Shown: positions 1-64,000 of the stretch, in pieces
Layout: each line of letters opens with the position of its first letter
How positions within the stretch are numbered: the first letter of the stretch is position 1
Assembly (NCBI RefSeq): GCF_018350175.1
Contig: NC_058368.1
Span: 112,284,001 to 112,348,000 of the forward strand
Direction: 5' to 3'
Origin: Felis catus
Taxonomy: Eukaryota
Length of the DNA: 64,000 nt
Position numbers and translations under genes: made by a program
Notes under the pieces: model-generated
Database searches by the model: none
Seen by the model: the letters and a program-made list of their open reading frames with translations, nothing else
Told to the model about the DNA's origin: nothing

Positions 1-1949
1 CCTCCCTTGTGGTCTAGATGGGGGGCAGAGTGAGAGGTGGTGTATGTTAGAGAACCTCAGAGCCCTACGGTCCCTAATCGGTGGCAGGAGGGTGCCCATC
101 TTGAGTCCCTGGGTGCAGGTGGTAGGATGGCATGGAATGGTTTCCATTGTCTAGACTCCACCGGAGCAGCGTCCAAACCACAGTACCTACGGCCCCCTTC
201 CAACAAGCAGGGGCAGGGTCAGAGCTCTCCCTCAGCCCCCACCAACTCCCGTGGAGGAGGAACACTTCACTTTCATTTATCCTCTCCCCCAGTTCACACA
301 CACACGAGTGAACCAAGGACCATGGCAAATCCAGTAAGTGGGGCGTGAGGTCATTGGGATGCGGCTAGTTTGACCTGTTCTCAGGGAGTACCAGACTCAG
401 ACAACATGAGAAAGATGACCCTGGGTGGTAGAAGTGGGGTCCCAACCCTGGTCAGAAAGTCAGCTCTTAGGTTTGTTGGAAGCCCATGAGTCCAGCTGGG
501 CCATCCCCACCGTCCCACCAGGATCTCCTATCCCAGAAGCTTCCTGGAACAATGCTGGTCTGCCTCCTGACTTGACATTCTTGCTCCACACCTCATGGAT
601 CTACCTTTAAATCCTGGAAAGTCCATTTCCCAGGAAATAAGATACATTCTTCCTATAATACCTTTTTTTGAGCATTTATAGATGACCTCAGACAAGCTCC
701 TAGCCCTTCACATCTGCCCTCATGGTGATGCCCTGCCAACTCTTGCTTCATATACACAGTTTTCCCAATGGATTGTTGACCCTTAGATCCTGCTTGATAA
801 CTTGGGTTTGATGAAAGCCTTATTTTTCATTCTGTTCCCCTAGGGCCAGCGTCACCTGGCCAGAGCTGGTGTCATCTGACCAGAGCCTCTTTTTGCTACA
901 AGTTGGTGCTGGAGGCATGGCATCTCTAGACTCCTCAGTAGTGAACTTAAGAGAAAGAAGGCCTCTCTTCCACCCGTGCTGTGGGTCAGGTGGGCCCTCA
1001 GCCATCGGCGCCGACCTCAGAATCCCTTCTTTCCTGAGGACTCTGCTCCTCACCTCCCAGCTGCGGCCACTCACCTGCTGCCTGGGAAGGAACTGTTGGA
1101 CCATTGGACCCACTGATGGACCACCAGCTCTTTCAGATCTCCACTGGCCCCAATACAAAGCAGGATAAGATCGGCCCTGTCCCCATGCCTGCTGTTAACA
1201 CTCACTGGGAGCTCATGGAGGAGCTCAACTGTCTGCATGTTTCCAAATAAAAACACTGAAGACCTCTTCAGGTCATTACCGAATCAGATGCTTCTGCCTG
1301 GCTTCCACAGGATACTGGCCACTCTCGTTCTTCCCTCTGTTTAGATCTCTATAGATGGTGCTGGCCCAAAGAACCCGCTCCACACAGGTGAGAGGAGAAA
1401 CCAAGGATGGCCGTCATGCTTCTTTATGCCCTGCTGCCTCCGGTGGGCAAGGAGGGCACCTGACTCCGGTGGCACGTGCTGACGGGGCCCCTCAGAGTCG
1501 TGTTAGTGAGCGTGCTGGGATGGGCGTTCTCTGGGCCTTATTTCCACACGGAGAACAAAACAAAACAAAGTACTTTGTCCACAGCCTGGTTTCCAGAATG
1601 GTTTCATTATTCTAAATGTTCTCTCTCACTAGAACCATGTAGGAAGTCCATTGCTCTTTTGCTGTCCTGTGGCCTGTGTCCATGACGCCTCTCTCACTTT
1701 TGTGCCTACGACAGGCATCCCTAATCAGTCGTAGAGGCTTTTCCTGATGAGCCGAATGCTACTTCAGAATCCTCAGCTTAGGACCCTGGGCAGCCATCAC
1801 CAGTCAGTCAGAACTGGCGCACAGATTAATCTATTTGCCATTCTTAGCTTACATCCCAGTGGGGAAAACATCCTTAGATTATTTTGCTTTCCCCTTTGAA
1901 AGTGTCTTCCTTGATTTCTCTCTCCCCGCCCCCCCCAACCACTGCTATA

Positions 1950-1950
<1 letters not shown>

Positions 1951-1989
<39 letters not shown>
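1951..1989 (+). repeat. Poly(A) tract (39 nt)
   Basis: Direct read. Confidence 0.95.
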
Positions 1990-1994
<5 letters not shown>

Positions 1995-2410
1995 CCAATG
2001 GTTCTCTTGGCTGATAAACTCCAGAATCACCACTTGGTGGCAGCAGAGGTCAAGAAAAGCCTCCACAGATGTCAGCTTCTGGTAGCTTGTGACCATGGTC
2101 CTCAGTGGTGAGAGCATCTGAACTCCATGACACTTCTCTTCTGGTTTTCTGGATCTCACCATCTCCCTTGTTGTGGTCCTTCTTCTTCTCTGTGGTGGAA
2201 CGAACCTCAGACTAGGGAGAAATATACTTTAGGTTCCAGGTCCAGTCTGTCATTGGCTACCTTCCTTCGTGATCTTGGCAAACTTTTGGCCGCTCGGGGC
2301 CTCAGTTATCTCATCTGTAAAGTGGGAGAATTAACAATAGGTCCCCATTATTTGCCTTCCAGGGCTTTAGTCAGAATCAAATGCAAACAGGGTTTTGTAA
2401 ACTGTAAAAT

Positions 2411-2413
<3 letters not shown>

Positions 2414-2453
<40 letters not shown>

Positions 2454-2455
2454 AC
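2414..2455 (+). repeat. (AC)n microsatellite
   Basis: Direct read. Confidence 0.95.
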
Positions 2456-3764
2456 TAACAGGAGTTAAAGAAGGCAGAGGAGGGGAATGCTTGTGTGATT
2501 TTTCTGGTTTCTGGTTTTGACTTGCCTTCTTGTCTGTGAGTCTGGGTTGTTTGCAACACAGGGTAGCTGCAGTGGTGTTCCTTGGGCCTCGTTTCTACAG
2601 CTCAAACTCTAAATGCTACAGATGCCTGGCCTCTAGGCCTTTAGACTTCCCCATGGACATCCAATGCCCATGCATAGGTCAGGATGGGTATAGACACTGC
2701 TGTGGTTCTTCTGATGCCTGGGGTGTCTGATTAATCACTGATGCAAGCCCTCCAACCTGCTGACTTCCAGTGCCCCTTGCTGCCAGGCTCCCATCAAAGG
2801 GGTTTCCAGGAAGCATTTGGTCCAGCAGAGGAGTCCAGCCCATGAGTTCCCGGAGGTAGAAAAACCATCCAGAAAATTGCTGCTTCTCTCCTCTGGCTAA
2901 GAGTGGGGAGGGGCCAGCACGCTCTGGGGTCAGTCACTCCTGCCAATCATAGGACCCATCCCCAGCTCCTGTGCCTCCTGCCGACCAGGTCGGTCTCTCC
3001 CTCCACATCCATATATTCTGAAGACGTCCCTATAGGTTACGTTTGTGTTGAGTCCGGGACCTGCGCTCACTGCCTGCCTCACTGCCGTTAGCTGAATGAT
3101 TCCCCCACACCCTTGTGTGTACAACACATAAACGGAGCTTTTAAAATTTTTCTTTAAGTTTAGTTTTTTCCAGGCCTCCATTCTATCACAAAGTAATTTT
3201 GCCATTTTCACGGACAACTCAGAAGCTCCCAAGTTGAGGGCAGTCAGTTCAGGGTTTTCTCCTTCTCCTCCCTCTCCTTGGGATGACTTTAGGTTTGGCA
3301 GCTTGGGGTACAGAGAGAGGCTCCTGGCTCTTGGGAGGCGCTCCGTCTTATGCTGGTCTAGTCCAGCGTATCTTCTTCCTGTCTAGTCCTAAGTGTGGCC
3401 TTCCCTCCGTAGTGGCTTCTGTGGAAGCCTCTTTATTCCTCTCTGGTCCTGCCCCCATGGTCCTTGCATGCCACATCTACCAAGCCTCGGGCCTCTCTCT
3501 GTCCTGTGGAAAGTCTTGGCTTCTCCATCAGAACTCGGGGGCCTGTGTTAGACCCACCTTTGGGGCTGTCTGTGCCACACCGTGTGTAGATGGCAGATGG
3601 CATTCTCTTTTCAGCGTGCTATCTCCCAGGACAAGAAATCCAGAGCCCTCCACTCTCAGGTCCTCACCCCTCCCCGGAGTCCTGCCACCACCGTTCCATG
3701 GCTCTGCTGTGGGCATAGTACTCACCAGTGTCTGCTGTCGTCCTCTCCTCTCCAGTGTCTAATA

Positions 3765-5905
3765 CTTGTTTGTGATAAAAAATGCTCCACAAATAGAATA
3801 GAAAGGAATTTCCTCAGCCTGGTGCAGGGTATCTATGAAAAGTCCACAGCCAACATCACACTCAGTGGTAAAAGGCTAGATGCTTTCCCACCAAGATCAG
3901 GAACAAGACAAGGATGTCTGCTCTTGCCACTTTTATTCAACATTGTATGGTGGTTCTATCCAGGATCATTAAGCATGAAATGAAATAAAAGGCATCAAAG
4001 TTGGAAAAGGAGAACTAAACCACCTCCCGTGCAGATGATAGGATTTTGTACATAGAAAACCGTAAGGAATCCATTGAAAAAATATTAAAACCAATAACCA
4101 TGTTCAGCAAGATTTTAGGATACAAGGTCAATGACAGAAGTCCGTGGTATTTCTATGCCCTAACAATAAACATTCCAACAATGAAATTAAGAAAACAATT
4201 CCATTTGTAATACCACCTGAAAGATGAAATAACTAGGCATATTTTAGCAGAAAAAGTGTAAGACTTACACACTGAAAACTACAAAACCTTGCTGAAAAAA
4301 TTTTAAAGATCTAGGTAAATGGGAAAGTATTCGATGTCATGGGCCAGAAGACTAAATATTGTTAAGATATTAAGACTCCCCTAATTGTTCTGCAGGTGTA
4401 GTTTAACCCCTCCCATAATCTCACCTGGCTTTTTTGGGGGGGGGGGAAAGGGGGTGCATAATAAAGCTAGTCCTAAAATTCATATGGAAATGCAGAGGAC
4501 TGAGAATAGCTGAAATGCACTTGACAATAAGATTGGAAGACCAACACTTCCCTAAGACTACAGTAATCAAGAGAGTGTAGTTCTGGCATTATGATAGATG
4601 TGTACATCAATGGGATACAAGTGAGAGTCCGGAAAGAAACCCTTAGATTTATGATCAATTGATTTTTCCCAAGGGTGCCAAGACAATTCAATGAAGAAAA
4701 GAATAGTCTTTTCAGTGAGTGGTATTGGGACAACTGTACATCCACATACAAAAAAAAAAAATTTAATTGGACCCTTACTGCACACAATATATGAAAATTA
4801 ACTCAAGATGGGTCACAGACCTAGATGTGAGAGTTAAAGCTATAAAACTCATGGAAGGAAATATAGTAATAAATCTTTATGACCTTGCATTTAGCAAAGG
4901 TTTCTTAGAATACCAAAAGCGTAAGTGACAAAATCAAATATAGACAAATTGGGCTACAATTAAAAACGTTTGTTGCTACAAATGATACCATCATTAAAAT
5001 AAAACAACCACCCGCAAAATGGGAGAAAATATTGCAGATCTTAATTCAGATAAGGGACTTATTTCCAAAACATATAAACAACTCTTAAATTTAACAATAA
5101 AAAGCAAGTAACCCAATATAAACATGGGCCAAGTATTTAAATAGACATTTCTCCCACGAAGATATACAAGTGGCCAGGGAGCATATGAAAAGATGTGTCT
5201 GTAGTTATTAGGGAAATGTAAATCAAAGCCATGATAAGATATCACCTTATAGATGCAGGGAAGGCGATCGTTGAAAAGATAGAAAATAGCCAGTATTGAC
5301 AAGGATGTGGAGAAATTGGAACCCTCACACCCCGCTGCTGGAAATGTCAAATGGTGCAGCCACTTTGGAAAACAGTTTGGTAGTTTTACCATATTACCAG
5401 TCAGAATTACCATATGACCTAACAGTTCCACTCCTAGGTGCCCACAAGAAATGAAAACATACGGAGTCACCAAAGCCTTTACATGAATATTCATAGCAGC
5501 ATTATTCATAATGGCCAAAACGTGGAATCAACCCAAACGTCTGTCAACTAACGAGTGGATCAATAAAATGCAGTGTATCCACACAACAGAATATTATTTA
5601 GCAATAAGGAAACGAAGTATTAATATATGCTATGACATGAATGAAAACATCATACGAAGTGAAAGGAGCCATTTAGAGAAGAACACATATGATTCCATTT
5701 ATAGGAAAAATCCAGAAGAGGCAAATTCACAGAGAAGAAAGATTGTTAGTTGATTAGGCCCGAAGAAGGGAGAATGGAGAATGGCCGCTAATGAGTGCAG
5801 GGTTTTTTTGGGGGGTGATGAAAGTATGCTGGAATTAGACAGCGGTGATGGTCACACAGCCCTGTAACTACACTACAAACCGCTGAAATGTACACTTTAA
5901 GTGGG
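3765..5905 (+). mobile_element. Old 5'-truncated LINE-1 (L1M-type) ORF2 3' part and 3' UTR
   Basis: ORF2-like peptides (IYEKSTANITLSGKRLDAFPPRSGTRQGCLLLPLLFNIV; AKTWNQPKRLSTNEWINKM), A-rich, many stops. Confidence 0.9.
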
Positions 5906-7848
5906 TGAGTGGCCTTATGTTTCTGCCGAGGGCTCCCTTTGCAGAGGAAGAGAGGCCTTGGTCTGGGGTAGGTGAGGAAAGCAGGCTAGGAATGGAATGG
6001 AACAGTTGAGCCTTCTTCACAGTATCTTCCTGCTTCAAATTGGTTGGATGTGCAAATAAAGAGACGGATGGATGGGGACTGGTCAAGACCAGTAACCTCT
6101 GGGCTTAGTTTCGTCAGCATCAGTGTGCCCTGGACTAGAATACTCTGGAAACAACTCTGCCTGGGCCCGGCCAACCTGGACAAGGCTACTGGCGCTGTGG
6201 AGAGCTTCCATACTCCTGTCGGTTAGATGTAAATATGGCCCTAGAGTTCAGTTACCTGAGTGGGAACCTTGGCTTCACTTCTTTTGAGCAGCATGCCTTG
6301 GACGAGTTATACTAACCTCTCTGGTCCTCAGTTTCCCCATCTGTGCGCTAGGAATAATTATATACAATAATTCTACATCTACCTCACGAGGTTCTTTCAA
6401 AGATCCAACTAGATATTCCACAAAACATGCTTGGCCGAGTGCTTGGTACATTCAATACATATTCGTTCTTCTTTCTCCAAGGTGCTTTTTAGATAAATCT
6501 CAACTCTCCTGACACAGGCAGGAGAGTAATTATTGTGCACTTCATCACAGGCCCTGAGAACTCTAGGTTGAGCTTGTCTGCAGGGGTGTATCCTGTGGGT
6601 TATATGACTTTTGCAGAACAGCTGAGGGAAACCACCAAGTTACACTGGTGACTAATCTGGGACACTGGGCTGCCGCTCATCTCTCTGCCCGTCTTCTCCG
6701 GCAGCCGATTGTTCTGAAACCATCTCCAACCACCAGCGTCTGTCTGTCCTTGCTATGATCCCTGTGTGGGGCAAGCACTGGTGACGTGGCAGCTCTCAGT
6801 GCTGCAGGCTGTAAACCACAGCGTGTGACTTATGTCTGAGGCCATTCAGAAAACGCAGGTGGAGGAGACGAGAGAAGGCCCTGTGGCCAAGGCCCATGTG
6901 GCGGCCCTCCAGGGAGCTACAGGACCCTCTGTCCCTCCTGGAGATGCCCCGACTGGCTCCAGATAAGCCCTTGGGAAAGAGTGCCCCCTATACGTGGGGC
7001 CAGAGCTACGGAAGTATCACAATTCTGAAATCCAAACGGCTCTGAAAGCCCAAGATTTGTTGAGACGCATTTCGCTGCCAAACCTGACGGCTTTGAGTAC
7101 TCCTGTGTGTTGTTTTGTTTGTTTGTTTGTTCGTTTTGCAGAATATTAATGTATTTAATTGCAAAATCCTGCCCCAGGTCCTGGGTGTTAGGTAACATAT
7201 GGCTCATGAGCTATGGGTTCCCCATCTAGAAGGCCAAACAGTTTAATTTCTGAAAATGATCTGGTCCTCAGGTGTTGGGATAAGGGCATGTGGTCCCAAA
7301 TTATTATGAATCTATTTTACCCTCAGACTGTAGTCAGAGGAAACACACCTGCTATACACAGCATAAGAAAAGAACAGAGAGGAGAGAGCCTTGGGTTTCT
7401 CCAGTTCTCACCAGCTGCAGGGCCCTGGGAATGTCTTTAACCACTCTGAGCCTCGATTTCCTTGCTTATATAACAGAAACAATAATCCCTACCTCCTGTG
7501 GTTATTAGGGGATTAAATGAGATAATGCATGCTTAGCACATACAGAGTAAGGGCTTAGTAATTGATTACAGGCTTAATATTAATAGATAATGATATATGT
7601 ATTACCTGGATGGACTCTTTTCCTCAGTGCCATGTGCACAGGCGTCCACAGACCAGCTAGGGAGCCAGGCCAGACAACTGCACCTGGACGCTGTGCTCAG
7701 TGTATGGGAGGGGGATCCCAGTTTTGGGAACCCTGTACAGGAAGGGGGGTGAGGCGCTGAGGACACTTAGTGCCCAGAACTTCCGGTCTTAGAGAGGAAA
7801 TTATGTGGAGGATATTGGAATACGCTACTAAAAAACAGTAATAACGGT

Positions 7849-8065
7849 TGGATGCTTGGGTGGTTCAGTCTGTTAAGAGTCTGACCCTTGGTTTTGGCTG
7901 AGGTCATGATCTCACGGTTGGTGAGTTCGAGCCCCACATTGGGCTCTGCGTGGTCAGTGAGGAGCCTGCTTGGGATTCTGTCTCTCCCTCTTTCTCTGCC
8001 CCTCCCCCACTGGTTCTCTCTCTCTCTCTCTCTCTCTCAATAAACAAACAAACTTAAAAAAAAAA
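7849..8065 (+). mobile_element. Can-SINE
   Basis: Head, (CT)n, A tail, TSD aaaaaacagtaataa. Confidence 0.9.
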
Positions 8066-9384
8066 CAGTAATAATGGAACATGAAGTCTCATACCCACTC
8101 TTACAGAGATGATCAGAAATCCTCTTTGGCAGAATCCGTGCCCCAGTGCTGCCTACCCCCCCACCAGTGCTACATGATGCTGCTCACTTATCTGGGGAAG
8201 CAGAGGGGTCAACAAGATGTGATGACTATTTGTCTCAGGGTCTGTGTCCCCTATAACATGTTGGCAGCCTTCAGCACTGAGGACAAAGGCTAAACCAGTG
8301 GTCTCCTTCTGAGAGCCTCTTGACCGCGAAATCTGACTTTTGGCCCTTTCATATGCATGCCACTATAAGGAAATCATTGAGAAACTTTTCTTTCTGTGCA
8401 AAGTAAAATAATTATAATTGGATGTCCACAAATAATTATGATTGTGTACGCACCATTTCTGCAGCCCAGAAGATAGCAGAATGGCTCAGCTGACCTTAGG
8501 CACTCCTCGCTAAAACCGCCGCATCTGCCCCAGGCAGGAGGGGCTCAGCCGCAGGTGCAGGACCGAATTTGTGGCACTCCATCGCTAAAAGGTTTGCACA
8601 ACTCCGGGGACCGGGGCTACTTAGAGTATCAGAGAATCTCACCTTTGGCCAAGGGCTGTTTAAAGTGCAGATCACATCTGATATTGCTTGACGTTGTGAC
8701 TGATGAAAGGCCGAGCAGAGCTCTTTGAGGAACCTTTGATGCTCTGAACTTTCCATATTATTGTGGTCAGAGGTACTCAAGGATGGCTTAGCTCAATGGG
8801 GTGGGGGGGACGATTCTAATTTTGACCGTACCTGGAAAAAATACTCCCCACGGGAGATTCTTCCCCAATCCTCTCACCCGTCAGGTAGCGGGGGAGAGGG
8901 CGATTGTGATTGTCAGACCATCCCAGTCCAAGACCTAACCCGGCCTCCCCCAGAATGCATCACACACAGCTGGCAGGCGGCTCCCTCCCCAGGGGCCAGA
9001 TCGTGTGAACCCCAAGCTTGGAGGCTGCCTGGAGCGTGTTTCTGGATACCATCTCTTCTCCAGGTGAGCACTTTCCTGACCTACAGACCAGTTCATACTC
9101 TGCTTTGGCGTCTCAAAGGGCTTTCGTTCCCTCGGCCAATATTTATGGAGTGCCAGCTCTGGTAGAGGGGTGGTGCGGGCTCGGGAGAGGCAACCGGGAT
9201 TCAACAGTGGGCTAGCAAAGCTCTCCACCCTCGGGGAGCTGCCCTTTGAGCAGGGAGAGACAACGAACGGGGTAAAGTCATAAGTGGGAGGGCATCTTAG
9301 AAGGTAGTGAGTACTGTGGAACAGAAGACAGGCTCTGGGGTACTGGCGCAGGGGGCAGGTTGAATATTAAGGTAAGATGGATAA

Positions 9385-9846
9385 TACATTAGGGTCCTTC
9401 AGAGAAATAGAACCAATAGGCTGAATAGATAGAGGGATAGATAGATATACAGATAGATAAGAAGAATTTGGCTCGTGGGATTGAGGCGGCTGAACTGCCC
9501 CAAGAGCTGCTGTCTGCAGTCTGGAGGCCCAGGAAAACAGCTGGGGTGGTGATACGCGTCCACAGGACTGAGAGGCAGGAAGCTGCTGTGTTTTAAGTCC
9601 CAGTCCGAGTATAGAAGAATGTCCCAGCTCAAGCTGTCAGACAGAGAGCCAATTCTTCCCCTGCCTCTTCAGGGCCTCGGTGGGATTGAATGAGGCCCAC
9701 CCACACTGGGCAGAGCTTTTCAGTCTACCAATTCGGATGCTCATCTCATCCAGAAACGCCCTCCAGACACACCCCAAAGCAATGTTTAGCCAAATATCTG
9801 GGCGCCCTGCGGGCTGGTCAAGCTGACATGTAGAATTTGCCATCAG
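9385..9846 (-). mobile_element. MLT2-like (ERVL) solo LTR
   Basis: Characteristic ends attagggtccttcagagaaatagaaccaatagg and ggtcaagctgacatgtagaatttgccatca. Confidence 0.7.
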
Positions 9847-10421
9847 AGACAGCCACACTGTAAGCCAAGCCAACAACCTGGTTCAGGGATCCCTTGGGTA
9901 GACCCCCCACTAGGCTCCGCACGTCAGCCGGGCACTCCGCCTGGCTGGTGGCGGGTTCTTACCTGAAGGTCTTTGGCAAGTGAACAGGTGACTGTATTGA
10001 TCCCAAGCTTTCTGGGCTTTGGGCTCTAAGTCAGGAGGTCTGCTCCCCGGGTCTTCCCCTGGCTGAGCTTCAAGTACTTTCTTCTGTTCTGGGTGTACGT
10101 GCCTACATTCCTGGGTAGGCTCCTGCCTCCTGGCCTTACCACACTGCCTTCTCCCATTTCAGGGACGCAGGTGGCTCCTCAGGACCCCAAACTCCCTGGC
10201 AGTGCCCAGGGAGCATCCTTCCCCCAGCGCCCACACACAGGGTGCCTCAGGCGTGCCTTCAGCCTCCCTAACAGCAATGGTCAGACTGTCCCCACATACC
10301 CTTCACAACTGTGCTTTCTCTGTCCCCAGGCACAGCTAGTGGGACTTCCAGTCTGTTTAGGGTAACGGGTCTTAGTACAGGAGCCTTTGACCCATTCAGT
10401 CCCTTGACGGAGTTTGCAGGG

Positions 10422-10469
10422 TTTTTTTTTAACTTTATTTATTTTGAGAGACAGAGAAAGTGGGGGAAG

Positions 10470-10523
<54 letters not shown>

Positions 10524-10652
10524 ATCCGAAGCAGGGTCCAGGCTCTGAGCTGTCAGCACAGAGCCCGACGCAGGGCTCAAACTCACAAACTGTGAGATCA
10601 CCACCTGAGCCGAAGTCAGATGCCTGACCGACTGAGCCACCCAGGTGCCCCT
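10422..10652 (-). mobile_element. Can-SINE just 3' of IL9
   Basis: Reverse-strand head with (GA)n tract. Confidence 0.9.
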
Positions 10653-10729
10653 GTAGCTTGCTTTCTTCTGAGCAGCAAGGAGTGAATAAACACCTAGCGA
10701 CCAGACTGTGTTCTTTTTCTTCATATATA

Positions 10730-10872
10730 TTTATTCCAAAATACAGAAATAATTTTAAACACATTATTACAACTGAATTTGATTCATCATGGCTTTACTA
10801 AATGTTTTTACCTGCCCCAACTCAAAGAGGAGGCTTTTAAATTCAATAAATAGCATAAATAATATTTCATCT
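10730..10872 (-). terminator. IL9: IL9 3' UTR with AU-rich elements and polyadenylation signal
   Basis: Four ATTTA pentamers on the - strand (10799-10860) and AATAAA at 10730-10735. Confidence 0.85.
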
Positions 10873-10983
10873 TCATACTGTGCCTTTCACCCTTTCTTTC
10901 TGTAAAATTTCCTGGAGACTCTTCAGGAACGTCAGCACGTTGCCTGTTGCAGTTTGGTTACACGGCTGTTCACAGGAAAAAAA
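10873..10983 (-). CDS. IL9: Interleukin-9, exon 5 (C-terminus, stop TGA)
   Basis: ttttctccccacag|FFSCEQPCNQTATGNVLTFLKSLQEILQKERVKGTV*. Confidence 0.96.
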   Translation of the reverse strand, partial: FFSCEQPCNQTATGNVLTFLKSLQEILQKERVKGTV

Positions 10984-12112
10984 CTGTGGGGAGAAAAGTT
11001 AATGGAGTGACTAAAAGAGTGTGGACCAGGAACCACCCTGCCTGCAGCCCTGTGAGAGGCAGGGTAGGGGTGCAGTGGGGTGGGGTGTGCACACAGCAAG
11101 GGCTTGAGACATAGAGCAAATGCATGGGGAGGTCCAGAGCTAGCATGTCATGTAGACCGTGTAGATGGCTGACTTTGTGCTACCATTTCAGGGGTGCCCC
11201 CCACCCCCACCTATCGAATAATCCTAAATCTCACTAGAGGGAACCTTTTCTCAGGAATCTTTGAATCCTAACGTTTTATTATCCTTTTTTGGTCGTCCTT
11301 CCAAGGTCACTGAAGAGCTCTATGGCCGAGAATGGGAATTTGGCATCAGGTAGACCAGAGTTCCCATCTCAACTCTGCCACTGCTTAAGTATCCAGCCTT
11401 AGGCAAGTTAGTTAACCTCTCGGAGCATCTGTTTCCTTGGAATGAGGTGAGGGTGGTAAATGATAATTGCAACAATTGTTACTGAAATGCTATTGTCATG
11501 AAACAGTATATATTAAGCATTTAGAACTACAAGCTGTTGATGGTAAGTAACTCAGCTGAGTAGCTGGGTGAAGGCTGTTAGCCTTCTGAGGACACACATG
11601 GATTTGCTAATTCCCAAAGAGTTCACGTCCTCCCTTCCCTCCAGGGACCAGGGCACATGCAGAAAAAGAGAACATACTGATGGGCACTTAAGGCAAATGG
11701 CAAGCCTCCATCTGGATTTGAGTGCTCCTTCCTTTAAATACCTTCTTAGCCAGTCGGAAAAAAAAAATCTTCTTTTTACAGGCCACAACACCCACTGGGT
11801 TAACAAATGGACAGCTCTGATTCTCTAGATCTCAGCTTCTTATTACAATCAGGACCGATTCTTTCATTATTCAATAGGTGGAAAGAAGTAAACGGCAACA
11901 TGGGTGTGTTTTTTAAGCCAGGGGGAATTACAGGGCTATAGGGGCAGATCTCACTTTAATTTTGTCATTCTGAGTACATTTCTTACAGGTCTCGTATTGG
12001 CCTCGAACTACCAATTCCAACTTTATCGCCGTTTCTCATTTAGCTAGAGTCGTCATGGACCTTCACATAAAAAGAACTAACCAGAGCGGAAGACACGGAA
12101 AAACAAATTCAC

Positions 12113-12244
12113 CTGGCACTTGCTGCTCTTTAGGTCTTTGACGTTTCTTTTTAGTCGGTTGAAGATCAGAGGGAAACTTGTTTGCACCGTGGAGTTGGTC
12201 ATCTGGGACAGCCCTTCCTGGAAGCACGGTGTGGTGCAGTCGTC
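12113..12244 (-). CDS. IL9: Interleukin-9, exon 4
   Basis: accag|DDCTTPCFQEGLSQMTNSTVQTSFPLIFNRLKRNVKDLKSSKCQ|gtgaat; 132 nt. Confidence 0.96.
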
Positions 12245-13454
12245 CTGGTCAATGAAAAGAATTTACTAAAAGAAACACCTTGAGGACCACTTTGAGAAGA
12301 ACCACAAAGAGCTTGCTTTCAGACACTACCTTAATTTAACCAACGTAACCTAAAATGGTATTATTTTTAGACAGGTCCCTCTCCCCATGTAGGAAAGGAC
12401 TTTCAGCATTTCAAGTCAAGGCCATTTTTCCACAGTGTCACTGCCTGGAGATTTCCAGTATGTTCCAGCAGAGGAACACAAAGCCGATGGACTCTGGAAA
12501 ACAGCTCGTTCTAGTCTCCGTTGCAACCGATGTTCCTGGGCTCCGTGTCTTGTAATAGTAGGTTCCCAAGGAGAAAGAAAGGAAAAGTTTTCTCACACCA
12601 GTCTGATGGCATGAGTCAGTTGAATACAGCCAGTGTTTCAGCAGTAGCTAAAATCACGGACCATAAACTGAAGGGTGGGACTGGGCTATAAATGCATGGT
12701 TCCTCCTCAGAAGGCCCCCTTGCCTAGTCTCGTGTAATGGATGCAGCCTGATGGGGTGTGATATCTGACCCCAGCGAGGATGACAAGTTCAGATTCTCCC
12801 AGGCCTTGCTTGGGACGATAATAATACAGGAGGCACCTTCCTCCTCCCCTGAACCAGAAAATTCCTGCCTCGCTTACTCTTTGTGAAAGTAGGGAATCAC
12901 CTTCTGGAAGTGCTTTTCGTTTTCTCTCTACCTTAGACACCCTGTCCTCCCAGCATTCAAACCATGAGAGGGCCACCCCAAATCAGCTAAAAAGATAGGA
13001 AGGGAGGAGTGAGGGAGAAGGTATAGCACCCAGAGAGGTTTTGTTATAGGAAAGAAAAAAAGTTATTTTACTTCCTTGTTGTGCAACCCTTGAGTTTTAG
13101 GAAATAAATTAGTAAGCAGTACGATATAAGCTATATCGTTTGTTACATTCTCAGCTCCAGTTTGATTTAATTGTGCACATGGCCACTAATCTAAGAAGAC
13201 ATACAAGATTCTTTTTAAAGTATTGAATAGTGTTCAAACTTCCCAAAGGGCATAAAAGCAGACCAAATACAATGTATACTAGTGATGTATCTAGTATAGA
13301 ATTCAAGGGCCTGGTTTTAAAAGGAAATCCTGAACTGTAACAATTGCAATTAAGCAACATTTTCTTATTTCAAATATCAAGTCGAGCAATTTATTTTTAC
13401 TTGAAAACTTTTTAAAATTACACCGTCAAGATTATATTGTTTTACTGTACTTAC

Positions 13455-13487
13455 AGAAGGAATGGGCAGACACAAACAATCGGTCAC
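13455..13487 (-). CDS. IL9: Interleukin-9, exon 3
   Basis: ttttgcag|VTDCLCLPIPS|gtaagt; 33 nt, matches human VTSCLCLGIPS. Confidence 0.95.
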
Positions 13488-13572
13488 CTGCAAAAGAATA
13501 ATCCCAGGGTGAAGATTCCAGATGCAAACATTAAAATAGGTTTGGAAAGTTCTTAAAAGAGCATTTACTCAC

Positions 13573-13608
13573 GTTGGTGCCACAGTCACATTTTGAAGGT
13601 GGATGTTC
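13573..13608 (-). CDS. IL9: Interleukin-9, exon 2
   Basis: tttag|EHPPSKCDCGTN|gtgagt; 36 nt, matches human EDPASKCHCSAN. Confidence 0.95.
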
Positions 13609-13696
13609 CTAAAGTAAATAGAAAAACAAGAACCCATAATGGGTGGTGTGCTTTTCATCCTTTTGTTTCACCTACATTTTTTTGTTTCTTTGTCTC

Positions 13697-13857
13697 TTCT
13701 TTTTTTAAGTGAGAGCGAGAGAGGCAGAGGGAGAGGGAGAGTCTTAAGCAGGCCCCACGCCCAGCACAGAGCCTGATGCAGGGCTTGATCCCACGATCAT
13801 GACCTGAGCCGACATCGAGAGTAGGACATACAACCGACTGAGCCACCCAGGGGCCCC
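13697..13857 (-). mobile_element. Can-SINE in IL9 intron 1
   Basis: Reverse-strand ggggcccctgggtggctcagtcggtt head. Confidence 0.85.
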
Positions 13858-13912
13858 TCACTTAAACTTTCAAGAGTTCCCTTTCCCACTGGCGCCCCCC
13901 TCTGCAGCTTAC

Positions 13913-14026
13913 CTGCAGTTTGTTAATGAGGTACGTGACATCTTGGATCCCTGACAAGGTCGAACACCTCTGGCTGGCCACAGAGCAGAGAAGGAGGGCA
14001 GAGGCAAGGACCACGGACAGGAGCAT
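13913..14026 (-). CDS. IL9: Interleukin-9, coding exon 1 (signal peptide + N-terminus)
   Basis: Reverse strand reads ATG..MLLSVVLASALLLCSVASQRCSTLSGIQDVTYLINKLQ then GTAAG donor; recognisably IL-9 (human MLLAMVLTSALLLCSVAGQGCPTLAGILDINFLINKMQ). The 5 exons join in phase 0 to give 141 aa with 10 Cys in the mature chain. Confidence 0.97.
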
Positions 14027-14059
14027 CTTGACTTGGAGCTGCAGGGTGGCTTGTAGTTG

Positions 14060-14375
14060 CCTTGAAATCGAGTCGTATTTAAAGCTCCCTCTTGCAAACC
14101 TGGAAAAACCCTGACATCAAACTGATACCAGGTGCCCACTTCTTCTATGTAAGTTTGGGCCACTTGACATTGAAAAATACATATATACATTGAACTGAGT
14201 CACTTGGCAAAGACTATGTTATACTGTGCTAGGAAATATCATTCCCCAGAAAAGATGCTTTTCAAAATTTGGGTACTGAGATGCTGTAGGAAAAGTTAAA
14301 GATCTAAAAACCATAATTTTTTTTTTAAGGCAGATATTCTAGTTGTGAGAGTTAGAATACTTTCCATGAAAGCCC
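14060..14375 (-). promoter_or_regulatory. IL9: IL9 proximal promoter
   Basis: TATA-like TTTAAATA (14076-14083), NF-kB/NFAT-like GGGTTTTTCC (14102-14111), CRE/AP-1-like TGATGTCA (14112-14119), AP-1 TGAGTCA (14196-14202), STAT6-type TTC-N4-GAA (14242-14251), STAT5-type TTC-N3-GAA (14362-14370). Confidence 0.8.
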
Positions 14376-15119
14376 AGGTCTGTATTTTCCCCTTTTTACT
14401 TTATTGGAAATGCTGATATAATAGCCAGTCACAGGTATTATAATGAAGGGGCCAGGGAGGGGGCGGGAGGGTGAGAAATCATGCAGGAGAGCTGCTCTGC
14501 TGGGGTTTTTGCAAGCTCAAGCTCGATGAAGTCACTGCAACTTTAATCTTACTACATTTTATTCTCAAATCTTAACAGCGTTTTTCATGCCTGGGGCCAG
14601 ATTCTCCACCTAGCACAAGGCATTTTTGTGCCAGTATCTCTTTCAACAGGTGTCTGAAGGAGGGAACTCTTCAACTGTACCAGCAAGAATGTAGCCACAG
14701 TGTCTGTTAAGATTGGTCTTGAGGATTCCTTAGTGTCTGTAGGGAACTTATGTCACCCTGCGCAGCTGTCAAGTCAAAACTCGGTGCTTGAGATAGGATA
14801 ACGTCTCACCTGTATTGAGCGCTTACAGCATACCAGCCACAGTTTTCAGCTCTTTACGGGAATTGCGTCATGTAGTACCTACAGCCACCAAATGAGGTAG
14901 GTACTAATTTGCCATTCCCATTTCTTCATATCTTAGATTAGAACACTGTCTGTATCTTAGCTTCCCAGCCCTTGGATGAAGCTGTTCTTAACCACTGTGA
15001 GCCAGAAAGATGTCTCACTGTAGCCCTATAAGTATTATGGTTATTCCCATTCTTTTGTAGATGGGGAAATTGAGGCACAGAGATGCAAGTAATTCGCCCA
15101 AAGCCACACAGCTAGGAAG

Positions 15120-15121
<2 letters not shown>

Positions 15122-15150
<29 letters not shown>

Positions 15151-15176
15151 CAAAACAAAACAAAACAAAACAAAAC
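15122..15176 (+). repeat. (AAAAC)n microsatellite about 1.1 kb upstream of IL9
   Basis: About 11 perfect units. Confidence 0.95.
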
Positions 15177-16201
15177 ACTGTATTCAAATCAGAACTCTGG
15201 CTCCCAGCTTCAGCTGCTCCCCTACTTCTCTGTTTTTTGCCTGCCTCTCCCCCTGGGATATATGCCCCGTATGGGTCTGGTTCACCCTCATATCCTCAGC
15301 CCTTGGAAAACTCCTTGAGGAGCAGTGAGCTATCACTAAATGCCTCTTGAATCAAAACGTGAATGTGAAAGGCAGTTTTTGAAGTAGTAAGACAGGTACT
15401 CAAAAACTATGATCGTGTAAGGTTACAAATCTAGTTTCTGGGCGTGTATGTGGAGGTGTGTGGGCTTAAGAAAATTTATCTTCTACACGCTAGAGGCTGA
15501 AAAAGTGGGGATTCTCTGGCTTAGCATTTTGAGCCATACTAGCAAGTGGGACACACTCGTAAGATTTTCTCACCACTGCTGGAAGAGTATATGGTAATAT
15601 TGCTTTTCTCATTGCATGCTGTTCCTTAGGAGCGGTATTGGACTATGGGGAAAGGGGGTGTCTTGGTAGCAAAGAAGGTAAAAAAAATGGCTTCTTGCTA
15701 ACTTCCCCAGATCCTCCTGCAGCTTGGCCTCCATGCCTGCCCTGTGTATGCACCAAGGAGACGTTTCAAAGGCCTGCCAGCCTGTGCCGAATACTTTCAT
15801 GCCAGAGTCTGGTAGTGATGCCCTTTTCTTGCCAATAGAAGCTCGATTAGTTCAGGATGGCAATGAACCCAGCCAAACACCCACTTTTTCAGTCACTCTG
15901 CTGCACTGCTGCAGGTGGCCATGTGACGTGTTCTGATGGTTGCAACGTCTGTAGAATTCATTTGCTTTTCCGGTAACAGGAGACAAAAGTAGCTGACACC
16001 CGTCGTTACCACCTTATTGCGATCTGAGCGTGAATGTGCTAGCAAGAGCTTCGGAAGCGATCTTCTAACCATGCAGGGATGGACCAGAGAACTGTAGCAA
16101 TAACAACTCTAACGTTTTACATAAATGGGAAAAAGTCCTGAAAAACAAAAATAAAACCATGAAAGCGACGATAGAAAGTAACAGTAAGAATACCAAAGTG
16201 A

Positions 16202-16430
16202 GGGGCGCCTGGGTGGCGCAGTTAGTTAAGCGTCCGACTTCAGCTCAGGTCACAATCTTGCGGCCCGTGAGTTCGAGCCCCGCGTCAGGCTCTGGGCTGA
16301 TGGCTCGGAGCCTGGAGCCTGTTTCCGATTCTGTGTCTCCCTCTCTCTCTGCCCCTCCCCCGTTCATGCTCTGTCTCTCTCTGTCCCAAAAATAAATAAA
16401 CGTTGAAAAAAAAATTAAAAAAAAAAAAAA
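16202..16430 (+). mobile_element. Young felid Can-SINE (SINEC_Fc)
   Basis: tRNA-derived head ggggcgcctgggtggcgcag, CpGs intact, long A tail, perfect 15-bp TSD aagaataccaaagtg. Confidence 0.95.
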
Positions 16431-16726
16431 AAGAATACCAAAGTGGTACTAAGTTCCAGCTGGATATCACTGCCTGCTGAAGACCATGCATCTTGACGCT
16501 CAGGAAAAATGGAAATTAGCATGTGCTAGAGTCATTGCAATCTGCATGTTGCTGTCTTGTGTCTCTTCCTCCAAGCGGGACTGAGTTCCAGGAGAACTGA
16601 TAGGATGTCAGACTCTGCTTCATTATTGTATTCCCAGGGCACAGTCCATACTCAGTGCTCAGGAATTGCTGGTTAAGTGAATGAATGACGAATAGCTGTC
16701 CTTTTCTTAAAATGTATTAAATGTAT

Positions 16727-16950
16727 GGGGCGCCTGGGTGGCGCAGTCGGTTAAGCGTCCGACTTCAGCCAGGTCACGATCTCGCGGTCCGTGAGTTCGA
16801 GCCCCGCGTCGGGCTCTGGGCTGATGGCTCAGAGCCTGGAGCCTGCTTCCGATTCTGTGTCTCCCTCTCTCTCTGCCCCTCCCCCGTTCATGCTCTGTCT
16901 CTCTTTGTCCCAAAAATAAATAAACGTTGAAAAAAAAATTAAAAAAAAAA
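16727..16950 (+). mobile_element. Young felid Can-SINE (SINEC_Fc)
   Basis: Consensus-like head, A tail, TSD aaatgtatg. Confidence 0.95.
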
Positions 16951-18244
16951 AATGTATGTGATTTGTGAAATGACCAAGATGTGTTCCCAGTGGATCAGTA
17001 ACAAAGAACAGAAAGAGCCTTTACAAAACCTGAGCAAGGAAAGCATTTGAAGAGTAAGCAATGAACAAAATACACCCTCCTGCAATGCAGTCCCTTCAGA
17101 ACTTTGAAGAGTTCTTCAAGCTCTTCTCCCTTTCAGTTCTCTTAGCAACTGCACGAAGAAGGCAGGACAGGTGAAGGAACTCCGAGTCTGTACAGGATGA
17201 AACAGGGAGAGAGAGAGAGGTAGGTGATTGTTCTTTGCAATTCTTTTCTATCTTCCCAGCCACTTCAGTTATAAAAATGAAAAGAATTAAGAATATTTAA
17301 ATGGCAGCTCTGTATTTTAAAACCCTGTTAAAACAGCAGATGTTTATCTAGGCAAAGTCTACAGCTTTTGAGGTTTAGCTTCTAGGATTTATTGCGATAC
17401 CGGAATGTGAGTATGCAAATGATCTCCTGCAGAGGAAATACACCAAGCTCAGAAATGAACTACTCGCTTGTTTTAAATATCAAGAAGATTGGAGAGTGGG
17501 ATGCTTACCAAGATGTAGCGTAGATAACATATTTTACAATAAATGACAAAAGACAATACTCCACCATTTATTTTGTTTCAAAGATAAAGTTTGACATTTT
17601 TATTTTGTGATTAAACACCCATGTGTCAGGGATTATTTCTCTAATAAAACAAAAATGGTTATTTGTTCTAGGAAGCCACAGCATGAAATGACACACACAA
17701 AAAGACACTAAATTTCTAAGTAAAACCCATTCTGTCTTTTCTTCTGAATAGCCAAGAGATAACGTTATGAGAATCTTTGAGCACTAATTTCTTAATCAAA
17801 TAGTTCTTTCCAAGTCATTATTTCCCAACCAACTGTGAGGGGCAAGCCTCGCTGGGTGCACTGTTATCCCTACTGGGGTTTCTCCCCCCGGAAGGGGGAT
17901 TTCTACGTGGGAGCTCTGCACCTCTCCTTTTGCAGCTCCTAAGCAAATTCCGGGGCCATGGACCTGGGGCCCTGTGCTTCCCGTTTAGCTTCCATGAAGT
18001 TTCCAGAGTTACAAGATGCAGGCTCCACTCCTCTCAGCCCCCACCCCTTCTACACTGCTACTCCTCACCAAAGGTGACTGACGACCCGGGATATCCTCGT
18101 AAAAGGAATTTTTACATTCTCCCACTGATACAGCCCTTTGTGGCCTGAAACCTGACCCTGTGTTTCTTAAGAGTCTGTGGGACCCCACCCCCGCTTTGCT
18201 GTGGACACTTTACTGGTGTTCATCTACTAAAGAAAGGTATGAAA

Positions 18245-18439
18245 GGGGCGCCTGGGTGGCTCCGTCTGTTGCGCGTTCGACTGTCGCTCAGGTCACCATC
18301 TCATCATTGGTGAGTTCGAGCCCCGCGTCGGGCTCTGTGCTGACAGCTCAGAGCCTGGAGCCTGCTTCGGATTCTGTGTCTCCCTCTCTCTCTCAAAAAT
18401 AAACATTAAAAAATAATAATAATAAAAAATTTAAAAAAA
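18245..18439 (+). mobile_element. Can-SINE
   Basis: Head and A-rich tail. Confidence 0.9.
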
Positions 18440-18731
18440 GGATGAGAACTCCTGTTTTGGGCCACATTGGGGAAGGCACTACCATTTGTTGAACCCTTAC
18501 TATATGCAAGGCAATATATTAAACACCTCATATGTATTAACGCACTCAGCCCTCTCCAGTCTTTATTAGCCTCACTTTATAGATGTTGAAGCTCAGGAAA
18601 TTGAAGCTCAGGAGGGCTAAGAGGGTCCCCTTAATCACACAGCTAACAATTTGAACTGGATTTATCTAATCCTAGAGCCTGTGCTCTCATGGCCTATGCC
18701 ATATATCAATCTGTATTTCTGCTGACCCACC

Positions 18732-19836
18732 TATACGGCATTGTTCTGGGTACCTGTCGTAACTTGAAGGGAAACTTTCACAATGTCCAGAGCACTTGAT
18801 GCCCTGCGAATGAAGGGGAGGATGTCCTCAAATTCCTTGCAGCAGGAACCCACTTAGGTGGCACCAAAGTTGACTTCCAAGTGGAACAGTGCATTTGCAA
18901 TAGGAAAAGTTACAACATCTATGTCATGAATCTGAAGAGAACCTGGGAGGTTTCTACTAGCAGCTTGTGCCATTGGTGCCATTGACAACCCGGCTGATGT
19001 CAGAGTCCTGTCCTCCCAGAATACTGACCAGCAAGCTATCCTCAAGTTTGCTGCTGCCACTGGAGCCACTCCTGGTGCTGGTCACTTTGCTCCTGGAACC
19101 TTCACCAATGATCCCGGGGGTGACCTCAGCCCCACCCCAGATCCAGGAGCCATGGCTTCGGGCGCCTAGTGACCCCGGGGGTGACCTCAGCCTCACCCAG
19201 ATCCAGGAGCCATGGCTTCGGGCGCCTAGTGACCCCGGGGGTGACCTCAGCCTCACCCAGATCCAGGAGCCATGGCTTCGGGCGCCTAGTGACCCCGGGG
19301 GTGACCCCAGCCTCTGATGGAGGCCTCTTATGTTAACCTGTCTACCCTCACTCTGTGTAACACAGACTCTCCTCTGCCATCCCCTGCAGCAACCAGGCTG
19401 CTGCCTCAGCGGCTCTGACGCGGTGGATGCTGGCGCAGGCAGTTCTGCGCATGTGCGGCGCTCTTCCCCAGGAACTGGCGAGAGGTCACGCCTAACCCAG
19501 ACCGCTAGGAGGTCCCTGGAGGGGAAGAACAGGCCGCTGCTGACAGGGATTGACCTGGGAGGCACGTCAGGGTGCATGGACTGCTCCAGTGCCCCAATTT
19601 ACTGCTTCTCACCCCCACACGGCAGGCTGGTCTGAAGGTGAGCGGTGCCTGGGTGCTGGTGCAGCCCACCCCGCGGAAGCCTGGGTGCCCCCCTCCCCCC
19701 GCCGCCACTGAGGACTGGCCCGCGGTTAATGCGTGGGAGCAACCACTGAGTGGTCTTAAGCTGTTTTTTCCAGACTCTTAAGTAGAAAACGGAAATAAGC
19801 TTGATGGAAAACGAGGTTTCTTTAAAAAAAAAAAAA
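18732..19836 (+). pseudogene. RPSA: Processed pseudogene of ribosomal protein SA (uS2 / 37-kDa laminin receptor)
   Basis: RPSA-like 5' UTR, ATG at 18783 ([26 protein letters not shown]), C-terminus VGATTEWS* at 19759, no introns, frameshifts and deletions, poly(A) 19824-19836. Confidence 0.93.
19110..19312 (+). repeat. 60-bp minisatellite, about 3.4 copies, inside the RPSA retrocopy
   Basis: Units start at 19110 (61 bp), 19171, 19231 and 19291 (partial); units 2 and 3 are identical. Confidence 0.97.
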
Positions 19837-20909
19837 TTGCCGAATGAATTGAGTTCTGATAAACTTGTCCAGAAGACGTGCATCTGATGGCTTTGGGGCG
19901 GTAATTTTTTGGAATTTTATGCTTTTTTCTTTTTAGTGCTATTTTAGGTTTTCTCCTTCTTAGTTTTCTATGTGTGGTTTCCTGGAAAATGATCCCTGAA
20001 TAATGCTAACAAAGTAGTAAGATTGTGCATTTTACCCACATTTTCTCTTTGATGAAACTTGTAAGAAATGTGTATATTTGATTATTTTCAGATATTTAGG
20101 TTATGCTTTTTATTGGTCATTTCTGGATATGATTTTCCTCATCTTTCCAATTTGGCATTTTATGCACGTGCATTCCTTCTTAGGTGATTTGGATTTCCTA
20201 GATTGTTTTTTATTTTTATTTTTTAGTATTATCTGTGCCCAACGTGGGGCTCGAACTCATGACCCCGAGATCAAGCGTCGCATGCTCTACTGACTGACCC
20301 AGTCAGGCCACCCCTAGATTTATCTTCTTGTTCCTCTTCTAGCTTCTTGAGTCGTATGTTTGCTTCAGTGTTTAAACAAATATTAGCTTCAGTTACTGAT
20401 TACACCGTGTGGCAAGCAGAGCGCAACATGCTTTATTTGCATTATCCCACTGAATTCTCACAATACCGTCTGCGGCTTCCTAAGAAATATTTGTAGCTTA
20501 GTGGTGGTGAGTGCAGACTTGAGCTAGATGGTTGCTGCCACTTCTAACTCTGTGGCCTCGTGCACGTGACTTCTCGGCGCTTCAGTTTCCTTAGCTATAA
20601 AATGGGATAATCGTATAATCCACATTACAGGTCTGTTGTGGGGGATGAATAAGTTAGTTCTTAGAGCCCCTAGAACAGAGTCCGGCACGTGATCAGCACT
20701 ATGGAAGCAGTCCATATAATTATTTAAAGATGAGGGATTGAAGCTTTAGAAAGTTAAGCAACTTTCCTAGGATTACACAGCTATTCCCAGATTAGGGGCC
20801 ACCTTCTTTTGAGCACAGCCTGGGCAGCATCGCGTAGATTTTGGTATGTGGTTAGCTCACTCGCATTGATTTCTTAACAGTCTATAATTTCAATTTTGGT
20901 TTCTTCTTT

Positions 20910-21135
20910 TTTTAAAGAAATTTTTAATGTTTGTTTTTGAGAGAGAGAGAGAGACAGTGATAGAGTGTGAGCAGGGGAGGGGCAGAGAGAGAGGCAGACA
21001 CAGAATTCAAAGCAGGCTCCAGGCTCTGAGCTGTCGGCACAGAGCTGGATGCGGGGCTTGACCCATGAACCATGAATGAGATCATGACCTGAGCTGAAGT
21101 CAGACACTCGACCGATGGAGCCACACAGGTGCCCC
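20910..21135 (-). mobile_element. Can-SINE
   Basis: TSD aattttggtttcttcttt. Confidence 0.9.
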
Positions 21136-21929
21136 AATTTTGGTTTCTTCTTTGATGAAGTTCCCATTATTTTTTTCCTCTGTAGGAAATCATTTTGGGA
21201 AACCCTTTGCTTTCTACCTGAATGATCTTCATCCTTGAAACTCAGAAGTTTTGCCAGAATTTGTCTAGTTGTGGCTGTTCTGTTTTTATCCCTGATCAGC
21301 ACATAGCCCATTTGATCTTAAGATCACAGTCTTTCTCCCATAAAAATATTTTCCTATTTGTTCTTTGATCTCCACTTCTCTTTTTTCCCCTTCTGTAATT
21401 TCTATTGTACACAGGTTGAAATCTTCTAAGCTTATTTTCCATGGCTTTGTTTTCCCCTTGAATTTCTTATCATTGTTTTTTACTTCGGATTTCTGGGGGG
21501 TCTTCTGGATTGGGTCTTTTAATTACCAGTTCAGTTATCTGCAGAATCCATTCTGTTTTTAACCACCTCTACTGAGTGTTTTTGTTCCCACCAATGCATA
21601 TTTCCATTTTAATATTTTTAAATTTTAATATGTATCCCAACAAGCATGTAACAAGCTCATGAGGGCCACCCTGCACCATTTTTTAATGAAAATGTGGAAG
21701 AAAGATGGTATATACAAATGGCAAAGACACACAAAATGGCCTTGCATTTTCCACTAAAATTAAATGAATTAAAAATTCCAGTGAAACGTTCACTTCTACT
21801 AAAGTTTTTCTGTCCTGGACACAGCCATCCAGCCTCTGTTTCTCCAAAATCTGACACCCACTGCCAGACCTTAAAGGCAGCCTACACTCTGCCATATTTC
21901 ACCAGTGTCTTTTGGTCTTCTTTTTTGAA

Positions 21930-22127
21930 TTTTATTAAAGTTTTTACCTTAGAACAGTTTAAGATTACGAGACAATTGTTGACATACTACAGAAACTTCT
22001 CATATAACCACATCTAGTTTCCCTGTTGTTAACATTTTAACATTTGTTTATATACACGATACATTTGTTACAGTTAATGAACCAATATTGATAACATTGT
22101 GGGGTTTTTAAAGTTTATTTATTTATT

Positions 22128-22159
<32 letters not shown>

Positions 22160-23230
22160 CACAAGTGGTGGAGGGGCAGAGAGAGAGGGAGGTACAGAAA
22201 CGAAAGCAGGCTCCAGGCCCTGAGCTGTCAGCGCAGAGCCCGATATGGGGCTCGAACTCACAAACTGTGAGATCGTGACCTGTGCTGAAGTCTGATGCTT
22301 AACTGACTGAGCTACCCAGGTGCCTCTTGGTACATTTTTTTTTAACTAAAGTCCATATTTTATTCAGATTTCCTTAGTTTTCACTTAATGTCCTCTTCTG
22401 TTCTAAGATCCCATCCAGAACACCTCATTACATTTAGTCATTATGTCTCTTTAGGTTCCTCTTAGCTGTGACCGTTTCTCAGGCTTTTCTTTGTTTTTAA
22501 TGACCTTGATGGTTTTGAGGAGTACTCGTTAGGTATTTTGTACAATGTCTCTCACTTTGGGATTTGCTTGGTGTTCTCATGATTAAACTGAGGTTAGGGA
22601 GGAAGACCACAGAAGTCAAGTTTTATTTTCATCACATTGTATCAGAGCATTTGCATCAGCATGACTTATCCTTGTCGATGACCTTCATCCTCTGGCAGAA
22701 ACCACCTATAGATTTCTCTTTTCCCCTCCTTCCATACTGTACTCTTTGGGGAAAAAGTCACCATACAGATAAAGAGTGGGGAGTTATGTTCACTTCCTTG
22801 AGGACTGAGTATCTGCATAAATTACTTGGGGTTATTCTGCCTGGGACATTTGTCTCCTCATTTATTGATTGATTCAGTTATTTATTTAATTCAGGATAGA
22901 CTCATCAGAATTTGTTTTCCATTTCGGGTTGCAATCCATTACTGCTTTATTTTGTTACTTGGATTTTTCCAGCTTTGGTAATCGGGAGTTGTTTCATTTG
23001 TCCTCTGTGTCCTTTTCGACTCCACCATTGTGCCTTTTTTGGTTCTGCTTTGTGAGCACCATGTTACTTTCTGGCACCACAAGATGTTCCAGGCTCATGT
23101 TGTCACTTTGCTGCGCCAGTCCTGGAATCAGCCATTTCTGCAAAGAGTGCAGATTCCTTTTATTGGAGCCTGGCATCAAAAAGCAAGATGGAAGCTATCC
23201 ATGCTTAGTGCGACTGGGATCCTGTTTTTC
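21930..23230 (-). mobile_element. Ancient LINE-1 3' region (L1MC/ME-like), interrupted by a SINE
   Basis: T-rich + strand with typical old L1 3' UTR phrases. Confidence 0.6.
22105..22326 (-). mobile_element. Can-SINE
   Basis: Reverse-strand head and (GA)n. Confidence 0.9.
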
Positions 23231-25323
23231 TTTTCAGTTGTGCAGTTATATTTCTTATCTTTCCTGCCATAATTGCCTGCTCTCATCTTCTCATCTTCTC
23301 AATGCAATGTAAGAATAAGAATTATACATATATATACATACATATATATATATATGTATATATATAGTGAGAGAGAGAGAAGAGAAAGGAGAAACAGAGG
23401 AAAGAGAAGCTCTTTTATTTATTTTTTTTACCCTGGGTTATTCACGCTGAATGTTCTATTTAAACTGCTGAGGTTTTACATATCTGGCAATGTTTTGCTT
23501 TGCTGATACATATGAACAGTCGTTCGGAAAGATAACCTGAACGAGATGGGTCCCAACAGAGCCTGTGGCAACCATTGCGATTTCTTTCTGTCCTTAACAC
23601 AAATAGGAGACAAATTTAGATGTACACTTTTTCTCTAGTAGCCGAGAGGGTGGGTCGTTTGTTCAGGGATAATGCGGTCAGCAGGGCTGAGAGCTACTTG
23701 ATTTGGAATCTCACCTTAGCTCCGGACCCAGGTCTCCCTCTTGTCTGGGAGGCTGGACATCAGCCAGCACAGAGGCCCTCTCTGGTCTCCCATCGCAAAG
23801 GAGGCGGGGCTCTGTGTACCAGCATTTCAGGATTGTAGGGGGGTCTACTTCTTGCACACCCCCGCTGATTGGTTAACTCTCTAGTTGGCCCTAAACGCCA
23901 ACTATTGGCTTCTGTTTCTACCTCTCTGTCCTGCTCCCTTAGATAGAGCTCTTCAACAAGACTCTCTTTTTAGTTCATGCCTCAGTCTTTTTCCCCAGAG
24001 GGAAAGCTCTGCTCTCCCTCCATGACTAGTGACAGGTTCTAGAAACCCAGCCCAAGTTAGCGGCCAAGCTTCCCACCACCATTCCCGATAGTACTATATT
24101 ACTTAGACCTCCGAGGTCATTCACCTAGCGAGAGGAACAGCCAGGATCCAACCCACTCTGTTTGCATTACCGTTTGTGCTGCAGAGGCCGACCAGTAAAT
24201 TAAATAGATGATTCAAACTCTGCACTCAAACACCATTCAGGAATTATTATTTCCATGGTGTAGATAATCCAGTTTGATGAAATAGGTAAAATGGGATAGA
24301 GAAAATGAATAAAGTTCCTACTGTGCATAGTCAGAACTGAAAGCGAAGGTCAGGGTAGGAGCGGTAGGGCCGTGGGAACTCAGAACCATGGTGAGTAGGG
24401 ATATCATGCACACCCCAAGGGTTTACTTCACAGCTCCTTTTGGTGGGAAAGGAGGCTCCACCTCTGGCTATACCTCTGCTGTCTCCACAACACCAGGGAC
24501 GCCAAGCATAGCACCCAGAAGGGCCCCACCCGCAAAAGCATGTGCTTTGGTGTCCATCTGAAAGAATGTGTTTTTCAAGTTGGTTTCAGAAAAAGATAAG
24601 CAAAACAAAGAAAGAAACCGTTACTCAGCTTCCCATGATGCTTCATCAGAAACCAACTGAAGGATCCTGTGGAGTACTTCTAAAAGTTCTCAGTAACAGC
24701 AGGGGATCCCCACTCGCCAGTGCTCATTACCTCAGTCATCCCAATGGGGTTTCCGTCTGCCTCAAACAGCACAGCACTCTCTGAATAAAGCATCGTATTA
24801 ATTAAAAATGGTGCCATGATTTTATGAAGCTTTATTACCACTGGTCCTTTTACATGGCATATTATCATTATTTTTTATTACTGTTATTAATTTCCATTTG
24901 TCCTCATGATCCTTCTAAGGAAGAGTGGAGAGTTTGTGGCAGGGCAGGGGCAGGCTCAGAGTGTGGGTTAGGTTCCTTTTACAGTCTTGACCCCCTGGGA
25001 ACTTTTGATTCCCCTGAGTGCTCCCTTCCTTTTGGAAACCTGCTCCTCTCTTGGCCTCAGTGGCACCACATGCTCTTCTTCCTACCTCATACACCATCTC
25101 TCTGTATCCTTTGCTGGCTCCTCCCCTCCTTTTCTGCGTCTCCATACGGGGTTGCCCCGGTACTCATTCTGGGCTCTCAACTCTCCTTTATCGTGACTGA
25201 GATGTCTCCCTAAGTCCTGGCTTTGCCCCATCCACATGCTGATGATTCCCAGATTCTACCTCTATTACTGACAGCTTCACTGAGCTACAAACTACAAACT
25301 TGCATTACAAGTGTAGTATATTT

Positions 25324-25538
25324 AGGGCACCTGGGTGGCTCAGTCGGTTGAGCATCCAACTTTGGGTCAGGTTATCATCTCTTGGTGCCTGGGTTTGAGC
25401 CCCACATCGGGCTCTGGGCTGACAGCTCAGAGCCTGGAGCCTGTTTCAGATTCTGTGTCTCCCTCTCTCTGCCTCTTCCCCACTCATGCTCTGTCTCTCT
25501 CCGTCTCTCAAAAATGAATAAATATTAAAAAATTTTTT
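25324..25538 (+). mobile_element. Can-SINE
   Basis: Head, tail, TSD ttacaagtgtartatattta. Confidence 0.9.
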
Positions 25539-25605
25539 TACAAGTGTAATATATTTAAATATGCCCAGATTCTGCCTCCCTGTGAAGGATCATATCACCA
25601 CTTCT

Positions 25606-25647
25606 TTTTTTAAATTAAAAAAAACATTTTTTTAATGTTTATATGTT

Positions 25648-25679
<32 letters not shown>

Positions 25680-25839
25680 CAGGGGAGGGGCAGAGAGAGA
25701 GAGGGAGACACAGAATCTAAAACAGGCTCCAGGCTCTGAGCTGTCAGCACAGACCCCGATGTGGAGCTTGAACTCACGAACCATGAAATCATGATCCGAG
25801 CCGAAGTCGGGCATTCAACCGACAGCCACCCAGGTGCCT
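25606..25839 (-). mobile_element. Can-SINE
   Basis: TSD tcatatcaccacttct. Confidence 0.9.
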
Positions 25840-26939
25840 CTCATATCACCACTTCTCGCACTCCCTCAGCCATCAAGGTTTAGCAGTGAGACCAGAAGGA
25901 ATTTTTGTATCTTTCAACATATTAGGATTCAGTATGTAAAGAGAAGATTGCCCCCTGACTTTGCTGGCTGGGCTGTGAAGCTTGCTGCCCCGGGGCAGGA
26001 GAGGCATGGACCAAGAAGAATGAAAGTTGGAAGCCCACCTCTTCTGGTATTAAAGGATTGCAGGGGAAAGAAGGTGGGGCCGAAGAGGCAGAGGGAGACA
26101 CAGGGGTGCTGGTCTTCCCTCTCCACCTAGGCAGAGGGAGGTGTGTTGTCACTTTTGAGGGCAATGCTGAGAGTCCTTGCGCATTTTACTTTGGAGGCTC
26201 TGAATGGAGAGCATCACCTAGTTAGCCTTTGTGCCAGCCTTGGTGGTGGGAGCAGATGGTGGATGAACATAAGAGTCAAGCCAGCGGTATGGCACGGTCA
26301 GGCGGCGATAGGCTGGATGGTAGCTCTCTAAAGCGATCCCCAGTTCCCACTTAGTGAGGATGCAACTCAGAAATCCTCACATGTTGGCCATGTATCCACG
26401 GGTCATGGCTGGATAGGGAGCTAGTAAACATCCACAGAGCCAAGGTGGGTATTTGGACCAGGAATTGGGGGGGAGCACACGGCCGACACGCAGATGGGTG
26501 TACAGGGCCAGCTCGCATGAGGCCAAGACTGCCAGGGAGTCTCAGAGCCTTCACCAAGCTCTCACCAAGCCACACTGGCTGCCAGGGTCACAGTCAATGC
26601 CAGCAAGGCAGGCAGGGACAAGGCCTTGTGAATAAGGCGCATTGCTATAGAGTTTACAGGAAGTAGAGGATGCCACAAAATACAAAGCCTCCTTCCAGGC
26701 ACAGTTGGGAGAGCACCATGGGTTCCCACCACCCTGGGGGAGAGAAGTGTTCAGGGATGGAGAGCTGAGAGTTTGAACGTATTAAAAATCTTCCCTTGGG
26801 CAAAGAATACCAGACTAGACTAACTCCAGTTCCTTCCCTCTGCCTGCCTCCAGTCCCCAGTGGGTCAGGAATCATGAAGAAGATCTGAGAAGAGGCTATA
26901 ATTTCTTTGTCCTTTGGAGTTACAGATTTCCTCAGCTCA

Positions 26940-28040
26940 TAAATCTGACCATTGGACATCAAACGTGTATCTTAGACTGTCTCTAGCTCAAACTGAATTC
27001 TTGACCTCTCTCCTAATAAAGAACATGGTCCACTCCCAGTTTTCCCTACCTCAGTCAGTGATAACAGCATATCCCCATGGGTTTAAGGCTCACTGTTGAT
27101 TCCTCCTTTACCCTCAGTCTCCCATCCAATCATCAGTAAGTCCTGCCCGCTCCACCCCCGCAGGTGTCCTAGACCCACTTCTCTCTTTCTCCACCATAAC
27201 TTTTATCCTTGCAAAGATTATTGCAATTTCTTCCCCCACTGTTCTCACCCATGAGGCTGCTTCCTGCCCATCTGGTGCCTTGTGTATGATAGAAAAAGAT
27301 GCCCCTTGGTACAGGTGAACATAGCCCCAGGCTGGACATGGGCCCTGGTGTGTGGCACAAAGGCTAGGTTGCAACTCCCCACTTAGCCTCTTTGCCTGGC
27401 ACCATTGTGTAGGATCCAAGCTACAAAAACAGCCGGTACCCCTTCTCCCTCCTGTGCTCCAGCCTAGGATTCATCATCCACCTGCAGCCACAGTGATCTT
27501 TTTAAAACATAAATCATATATCACTGCCTTGCGCGAAGACCCTCAACAGCTTCCCCAAACCCTTAGACAAAGTTTCAACTTGCCACCACGCCTGTGGCGT
27601 CCTGTGTGCTGGGATGCCTGCTTCTGCCTCTAGCCTTGTCGCACTTGCTCACAGCCACTTTCTCTTCCTCTATGCAACGCCTGTCCATTTTTGGGGGTCT
27701 TGCTATTCCCAGACTGGGAAATGCAGGCTGGCTGCTTTCCTTCATCCGGGTTTGGTCTCAGTTGTCACCCACTCAGTACGGATTTTTCCGAATGACATCT
27801 TCATGTTGCCATCCTCCCATCCCTCGAATCAGATGACCTGTGTTGCTTACTCGATAGCAATTATCAACCTCTAAAATCATCTTTTTCATGCATTCATTCA
27901 TTCGTTCCTTGTCTCTTCCCTCTCATGCAGGAATAAAAGGTCCAAAAGCAGGGACCATTTCTGTCTGGTCCACTTCTGGGTTTCGGAGTCTTGAACAGTG
28001 AATGACACGTATTTGTTGAATGAACAGTTGAATGAAAGAA
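26940..28040 (+). mobile_element. LINE-2 3' fragment(s)
   Basis: L2-type phrases (ccaatcatcagtaagtcctg, gtgatctttttaaaacataaatc, atttgttgaatgaa..tgaatgaa tail). Confidence 0.6.
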
Positions 28041-29704
28041 TCAATGGTGAAAATTGCATGTGGTGCTATTGTCGGCGTCTCACAAAAGGACTGCACATTG
28101 CTGACCAGCTAAGCTAAGATTTTAGTGTTTCTCCAAGAGACAGTATTGCGGCACCACAGACATACATGTGGACAAATAAACACCAGAAACCAGTGAACAG
28201 TTCGGATGGCAAATCATACACTCACATTGTAAGTGTTTCAGTAACAAATGACATCAGAGGTTGATGTCAATGCCATCAGTGACTCTTAACAGCATTTATA
28301 CTTAAGTGAAGTTTTGTAAATACTTCAAAAGTTCAAAAACTTTCGGAAGTTACTTTAATGGACTCTATATCAAATATAAAACTATTTACAACTGAAATTA
28401 GATCTTCTAGATTACTCTGTGAGGTGGGCTAAAGATTTTTCACTTAAAGAAAACCTTATTTTAATAAATAATTCAGGCAATGTACTCTATCATGCTAATT
28501 CAGAGCGATAGTGAAATATCTCCCCCTTTCGTTTTTATACTGTCTAAATTGTAGCTGAAGATAGAATGATCAAAGATGCCTTTCAGCTGCATGATGAGGA
28601 TGTTACAGAATCTTTTTCCTTCTCTTACTCAATTTATTATTTTTTTTTTAGATTTTATTTTTTAGTAATCTCTACATCCAACATGGGGCTTGAACTCACA
28701 GCCCCGAGATAGTGAGTCATACGCCCCACCGACTACTGACTGAGGCAGCCAGGAGCCCCTCCATTGCTCAGTTTAAAACCAGAAAAGACCCAGTTTTAAA
28801 GTGGTTGAGTACTTTTACGTGGCCATGAGAAACACAGCCTTTTGATGACCATCTTATTTTCTGACTCTGAAACTTTTTTTTTTCACTATTTCTCCATATC
28901 CTGTTTGTGGTTTAAAAATTCTGATCACAAAGAATGATATAACACACACTAACCAATAATTCAAACAGAATTATCTTAACATCTATTCATCATCAAGGGC
29001 TCAAGTTTCCTAAAATATTATTCATCGTGTTACTAAATCCAGGAATGGCCCACTTGTACACCATTTACTCTAACATACAGCCTTGTCAATGAATATTACT
29101 GATTATGGCTGAACCTTGTTGTAACCAGTTTGCAGAACTACTGCGATCAGGGTATTTGTCAAGTGTCGCCATTGTCAGTTACCTCATTTGCTGTTAGTAT
29201 TCATTCCTACTGAGATGGGCTCATGGTCTGTGGTTCCGACTTGATACTTCTGGTCAATTTAGAAAAAGCAGTAGTTGTATAGTAGACTGGGTTTCATGGA
29301 TACATTGTGAGGTCACTCTAAGACATTATATAATATAGGTGCAGTTGAACAAAAGAAAAAAGAGTTAATTTTGACTTGAAACCCACTCTACTTTTCTTTG
29401 CCTTCCCTGTTTCTCTTCCTTCTTATCCCCTTTCCTTCCTTCTCTCTTTCCAATACCTTTTGATTTTCAGTTATGCATGAGGCCCACTGTGAGGTAACTA
29501 CACAGGAACATATTTATCGAAGACCCTATCGCCATGCCTAGAACAAAGTAGATCATTCCATTAGTGGGGGGTGAGGAATAGAACCAAGTGCGTGATTTCT
29601 GCCTTTGATCCCGACATAGTTGAATCTTTTATTTGTACTTGCCTAGATGCAAAGCAGTTAGTCTGAGCTTTCTTCTTGTATCACACGATCCCTTTGTTGT
29701 TGTT

Positions 29705-29900
29705 GTTAAGTTTATTTATTTATTTTTTTGAGAGAGAGAGAGAGAGCAGGGGAGAGGGAGAGAGAGAGGGAGAGAGAAGATCCTAAGCAGGCACTGTCAG
29801 TGTAGAGCCCAATGTGGGGCTCGAACTCCCAAACCATGAGATCATGACCTGAGCCAAAATCAGGAGTCGGACACTTAATCAATTTGAGTCACCCAGCCAC
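29705..29900 (-). mobile_element. Can-SINE
   Basis: Reverse-strand head and (GA)n. Confidence 0.85.
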
Positions 29901-31084
29901 CTCGTATCAAAGGATCCTTAGTAAATGATTCTCCATCTTTTGTTTAAATGAATGAATAGATTTTGCCATGATATAATATGGTGTGAAAAGAGACCTGTAG
30001 TATCACTCAGAAAATGTTGGACAATTCACAAGCTAGAATATATAAAGCATAGTGTAGTAGAAAATGCATTGGACTGGAAACCATTAGACTGGATTTCAAG
30101 TCCCAATTTTGTCCCCCGTGTGCTATATAACTTGAGTCCATTACTCCCTTGTTATGAACCTCACTTTCCTCATTTGAAAAATTAGAGGATTCTTTTAATC
30201 AAAAGTGACAGAAACCCAGCCAAAACTATTTCAGGAAAAAAAGAGAATTTTTTGACTCAATCATCTTCAGGCATCATCAGGTACCAGACAGTATAAGTGA
30301 AACATTGTCTTTCTCTCAGCTCTGTTTATCTCTGTGTTGGCCTCATCTCCCCTCCTATATAGAGGGGCTTCTGCTATGGGCCCAAGGGAAGGAGCCACTG
30401 TAACTTTAAGCCTGCATCATTCCAGCTTGTTAACTCTAGAGAAAAGGAATTTTATTTCCCAATATCAGTATGTCAATCTGAGAGAAGAACTTAGATTGGG
30501 TCTGCTTTGATCCTATGTCTATCTTTTGGACCTATCTCCGTTGCCAGGGGAGTAGGTATCATCATTGGCCAAGTATGGGTCACATGTCTATCCCTGCAAC
30601 TGGGTTGGGGAAAGGTCTTCTTGTTTCCTGCCCTGGTGTCCATTCTCTGGCCAAAGAAAGGAGCTAGAAAGTCTTGGGATAGCACGAGTGTACTCTCAGA
30701 CTTTCCAGACAATCTGTTTCTCTGAGTCTCTGCTAGATAAGGAGATACTGAACCAGAGCGGTATTTCACCTTTGAAGCAAAACTATTGCCCGTTTGCTTT
30801 GCCCATCAATCTATCCTGTCCTACCAGATGATAGTAAGTTTGGATACTTACCAGGAGGGTTTCTCATTCCCAAAGCGATGAAGTGCTTGCCCAAAGTGAA
30901 ATCTGGGCCCAAACTCACATCTGTATTCTCCCATCCACTGTCCTCTTCACACCTCTTCACAGGCTTTTCCTTTGGTCATTCATGTAATAGCGACCTACCA
31001 CCTATGCCTATGGCCATGGGATTAATCTAGTTTAGAGTCAGATGACAAGTTAGTTCCTCCTGGCTCCCTCTTGGAAACGTCTCT

Positions 31085-31151
31085 TTTTGTTAATGTGTAT
31101 TTATTTATTTTGAGATAGAGCAGGAAAGGGGCAGAGTGGGGGCGGGGGAGA

Positions 31152-31199
<48 letters not shown>

Positions 31200-31325
31200 C
31201 CCAAGCAGGCTCCACGCTGCCAGTGCAGAGCTTGATGCAGGACTCGAACACATGAATCGTGAGATCATGACCCAAGCTGAAACCAAGAGGCGGATGCTTA
31301 ACTGACCGAGCCACCCAGGTGCCCC
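31085..31325 (-). mobile_element. Can-SINE
   Basis: Reverse-strand head and (GA)n. Confidence 0.9.
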
Positions 31326-32839
31326 TGAAAACTTCTTATTGTACAATTTATATTCCTAGAACATGGGCATTTTAGAGCATCCTGGTTGACAAGCTCTGTC
31401 AAATATTACTATTTCGGACACAGAAGATGTGCAGAATGACTATGCTGAATTACAGAGCCTTTTGCAAGAAATGCAGTCCAGTCATTTCCAAGCATTCATG
31501 AAAGCAAGATAAGGAATGTGTGTGGAGGAGATCACAGGCCAGCAGTTAACTCTTTGGAACCTTGATTTCCTTATCGATAAAGTGAGAAAGTTAGACAAAG
31601 TGGTTTCTAAGGTCCTCCTGAAGTCTGTGAGTACATGCTTTAATGCCTGATGGATTTCTTTCAGAGATTAGACCCTTGAGCAGAGATAATAATTTTAAGT
31701 AATTTTAATTTTAATGTTAATTCCTAATTTTAATAATCAGAGCAGGGACATGCTTGGGGCATAGGGGCTGTGAGTGTCTGTATACGTGGCTTTATCTCTA
31801 AGACACTGGCAAAATCCTGCCCCCTAAAGCAGAGGCTGGGCCTGGCTTGTTGATTTCTGATGCTTCACCCCTGGCACTGCATTCACTTCGCTTCTCTCCG
31901 AAAGGACACATAACAACCGTGGAAGAGGCAGCTTGTTTGAGCTGTGATCAGAGGCTTTCCTATGCGATAGTTTTGAAAGGAAGAAGAGTCAAGGTTCCGG
32001 GTTTCCAAAGAGGCGATTAACAGTCCTAGGGGCATGCCATCAGGACGCCAGGGTACCACAGCCGCATTCTAGACAGTCGGCACGCTTGTAGGGGCTCAGT
32101 CTCATGAGGAACACTTGTCTTTTCACTGTAGGTGTGGTCAACACAGAGGACATGTGGCAATCACACTTTGACCTCAGAAAAACACTTTTGGTTAACCGCC
32201 AAGAGTGAGCCCTGCTTCCTTCTCAGAGCCGTCCCTGACTAATTTGTTCAACCGTGTCGTGCCCACACAGACTGGAAGAACCGGCTGAGGTTAGCCGAGG
32301 TAAGTGACCGGCCCGGGGTCACCATGGCACTCTGTTGACAGTCTATAAGTCATTTCACTTTTTTCTTATGCTAATAAGCCAGGCAATAATAGACTTTCTA
32401 AAGCTTAAATGACATTTTATAAATGTCAAACTACTTCTTGGGCCCACCTTACATTTTCTGTTCCAATACAGGGGTGTCAAAAGCTGAGAGATCCATTAAG
32501 GCTTCCACTGCTACCTGATGTATAATAGTGATATATAAGTGCAGGTAATTATGGGGGGGGGGTTGTAACACATTTTAAGATGTTCCGATGAAAGGTGTTA
32601 TTTAATACTCAATTTCTGAGAAATATAAAATGTATAATGATTATATGCTGTCCGTAGCCGAACATGGGAGATTTCTCTCTGTAATTCTGCCTCGGTACTT
32701 GTGCTGCTTTACCTGGAGGAGGCTAAGGCACGGTAGTGATGGGTCCTATGAGCCTGTCTACAGACTCATTTTATCTATCTATCCATCCAGATCCATCCAT
32801 CTTCTGTCTGCTGGGACATGATGTAATGTAAGATGACAA

Positions 32840-34250
32840 GATATTCATTTATTCATCCCCTCCTCAACTGTGCCTTAAGTACCCACTACGTGACGGGCAC
32901 TGCTCTAGGTAATGCTGATACACCAGAAAGCAAGACAGGCAAAGGTCTGTGACAGAGACAAAGGTCTCTGCCTGTCTGGAGCTTATAGTTTAGTGGGAGT
33001 GACAGATAAGCAAAACATATAGCTTATTAGACAGTGGTTAGTGAATAAATAAAACAGCATTTGAGTAAAGCCCTCAAGGAGAATAGGGAGTGAGTCTTGT
33101 CAAGATCTATGGAAAGAGCACCGTAGACAGAGGGAAAAGTGAATGTAAAGGCTCCAAGACAGGAGAGTACCTGAAGGGTTTGGGGAGCAGGGAGGAAGAG
33201 GCCCCTGTGACTAGAGGAGAGGGTGGGAGGGAGAGGGCAGGTAGTAGAAGACGAAGTTGAAGAGATGGGGTGGGAAGAATGGATTGGGGGAAATTTCGTC
33301 TGTGCCGTAAGGATTGGTTTTTACACTGAAGGCAAGGATGCCACTGGCTGTTTTTGAGCAAAGGGCTGACATGAGCTGACATTCTAACAGGATGACTCTG
33401 CATTAAGATCATATTATAGGAGTAAGAGTGGAGGCGGGGAGGCCAGCTGGGAGGCCACCGCACACTCCAGGTGAGAGATGATGGTGCCTTGGACCAGATG
33501 GTAGTAGTTGAGGTGGTCAGAAGTATTCAGGTTCTGGGAGCACCCGGGTGGCTCAATCGGTTAAACGGCCAACTCTTGATTTAGGCTCAGGTCGTGATCT
33601 CATGGTGTGTGAGTTCGAGCCCCACATAGGGCTCTGTGCTGACAGGGTGGAGCCTGCTTGGAATTCTCTGTCTCTTCTCTCTCTGCCCTTGCCCCACTTG
33701 GGCTCTCTCTCTCTCTCTCTCAAATAACTAAATTAACTAACTAAAAAAAAAAAGTATTCCGATTCTGGACATGTTTTGAAAATAGAACAGAGAGGATTTG
33801 CTGACAGACTGTGCATAGAATAGGAAAGAAAATTCAGGAATCAAAGATGATTCCAGAGTGTGCCCGAACAACTGAAAACGTGGTGCTGCTGTTTACCAAG
33901 GTGGGGAAACAGCAGAACAAACAGGTTTTGAAGGAGACGAGCTGCAAGTTACTGTACATATAAGTTTGAGGTGGCTTTTGGAAGTCCAAGGGAAGTCAAA
34001 TAGAGAACTGAATATACAAGTCTGGAGTTGGAGAGAGAGGTCAGGACTAGAGATACAGATTTAGGAGTCTGGAACATAGAGATGGAGCTTAAAGCCCTGA
34101 GATGGGATGGGATCGCCCCGAGAATCACCATGGGCAGAGAGGAGAAGTGCTCCTACAACTGAGCTGGGGGCACTCTAGTGCTGAGAGGGTGAGGAGATGT
34201 TGGGGAAGCAGGCAAGGAGAGGAGTGGGCCAGAGCAACTGGGAAAGACTA
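32840..34250 (-). mobile_element. LINE-2 fragment, interrupted by a SINE
   Basis: ttcatttattcatc tail and purine-rich L2 body (caggtgagagatgatggtgccttggaccag). Confidence 0.65.
33536..33752 (+). mobile_element. Can-SINE
   Basis: Head, (CT)n, A tail. Confidence 0.9.
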
Positions 34251-35459
34251 GGGATTGTGTTCATGGTCTTTCACCACGGAAGAGGACGTAATTAAATAGT
34301 GTACTCCAAAATTCATTGTATGTTATTATCCTCTTTCTGGAAAAACTGTCTGGGATTTGGGCTGGGAGTCAGACAAACTAAAGCTAAAAGAATAAGATAA
34401 TATGAGATCATTTGGTCAGAGAAATCCAACTAGAGATGCCTTCCGATTATTCTTCCTACTTTATAAGAGACTGTACCCTGAAATTTTAAAAGTGGAAGCA
34501 TTTGACTTAAAAATTATTTGGGTATATTTTTCTGCATAATTCGGGAGAAGTCATTACCATCCTTGAGATATTTCTATGGAATAATAGCAAAAAAAAGTAA
34601 ATTAAATTTAGGCTATTTGAAAATAGGTTTTATTACCACTTCCAGAACATAGGGGAATCTGAGTTTGTGAAAAGGACCTTTGGTCAAATCCATTGACCTC
34701 ATAGTCAAATTCATTATCTCCTGTGGTTGGATAATGTTCTAGCTAGTTCTATACTGAGAAAAATCGGGAAAAGTGCTAGGGATGCTATCAATGTTGGATA
34801 AGAAAGTCTGTGATTTACTGATTACTGTTTTTAGCACAGTTTTCTAGGTACAGACATACCTTGCTTTATTGTGCTTTGCTTTGTTACTCTTTGCAGATCT
34901 GGTGGGGTTTTTTGTTGTTGTTGTTTTACAAACTGGTTTGTGGCAACCTTGTGGTCCAGCAAGTCTCTTGGCAACATTTTCCCAGCAGCATTCCCTCATT
35001 TCATGTCTCTCTTTTTGGTAATTCCTGCAATATTTCAACCTTTTTCATTGTTATGATATTTGTTGTGGTAGTCTGTGAGCAGTGATCTTTGATGTTACTA
35101 TCGTTAATTGTTTTTTGGGGTGCCATGAACAGTGCCCACCTAAGATGGCAAACTTGATCAATAAATGTGTGCGTTCAAGCTGCTCCAACTGACCATTCTC
35201 CTGTCTCCCTGTCCTCAAGCTGCCCTATTCCCTAAGGCACAACAGTGTTGCAGTTTAGGCCAATTAATAACCCTGAAGTGGCCTTGACATTCAAGTGAAG
35301 GGAAGAGTCACACATCTCTCACCTTAAATCAAAAGCTAGAAATTATTACGCTTAGTGAGGAAAGCATGTTGAATTCTCAGAGAGGCCAAACACTAGGCCT
35401 CTTGCATCATACGGTTAGCCTAATTGTGAATGCATGGGAAAAGTTGCTGAAGGGAATTC

Positions 35460-35685
35460 ATTTTTTTTTAATGTTTATTTATTTTTGAGAGAGAGAGGGG
35501 AGAGAGACAGGGTGTGAACGAGGGGGGGGGTGGGGCAGAGAGAGAGGGAGACACAGAATCTGAAGCAGGTTGCAGGCTCTGAGCTGTCAGCACAGAGCCC
35601 AATTCGGGACTCGAACTCACAATCCGTGAGATCATGACCTGAGCCAAAGTGGGTCGCTTAACCGACTGAGCCACCCAGGCGCCCC
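35460..35685 (-). mobile_element. Can-SINE nested in Tigger1
   Basis: Head and tail, TSD resembling gttgctgaaggaa. Confidence 0.9.
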
Positions 35686-36522
35686 TCGTTGCTGAAGGAA
35701 ATTTAAAGTGCTACTTCACTGAACAAATGATATGAAAGCAAAACAGTCTTATTGCTGGCATGGAGAAAGTTGGAGTCATCTGGATAGAAGACACAACATT
35801 CCACTAAGCCGAAGCCTAATCCAGAGTAAGGCCCTAACTCTATTCAAGTCTATGAAGGCTGACAGAGGTGAGGAAGCTGCAGAAGAAAAGTCTGATGCTA
35901 TTAGGTTTAAGGAAAGAAGCAAGCTCCGTGGCATGAAAGTGCAGGTGAGGCAGTGTATGCTGATACGGAAACTACAACAGGTTTTCCCGGGGGATCTAAC
36001 TGAGGCAGTTTGTGAAGGTGGTTTTACCAAAAGTAGATAAAATAGCCTTCTCTTGGAAAAAGATGCCATCTAGGATTTTCATAGCTAGAGAGAAGTCCAT
36101 GCCTGGCTTCAAAGGACAGGCTGACTCACTTGTTAGGAGCGAATGCAGTTGGTGACTTTGAGTTGCAGCTAATGCTCGTGTACCATTCCACATATCGTAG
36201 GGCCCTCGGGTCATGCTAAATTGACTCTGCCTGTGCTCTCTAAATGGAACAACAAAGCCTGGGTGACAGCACGTCTGTTTCCCACATGGTTCACTGCATG
36301 TTTTAAGCTTCCTGTTGAGACCTACCACTCAGAAAAGAAGGACTCCCTGCAAAATATTATTGTGCATTGACAGTGCACCTGGGTAATCAAGAGCTCCGAT
36401 GGAGATGTAGAATGAGATTAATGTTGTTTTCCTGCCTGCTAACACCACATCCATTCTGCAGTCCGTGGATCAAGGAGTCATTTAGACTTTCAAGTCCTAT
36501 TCTTTAAGAAATACATGTGGTA

Positions 36523-36745
36523 GGGGCACCTGGGTGGTGTAGTTGGTTGAGAGTCTGACGTCAGCTCAGGTCATGATCTCATGGTTCGTGGGTTCGAGCC
36601 CCGCATCGGGCTCTGTGCTGACAGCTCAGAGCCTAGAGCCTGCTGCAGATTCTGTGTCTCCCTCTCTGTGTGCCCCTCCCCCACTCATGCTCTGTCTCTC
36701 TCTCTCTCTCTCAAAAATAAAGATTAAAAAAAATAAAAAAAAGAA
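36523..36745 (+). mobile_element. Can-SINE nested in Tigger1
   Basis: Head and tail. Confidence 0.9.
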
Positions 36746-37504
36746 ATATATGTTTTAAGGCTCTAGGTGCCATAGATAGTGATTTCCCCCATAGCTGGAT
36801 CTGTGCAAAGCACATTGAAAACCTTCTGGAAAGGATTCACTATTCTAGATGCCATTAAGAATATTGGTGATTCATGTGAAGAGGTTAAACTATCAACATT
36901 CACAGGAGTTTGGAAGAAGTTGATTCCAGCCCTCCTGGATGACTGTGAGGGATTTCAGACTTCAGTGGAGAAAGTCACTGCAGATGTGGTGGAAACAGCA
37001 AGAGAACAGAATTAGAAGTGGAGCCTGAAGATGTGACTGAATTGCTGTCATCTCATGAGAAAACTTGAATGAATGAGGAGTGGCTTCTCATGGTTGCACA
37101 AAGAAAGTGGTTTCCTGAGGTGGAATCTACTCCTGGTGAAGATGCTGTGAAGATTGTTGAAATGACAACAAAGGATTTAGAATATTCCATACCCTTAGTC
37201 GATAAAGCTGTGGCAGGGTTTGAGAGGATTGGCTTCAGTTTCAAAAGAACTTCTGCTGAGGGTATAATGCTGTCAGACAGCATCACATGCTAGAAAGAAA
37301 TTGTTCATAAAAAGAGGAGTCCATCAGTGTGGCAAACATCATTGTTGTCTTACTTTAAGAACCTGCCACAACCACCCCAGCATTCAGCAACCACCAGCCT
37401 GATCAGTCAGCAGCCATCAGCATTGCCGTTGGACCCTCCACCAGCAAAATGATGCCAACTCACTGAAGGCTTGATGATGGTTAGCATTTTTTAGCAATGA
37501 AGTG

Positions 37505-37737
37505 TTTTTATTTATTTAATTATTTTAAAAGTTTATTTCTTTTTGAGAGAGACAGAGAGAGAGAGCAAGAGAGAGAGCCTGCACGAGTTGGGGGGGGGGT
37601 TGCAGAGAGAGAGGGAGGAGACAGAGATTCCCAAGCAGTCTCCGTGCTGTCAGCACAGAGCCTGATGCGGGGCTCAAAGTCATGACCTGAGCTGAAGTTG
37701 AATTGGATGCTTAACCAACTAAACTGCCAGGCGCCCC
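37505..37737 (-). mobile_element. Can-SINE nested in Tigger1
   Basis: Head and tail. Confidence 0.85.
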
Positions 37738-39065
37738 AATAACAAAGTATTTTAAGTTAAGGCATATACATTTTTTAGACACAATGCTGTTGCACACTTA
37801 ATAGACCACAGTATAGTGTAAACACAACTTTTAAACAATGTGAGCTGTAGTGAACATTATTATTGTGAGCACCTAGCTGTGTTGCACAACAGATGACTTG
37901 GTGGCTCACGGTTTGTTCCTTTGTACTGTTCCTTGTCCTGAATTGGTTACCATCATGGTTGATTGACAAACCTTCATGTTCAGGTTTGTGAGCCCAGTTT
38001 TTCAGTGTCCCCCAGTAACTTGCACTGGGAAACCAAGAAGTTCATTTGATTCAATTTATTGTGATACTTGCTTTATCACTGTGGTCCAGAACTGTACCTG
38101 CACTATCTCTAAGGTATGCCTGTAATTAATTTAAGGAAGTGCAACTAAATTATATTTAAGAGTCAATGAAGTAGATGCATCATCAATACCACTTGTTAAA
38201 GGCAACCTACATACGTCATTCTACAAGTTTCATGTTTGTGAATATTTCTGGATTGAAAATGAAAACTCTGTTCCAAAGGGAAATACATCAATATAATAAG
38301 AGCTTGACTGGGTTCTCTTCTGAAGCCCCTGTATAATAATCCTGCTGAAAGTAACGACTCGCTTTCAGGATATGACTCAACAGCAATTTTCTCTTAATGA
38401 AACACACTTCACTCACTAGTGGACGATGTCGTGATTTCCTCTCAGAGATTGGAAAAGTTCCCTAAAGGTAAGAGGGTATGATTGATGTTGAGAAAGGAAG
38501 ATGGGTAACAAAATTTTCTCCGAAGAGAAAACCCTTTTTATGAAGCATAAGAGCAAAGATGCTTAACAAGAGTTTGAGGATCTAAACACACTCTTTTACT
38601 ATGATTCAACCCAAATGGGTACATATGCTGTGAATCATCACTGTGGGAAGAAAATAGCTTCAGCTCTCGCACAGGAGATCTGCTCCCTCCTTTGAGAGGA
38701 AAGTCATTCCCCCTAAACCCAGAGCTGTGTGCATTCTCAAAAGCCTGGGCTTTCCCCCAAAGCCCATCTTAGATCCCATGCCGTTCTAAGTACAGGATAT
38801 ACATGTGGTCAGGAAAGTGGTTTTGCTGAGATTTTTATCTGTACATGTTCTGCATACCTCATCCTATTTTTGAAAGGCGCAAATAGGAATACTCATAGGA
38901 AATATTTGAAGATATAACTCTCCCTGTAAAATGTTGAGCTTTATACTTTTACTCCATACAGGGAGTCCTTACAGAGAAATGGAAAAATCAGCCTTGCTGT
39001 GCTCTGTTGTAATTTCTCCTGTTGTAATTAATGTGATTACCACCACTGTCAAGCAGCCGTGTGGG

Positions 39066-39067
<2 letters not shown>

Positions 39068-39112
<45 letters not shown>
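39068..39112 (+). repeat. (GT)n microsatellite
   Basis: Direct read. Confidence 0.95.
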
Positions 39113-39115
<3 letters not shown>

Positions 39116-40198
39116 CGGTGATGTGAGTTTCCTTTATCATTGTGAGCACCTACCTGTGTTGCACAAATGACTGTGGCTCACAGTTTGTTCTTTTGTACTG
39201 CTCTTCTCTCCTGGATTAGTTACCATCATTGCTAATTGGGAAACTTTGTCCATGTTTGTGAGCCTGTTTTTCAGTGTCTCCTTAATAACTTGGTAGCAAA
39301 GAGCTCTTTGGTAGTAAAGAGCTGCCCTATTTCTGCTCGAGTACTTGATTAGTTTGTTTGCCCGCGGTTTACTGCTATCCTATGGCATTTTAAATGTTAC
39401 TTCTATTAAATATCGTGGTATTTTTCTATTTCCTCTGATGTTTCTAATTTATGATCTCATTGCAATTGACTGGCAATGCAGTATATTCCTTATGTTAGTG
39501 AACAATAATCATTAGGGAAAACAAAGTCAAATTAAACTGCTGTGTACTTAATTTTTAATTTTAGATATGTCGTTTTTAAAAGATTTTGAATTAGCCCAGG
39601 AAAGCTTGCCATAAATGAAGAAATTTAAATTTAGTATTTTGAAAGGGTTTACTGTTTTTTAATAAGAAAAACAGCTCAGTGTTAGAATGTTCCGTTTGTT
39701 AAAAATACTAAGAAATTTTCATTTTTATTAATGACTACTTTTTGAAATGCCCGCAAAAATGGCTGCCCACCAGAACAGCTAGAAAACATGACCTACTAAC
39801 CTACTTTTATTAAATTATTTGGAATGACTGTCCCTGTTTCTCTCAGTGATCCCAGATTTGTGCTGACAATCAAATTAACAACACAGGTTTTACTTTTCAT
39901 AAATAAAATGGCTGCAAAAAAATGACCTCTAGATTGACAAAGTATTTACATGAAATGTTAGTTAAACAAAACCAGACAATAATTGCATTCATTGCTTTTT
40001 AAAACAAAATGTATTTGCAGAATTTTTTACTTGAATTACAGCTTTTAAAACCAGGTAATCTTCAAAATTGGAAAACCTAATTCAGTACATTTCATTTTAA
40101 AGACTTTGCAGTGTAAAGGCTTGACTAGAAAAGCATTAGTGAAAAGCAACAGCTTAAAAAATAACTTTGCTTCTTTGTTTTAAGAAATGAAAAGTTCA

Positions 40199-40426
40199 GG
40201 GGCGCCTGGGTGGCTCAGTCGGTTGAGCGACTGACTTCGGTGACTGACTTCGGCTCAGGTCATGATCTCACGGCTCATGAGTTCGAGCCCCGCATCGGGC
40301 GTTGTGCTGACAGCTCAAGGCCTGGAGCCTGGTTTGGATTCTGTGTCTCCCTCTCTCTCTGCCCCTAACCCATTCGCATCCTATCTCTGTCTCTCTCAAA
40401 AATAAATAAACATTAAAAAAAAAAAA
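40199..40426 (+). mobile_element. Can-SINE with an internal 13-bp duplication
   Basis: TSD aagaaatgaaaagttca; gactgacttcgg repeated in the head. Confidence 0.92.
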
Positions 40427-40959
40427 GAAATGAAAAGTTCAGACCCATGAGACCCGTAGAAGACAAGGCTACTTCACACCTGATAAAATGTGGGATTAAG
40501 GAAATCGTGCGATCCACTTAATCCTCATGATTTTATTCACTCTTCAAAACAGGTAATGGCTTTGAATGAATGTTGTCAGTGATGACTAACCCTGACCCAT
40601 TTAGAAGTGCTCATTTCATAATTCCCCCTACTTACAGGGGCTTCGTGCTGTGTCTGAATACCGTGAAAACAGCAGCAAGTTCTGCCACATTTATAGAGAC
40701 GCCGCTGGCATTTGTGGCTTAAAATGAATAGCCTTACGTTTTCGGTAAAGTTAAATGGTTCCTTTACTTCCTTTGGGGAAACTTAATCTAAAAGAATATG
40801 AAGTGAAAGCTGAATCTTTAGAAAATATTTAGAATATCTAGAAAATAGATTATCTTTTTAAATATTGAAAATCCGAATTCTTAAAAGAAAGGCAGGATGG
40901 ATCTTCAGAGCATGTTTAAATGTATTCAACTGAGACAAACTGTAACAAAGCAAATCTCA

Positions 40960-41145
40960 TTTTCTTTTAATGTTTATTTATTTTTGAGAGAGAGAGAGAA
41001 CGAGCAAGCAGAGGAGGGGCAGAGAGAGGATCTGAAGCAGGCTCTGTGCTATCAGCACAGAGCCCGACACGGGGCTTGAATGCACTAACCGTGAGATCAT
41101 GACCTGAGCTGAAGTCAGATGCTTGACTGACTGAGCCACTCAGGC
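40960..41145 (-). mobile_element. Can-SINE
   Basis: Reverse-strand body. Confidence 0.85.
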
Positions 41146-41413
41146 ATAACAAAGCAAGTATCTTTTTACGTAGGTATTGTGTTTGGCAATGTGTGAGAGA
41201 AAAAAGTGGGAAATGTATCTGAATTTTTCTCTGCAAAGTGGACAAATTAATTAAATTAGGCATTTTTCCCCTGTCACATTGTCAAAATAAAGACTTTTTA
41301 TTAGGTAGCAAATATTACTGACATAATTCAAATGCATTTTCTTCCCAATGGGGTACATAGGCAATTTCATTGCAGAGTTCTGAAATCATGTTTAATCTAA
41401 TATGATTTAACTC

Positions 41414-42080
41414 TGTGTAGTTAAGAACTATCCTTACCCAAAGAGAGGCCTGGTCTTTATCCTCAGCTCCTATGGTATGATCCAAGTCCTTGGAATGTTC
41501 GGCCTGATAAGAGTATCTTTGTGTATCTGGAGCTTTGGGCCACACCAAATAGGCTAACAATGTGATTTATGGTGAGGGTTTTGGGCCGGGAGGTCTCATC
41601 TCAACATCTGGAGGGGCTATGGACTCAATAAAGGTCAGCCACACAGTCAACCATGTCTATGTGACCCAGCCCCAGTAAAATCTGTGGACAATAAGGCTCA
41701 GGTGAGCTTCCCTGCCTGGCAGTACTCCATGCATATCGTCATACATTGTTGCCCGGAGAAGTCAGTACAGTCCATGACTCCACCAGGAAATGACAACTGG
41801 TAGCTCACATCTGGAACTCTCCTGGATTCTGCCCCATGCATCTCTTTCCTTCATTGACTTTAATCTGTAGCCTTTCGTTGTAATAAATCATAACAGTGTA
41901 ACAGCTTTCACTGATTTGTGTTAGTCCTTATATTGAATATATTGAATTTTCAGTCTGAGGGTGGTCTTGGGGACCCCTGAGCTTGTAACTGGTGTCAGAA
42001 GCAGGGTGGTCTTGGAGAGCCCTGATATCTCCTGTTGGTATCAGGAGTGACTGCTGTCTTAGGAACTACCCCTCCCCAAA
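41414..42080 (+). mobile_element. MER21/MER77-like solo LTR
   Basis: ccttggaatgttcggcctgataagagtatctttg ... gctaacaatgtgatttatggtg ... gtaataaatcataac ... gggtggtcttggggacccctg. Confidence 0.65.
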
Positions 42081-42084
42081 CTTA

Positions 42085-42308
42085 AAAATTTTTTTAAATT
42101 TTTTTTAATTTTTTTTTTTTTTTTTTTTTTTTTGAGAGAGAGAGTGCAAGCGGGGTAGGGGCAGAGAGAGAGGGAGACAGAATCTGAAGTAGGCTTCAAG
42201 CTCCGAGCTGTCAGCGCAGAGCCCGACATGGAACTTGAACTCACGGAGTGCAAGATCATGACCTGAGCCAAAGTCAGATGCCCAACCCACTGAGCCACCC
42301 AGGCACCC
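42085..42308 (-). mobile_element. Can-SINE
   Basis: Long T tract and reverse-strand head. Confidence 0.9.
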
Positions 42309-42399
42309 GAACCCCTCCCCAAACATTATAAAACTCCCCAAAATGAGATATCTTTTTATACATGAGAATATTTTTGGTGAGATTTGGGTTGCACATTTT

Positions 42400-42785
42400 T
42401 ACCAATGTGACAGTCATTCTGGCTGTTTCCAAACATTACAGGTTTCTCCTTCCTAGGCATGTGGTAAGGTTACATTTTCTTACCCACTTAAAGGTAGGCA
42501 TGGCCATTTTGACTAGCTTTTGCCAATAAGAGTGGAATTGACATACGGTTAGAAGCCGAAATTGCAGTATATTCATCCCACTCTCTCTTTCCCTTTGTGA
42601 CAAAATGACAACTTACTAGCTACTAACCACTCCATCCTCCTTGATCCTGGAAAGAAGACAACAGGGCCCAGAGCTTTCAGCTGAATTGTGAAAGAAATGT
42701 CGTATTACTGAGAATTAAACCTCTGTGGTGTTAAATCCCTGTGATTTGCAGTTGTTTGTTCCTGCAGAATAACCTAGACTATACA
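42400..42785 (+). mobile_element. MLT1-like (MaLR) LTR remnant
   Basis: 3' end attaaacctctgtggtgttaa..gttgtttgttcctgcagaataacctagact. Confidence 0.55.
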
Positions 42786-43109
42786 GATTCCCACTGCCAG
42801 AATCACTATCTGCTCAAAGCGTGACGAAATTACTACACAAAACTGCTGTTTAAAAAAAAAAAAATTATTCCTAGCATAATTCTGTGCTCCTTAGTTTGAA
42901 ATGAAGTACAGTAAAACCTTGGTTTATGAGCATAATTCCTGCCCCAAACATCCTTGTCATCCAAAGCATGTGTATATCAAAGTGAATTTCAACAACTATT
43001 GGCTCAGTTGTGATCATGTGACATTTGGGATCACATACCGCTGGTATTGCAAGACATCCCTTGTTTATCAAGTAAAATTTTATTAGAAATGTTTGCTCAT
43101 TTTTCTTTT

Positions 43110-43336
43110 TATTTAGAAAAAAAATTTTTTTACATTTATTTATTTTTGAGAAACAGAGTGAGACAAAGTGTGAGCGGGGGAGGGGCAGAGAGAGGAGACA
43201 CAGAATCTGAAGCAGGTTTCAGGCTCTGAGCAAGCGGTCAGCACAGAGCCCGATGCGGGGCTCGAACCCACAAACTGTGAGATCGTGACCTGAGCCGAAG
43301 TCAGAAGCTCAACCGACTGAGCCACCCAGGTGTCCC
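43110..43336 (-). mobile_element. Can-SINE
   Basis: TSD aatgtttgctcat. Confidence 0.9.
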
Positions 43337-43551
43337 TGAATGTTTGCTCATCTTGAGGAACACTCGCAGACCAAGTTTAGGAGAAAATCTTTGTGAATTT
43401 GGCTTAGGAAAAGATTTCTTAGTTTTGACATCATGATCCATAAAAGAACAAACTGATAAACTGAACTTTATCAAAATTAAAACTTACGCTCTTCAAAAGA
43501 AGAGGAAAAAGTCAAGCCACAGACTGGGAAGAAAAGTAGTTATAAGTCCTA

Positions 43552-44122
43552 TGTAAGAGAGTCAGCAGTATTTACTCCACCTTTAGTGCTCTATTTGTTT
43601 GTTCATGTCCCATTGATGACTCCTCTCTCCCCCAACTGTTGGGCTTCATGTCCTGGGACCCCTTGGAGATTAATATACTTACCTTAGAAATGCCCACCAA
43701 GGCCAGGATGCGGGGGAAGCTTGCTTTGGCTCTCCTTGAATTTGTCTCTCCCTTTCCTGAATTTGTTGGAGATAGTCTCTCCCCTTCCTGTCATACAGAT
43801 GGTGCCACGAGAGCTAATAGAATTTTTGATGCCCATTAAATGCACATAAACCCTCTGAAATACACATGAACCCTTCTATCTCACTACAGTGCCCTTCTGC
43901 CAGTTCCCTTGCATTATAAAATCTGTAGACTAAGGTCTACAGTCCAGACTTTACGGAGAATAATTGCACAGCTGGACTGTTGCCCAGCAGATCTTCCTTG
44001 TCTGTAAGTTACCCTGAAAAAAACCTCTGTTAACTGTATGGTGCGGCCTCCTTCATTTTTCAGTCTCAAAATGCATTCTTGGTTTGGGCAATACTTTCTA
44101 GTCCCTCCCCTAGCTTCTAACA
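43552..44122 (+). mobile_element. ERV solo LTR inserted in L1
   Basis: TG...CA termini, imperfect target duplication gtccta/gtcata, internal TATAAAA near 43915; the L1 sequence resumes cleanly on both sides. Confidence 0.7.
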
Positions 44123-44285
44123 GTCATATATCTGATAGAGGAGTTGTACCTAGAATATATAAACAATTTTCCAAACTCAATAATGAGAAAAGCCAACGTA
44201 TTAAAATTAGGCAAAAGATTTGAATAAACTCTTCACCAAAGGAAATGTAAAGATAGTAAGTAACTACATGAAAAAAATTAACATT

Positions 44286-44470
44286 GGGTGGCCTGGGTGG
44301 CTCAGTCAGTTGAGCATCTGACTTCCTCTCAGGTCAAGATGTCACGATTCATGAGTTCGAGCCCTATGACAGGCTCAGAGCTTGGAGTCTGCTTCAGATT
44401 CTGTGTGTCCCTCTCTCTCTGCCCTTCCCTGCTTTTCTCTCTCTCAAAAATGAATAAACATTAAAAAAAA
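44286..44470 (+). mobile_element. Can-SINE nested in L1
   Basis: Head and tail. Confidence 0.85.
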
Positions 44471-45589
44471 TTTTTTTAAGTGTGGGTTTGGATGTGATAG
44501 AAATAGATCTCCAATAAACTGTAGGCAGGAATGTAAAATAGCCTCCTTGGAAAACATAGTGCCAGTCTTTAGAAGAAGTCTTTATTTACAGCGCAGCTAT
44601 TCCACTCCTGGGTATTTACCGAAGAGAAATGAAAGCATAACCGTATACAAAAATACGTACAATAATGCTCACAGCAGCTTTGTTTTGTAACAGTCACAAA
44701 CTAGAAATAATCCAAATATCCATCTTCAGGTGAATGGATACCTAAATTGTGGTATACCCACACAATGGAATACTACTCAGCAACAAAAAGAAAAATTACC
44801 TATGATACATCCAGTAGCGTGGATAAGTCTCAATACAATTATGCTGAGTGAAAACAGCCAGGTAAAAATAAGTACATACTCTTTGATTCGATTTGAGAAA
44901 TCATTTGAGAAATGATTTTTTGGGAAATGATTTTTGAGAAATTTGAGAAAATGCAAACTAATGTATAGTGTCAGAAAGCTGATGGGGGAGGAGATGAAGG
45001 AGGGATTACAGAGAGGCATAAAGAAACTTTTGGAAGATATGCATGTATTCATTATCTTGATTTTAGTGATTGTTTCAAGGATGTCAAAACTTACCAGATT
45101 CCATGCTTTAAGTATATGTGGTTTGTCCATTACACCTCAATAAAGCTGTTGGAAAAAAAAATCTGGGGAAACAATTTGTGTCAATTTGGAACTATGTTCA
45201 TGATAAGCAACAATGGAAGTTCCAGAATATTATGTATAGTCTGACCTCAGACCTAAAAAAAAAAAAAAAAAACAACTAATGATTAAGAAAAAGTAATAAA
45301 ATCCTCACCTCTGTGTCCTTTTTTGGTGTAGGTATTGAAGCTCAGGTAGTTTACACAATGAAGGATTGCAGTGGTTAGCCCCAGGGAATGAGATGTGGCA
45401 TAGGACAGGGAGGTAATATACACATATTTAACACCCAGCGGTTACCACTTTTGATATTTTAAGTTTCAGGTATTTGTATATTAATAAAGGTGTGCTCTTT
45501 TCTGGGAGGTTTTTTTCTAGACACTGGAACTATTTGGTTGGGCGTCAGTTTTACGGCGTAGGTGGTCACAGAGGTGTAGCTTAAGAGCA

Positions 45590-46480
45590 GCAGGCAGACG
45601 ACCTCCCACTCATCGCCTAGGGAGGCGCCCCGGGGATCGCGGAGCAGGTGCGCACTCGCGCGCGTCCCCGTCTCGAGAAAGGCGGGGCTGGGCGCATGCG
45701 AGGAGGGGCGGACGCGGGGCCTGGGCGGGGCTAGGGTGGAGGACACCGGCTGCTTCAGGGGTCTCGGTCCGCTACCCGGAGCCGCCAGCTCTGGGTGGGG
45801 GAGGGACACCGGAGCGCCGTCGGGGTGGGCGGGTCCTGTCGAGCGGCACGGCCCGGGGACGCCGCCGAGTCGCGCGCGCTGCCAGCCCCGAGGTTACGTG
45901 CGTGAAGGTAGCATTTCCTTGTGGGGGTCGCGGTGGTCTTCGAGGAGTGCGCCTCCTCCGGCTTAGAAGGAGCCGCGGGCCGGAGGCCTGGTCCTGCCTC
46001 CGGCGGCTGGAGACCCCGAGGCGCCGGCGGTCCCCGCGCTTTATTCCGGGCATGAGGAGGCGTGACCTGGCATCCCCGCGGGGGTCGCCCGAGGCTGGGG
46101 GGTGGCGGGAGCCCCGAGGAGCGGCCGCATCCCGGATCCCGGCCCCAGCCGCCTCGCAAACCCGGCATTTGATTTGCCCCGAGGTGGGGTCGTCTGGCGG
46201 GTTTTACAGCCTCGGGTGGTTCGCTTCTCACGTGTGTGTCTTTCCACAGGGCCCTGCGCTGGACCCGCGTGCGCGAATTCAGTAATTTTCTTCCTCTTTG
46301 GAGGGTAAGCTTTGAGAGGGCCGTCCGCAGCCTCCCGCGGCCGTCGGGCGCGCACTCGGGGATATTGTTTTTACGGTAGTTGCGGAAAATGCGCAGTGGT
46401 CATGGGTCCGCGTGGTCGCTTTTGCGCGACTGCCGGGGGGGGGGGGGGCAAAGGGGGGGGTTCTGGGAGGGTAGCGGCGG
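45590..46480 (+). promoter_or_regulatory. FBXL21: CpG island / promoter and probable 5' non-coding exons of FBXL21
   Basis: Very GC- and CpG-rich island in AT-rich surroundings, 5.5 kb upstream of the first coding exon. Contains GC boxes (45705-45730), NRF1-like GCGCATGCG (45692-45700) and E-box CACGTG (46229-46234). Candidate donor AAG|GTAGCA at 45908 and candidate mini-exon 46250-46304 (tttccacag| ... |gtaagc). Confidence 0.8.
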
Positions 46481-47353
46481 AGTTTATGTTTGCCATAAAG
46501 AGATGTCTGAGACAGAGGTAGACTTAGACCTTTCCCGCGACTTGGGACATTCTGCACTCAAAGGGGACTCGTTTTGTCTTGGCCCGTGTGCTCGGAAACT
46601 TTTCCCAAAATGTGAAGTTGAATAGATTAGGAGGATTTTCTCAGAAAAAAAAAAAAAAAAATGTTGCAAAATGCTTTCTTGAATCCTTTGTTTTAACTGT
46701 TAGGTCCTGGACCCTCCCCAGTTCCGAAGGCTTCTCCTGGTCTGGGACCTGGCCTGCCTTTTCTCTTTCAGAGTCTGGCTGGAGAGGTTGGGGATGGGGA
46801 AGGAGAGTAAAAAGCTTACACAGCCCTCCCTCCTCCATCCAGGGATTCTAACAGATTGCCCAGTTCAGGTTCTATATAACCCTCTCCTTGCATCTCAAAA
46901 GGTGTTTTCAATCTACACATACTTTGAAAATTTCAGTTTTCCTATGAGTCATTAAAAGGAAACATGCCTGTTTTAAAATTTAAAGTTTTTTTCCAATAAG
47001 CATATCTTAAGGGCACAGAGAGACTTTTGAGAGAGTATAAAAAATTGCTAAATCAGTGGTGAGAACACCAAAATGCTGGAATCACTGCTTTAAGAAAGAT
47101 TTTATTTGACATAATACTTCTTTTTGTCTTATTGAACCCTCGATGATACTGTAATTGATTTTCATATTTTTTTGAAATTGCAGTTTTTAGATTTAGAAGG
47201 CAGCTGAGGTCATGTGGATTGCAAAGACTAAATATTTTTTACAATATTTCTAAAAAAAATATGTTTTGTTTTCTACCTGGATGATAAACTCTGGGGAAGA
47301 AATGTTGGCCCTTAGCATAATTGACTCTTCCATTAGAAAGCCATGTGTTTTTT

Positions 47354-47565
47354 GGGGTGCCTGGGTGGCTCAGTCCGTTAAGCATCTGACTTCATCTCAG
47401 GTCATGATCTCACGATGTGGGTTTGAGCCCCACCATCAGGTTCTGTGTGCTGACAGCTCAGACAGAGTCTGGAGCCTGCTTCCCATTCTATGTCTCCCTC
47501 TCCCTCTGCTCCTCCCCCCCCCCCCAAAAACAAATAAACATTAAAACAATAAATAAACAAAAAAA
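47354..47565 (+). mobile_element. Can-SINE in FBXL21 5' intron
   Basis: TSD agaaagcyatgtgtttt. Confidence 0.88.
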
Positions 47566-49891
47566 GAAAGCTATGTGTTTTAAAGCTGATCTTCAGCTCA
47601 TCTGTCCAGGCCCCACCTTCCTTGTCATTGCACCCATGATTAGGATTTCAGACCCCTTAGCAGATGCCTTTTAATCTGTGGTAGCAGCAATGAGATTTCT
47701 AGTTTGCTCTTTTAGAAAGCAGCTTAAATAAAGGACATTTGATAATAATTTCTGTTCATTTTCATGTTGCTGCTTCCAACAACTTTGTCTAGGGTTTTAG
47801 GTAGTTTTGAATCTTCTATTATCTGTAATATTCACACAATATTTCTAGCATTGTGATGACTGAAAACTTGAAACTTTCTAAAATACTTCCTGTGTATTCA
47901 TTTAACCAATTCTGGAAGAAGTGATGATGCAAAAGATAGTTGTTTCCATTGCTGCCACCAGATTGGCTTCAAGATGTTCATTTAATGTCTTTGAGAATGT
48001 TCTTCTCAAGAATACTGTCGGAGATTTCTTAAATACTCTTAGAGGATCCAATTCACATGCTCACCTGTTCCACCCAAATTAGTAAAGATAACAAAAAAGG
48101 AAATTGGGTTAGGGTGATTAGGCCACTAAGTGGATTTTGAGTCATTGTTACATTCTTTGCTGAATGCTAATAAATCTTTTCAAACTCTAGACTTTCACTG
48201 AAGATCAGTGTTAAGCTATCCTTTTTTGGAAGTTTGGTTTATCACTTGATGGGGTCCCATAGTCTGATTTTATGTTCTTCTGTGGCTCACAATTCCAGGT
48301 AGTCACTCTGAAACAGCAAACAAGTGTCCTCAGTACCCAGGGAAGTAGTTCATCTGATTCTGAAGACTCCACTGAATTGATCGGATAGGTACTTACTTAC
48401 CATCTTCTTAGGGGTTTTAGATAGTAATTCACTGTTGTGGTACCCTTGCTAGATTACCGCTGTATTCTCCAGCATACACAACGGCCTGCAAACACAGAAT
48501 TAGTCAACTTGATACCTCAGTAGAAAATTTTCTGCAGTAAATAAAATTGTGTGACATCTGATGAGGGGACTACAGGTCATTTACCTTTCCCTTATTTGTG
48601 ATATTCCTTTGAAAATGTGCCAGTAGCCCCTTTCTGCCTACTTCCGGAGTGGAATACAAAGTGGGAGAACCAGCCTTGCCATTAGCTTGTAAATAGTAGT
48701 TCGGATAGGAGTAGAACAACGGGTAGTGGTGGGGAAATGGAATTGTGGATGTTAAACTCAAATACGTTTTCCCTATCTGTGCTCCAAAGCTCTGTGTTAG
48801 GAGTTGGATTCAGAGAGAAATTGAGAGCTGGCAGGTAGTAGATAGCAGCTATTAGAAATTTTTAGTGGGTTAATACATTGCCCCCCACCACCTCCTCTGT
48901 ATAGTTGTATTTGGCTTATGAAAGTAGTAAGAACGCATTTATTTATTTATTTTTTACTTTACGACATTTATTCATGATGCCAAGGCAGTGAATTTTATCC
49001 CGATGTAGACCTGTTACTTTTTCTTCTATGTGCATAGAATGCCTCTAACTCTAGTAGGTCACTGTGCCTAAAATTGGTCAGACCTCAAAGATGTTAGGAA
49101 TGAATCGATTATGAATGAATCAGTTATATCTATCAACATCAGTGAAAAACTTAAAAGACCACAAAAGCATGTGTTAATAGGAGACTAGTCAAATGATATA
49201 TGATAAAAATTTGTGTCTTCTTATTTAATTATCATTACTCTAGTGGCATTATGTGCTCCTAAAAACTGGAACTGAAAGATTTAACACAGCCCATAAGCAA
49301 CTACATAAAATCTTGGACTACTTAAACTTTCTGTAATATCTCTCCATACATGCTCATTAAAATATGAATTTTCAGAACTCTCTGATTGATCGCAGCCTTC
49401 TGAGTAGAACCCTCAGTCTAATTTTGAGTGGTGACGTTCCCGCTAACCAGCCAAGTTGTTTCTATGGACTGGTTTCCTCCCAAGTAGAAAATAATTGTTT
49501 GGGAATCAATAATTGCTAAACAAAATCCTTCAACGTAATGCGATCGTATCTAAATATCCTAAGCATAAGAATTATTGGATTTTTCCTTATATATTCTGAT
49601 GAATGTATTTTTGTGGTATTTTGCCAAGCTAGGAAGTGAAATCACATGGATGTTGGTGAGTACCCCATGGCAGCTGTTACTTCATATGGTTCGTTCAGAG
49701 TGAACTATAACTTGGAAGCCGACTTTAGGTAAGAAAGTTGGAGTTTGAAAGAGAAATCAATGATCATGTATGTTTAGGTTAGAATTTTTATGTCATGGTT
49801 TTCAAGCTAATAAAGATTAATTTGTCTTGCCTTCTAACATATATTTTAATGGTGCTCCCTGGAACTAGATTGTATAAAATTTATGATTTGT

Positions 49892-50046
49892 GGGGGCACT
49901 GGGTGGCTCATTCACTTAAACGTCCAACTCTTGATCTCAGCTTAGGTCTTGATCTCAGGGTCATGAGTTCAGGCCCTGTGTTGGGCCCCATGCTGGGTAT
50001 GAAGCCTACTTAAAAAAAACAAAAAAAAAAACAAAACAAAAAAAAA
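49892..50046 (+). mobile_element. Short Can-SINE (no CT tract)
   Basis: tRNA-like head then A tail. Confidence 0.8.
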
Positions 50047-51954
50047 ACACCAACTTTGTGGATGGGTTTTATACTCTGAAAATAAATGTACACAAGGAAA
50101 AGGGAAATGAAATGTTATTTTTAACAGAATTACCGGTATTCATCTATTATCTGTTATTTCTGGTGATTTTATCAGTGAATTGGCAATTTAATATTTTACT
50201 GAATAAACAAAACAATCCATGTTATGTAGAATCAGATTTAATGTGTAGCACAATCCCTTTGTTTACAACTGCAAGGCAGTTTTCTAACCTGGTACTTAGA
50301 TGAAATTTTCATTTGACTTTCGGTTTCACTGCTTTTCCAGCGAGGGATTATATTAGCGACAACTTTTTTGGTGATAACTTGTAAGATTTTAACAATACAT
50401 TCTGTAAGCTTACCGAATAAAACACGTACAGCAAAATGTTTATAAATGTGCTCTCAATTTAGGATCCACTGTACATTCTTTTACCTTACTTGGGCCATTG
50501 GATTTCATTTTAGGGCATTAAAATTAAAGAGTAGGTCAGCCCTTTCAAAATAAGTGTATTTTGGAAAAAGAAAACAAAAATAAGCGTATTTTGAATAAGC
50601 TTTGAATTATTGATGTCAGCAGTTTCATATATCTTATGTTATGTCACTGGATCGTTTCTCAGTCATGTGTATAACTGGTTGATTCATACTAAAATGTGTG
50701 TGGTAGCTCTTGAGATATAGCTTTGCAACTATTTTTGCTTTTCATTTTAGTTTTCCTAAACCCTAAAGATGACATTTCATTTTTGTAGCAACTTAATAGG
50801 TCTCTCCCGCTTTTGGGATCCAACCTTCTCCTATAATTAAGAAATGTTTCACATCATACAGATATATATATATTTCTAATGTTCAGGGATGAAAAGAGGG
50901 TTAAATAGTCTACCAAAGTTAAATAAAGTTCAAAACCATTCTTAGCATTATTTTGCCTCTGAAATAATTGTGTGCTTAAACACTTTGGATTCTTATGTAG
51001 AATGTACACACAAGATAACCCTATATACTTGGGTGTATCTGGACCTGAAATTTGCTGGAACTTAGTTGTGTCTCAAGCTGGCTAATACCTGGAGATTCAT
51101 CATGTCTTTTTGTTGGAGAAGACTACTCATTCCTTTGCTATTGAGCATCAGGTGCATTGCTTACAAGGCTCTGTCCCTCGTGTGTCCAGCTTCAGTAGAG
51201 CTCCTTTGTCCTGGGTGTCACCTGAAAATTGTGCTTCAGTTTAAGAAATGAAATTAGTTCAGAAGAAGGCACTGGACAATTTAATATAACAACAATGACT
51301 GCAACAATGATTAAGCCTTTACTATGTTCCAGTACTTAGGGTACTCTAATCTTCACAACAGCCATATGAGATGAGGTACTGCTATTCTCCCTGCCCTTCA
51401 GATGAGGAAACTGAGGCTTAAATTTGCTCAGACAAGATTGCATGTTTGTAAATGGCCCGGCTGGGACTTTTCCAGGCCTATGCTTTTGATTATGTTTTAC
51501 TGTCTTTCAGAACCCCCAGGAGTTGTTAGCACAATTGCACTGTGATGCTTTCTTCTCTGTAGAAGTTAGTAAGAGTACAGTAATTGACCAGGAAGGAGCC
51601 TGGGACACACACTGCTTCCATAAACGTTTCCTTTTAGAAGCCTCCCCAACCACTCCCTCCCATTCACAAACTCAATCACATACCATTGCTTTATTCTTCC
51701 AGTGCGACTTGTCCCAATTTCAGGGATGGCATTTCTCATGCTATTTCACGATTTGACCATAGCTCTTTGAGAGCAAGTTCCCTCTTATCTCTATATCCCT
51801 AGCATGTCGCAGTACCTATCAATGCATGAAAGTAGATTGCTATTAAAATTTGTTAAACTGTTTTTCATTTTCTAATGTTAATCCGTACAATTAGAAGACA
51901 CATGTCTAGGAAATGAGGAAAGTGTTATCACTTAACATTTTTAATGTTTACAGA

Positions 51955-52320
51955 ATGAAGAGGAACAGTTTATCTGTTGTGAATAAAATTGTCCAGTCTT
52001 CACCAGCAGTGAAACAACCAAAAGTTGGGTTCTACTCTTCTCTCAGCCACACCCACATGCACACTGTTCTTCTAGACTGGGGGAGTTTGCCTCACCACGT
52101 AGTATTACGCATTTTTCAGTATCTTCCTTTAATAGATCGGGCCCGGGCATCTTCAGTATGTAGGAAATGGAATGAAGTTTTTCATATTCCTGACCTTTGG
52201 AGAAAGTTTGAATTCGAACTGAACCAATCAGCAACTTCATATTTTAAGTCTACACATCCTGATCTCATTCAGCAGATCATTAAAAAGCATGCTACCCATC
52301 TCCAGTATGTCAGCTTTAAG
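51955..52320 (+). CDS. FBXL21: F-box/LRR-repeat protein 21, coding exon 1 (F-box)
   Basis: acag|[12 protein letters not shown]...[36 protein letters not shown] (F-box)...YVSFK|gtaag. The four exons (366+123+172+644 = 1305 nt) give 434 aa of the FBXL3/FBXL21 family; position between IL9 and LECT2 identifies FBXL21. Confidence 0.96.
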
Positions 52321-52345
52321 GTAAGAAAAGTGTTAAATAGAAACG

Positions 52346-52582
52346 ACTTGCATTTTGTTAATGTCATTTTTTTTGTAGATCTAGATCCCAGTATTGAAGC
52401 GGTCAATGAATTTTGCAGGATTTTTATTCTGAACAATTTCCTGTTTTTCTGTAGTTATTTGCATACTTGCATTTTGTTAATGTCATTTTTTTGTAGATCT
52501 AGATCCCAATATTGAAGCGGTCAACGAATTTTGCAGGATTTTTATTCTGAACAATTTCCTGTTTTTCTGTAGTTATTTGCAT
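52346..52582 (+). repeat. Tandem duplication of 119/118 bp at the 5' end of an FBXL21 intron
   Basis: 52346-52464 and 52465-52582 differ by 2 substitutions and one T. Confidence 0.95.
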
Positions 52583-52886
52583 AGATTGAGGTAAAGAACT
52601 TGAGCTATAACTTAAACTTCATTTTGCTTCCTCTGGATTGTACTACTAAAATTCAGGTCATCGTAGAGGATTTGAAAGCATGGAGCACCTAAAAAGTTAC
52701 TGTGTCACTAGCTCTATTTCTCACTTTTTGTCTGAGACCTTTTGTATAAAGAAAAAATACTAATTTGTTTTATAGCTTGACGGGATACATACAGTTTTGC
52801 AATTGAATTCTGTTAAATAGTTATATTGCCAATAATTTTCTGATAACTTACCTTCAGGAGATTAAGATTTAAAATTGTCTTTGTAG

Positions 52887-53009
52887 GTTGACAGTAGTAC
52901 TGAATCAGCAGAAGCTGCCTGTGATATACTTTCTCAGCTGGTAAACTGCTCTCTCCAGACCTTGGGCTTGATTTCGACAGCCAAACCAAGTTTTATGAAT
53001 GTGTCAAAG
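52887..53009 (+). CDS. FBXL21: FBXL21 coding exon 2
   Basis: tttgtag|[41 protein letters not shown]|gtaaag. Confidence 0.95.
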
Positions 53010-54944
53010 GTAAAGATGCCAGGCTTTTTTGTGAGATAAACAAAAGTTCTCAAATATTTCAATCTAGGCAAAAAGGATTCTTTTACTAAAAGTAGATGGT
53101 GTCTTCCTTATATTCAGAGAGTTACTTGAGGCAGTTTTCTCTTGACTAGCACGCATTTTTGCTGAAATAGCTTATGCATGGTTTCATTCTTTACATATAT
53201 TTTGTAATTTTAATAATTGTTTCTACAGTAGCTATCGTTAATGTAAAATTCAGATGTTGTACTTAGGATTTGCAAGTGCCTTAGTTAGTTTCTTTGAATA
53301 TAGAGTGTGTATGGCCAATAGTGGATGTTTTGCTTGTAATTCTATAGCTTCTGCATTGGAGGTAGAACAGCATAATTCTAAATGAACTATACCAATTAGG
53401 ATGATATTGGTTTCTATAAAATAGAAACTCTAAAACGATAGTAGCTTACACAACATGGCTGAAGTTTATTTCTCTTACATTAAAGAAATCTATGCATGAG
53501 CATAGCTGGGTGAAGCTGTTGGGATCTCGAGCCCCTTCCATGCATTCCATTTTCTTTAAGGCATTTTCTTCATTTTCACAGTCCAAGATGGCTTTCTGAG
53601 CTCCAGCCATCACATCCTGTTCTAGGCAGCCAGGTGGAAGAAGTGGGGGAAGAAGGGTGCGCCCCCTGCTTTTCAAGGACGCTAGCCTTGAGCACCACAT
53701 AATGCTTCTGTTGGTATCTCAGTGGCCAGCACTTAGCTGTGGGGCCACATCAGGTTTCTGTTCGACGAGGAATATTTCTTAGCTCGCTGGTAATGTGCCT
53801 AGCTAAAAATTGAGACTGGATTACCAAAAAAGAAGGGATGAATGGTTGTTAGGAAGCAGTCAGCAGTCTCTGCTGCATAAACTAGTAACTGTCTTCATTC
53901 AGGCTTCAGCTTGGATGCCATCTCTTCAGACAAGCATTCCTTGACCAATTTTGCTAAAACAGTGCCCCCTCCCCCAGTTACACTCCACTATATGTCAATA
54001 TTTTCTTTATAACATTCATCAGTGCCTGAAATTACCTTATTTATTTAGCATGTTCATTCTCTTCTCCTAGAACAAAACATAAGTTCTTTGAGGGCAAGGT
54101 TTCTATTTTGTTTATTTACCACTGTAAACCTAGAGTTAAGTAGTGCCTGGTATATAATAAACACTAAATTATGGGTGCCAGTAAAACCGGCTAATGGAAA
54201 CCTTCCTGTTGAAGAGGACCGAGGAATAGTAGCATCTTCTCTCTCATAAACTGGGTCATGGCTCTCAAGCATTTCCACTAGCTTGTTTATCTTTTTAAGA
54301 GATAGGGAAAATGGGTCATTTGGGGATTAGAGTAATATAAGCCATCCGATGGAAACTTGCTACTTCTAAACAGTTATTTCCTTGTATATGAATGATGGAA
54401 TCAGATTAGCCTGAAATTGTTAGATTCTAAGCTGTCTCAAATGCAGCACATCAGCTTCTTTTCTGGGTAAGCTGATGCAGTCACGAGGGTGAGGCAACAG
54501 TGATTAGCAGACTTCCTTTCAAGCTCTGCCTTTACAGTTAAATGAGTTGAGTGGCTTCCGGTAAAGTTGTGTATCTCTCTTGAGTGTCAATTTTTTTCAC
54601 GTGTAAACTGAGGAAATATAAAATACAAGGACAGTATTTTGTTAGGCATAGGCGTAGAGGGTGCTGAAGGAATATATGGATACGATAATGAAGTGTGTAC
54701 TCCAATGCTTAAAAACATCCTTCAGGACCATAAGGGTCCATTGAGAGTTGATGAAAGGGAAAGTAAACCTTAAATTTCTTAAAGAAAACGTGATGTATTT
54801 CTCTAATAATTTTTGGCACAATAAAATTTGGTAAAGAGATCTAGCTGTCCACCATTTAAAAATTTATATGCATCCATTTACAATTAGTATAAACCAGTGT
54901 GCTTGATTATAAATGAACTGAGACATAACCAATTTGGTCATTAT

Positions 54945-55170
54945 TTTTTAAAAAATTTTTGTAATGTTTATTTTTGAGAGAGACAGAGCACAAGCGGGGG
55001 AGGGACAGAGAGAGAGAGACAAAGAATCTGAAGCAGGCTCGAGGCTCTGAGTTCTCAGCAGAGAGCCTGACATGCCTGACATGGTGCTCAAACTCACCAG
55101 CTATGAGATTATGACCTGAGCCAAAGTCCAAAGCCCGTTGCTTAACCAACTGAGCCACCCAGTGACTCCT
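54945..55170 (-). mobile_element. Can-SINE in FBXL21 intron
   Basis: TSD ccaatttggtc. Confidence 0.88.
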
Positions 55171-55475
55171 CCAATTTGGTCGTTCTAATAGGAGTAATAG
55201 AACCTTTGGCAGAATCTGGATGGACTTTGAAAAAGGGAAAATGATCATGCATGGATTTGGTTTTCAGACTATCTGTCAAAAATTTTGAAATTGTATACAC
55301 TTTTTGGAGTCTTTATTTAATTTTCTACAAAAGGCATATCACTAAAGAATAAGATTATTTATTTACTCATTCATCAACAAATATTTATTGATCTCCTACT
55401 ATGTGCCAGATATTATTTTAGGTACTAGAAATACAGGAGTGAATAAAACAGATGAAAATTTTGTTTATTCTATGG

Positions 55476-55787
55476 CAGGGGTTGAAAAGATTCAGACAGT
55501 CAGTAGTTTAGGCTCCACAGGCTGTAGTTCTGCAGCTACTCATCTCCAGCATGGTAGTGTGAAAGCAGACACGGACAGCATGTAAGTGAAGGAGCACAGC
55601 TGTGTGCCAGCCACACTTTAATTGTGAGCACTGGAAGTTTCATATAATTTCCACATGTCACAAAATATTATTCTTTACAAAACTTTTTTCAGCCGCTTAA
55701 AAATATAAAAACCATTCTGAACTCAAGAGACATACAGTAGCATACTAGGTTGGATTTGGCCAGCAGATCATAAGTTGCTAGCCCCTC
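55476..55787. mobile_element. MER58-like hAT-Charlie MITE in an FBXL21 intron
   Basis: CAGGGGTTG... start and ...gttgctagcccct end. Confidence 0.55.
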
Positions 55788-56104
55788 TTCTAGGAAATAA
55801 ATATAATTATATCCTTTTAATATTGGCAATCACATTCTTAAGATGGAACATAATTGGAAGATGTGTGTATGAAATTTTGGAAACATTCTTCCTTTCTTGC
55901 CATTCCATTTTTCAATTGTAAAAGTATGAAAGTATACTTTGTCTTCTACTGACTAATGGTGTCATGAAAAACACTAATATGTTGATTGCTTTCACTGTGT
56001 TTTTGTTAGTAAGTGTTGATATAAGTAGTTTTAATGGCCTATTTGCTTGAAGCTCTAGATGTTTAAATAATGTTTCCACAATTCTTTCCTTATTGCCGCG
56101 CAAG

Positions 56105-56276
56105 TCTCATTTTGTGTCAGCACTTACAGTTGTTTTTGTCAACTCAAAATCATTATCATCGATCAAAATTGAAGATACACCAGTGGATGATCCTTCACTG
56201 AAGATTCTCGTGGCCAATAATAGTGACACTCTAAGACTCCTAAAAATGAGTAGCTGTCCTCATGTTTCATCTGATG
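56105..56276 (+). CDS. FBXL21: FBXL21 coding exon 3
   Basis: gcaag|[58 protein letters not shown]|gtacac; 172 nt, ends in phase 1. Confidence 0.93.
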
Positions 56277-56647
56277 GTACACTATATCTTTTAAAGCTTT
56301 TTTGATGTTTTTTTTATTATACTAATAGTAATGTAATTTCATACTGAAAACTACATGCTTATGAAACAATTGAAAAAGTAATATTTTTTCAAAAGAAGTC
56401 TTAATCTGTAAACTAGGCATAGTTTAAATTGCATCTAAAAGTATTTTAGTCATAGGTATATTTTATTATGCATATATTTTTTATTACTACATATAATTGT
56501 ATGCCTGTATCTTGGCATCCATCTCAGAAATCATTTCATGACTATTTTGGCAAATAATGAATAACTAATGTCAAATTTAGATTTATGAAATGTTGTGTTA
56601 GTATCAGTAATTCTTGGTTCTTTAAAGTTTTTCCCTGTTTCCTGCAG

Positions 56648-57291
56648 GAATCCTTTGTATAGCTGACCATTGTCAAGGCCTTAGAGAATTGGCATTGAAT
56701 TATTACATTCTAAGTGATGAACTTCTCCTAGCCCTTTCAAGTGAAACTCATGTTCGCCTTGAACATCTTCGAATTGATGTTGTGAGTGAAAATCCTGGAC
56801 AGGTTGAATTTCACACTATTAAAAAACAAAGTTGGGATGCACTTATTAAACACTCCCCTGGAGTTAATGTTGTTATGTATTTCTTTTTATATGAAGAAGA
56901 ATTTGAGGCATTCTTCAGAGAAGAAACCCCTGTTACTAACCTTTATTTTGGTCGTTCGGTAAGCAAAGCAGCTCTAGGCCGGATAGGTCTTAACTGTCCA
57001 CGACTAATTGAGTTAGTGGTATGTGCTAATGGTCTTCAGACTCTTGACGATGAACTTATTTGCATTGCTGAATGCTGTAAAAACTTAACAGCCTTGGGCC
57101 TCAGTGAATGTGAAGTGAGTTGCAGTGCATTCGTTGATTTTGTAAGACGGTGTGGGAAAAGGCTGACCCACCTCTCCATAATGGAAGACGTTTTGATCCC
57201 TGATGGTAATTATAACCTAGATGAAATTCACACTGAAGTCTCCAAATACTTGGGAAGAATATGGTTCCCTGATGTCCTGCCTATCTGGTAA
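56648..57291 (+). CDS. FBXL21: FBXL21 coding exon 4 (LRRs and C-terminal Trp tail)
   Basis: cctgcag|(G)[26 protein letters not shown]...[13 protein letters not shown]; in frame with exon 3. Confidence 0.96.
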
Positions 57292-57600
57292 TTAGCTACC
57301 AAAGATTCTTAATTTTTTTTTTTATTGGTAAGATAAGCTTCTTTCTGTCTATGCAAATGTAAATTTTAAGATGCATTGTTGAAATATTTTAGGTAAGGTA
57401 TATTAACATTTGCAAACTGTCTTAATGGATTGCAGCAAAAAACATTTGAAAAAAAAGTAGGAGAAATTTTAAGAGCGAGAAATACCCATAAACAGGGCTT
57501 AGATCCTGTATTGTGGATTAGGTAGCTGATATGCTAAACGCTATCAATGGTTTGTAGATGAGTTCCTCAGCCTTCCTCGAAGGGATATTTTAGCTTGCTA

Positions 57601-57910
57601 AATAAATTTATAATATTAGCTTCGGATCCCTAAATTATGATGTTTATAACTTTATATTGCTTTAATTACTTCTCTTTTATCTTGGTATTAGTGTGTTTTA
57701 CAAGATATGTAGTATTAAAAACTAAGAGTAAAATAAAAGTATAGTTACAGAGGCTGACTTAATTGTACTTAATTTTTAGCACTATATGAGATCATATTAT
57801 AATTCAGTAAACCATTTCTAATTTCTAATACACTTTGAATTCTACTTTATTATATTAGCTTGAGAGAAAATGCGCATTAGATTAAAATTAATACTGATCA
57901 ATTTAATAAA
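57601..57910 (+). terminator. FBXL21: Candidate FBXL21 polyadenylation signals
   Basis: AATAAA at 57601, 57732 and 57905 in the AT-rich 3' UTR; which is used cannot be told from sequence. Confidence 0.5.
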
Positions 57911-59874
57911 AATATTCTAATTGTTCATTGATTAAATATGCTTCTGAAAATTTTAAAAAGTAAATTTTGCAGAGTGTCTCTGGGAGGGAATCAGCATTTA
58001 CTGACCTTATCCTCTGTATCTAGAATTGTCCCAGAGGTCCTTTGCAGAAGTGATCTCCTAATTTCATTAGTGACACAACTAAAACTCTTTAGTAGTTACG
58101 TATTGACTTGAGGGTGAAGATATATGCTTAAAATGACCTACAAGACCCTACATAGTGTGGCATCTCCCTAATTGTACCAAAATTCCCCTTGGCCCTTCTC
58201 CATTGTCTTTCACTTCCTTAAGACTGCCATGCACTCTCTAGTCAGAGGGCGTGAGGATGTGTTCTTCTTTCTGCTTAGATTACTGTCTTTGCTCCCTCAG
58301 ATCTTTCCTTTAGATGTCATTCCTTCAGGGAAGCTTCTGACTTTCCACACTCTGTGACTTCTGTTTGTGGCACTCAGCGTTATTGAAATTTGCCATTTGC
58401 TTCTATGATTATTATCTGTTAATTCTACTGCACTGTAAGCTTTATCAGTAAATTTTACTTCGGTACTTGCATTTCCAGACTTGTTCCCTTATGCCTTTCC
58501 TTAATATCTTGTTTCTTTCCCAGAAAGCAACTTAAAAAGTTGCTTCATTTAAACTTAAAGTAAAAAGAAAAAAGAAATGTTTATTACTTTACATTTCTGA
58601 ACATTTTTTAATTAGGAAAAAATTTTAAATATTCTCACCTGTTAAAGAAATCAGAATAGAATACATTGTGGTTTGTACGTGGTAGTTTTTTTAAAAAGAG
58701 CATATTTTAGATCTGCCTTTTTTAGAGCTTGTATTTGTACAAGCATTCTCAGCCCTGCCCCCGTGTTCTTTCTCAGGGCAAGCTGTGTAAGAGCGGGCAT
58801 CTTACCTCATTTACTTTTGTGTTTGAGACTCTCAGACTGGTGTGTGGTACATTAGTATACCCTCGGTAAGTGGGAGTGGAGCTCATATACTGGTTAAAAA
58901 ATAAAACCAGTTTCTTAAAGACAGTTGTTACTATTGCAGAGCATGTCCTTTATACCTTAAGATTCCAGGAGAGTACAGAAGCGGCATATAAGAAGGCACT
59001 CAAAGTCTGGTTAGGATAACGGGACAAACATAAAGGAAGTAGGATAACCAAGATGGAGGGTCGGGCTGGTTGAAGATCAGAGTAATGGTGGAAATAGTGA
59101 AGAGGTAAACTTTCGGTCTCTCCGGGTATTACTCTAACATGACATGGTGGAGGAGTCAGGGAGGAGTATATATACCTGAATGGTAAGGTGGTGGGATGCT
59201 AGTGGTGGTTTCACCAGAGAGCAAAGAGAGGGACTAAAGAAGGGAGATCAAGATGGAGTTTCTCCCTGTTACCTACTAACGCAGAGCGATAATGAGTACC
59301 AGTGGCCTCTTTTACAGTTGCTGCTCTAATTGGTGGTTTTTAGGGACCCAATAGTCAGACGTAGTGAACTAGGCAATAAAATAACCCTTACAAAGACAAC
59401 TCAGTAAAATTGATCAGCTCAATTACATGACCCTGGTTGGTCTTTTATTGGCTTTATAAATTGAACAGCAAACATTTTTAGGATAGCCAAAATCAAGACA
59501 AGAAAATACAGAGTATTTTTGATGCTTTATCTAATGAAGATGTCTCCATTTACTTTGGAAGCCTGTGAAAAGTACTGTTTACTTAAGATTAGAGGATTCT
59601 AGATTAAAATGGCCACTTATCTTGTCCTTCCATTAAATTACCTTCCTGCCGAAAACTCAGAACATTTTGTAAGTAAAAAGTAATTTTATTTCCGTTACTA
59701 ATTTAGTCATCAAACCTGACACAATTTTTGAAGTATATTTTGCTATCATTTCACAAAGGAAAAATAAGTTATTTAGTACTATCACTTTCCTATCATTTGA
59801 ACCTTAACAATACTTTGAAGATGTTGACACCCAGATCTAAAAGGAAAAGGAAATTAAAAAACAAAACCCTCTGA

Positions 59875-59892
59875 TGCACCAGAGGGCGCTGT
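59875..59892 (+). promoter_or_regulatory. Putative CTCF site between FBXL21 and LECT2
   Basis: GCACCAGAGGGCGCTG closely matches the CCACCAG(A/G)GGGCGC core, in otherwise AT-rich DNA. Confidence 0.6.
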
Positions 59893-60379
59893 ATTCTTGT
59901 TCTTCATAAGAGTAATCCTTGGGTCTTAAGTTTGCATTTCCATTCAACAGATATGAGAGTGCTTATCCAGTTGTAGGCAGAAGGCAGCATTCTTGGGGAA
60001 GCTCTCAGTTCCGGGCAATGAGTTTGGTCTTTTAAACAATCGCTTAGGAAGGTTGATTATTTATTGTTCAAACATTTTAGGGCTCCTTTAAAAACTGTCT
60101 TTGAAGTCTCCATGCTATTGTCTATTTTGTGTTCTCAGTGGGAACACAGTCTTTGTCCTTTGAAAGCAAATTTAATTTCCAGAAACATCCTAAAGTTACT
60201 TGGCCATAAGGGATCAATAAGGTAGATGATCAAACCAGAGAGTGTTGGTTATAGGTTTTGTTTTAACTAAGAATCAAACTCTTGTTAGCCTTGTATGAAG
60301 TGTCATGATACGGTAGAGAATAATATCTACCTGGATGTGAGGATAAACCAGTTGTGTAGTAGAGACTCTGAACTGAGAG

Positions 60380-60900
60380 TCTTCATTAACTCGTTCTTCT
60401 TGACCACCCACCTTCACGTCTTGTTACCAGTATAACATATCATAATAAATACTCATGAAATCACCCCCCAGCTCTAAAATGACAACAATGACATAACAAG
60501 AACTTAAATTTTTCTGTGTGGTTTCCCTTATTCACTTCTGAGATAATTAGTCTTCATTATTTGCTTGATTTCTTTTTTGTATATTCTTACCACACTTGTA
60601 TGTGTTCCTAAAAATTGTTTTGGTTTTAATTATTTTGACTTTCTAAAAAGAGTATCATATTATATGTAACCTTAAGTACTTGTTTTTACTCAAAATTATA
60701 TTGTTGTGATTCATCCATTTTGTCATGTCTATCCGAGGCTCATTTATTATGACTGCTAGACACTATTCCATTCTGTGCTAAATCACACAGTTCATTTGTT
60801 CATATCAGCTGTCCATGGGGATGTGAGTTGTTCAGGTTTTGCCATGACAAATAGTTATATTATGAACATTTGTATGTATATGTCCTAGCATACAAATGCA
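60380..60900 (-). mobile_element. Ancient L1 (L1ME-like) 3' end
   Basis: gattcatccattttgtc..tattccatt..tatgaacattt motifs. Confidence 0.55.
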
Positions 60901-61176
60901 GCTACTTCTCCATTAGTAAAGTTCAGTTAATTACATTTTCCATTAGTACATCTGTAGTAAGAATGGAATCTTCTCACTGGAATTCCAAAAGGATTTAAGC
61001 AAAAATTTGTGAAAGGTTTCCACAATGATAAATCAACCTACTCATTTCTCACTAACTAAAATCCAGGGAGCCAGTTATTTCTGGTCCTTTGAATAGTTGT
61101 ATGGTCTTTTTTCCCCTTCCTACCTGTTGTCAACATAACTAAGGAAGAATGATCTAGATTTAAAGTGATGTGTAGA

Positions 61177-61303
61177 GGGGCACCAGGGTGGCTCAGTGGG
61201 TTAAGCATCTGACTCTTGATCTCAGCTCAGGTTGTGATCTCAGGGTTGTGAGTTCAAGCCCCACGTTAGACACTGTGCTGGGCTGAAGCCCACTTAAAAA
61301 AAA
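61177..61303 (+). mobile_element. Short Can-SINE
   Basis: Head, A tail, TSD atgtgtaga. Confidence 0.82.
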
Positions 61304-61970
61304 ATAATGTGTAGAAATAAGTGGCTACGATATGCATATGGTAAATGAGCCTGACTGACTTGGTTCCAGGAGATACTTCAGGTTAAGATAGACCTCTTTC
61401 TCATTCCAGTGCTTCCTATAATGTGTTCTTACTGAAATTGAGACTACTGATGTATTTTCTTGGAATGCCATCATTTATGATTTAGAAAATCTTGTTGATA
61501 TAGTGTGGGGAAGTGTGGTTGTGCAGACCAGCAAACTCTGTCTTAATCCATGCAAGCCCCTCACCCTGTGACCAGTTTGACATACCTGAGGATATTGCTT
61601 TGCTGAAACTTTTCAATACCTTAACTAAAGTTTAACTCTCATTTGTTCACTCAATATTTGTGCATGTGTGTCTAGCATTGTGCAACATTCTCTTCTTGTA
61701 CCAAGAAAATAACTTCAGGCTTTTTCTTATTTTCAAGCAGAAAGGTAGCTAGTTTTAGAAGTACCAAAAATGCAGCCTGGATAGCTGGAAGTCATGTTTG
61801 TTAATCCTATGTACTGAAGACTAAGGAAATTTAAACAAACAAGCAAAACCCCTCAGATCCCATATGTAACAGAAAAATCAGAGAACCCTCAGAAATTAGT
61901 TGACAATCAAAAATCAGAGTGGCAATGAGTTGAAATAAAATACTATTTTCTATTTTGCACTCATCATGTT

Positions 61971-61976
61971 TTTATT
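61971..61976 (-). terminator. LECT2: LECT2 polyadenylation signal
   Basis: AATAAA on the - strand about 90 nt after the stop codon. Confidence 0.7.
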
Positions 61977-62066
61977 TGGACACAAATTTCTTGAAAAGTA
62001 GGATATGCATCCACATTTTTAAGAAGATGGTTTTCTATTTAGAAGATCTGGTCATCTGTCTTCTAC

Positions 62067-62233
62067 TTAGAGATATGCAGTAGGATCACTCAAGTCACAG
62101 TTTTCAATATGTATATGGGATTGTATGCCAGGATGAACTTTCTGCAAGGGCAATACAGTTCCCAGTTTTTCTCCCTTCTTGATGGAACCTTTATATTTAA
62201 TTGGCTTAATATGGAACATTTTTATACAAAAAC
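62067..62233 (-). CDS. LECT2: Leukocyte cell-derived chemotaxin 2, last coding exon (rest of gene beyond the window end)
   Basis: ttcttttag|(G)[54 protein letters not shown]; matches the human LECT2 C-terminus including the M23 HxH motif; expected synteny. Confidence 0.96.
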
Positions 62234-62289
62234 CTAAAAGAAAAGAAATTAAATTAGTTTTTATCTGGGTTTTAGTAGCCTTGAGTCAG

Positions 62290-63725
62290 AAATTCAAAAA
62301 ATAACAGAAATGGAAGAAAAGACAAAAAAAATGAGTTGATTGAACTCAATGAGGAAATTGAGGAAGATGACAAAATCATACCAGAAATGACTAAAATTAC
62401 AAGATGCCGAAGGGAAAACAGATTCATATGAAAATTTAATAAAGACATTGAGGAATAACAGAAAAACGCTAGCTGAGAAAATTGAGACTATTAACATATT
62501 TTCTTGTTCTCACCCAGAACAATTTCAACTCTAAGACATATTCTTATAAAATGATGAGACTTTAAAGACAAATAAAAATGGACATAATTGGCACAAGATT
62601 GAAACTCTTACTAAATACCCAAAGAAAATAATTTTAAAGACAAAGACCCACCAAATAGATAAGTGGAGTTATTGTAATACTATCATCATAATGTAATATG
62701 ACAATGTTGAGACCACATATATGAGTTATATCTATAAATGTTAACTCATCTGTTAAAAAAATGTTCCTACTAGCTTAAAAAGCAAAACCCAATTATATCC
62801 TATATACAGTAAAACACAACAGTTGAAAAAGGCAAAAAATAAAGGGCTGGATCAAGATTTGTCAAGCAAATGGAAACAATAAGGAAAGCAAGGGTTATGA
62901 ATCTGTTATCAGAGATTCGGATTCGGGACAAAAAGCATTGAAATGAAACAAAGGAGGACAATTTGTAATGCTAAATCCAATGAAGATACAGCATTTACAA
63001 CCACCTGCACACTAAACACAAACCATCTATATAAGGCAGAGACTACTGGAGAAACAGGGAGAAATAGAAACACACTAGAAGATTTTAATACACATATCAG
63101 TGAAAACAGTCAAGTAGACAGAATTGTGCTGTCTGACATGGTAGCCACTAGCCACAAGTGGCCAGTCTGCACTTGAAATGTAGCTCATCTGAATTAAATG
63201 CACTTTGAGTATAAGATGCATGCTGGATTTTGAAGACAGTACAACAAAAGTAAAATACTAGTAATTTTTATGTTGCATTTTAAAATAATATTATAGACAC
63301 TGAATTAAATAAAATTTATTAAAATTAATTTTACCTATTTTTTAACTTTCATAATGTAACTAGAGAATTTTAAATTATCTATGTGACTTGTATTTCTGTT
63401 GGACATTGCTGATTTAGAAGATCTAAACAAAATCAATATAATGTGTCTTATATGCATGTTAAACAATATGTGCACAATTTCAACCCTGCAAGCCAATGTG
63501 ACAACTAATATAACAGTACAGGAAGAACTAAATAAATGGAGAATATAACATGTTAATTAATTAGAAGACTCATTACTTTTAAGATATCAGTTCTCAATTT
63601 CATCTGTGTAGTCAATGCAAACCCAAAGTCCCAGCAGAATTTTTGGTGGAAATTGATAAACTAAATCTTTTTTTAATGTACTTTTTAAAGTTTATTTATT
63701 TTGAGAGAAAGAGAGAGAGAGAGAG

Positions 63726-63762
<37 letters not shown>

Positions 63763-64000
63763 GTGGAGGACGGTCATAGAGAGTGGGCGAGAGAGAATCC
63801 CAAGCAGGCTCCACGCTGTCAGCCTGATGAAGAGCTCAAACTCATCAACCATGTGATCATGAGGCACTCTAGATCATTGAGCTGAGATGAAGAGTCAGAA
63901 GCTTAACTGACTGAGCCAACTAGATGCCCCTGATAAACTGATTTTGTAATATATTTGGAAATGCACATGAGGAAGAATTGTCAAGGCAATCTGAAAGAAT
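62290..64000 (+). mobile_element. Degenerate LINE-1 pieces in the LECT2 intron, with nested MER33-like element (about 63120-63415) and SINE
   Basis: A-rich L1-like sequence; tgtgctgtctgacatggtagccactagccac ... ttggacattgctg hAT-Charlie ends. Confidence 0.6.
63680..63930 (-). mobile_element. Can-SINE with (GA)n(GT)n microsatellite
   Basis: Reverse-strand head, TSD resembling tgataaact. Confidence 0.85.

Follow-up and report, generated by a model that had tools for sequence, protein, structure and literature searches.

A histidine aligned with the second catalytic histidine of M23 peptidases in LECT2 of the cat and other mammals

LECT2 has been described as the sole vertebrate protein with the M23 peptidase fold. 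LECT2 is treated as a dead enzyme, with one histidine absent and the groove blocked, in the accounts given in PMC9662197 and PMC13565873. In the window analyzed here, that is, a 64,000-nucleotide stretch of the domestic cat genome (C1:112284001-112348000), an exon of LECT2 carries a histidine codon at residue 104, which the original prediction, made from the letters alone, took for the absent residue, with the encoded protein as a candidate peptidase. The question that arises is what a histidine does at this site, and the variant has to be placed in the gene, in the fold and in the evolution of the family in order to address it.

By sequence comparison with the public Felinae LECT2 (P0045, 151 aa, entered for Felis catus and Lynx pardinus), the exon in the window is the last one of LECT2 (Table 1). 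The AG acceptor at 62235-62234, with a polypyrimidine run before it, sets the beginning of the coding exon at 62233, and, as read in the window, the intron interrupts the Gly97 codon. Retranslation of 62237-62067 on the minus strand yielded the same CAT codon at the same position, 62211-62213, as originally read; the replacement of Tyr104 by His104 in cat LECT2 corresponds to a single transition, TAT to CAT. The S-H-I-H string that had been assigned to 62109-62117 has to be corrected in one respect: H-I-H is encoded there, and the serine sits at 62120-62118. Intron 3 of LECT2 also contains a compound (GA)n(GT)n microsatellite (63700-63770 of the window).

Table 1 Features of the LECT2 last exon and its flanks in the window (window coordinates).
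Feature	Position	Strand	Basis or remark
LECT2 last coding exon (residues 97-151)	62070..62233	-	55/55 residues identical to Felinae LECT2 P0045
LECT2 stop codon TAA	62067..62069	-	direct sequence reading and translation
AG splice acceptor of intron 3, polypyrimidine run before it	62234..62235	-	direct reading
CAT, His104 (mature His86), in the column where canonical M23 peptidases have their second catalytic His	62211..62213	-	reading and alignments
H136-I-H138, HxH motif	62109..62117	-	direct reading; motif roles as outlined in PMC9662197
GTA, Val123	62154..62156	-	direct reading; Leu in 27/27 Tyr104 mammals compared
CAT, His130, second Tyr-to-His change	62133..62135	-	reading; all Feliformia sampled and Talpa
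Candidate polyadenylation signal AATAAA, some 90 bases past the LECT2 stop	61971..61976	-	sequence reading

A hyena LECT2 query against the cat genome produced three minus-strand matches, all open and free of stop codons, namely the exon in the window, C1:112353103-112353291 and C1:112355437-112355571. When P0045 served as the TBLASTN query, the last exon was identical in 55 of 55 residues, the exonic parts of the other two matches were identical as well, and a signal-peptide match of 12 residues appeared at the edge of the locus. The HxxxD zinc motif had been expected outside the window, and indeed HQGVD, with H53 and D57, is encoded by the upstream exon at C1:112353103-112353291 of the same genome; in the upstream parts seen, the frames are open and this motif is present, with neither disruption nor loss of the zinc ligands. 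The cat LECT2 gene is intact wherever it was seen, in coding parts that begin after residue 3 and at the acceptor of intron 3. The zinc ligands of LECT2 are His35, Asp39 and His120 in the numbering of the mature protein (PMC8039541), and all are present in the cat: H53 and D57 from the upstream exon and H138 from window positions 62111-62109.

The most trivial account of His104 would be an assembly or sequencing error at the codon, or else a rare polymorphism of one animal. This is hardly credible given that His104 is found in independent public proteins from eight feliform species (Felis and Lynx pardinus, Lynx canadensis, Panthera pardus, P. onca, Crocuta, Hyaena, and Suricata) and that all sampled 31-letter words of window 61950-62350 are present in 16 of the 24 listed sequencing runs, from 7 studies. 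Two gut metatranscriptome runs contained 0.63 and 0.53 of the words, which we do not take as evidence of expression. The codon, for which confirmation in raw reads had been considered advisable, thus recurs in independent feliform assemblies as well as in sequencing runs, and an assembly error at this position was rejected on both grounds.

Cat LECT2 scored 39.9 bits against the Pfam family Peptidase_M23 (PF01551, gathering cut-off 28.7), in agreement with the M23 fold that the original prediction had assigned to it. A search of the cat genome with PF01551 gave no match; domains split among exons fall below the threshold, so this result is uninformative on other M23 genes. In the description given in PMC9662197, zinc in M23 peptidases is bound by the His and Asp of H(x)nD together with the second His of HxH, water is acted upon by the first HxH His and by another His about 30 residues earlier (His260 in LytM, His329 in lysostaphin), and the oxyanion is stabilized by a loop-1 Tyr or Arg (Tyr204 in LytM). 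In the cat protein, 32 residues separate His104 from His136 of HxH. Three alignments bear on the equivalence of this residue with the earlier His. HMMER placed the His of hyena LECT2 opposite a ShyA His located 31 residues ahead of the ShyA HLH motif. A Tyr-only profile of 26 Tyr-bearing LECT2-type sequences, constructed to avoid the bias of matching His to His, was aligned by hhalign with E. coli MepM (sequence from the K-12 record) at a probability of 95% (E 3.4e-8, 97 columns), and in this match, which begins at the HxxxD motif, the LECT2 Tyr column falls on the His of MepM r-y-m-h-l-r-k. Finally, MAFFT paired cat His104 with the His in the R-Y-L-H-M-E-P string of a cyanophage P-RSM1 protein annotated as an endolysin. 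The proposal that residue 104 is the site of the missing catalytic His of M23 was thus borne out by the same column being found with ShyA, MepM, and the P-RSM1 endolysin. The equivalence, which is one of sequence and profile alignment, is sound: His104 falls in the column in which canonical M23 peptidases have their second His, the one that activates the water. Among the positions checked, the canonical M23 residues present in cat LECT2 are H53, D57, H104, H136, and H138.

The AlphaFold2 model of the cat protein, built from a 66-sequence alignment with cat LECT2 as the first sequence, had a mean pLDDT of 90.1 and a pTM of 0.82, with low confidence limited to the signal peptide. In a Foldseek search of the PDB with this model, the top match was human LECT2 5B0H (E 3.3e-24, TM 0.98 when normalized by target), which superposed on the model with an rmsd of 0.8 Å over 133 of 133 mature residues, including the N-terminal segment. 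Active M23 enzymes came next, namely a peptidoglycan peptidase (6jmx-6jn1), LytM (1qwy, 2b13, 4zyb, 2b0p, 2b44), lysostaphin (4qpb, 5nmy), ShyA, and Csd3, and the matches extended to LytM domains without catalytic function, those of EnvC, DipM, and SpoIIQ. Human LECT2 lacks the catalytic His, and its groove is obstructed by an N-terminal loop; both features, which the original prediction had named, are described in PMC9662197 and PMC13565873. The cat counterpart of the obstructing segment (mature residues 1-34) is identical to the human one in 30 of 34 residues and lies, in the model, within the 0.8 Å fit to 5B0H; the model predicts the human conformation for the entire mature cat chain, the N-terminal segment included.

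Apart from residue 104, cat LECT2 is close to its human ortholog. P0045 and hominid LECT2 are 87% identical, and hyena LECT2 matched human 5B0H with an E-value of 6.8e-76. Human LECT2 (5B0H, 9NON) shares with the cat protein the length, signal peptide, cysteines, HQGVD and HxH motifs, and the N-terminal segment, whereas the differences consist of His for Tyr at both 104 and 130, Val for Leu at 123, and a small number of changes at the surface. The absence from the cat protein of Tyr104, a hallmark of LECT2 within F-Y-[IV]-x-P, is a one-residue departure, and the orthology still stands. With the active M23 enzymes (LytM, lysostaphin, ShyA, MepM), cat LECT2 shares the fold (Foldseek probability 1.00; TM normalized by target of 0.50-0.57 against the isolated catalytic domains of LytM and lysostaphin), HxxxD, HxH, and a His about 30 residues before HxH. 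The sequence identity is only about 20%, however, and the canonical enzymes have neither the N-terminal motif nor the loop of the LECT2 type. EnvC and NlpD, degenerate LytM-domain regulators, exemplify the M23 fold in a non-catalytic role (PMC9662197; structural matches 4bh5 and 8c0j); unlike these, LECT2 keeps all the zinc ligands and the cat protein every catalytic His.

How unusual His104 is among LECT2 proteins was assessed in a set assembled from two homology searches and cluster listings, with all sequences containing HxH-[IVL]-[EQ] aligned; two chimeric-looking contigs (P0014 and P0021, both with Tyr) and isoforms or fragments without the last exon were left out. Of the resulting 125 rows, among them the window and repeated entries from single species, 105 have Tyr at residue 104, 18 have His, one has Phe (Rhea), and one has a gap; the census is partial, with 15 members listed from each of the clusters of 48, 107, and 47 members. 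The feliform rows with His104 are the window, Felis/Felinae, L. canadensis, P. pardus, P. onca, Crocuta, Hyaena, and Suricata, with a further row formed by a 50-aa fragment of hyena- and meerkat-like sequence. The perissodactyl rows come from Equus (three entries), Diceros (two), and Ceratotherium, and the remaining ones from Loxodonta, Saimiri, and a Notamacropus “LECT2-like” paralogue. Tyr104 was found in five entries of Caniformia (Canidae, Zalophus, Neogale, Mustela, and Enhydra), in Trichechus and Dugong, in all other primates sampled, and in the other marsupial paralogues, and it is the state in the sampled rows of birds, turtles, gharial, shark, and teleosts; pangolins and tapirs lie outside the sample. 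What had been proposed as a felid allele is instead a residue present in all eight species of Feliformia sampled and in at least four other mammalian lineages. As to whether it is fixed and lineage-specific, the former holds for all Feliformia sampled, and the latter fails with the recurrence in other mammals.

By a count on accepted taxonomy, there were at least five His104 events in mammals; if Carnivora and Perissodactyla are sister groups, two gains are no more parsimonious than a single gain with a later return to Tyr in Caniformia. Loxodonta and Saimiri, in which His104 is represented by one predicted protein each, still have the residues typical of their groups, Afrotheria and primates, and are therefore counted as separate events rather than mix-ups. 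All five mammalian events gave His, and none gave Cys, Asn, Asp, Ser, or Phe. With a 4:1 rate of the transition to each transversion, about one event in three should give His, so that five out of five has p of about 0.004 (about 1 in 250), which shows selective filtering of the replacements and could also reflect positive selection. Literature searches on LECT2 with cat, horse, pseudoenzyme, and catalytic histidine found no description of a His at residue 104 in any species, and what was found on the LECT2 catalytic histidine states only its absence. The gene and the protein are known from public databases, and the recurrence of His104 is without a prior description that we found.

In our assessment, these observations are best accounted for, with fair probability, by a tolerated, constrained, nearly equivalent exchange of Tyr for His in an otherwise ordinary LECT2, the near-equivalence in function being one that we infer. 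LECT2 is a secreted, zinc-binding hepatokine with the M23 fold, in which His is the one replacement of Tyr104 that the vertebrate protein repeatedly tolerates, probably because the Tyr and His side chains can both form hydrogen bonds in the second shell of the zinc site. A purely neutral exchange is a different matter: that only His was accepted, in five events of five, and that the site is among the best conserved ones in a very old family are points against it. This reading is the favoured one, ahead of an adaptive, non-catalytic retuning, which is followed by a restored peptidase and, last, by the artefact considered above.

The retuning reading derives from the changes that accompany His104 in a comparison of 39 mammals, 12 with His104 and 27 with Tyr104. 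L123V is present in 9 of the 12 His104 sequences, those of Feliformia and Perissodactyla, but in 0 of the 27 Tyr104 mammals, and these two groups, the sole carriers of Val123, have His104 in every species sampled. Y130H is common to all six full-length Feliformia compared, and Talpa is the one Tyr104 mammal that has it; F103L was found in Perissodactyla and Saimiri, as well as in the Tyr-bearing Bos javanicus and some turtles. The association of L123V with His104 is suggestive of a coupled change near the zinc site, and the exchange could then be adaptive, with His104 and L123V, joined in Feliformia by Y130H, adjusting the zinc site or the receptor-binding surface, a scenario that we consider possible yet rather improbable. 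The part that concerns the zinc site would amount to altered affinity, pH dependence, stability, or tendency to aggregate, and is to be viewed as equally tentative; relevant to it is the statement in PMC8039541 that loss of zinc promotes LECT2 aggregation, zinc being considered structural. On the other hand, residue 123 is not Val in three carriers of His104, namely Loxodonta, Saimiri, and the wallaby paralogue, and with five events, coincidence or a shared mutational bias could produce such an association.

A deeper view of residue 104 was obtained from the wider family. In a full HMMER scan with cat LECT2, 921 cluster representatives had E-values of 0.001 or lower; among the best 150 of them, those of at least 115 residues formed, together with the cat and hominid proteins, an alignment of 114 rows. 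In these rows, drawn from the best 150 of 921, the 104 column contains Tyr in 87, Asn in 12, Cys in 5, Val in 2, Met and Leu in 1 each, and a gap in 4, and His is confined to the cat query and a poorly aligned fragment (P0190). The full signature H-D-Y-H-H is present in 65 of the 114 rows, and Asn in the 104 column is often accompanied by degenerate zinc motifs. Five representatives (P0163, P0168, P0211, P0244, P0246) combine Cys104 with intact zinc motifs (H-D-C-H-H); from a Tyr codon, Cys is the other replacement reached by a single transition.

In a PHROGs scan, 31 of 33 distant representatives matched phage metallo-endopeptidase, endolysin, peptidase, or tape measure families, and cat LECT2 itself had no match. 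One distant representative (P0231) combines PG_binding_1 with an M23 domain of the Tyr type, and thrombospondin repeats mark another (P0214) as an animal protein. A TBLASTN search with cat LECT2 reached Salicola phage CGphi29 with 33% identity over residues 33-151 (E 3e-13). The protein in question, SLPG_00042 (L005:1339-1902, plus strand; 187 aa, annotated as hypothetical), scored 41.3 bits against Pfam M23, and an Rz-like spanin gene is located three genes downstream. In the MAFFT alignment, it has in common with LECT2 the motifs C-D-E-H-G-C-G-H-Y, H-E-G-V-D, F-F-Y-I-E-P, and H-V-H (given as residues of SLPG_00042). This protein is likely an endolysin of the LECT2 type, the lytic role being suggested by the position of the gene. 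More generally, the phage LECT2-type M23 proteins resemble LECT2 in the motif C-D-x-H-G-C-G-x-Y before HxGxD, the F-Y-I-x-P strand, and HxH, and differ from cat LECT2 in having Tyr in the catalytic-His column where the cat has His.

Judging by these alignments, Tyr and at least the proximal part of the N-terminal motif are the normal design of the LECT2-type clade rather than an acquisition of vertebrates. Given that Tyr occupies the column in 87 of 114 rows, phage proteins from lysis neighbourhoods included, it is not a recent loss, and the original wording, according to which the His was re-acquired, becomes doubtful on the same count. If the Tyr-bearing phage members are active, as the position of their genes suggests, Tyr alone is no proof of a dead enzyme, and cat His104 would represent convergence on the canonical M23 state, not a reversion. 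Equating Tyr with a dead enzyme and calling the His re-acquired are both too simple.

The more far-reaching reading of His104 is that it completes the M23 catalytic set, so that LECT2 of feliforms, horse, rhinoceros, elephant, and squirrel monkey would be a zinc-dependent peptidase or peptidoglycan hydrolase. The equivalence of the catalytic-His column in three alignments, the intact zinc ligands and HxH, and the repeated gain of the same residue in mammals speak for such a reading, and the spacing of 32 residues between His104 and HxH fits that given for LytM His260 in PMC9662197. Furthermore, LECT2-type M23 proteins of phages are encoded in lysis neighbourhoods, and the N-terminal motif of the clade thus need not preclude activity on the cell wall. 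However, the cat protein conserves the segment described as obstructing the groove, and its model can be superposed on the human structure; among the 39 mammals no His104 lineage has an accompanying change in the N-terminal segment, and human LECT2 is reported to be inactive on pentaglycine and other peptides. Moreover, if the Tyr forms of the phages are active, the His is not the limiting factor. The step from a full set of histidines to a candidate peptidase is therefore a weak one, with the loop conserved, no compensating change, and Tyr apparently working in the phage relatives, and we regard a restored peptidase as unlikely.

The preferred reading, a tolerated exchange of Tyr for His, neither needs nor implies a gain of peptidoglycan-hydrolase activity, and the cat protein would probably lack such a new activity. 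Cat LECT2 most likely works, like other LECT2 proteins, as a receptor ligand and a non-catalytic antibacterial or immune protein. Several known activities of LECT2 do not require catalysis, including the binding of MET and CD209a and the binding to Borrelia, and grass-carp LECT2-b has been described as killing bacteria through membrane damage (Hu et al. 2022, cited in PMC11929084).

A more radical possibility, to which we give little weight, is that the LECT2-type clade consists of working, Tyr-using M23 cell-wall enzymes, with phage members in lysis-gene positions, that vertebrate LECT2 retains a cryptic hydrolytic capacity towards a substrate yet to be discovered, and that the five or more independent His replacements in mammals, coupled with L123V in two of the groups, reflect selection on a live site. 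If so, hydrolytic activity should be easiest to detect, among natural proteins, in LECT2 of the cat or the horse. The present finding is a variant read from the sequence of a well-annotated gene, and its interest lies in the missing His having been restored by nature at least five times, in what would amount to natural controls for separating the His from the loop as the cause of inactivity. The His104 orthologs bear as well on whether Tyr in the LECT2-type clade is really inert, and the answer would bear on the route from a phage-type cell-wall enzyme to a cytokine.

The rest of the window contains a few additional features of note. Upstream of LECT2 and on the opposite strand are two long open frames, an F-box exon at window 51910-52515 (plus strand; Pfam F-box-like, 54.9 bits) and a frame at 56626-57291 (plus strand) that resembles leucine-rich repeats and matched no Pfam family. 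Both probably belong to the F-box/LRR gene that adjoins LECT2 in human, FBXL21. The segment 45459-46399 is very GC-rich, with long open frames of up to 254 aa on both strands; it has the appearance of a CpG island, and the F-box gene may have its promoter or first exon here. At 18957-19598, an open frame contains a unit of about 20 residues repeated three times, which suggests a minisatellite of about 60 bases.
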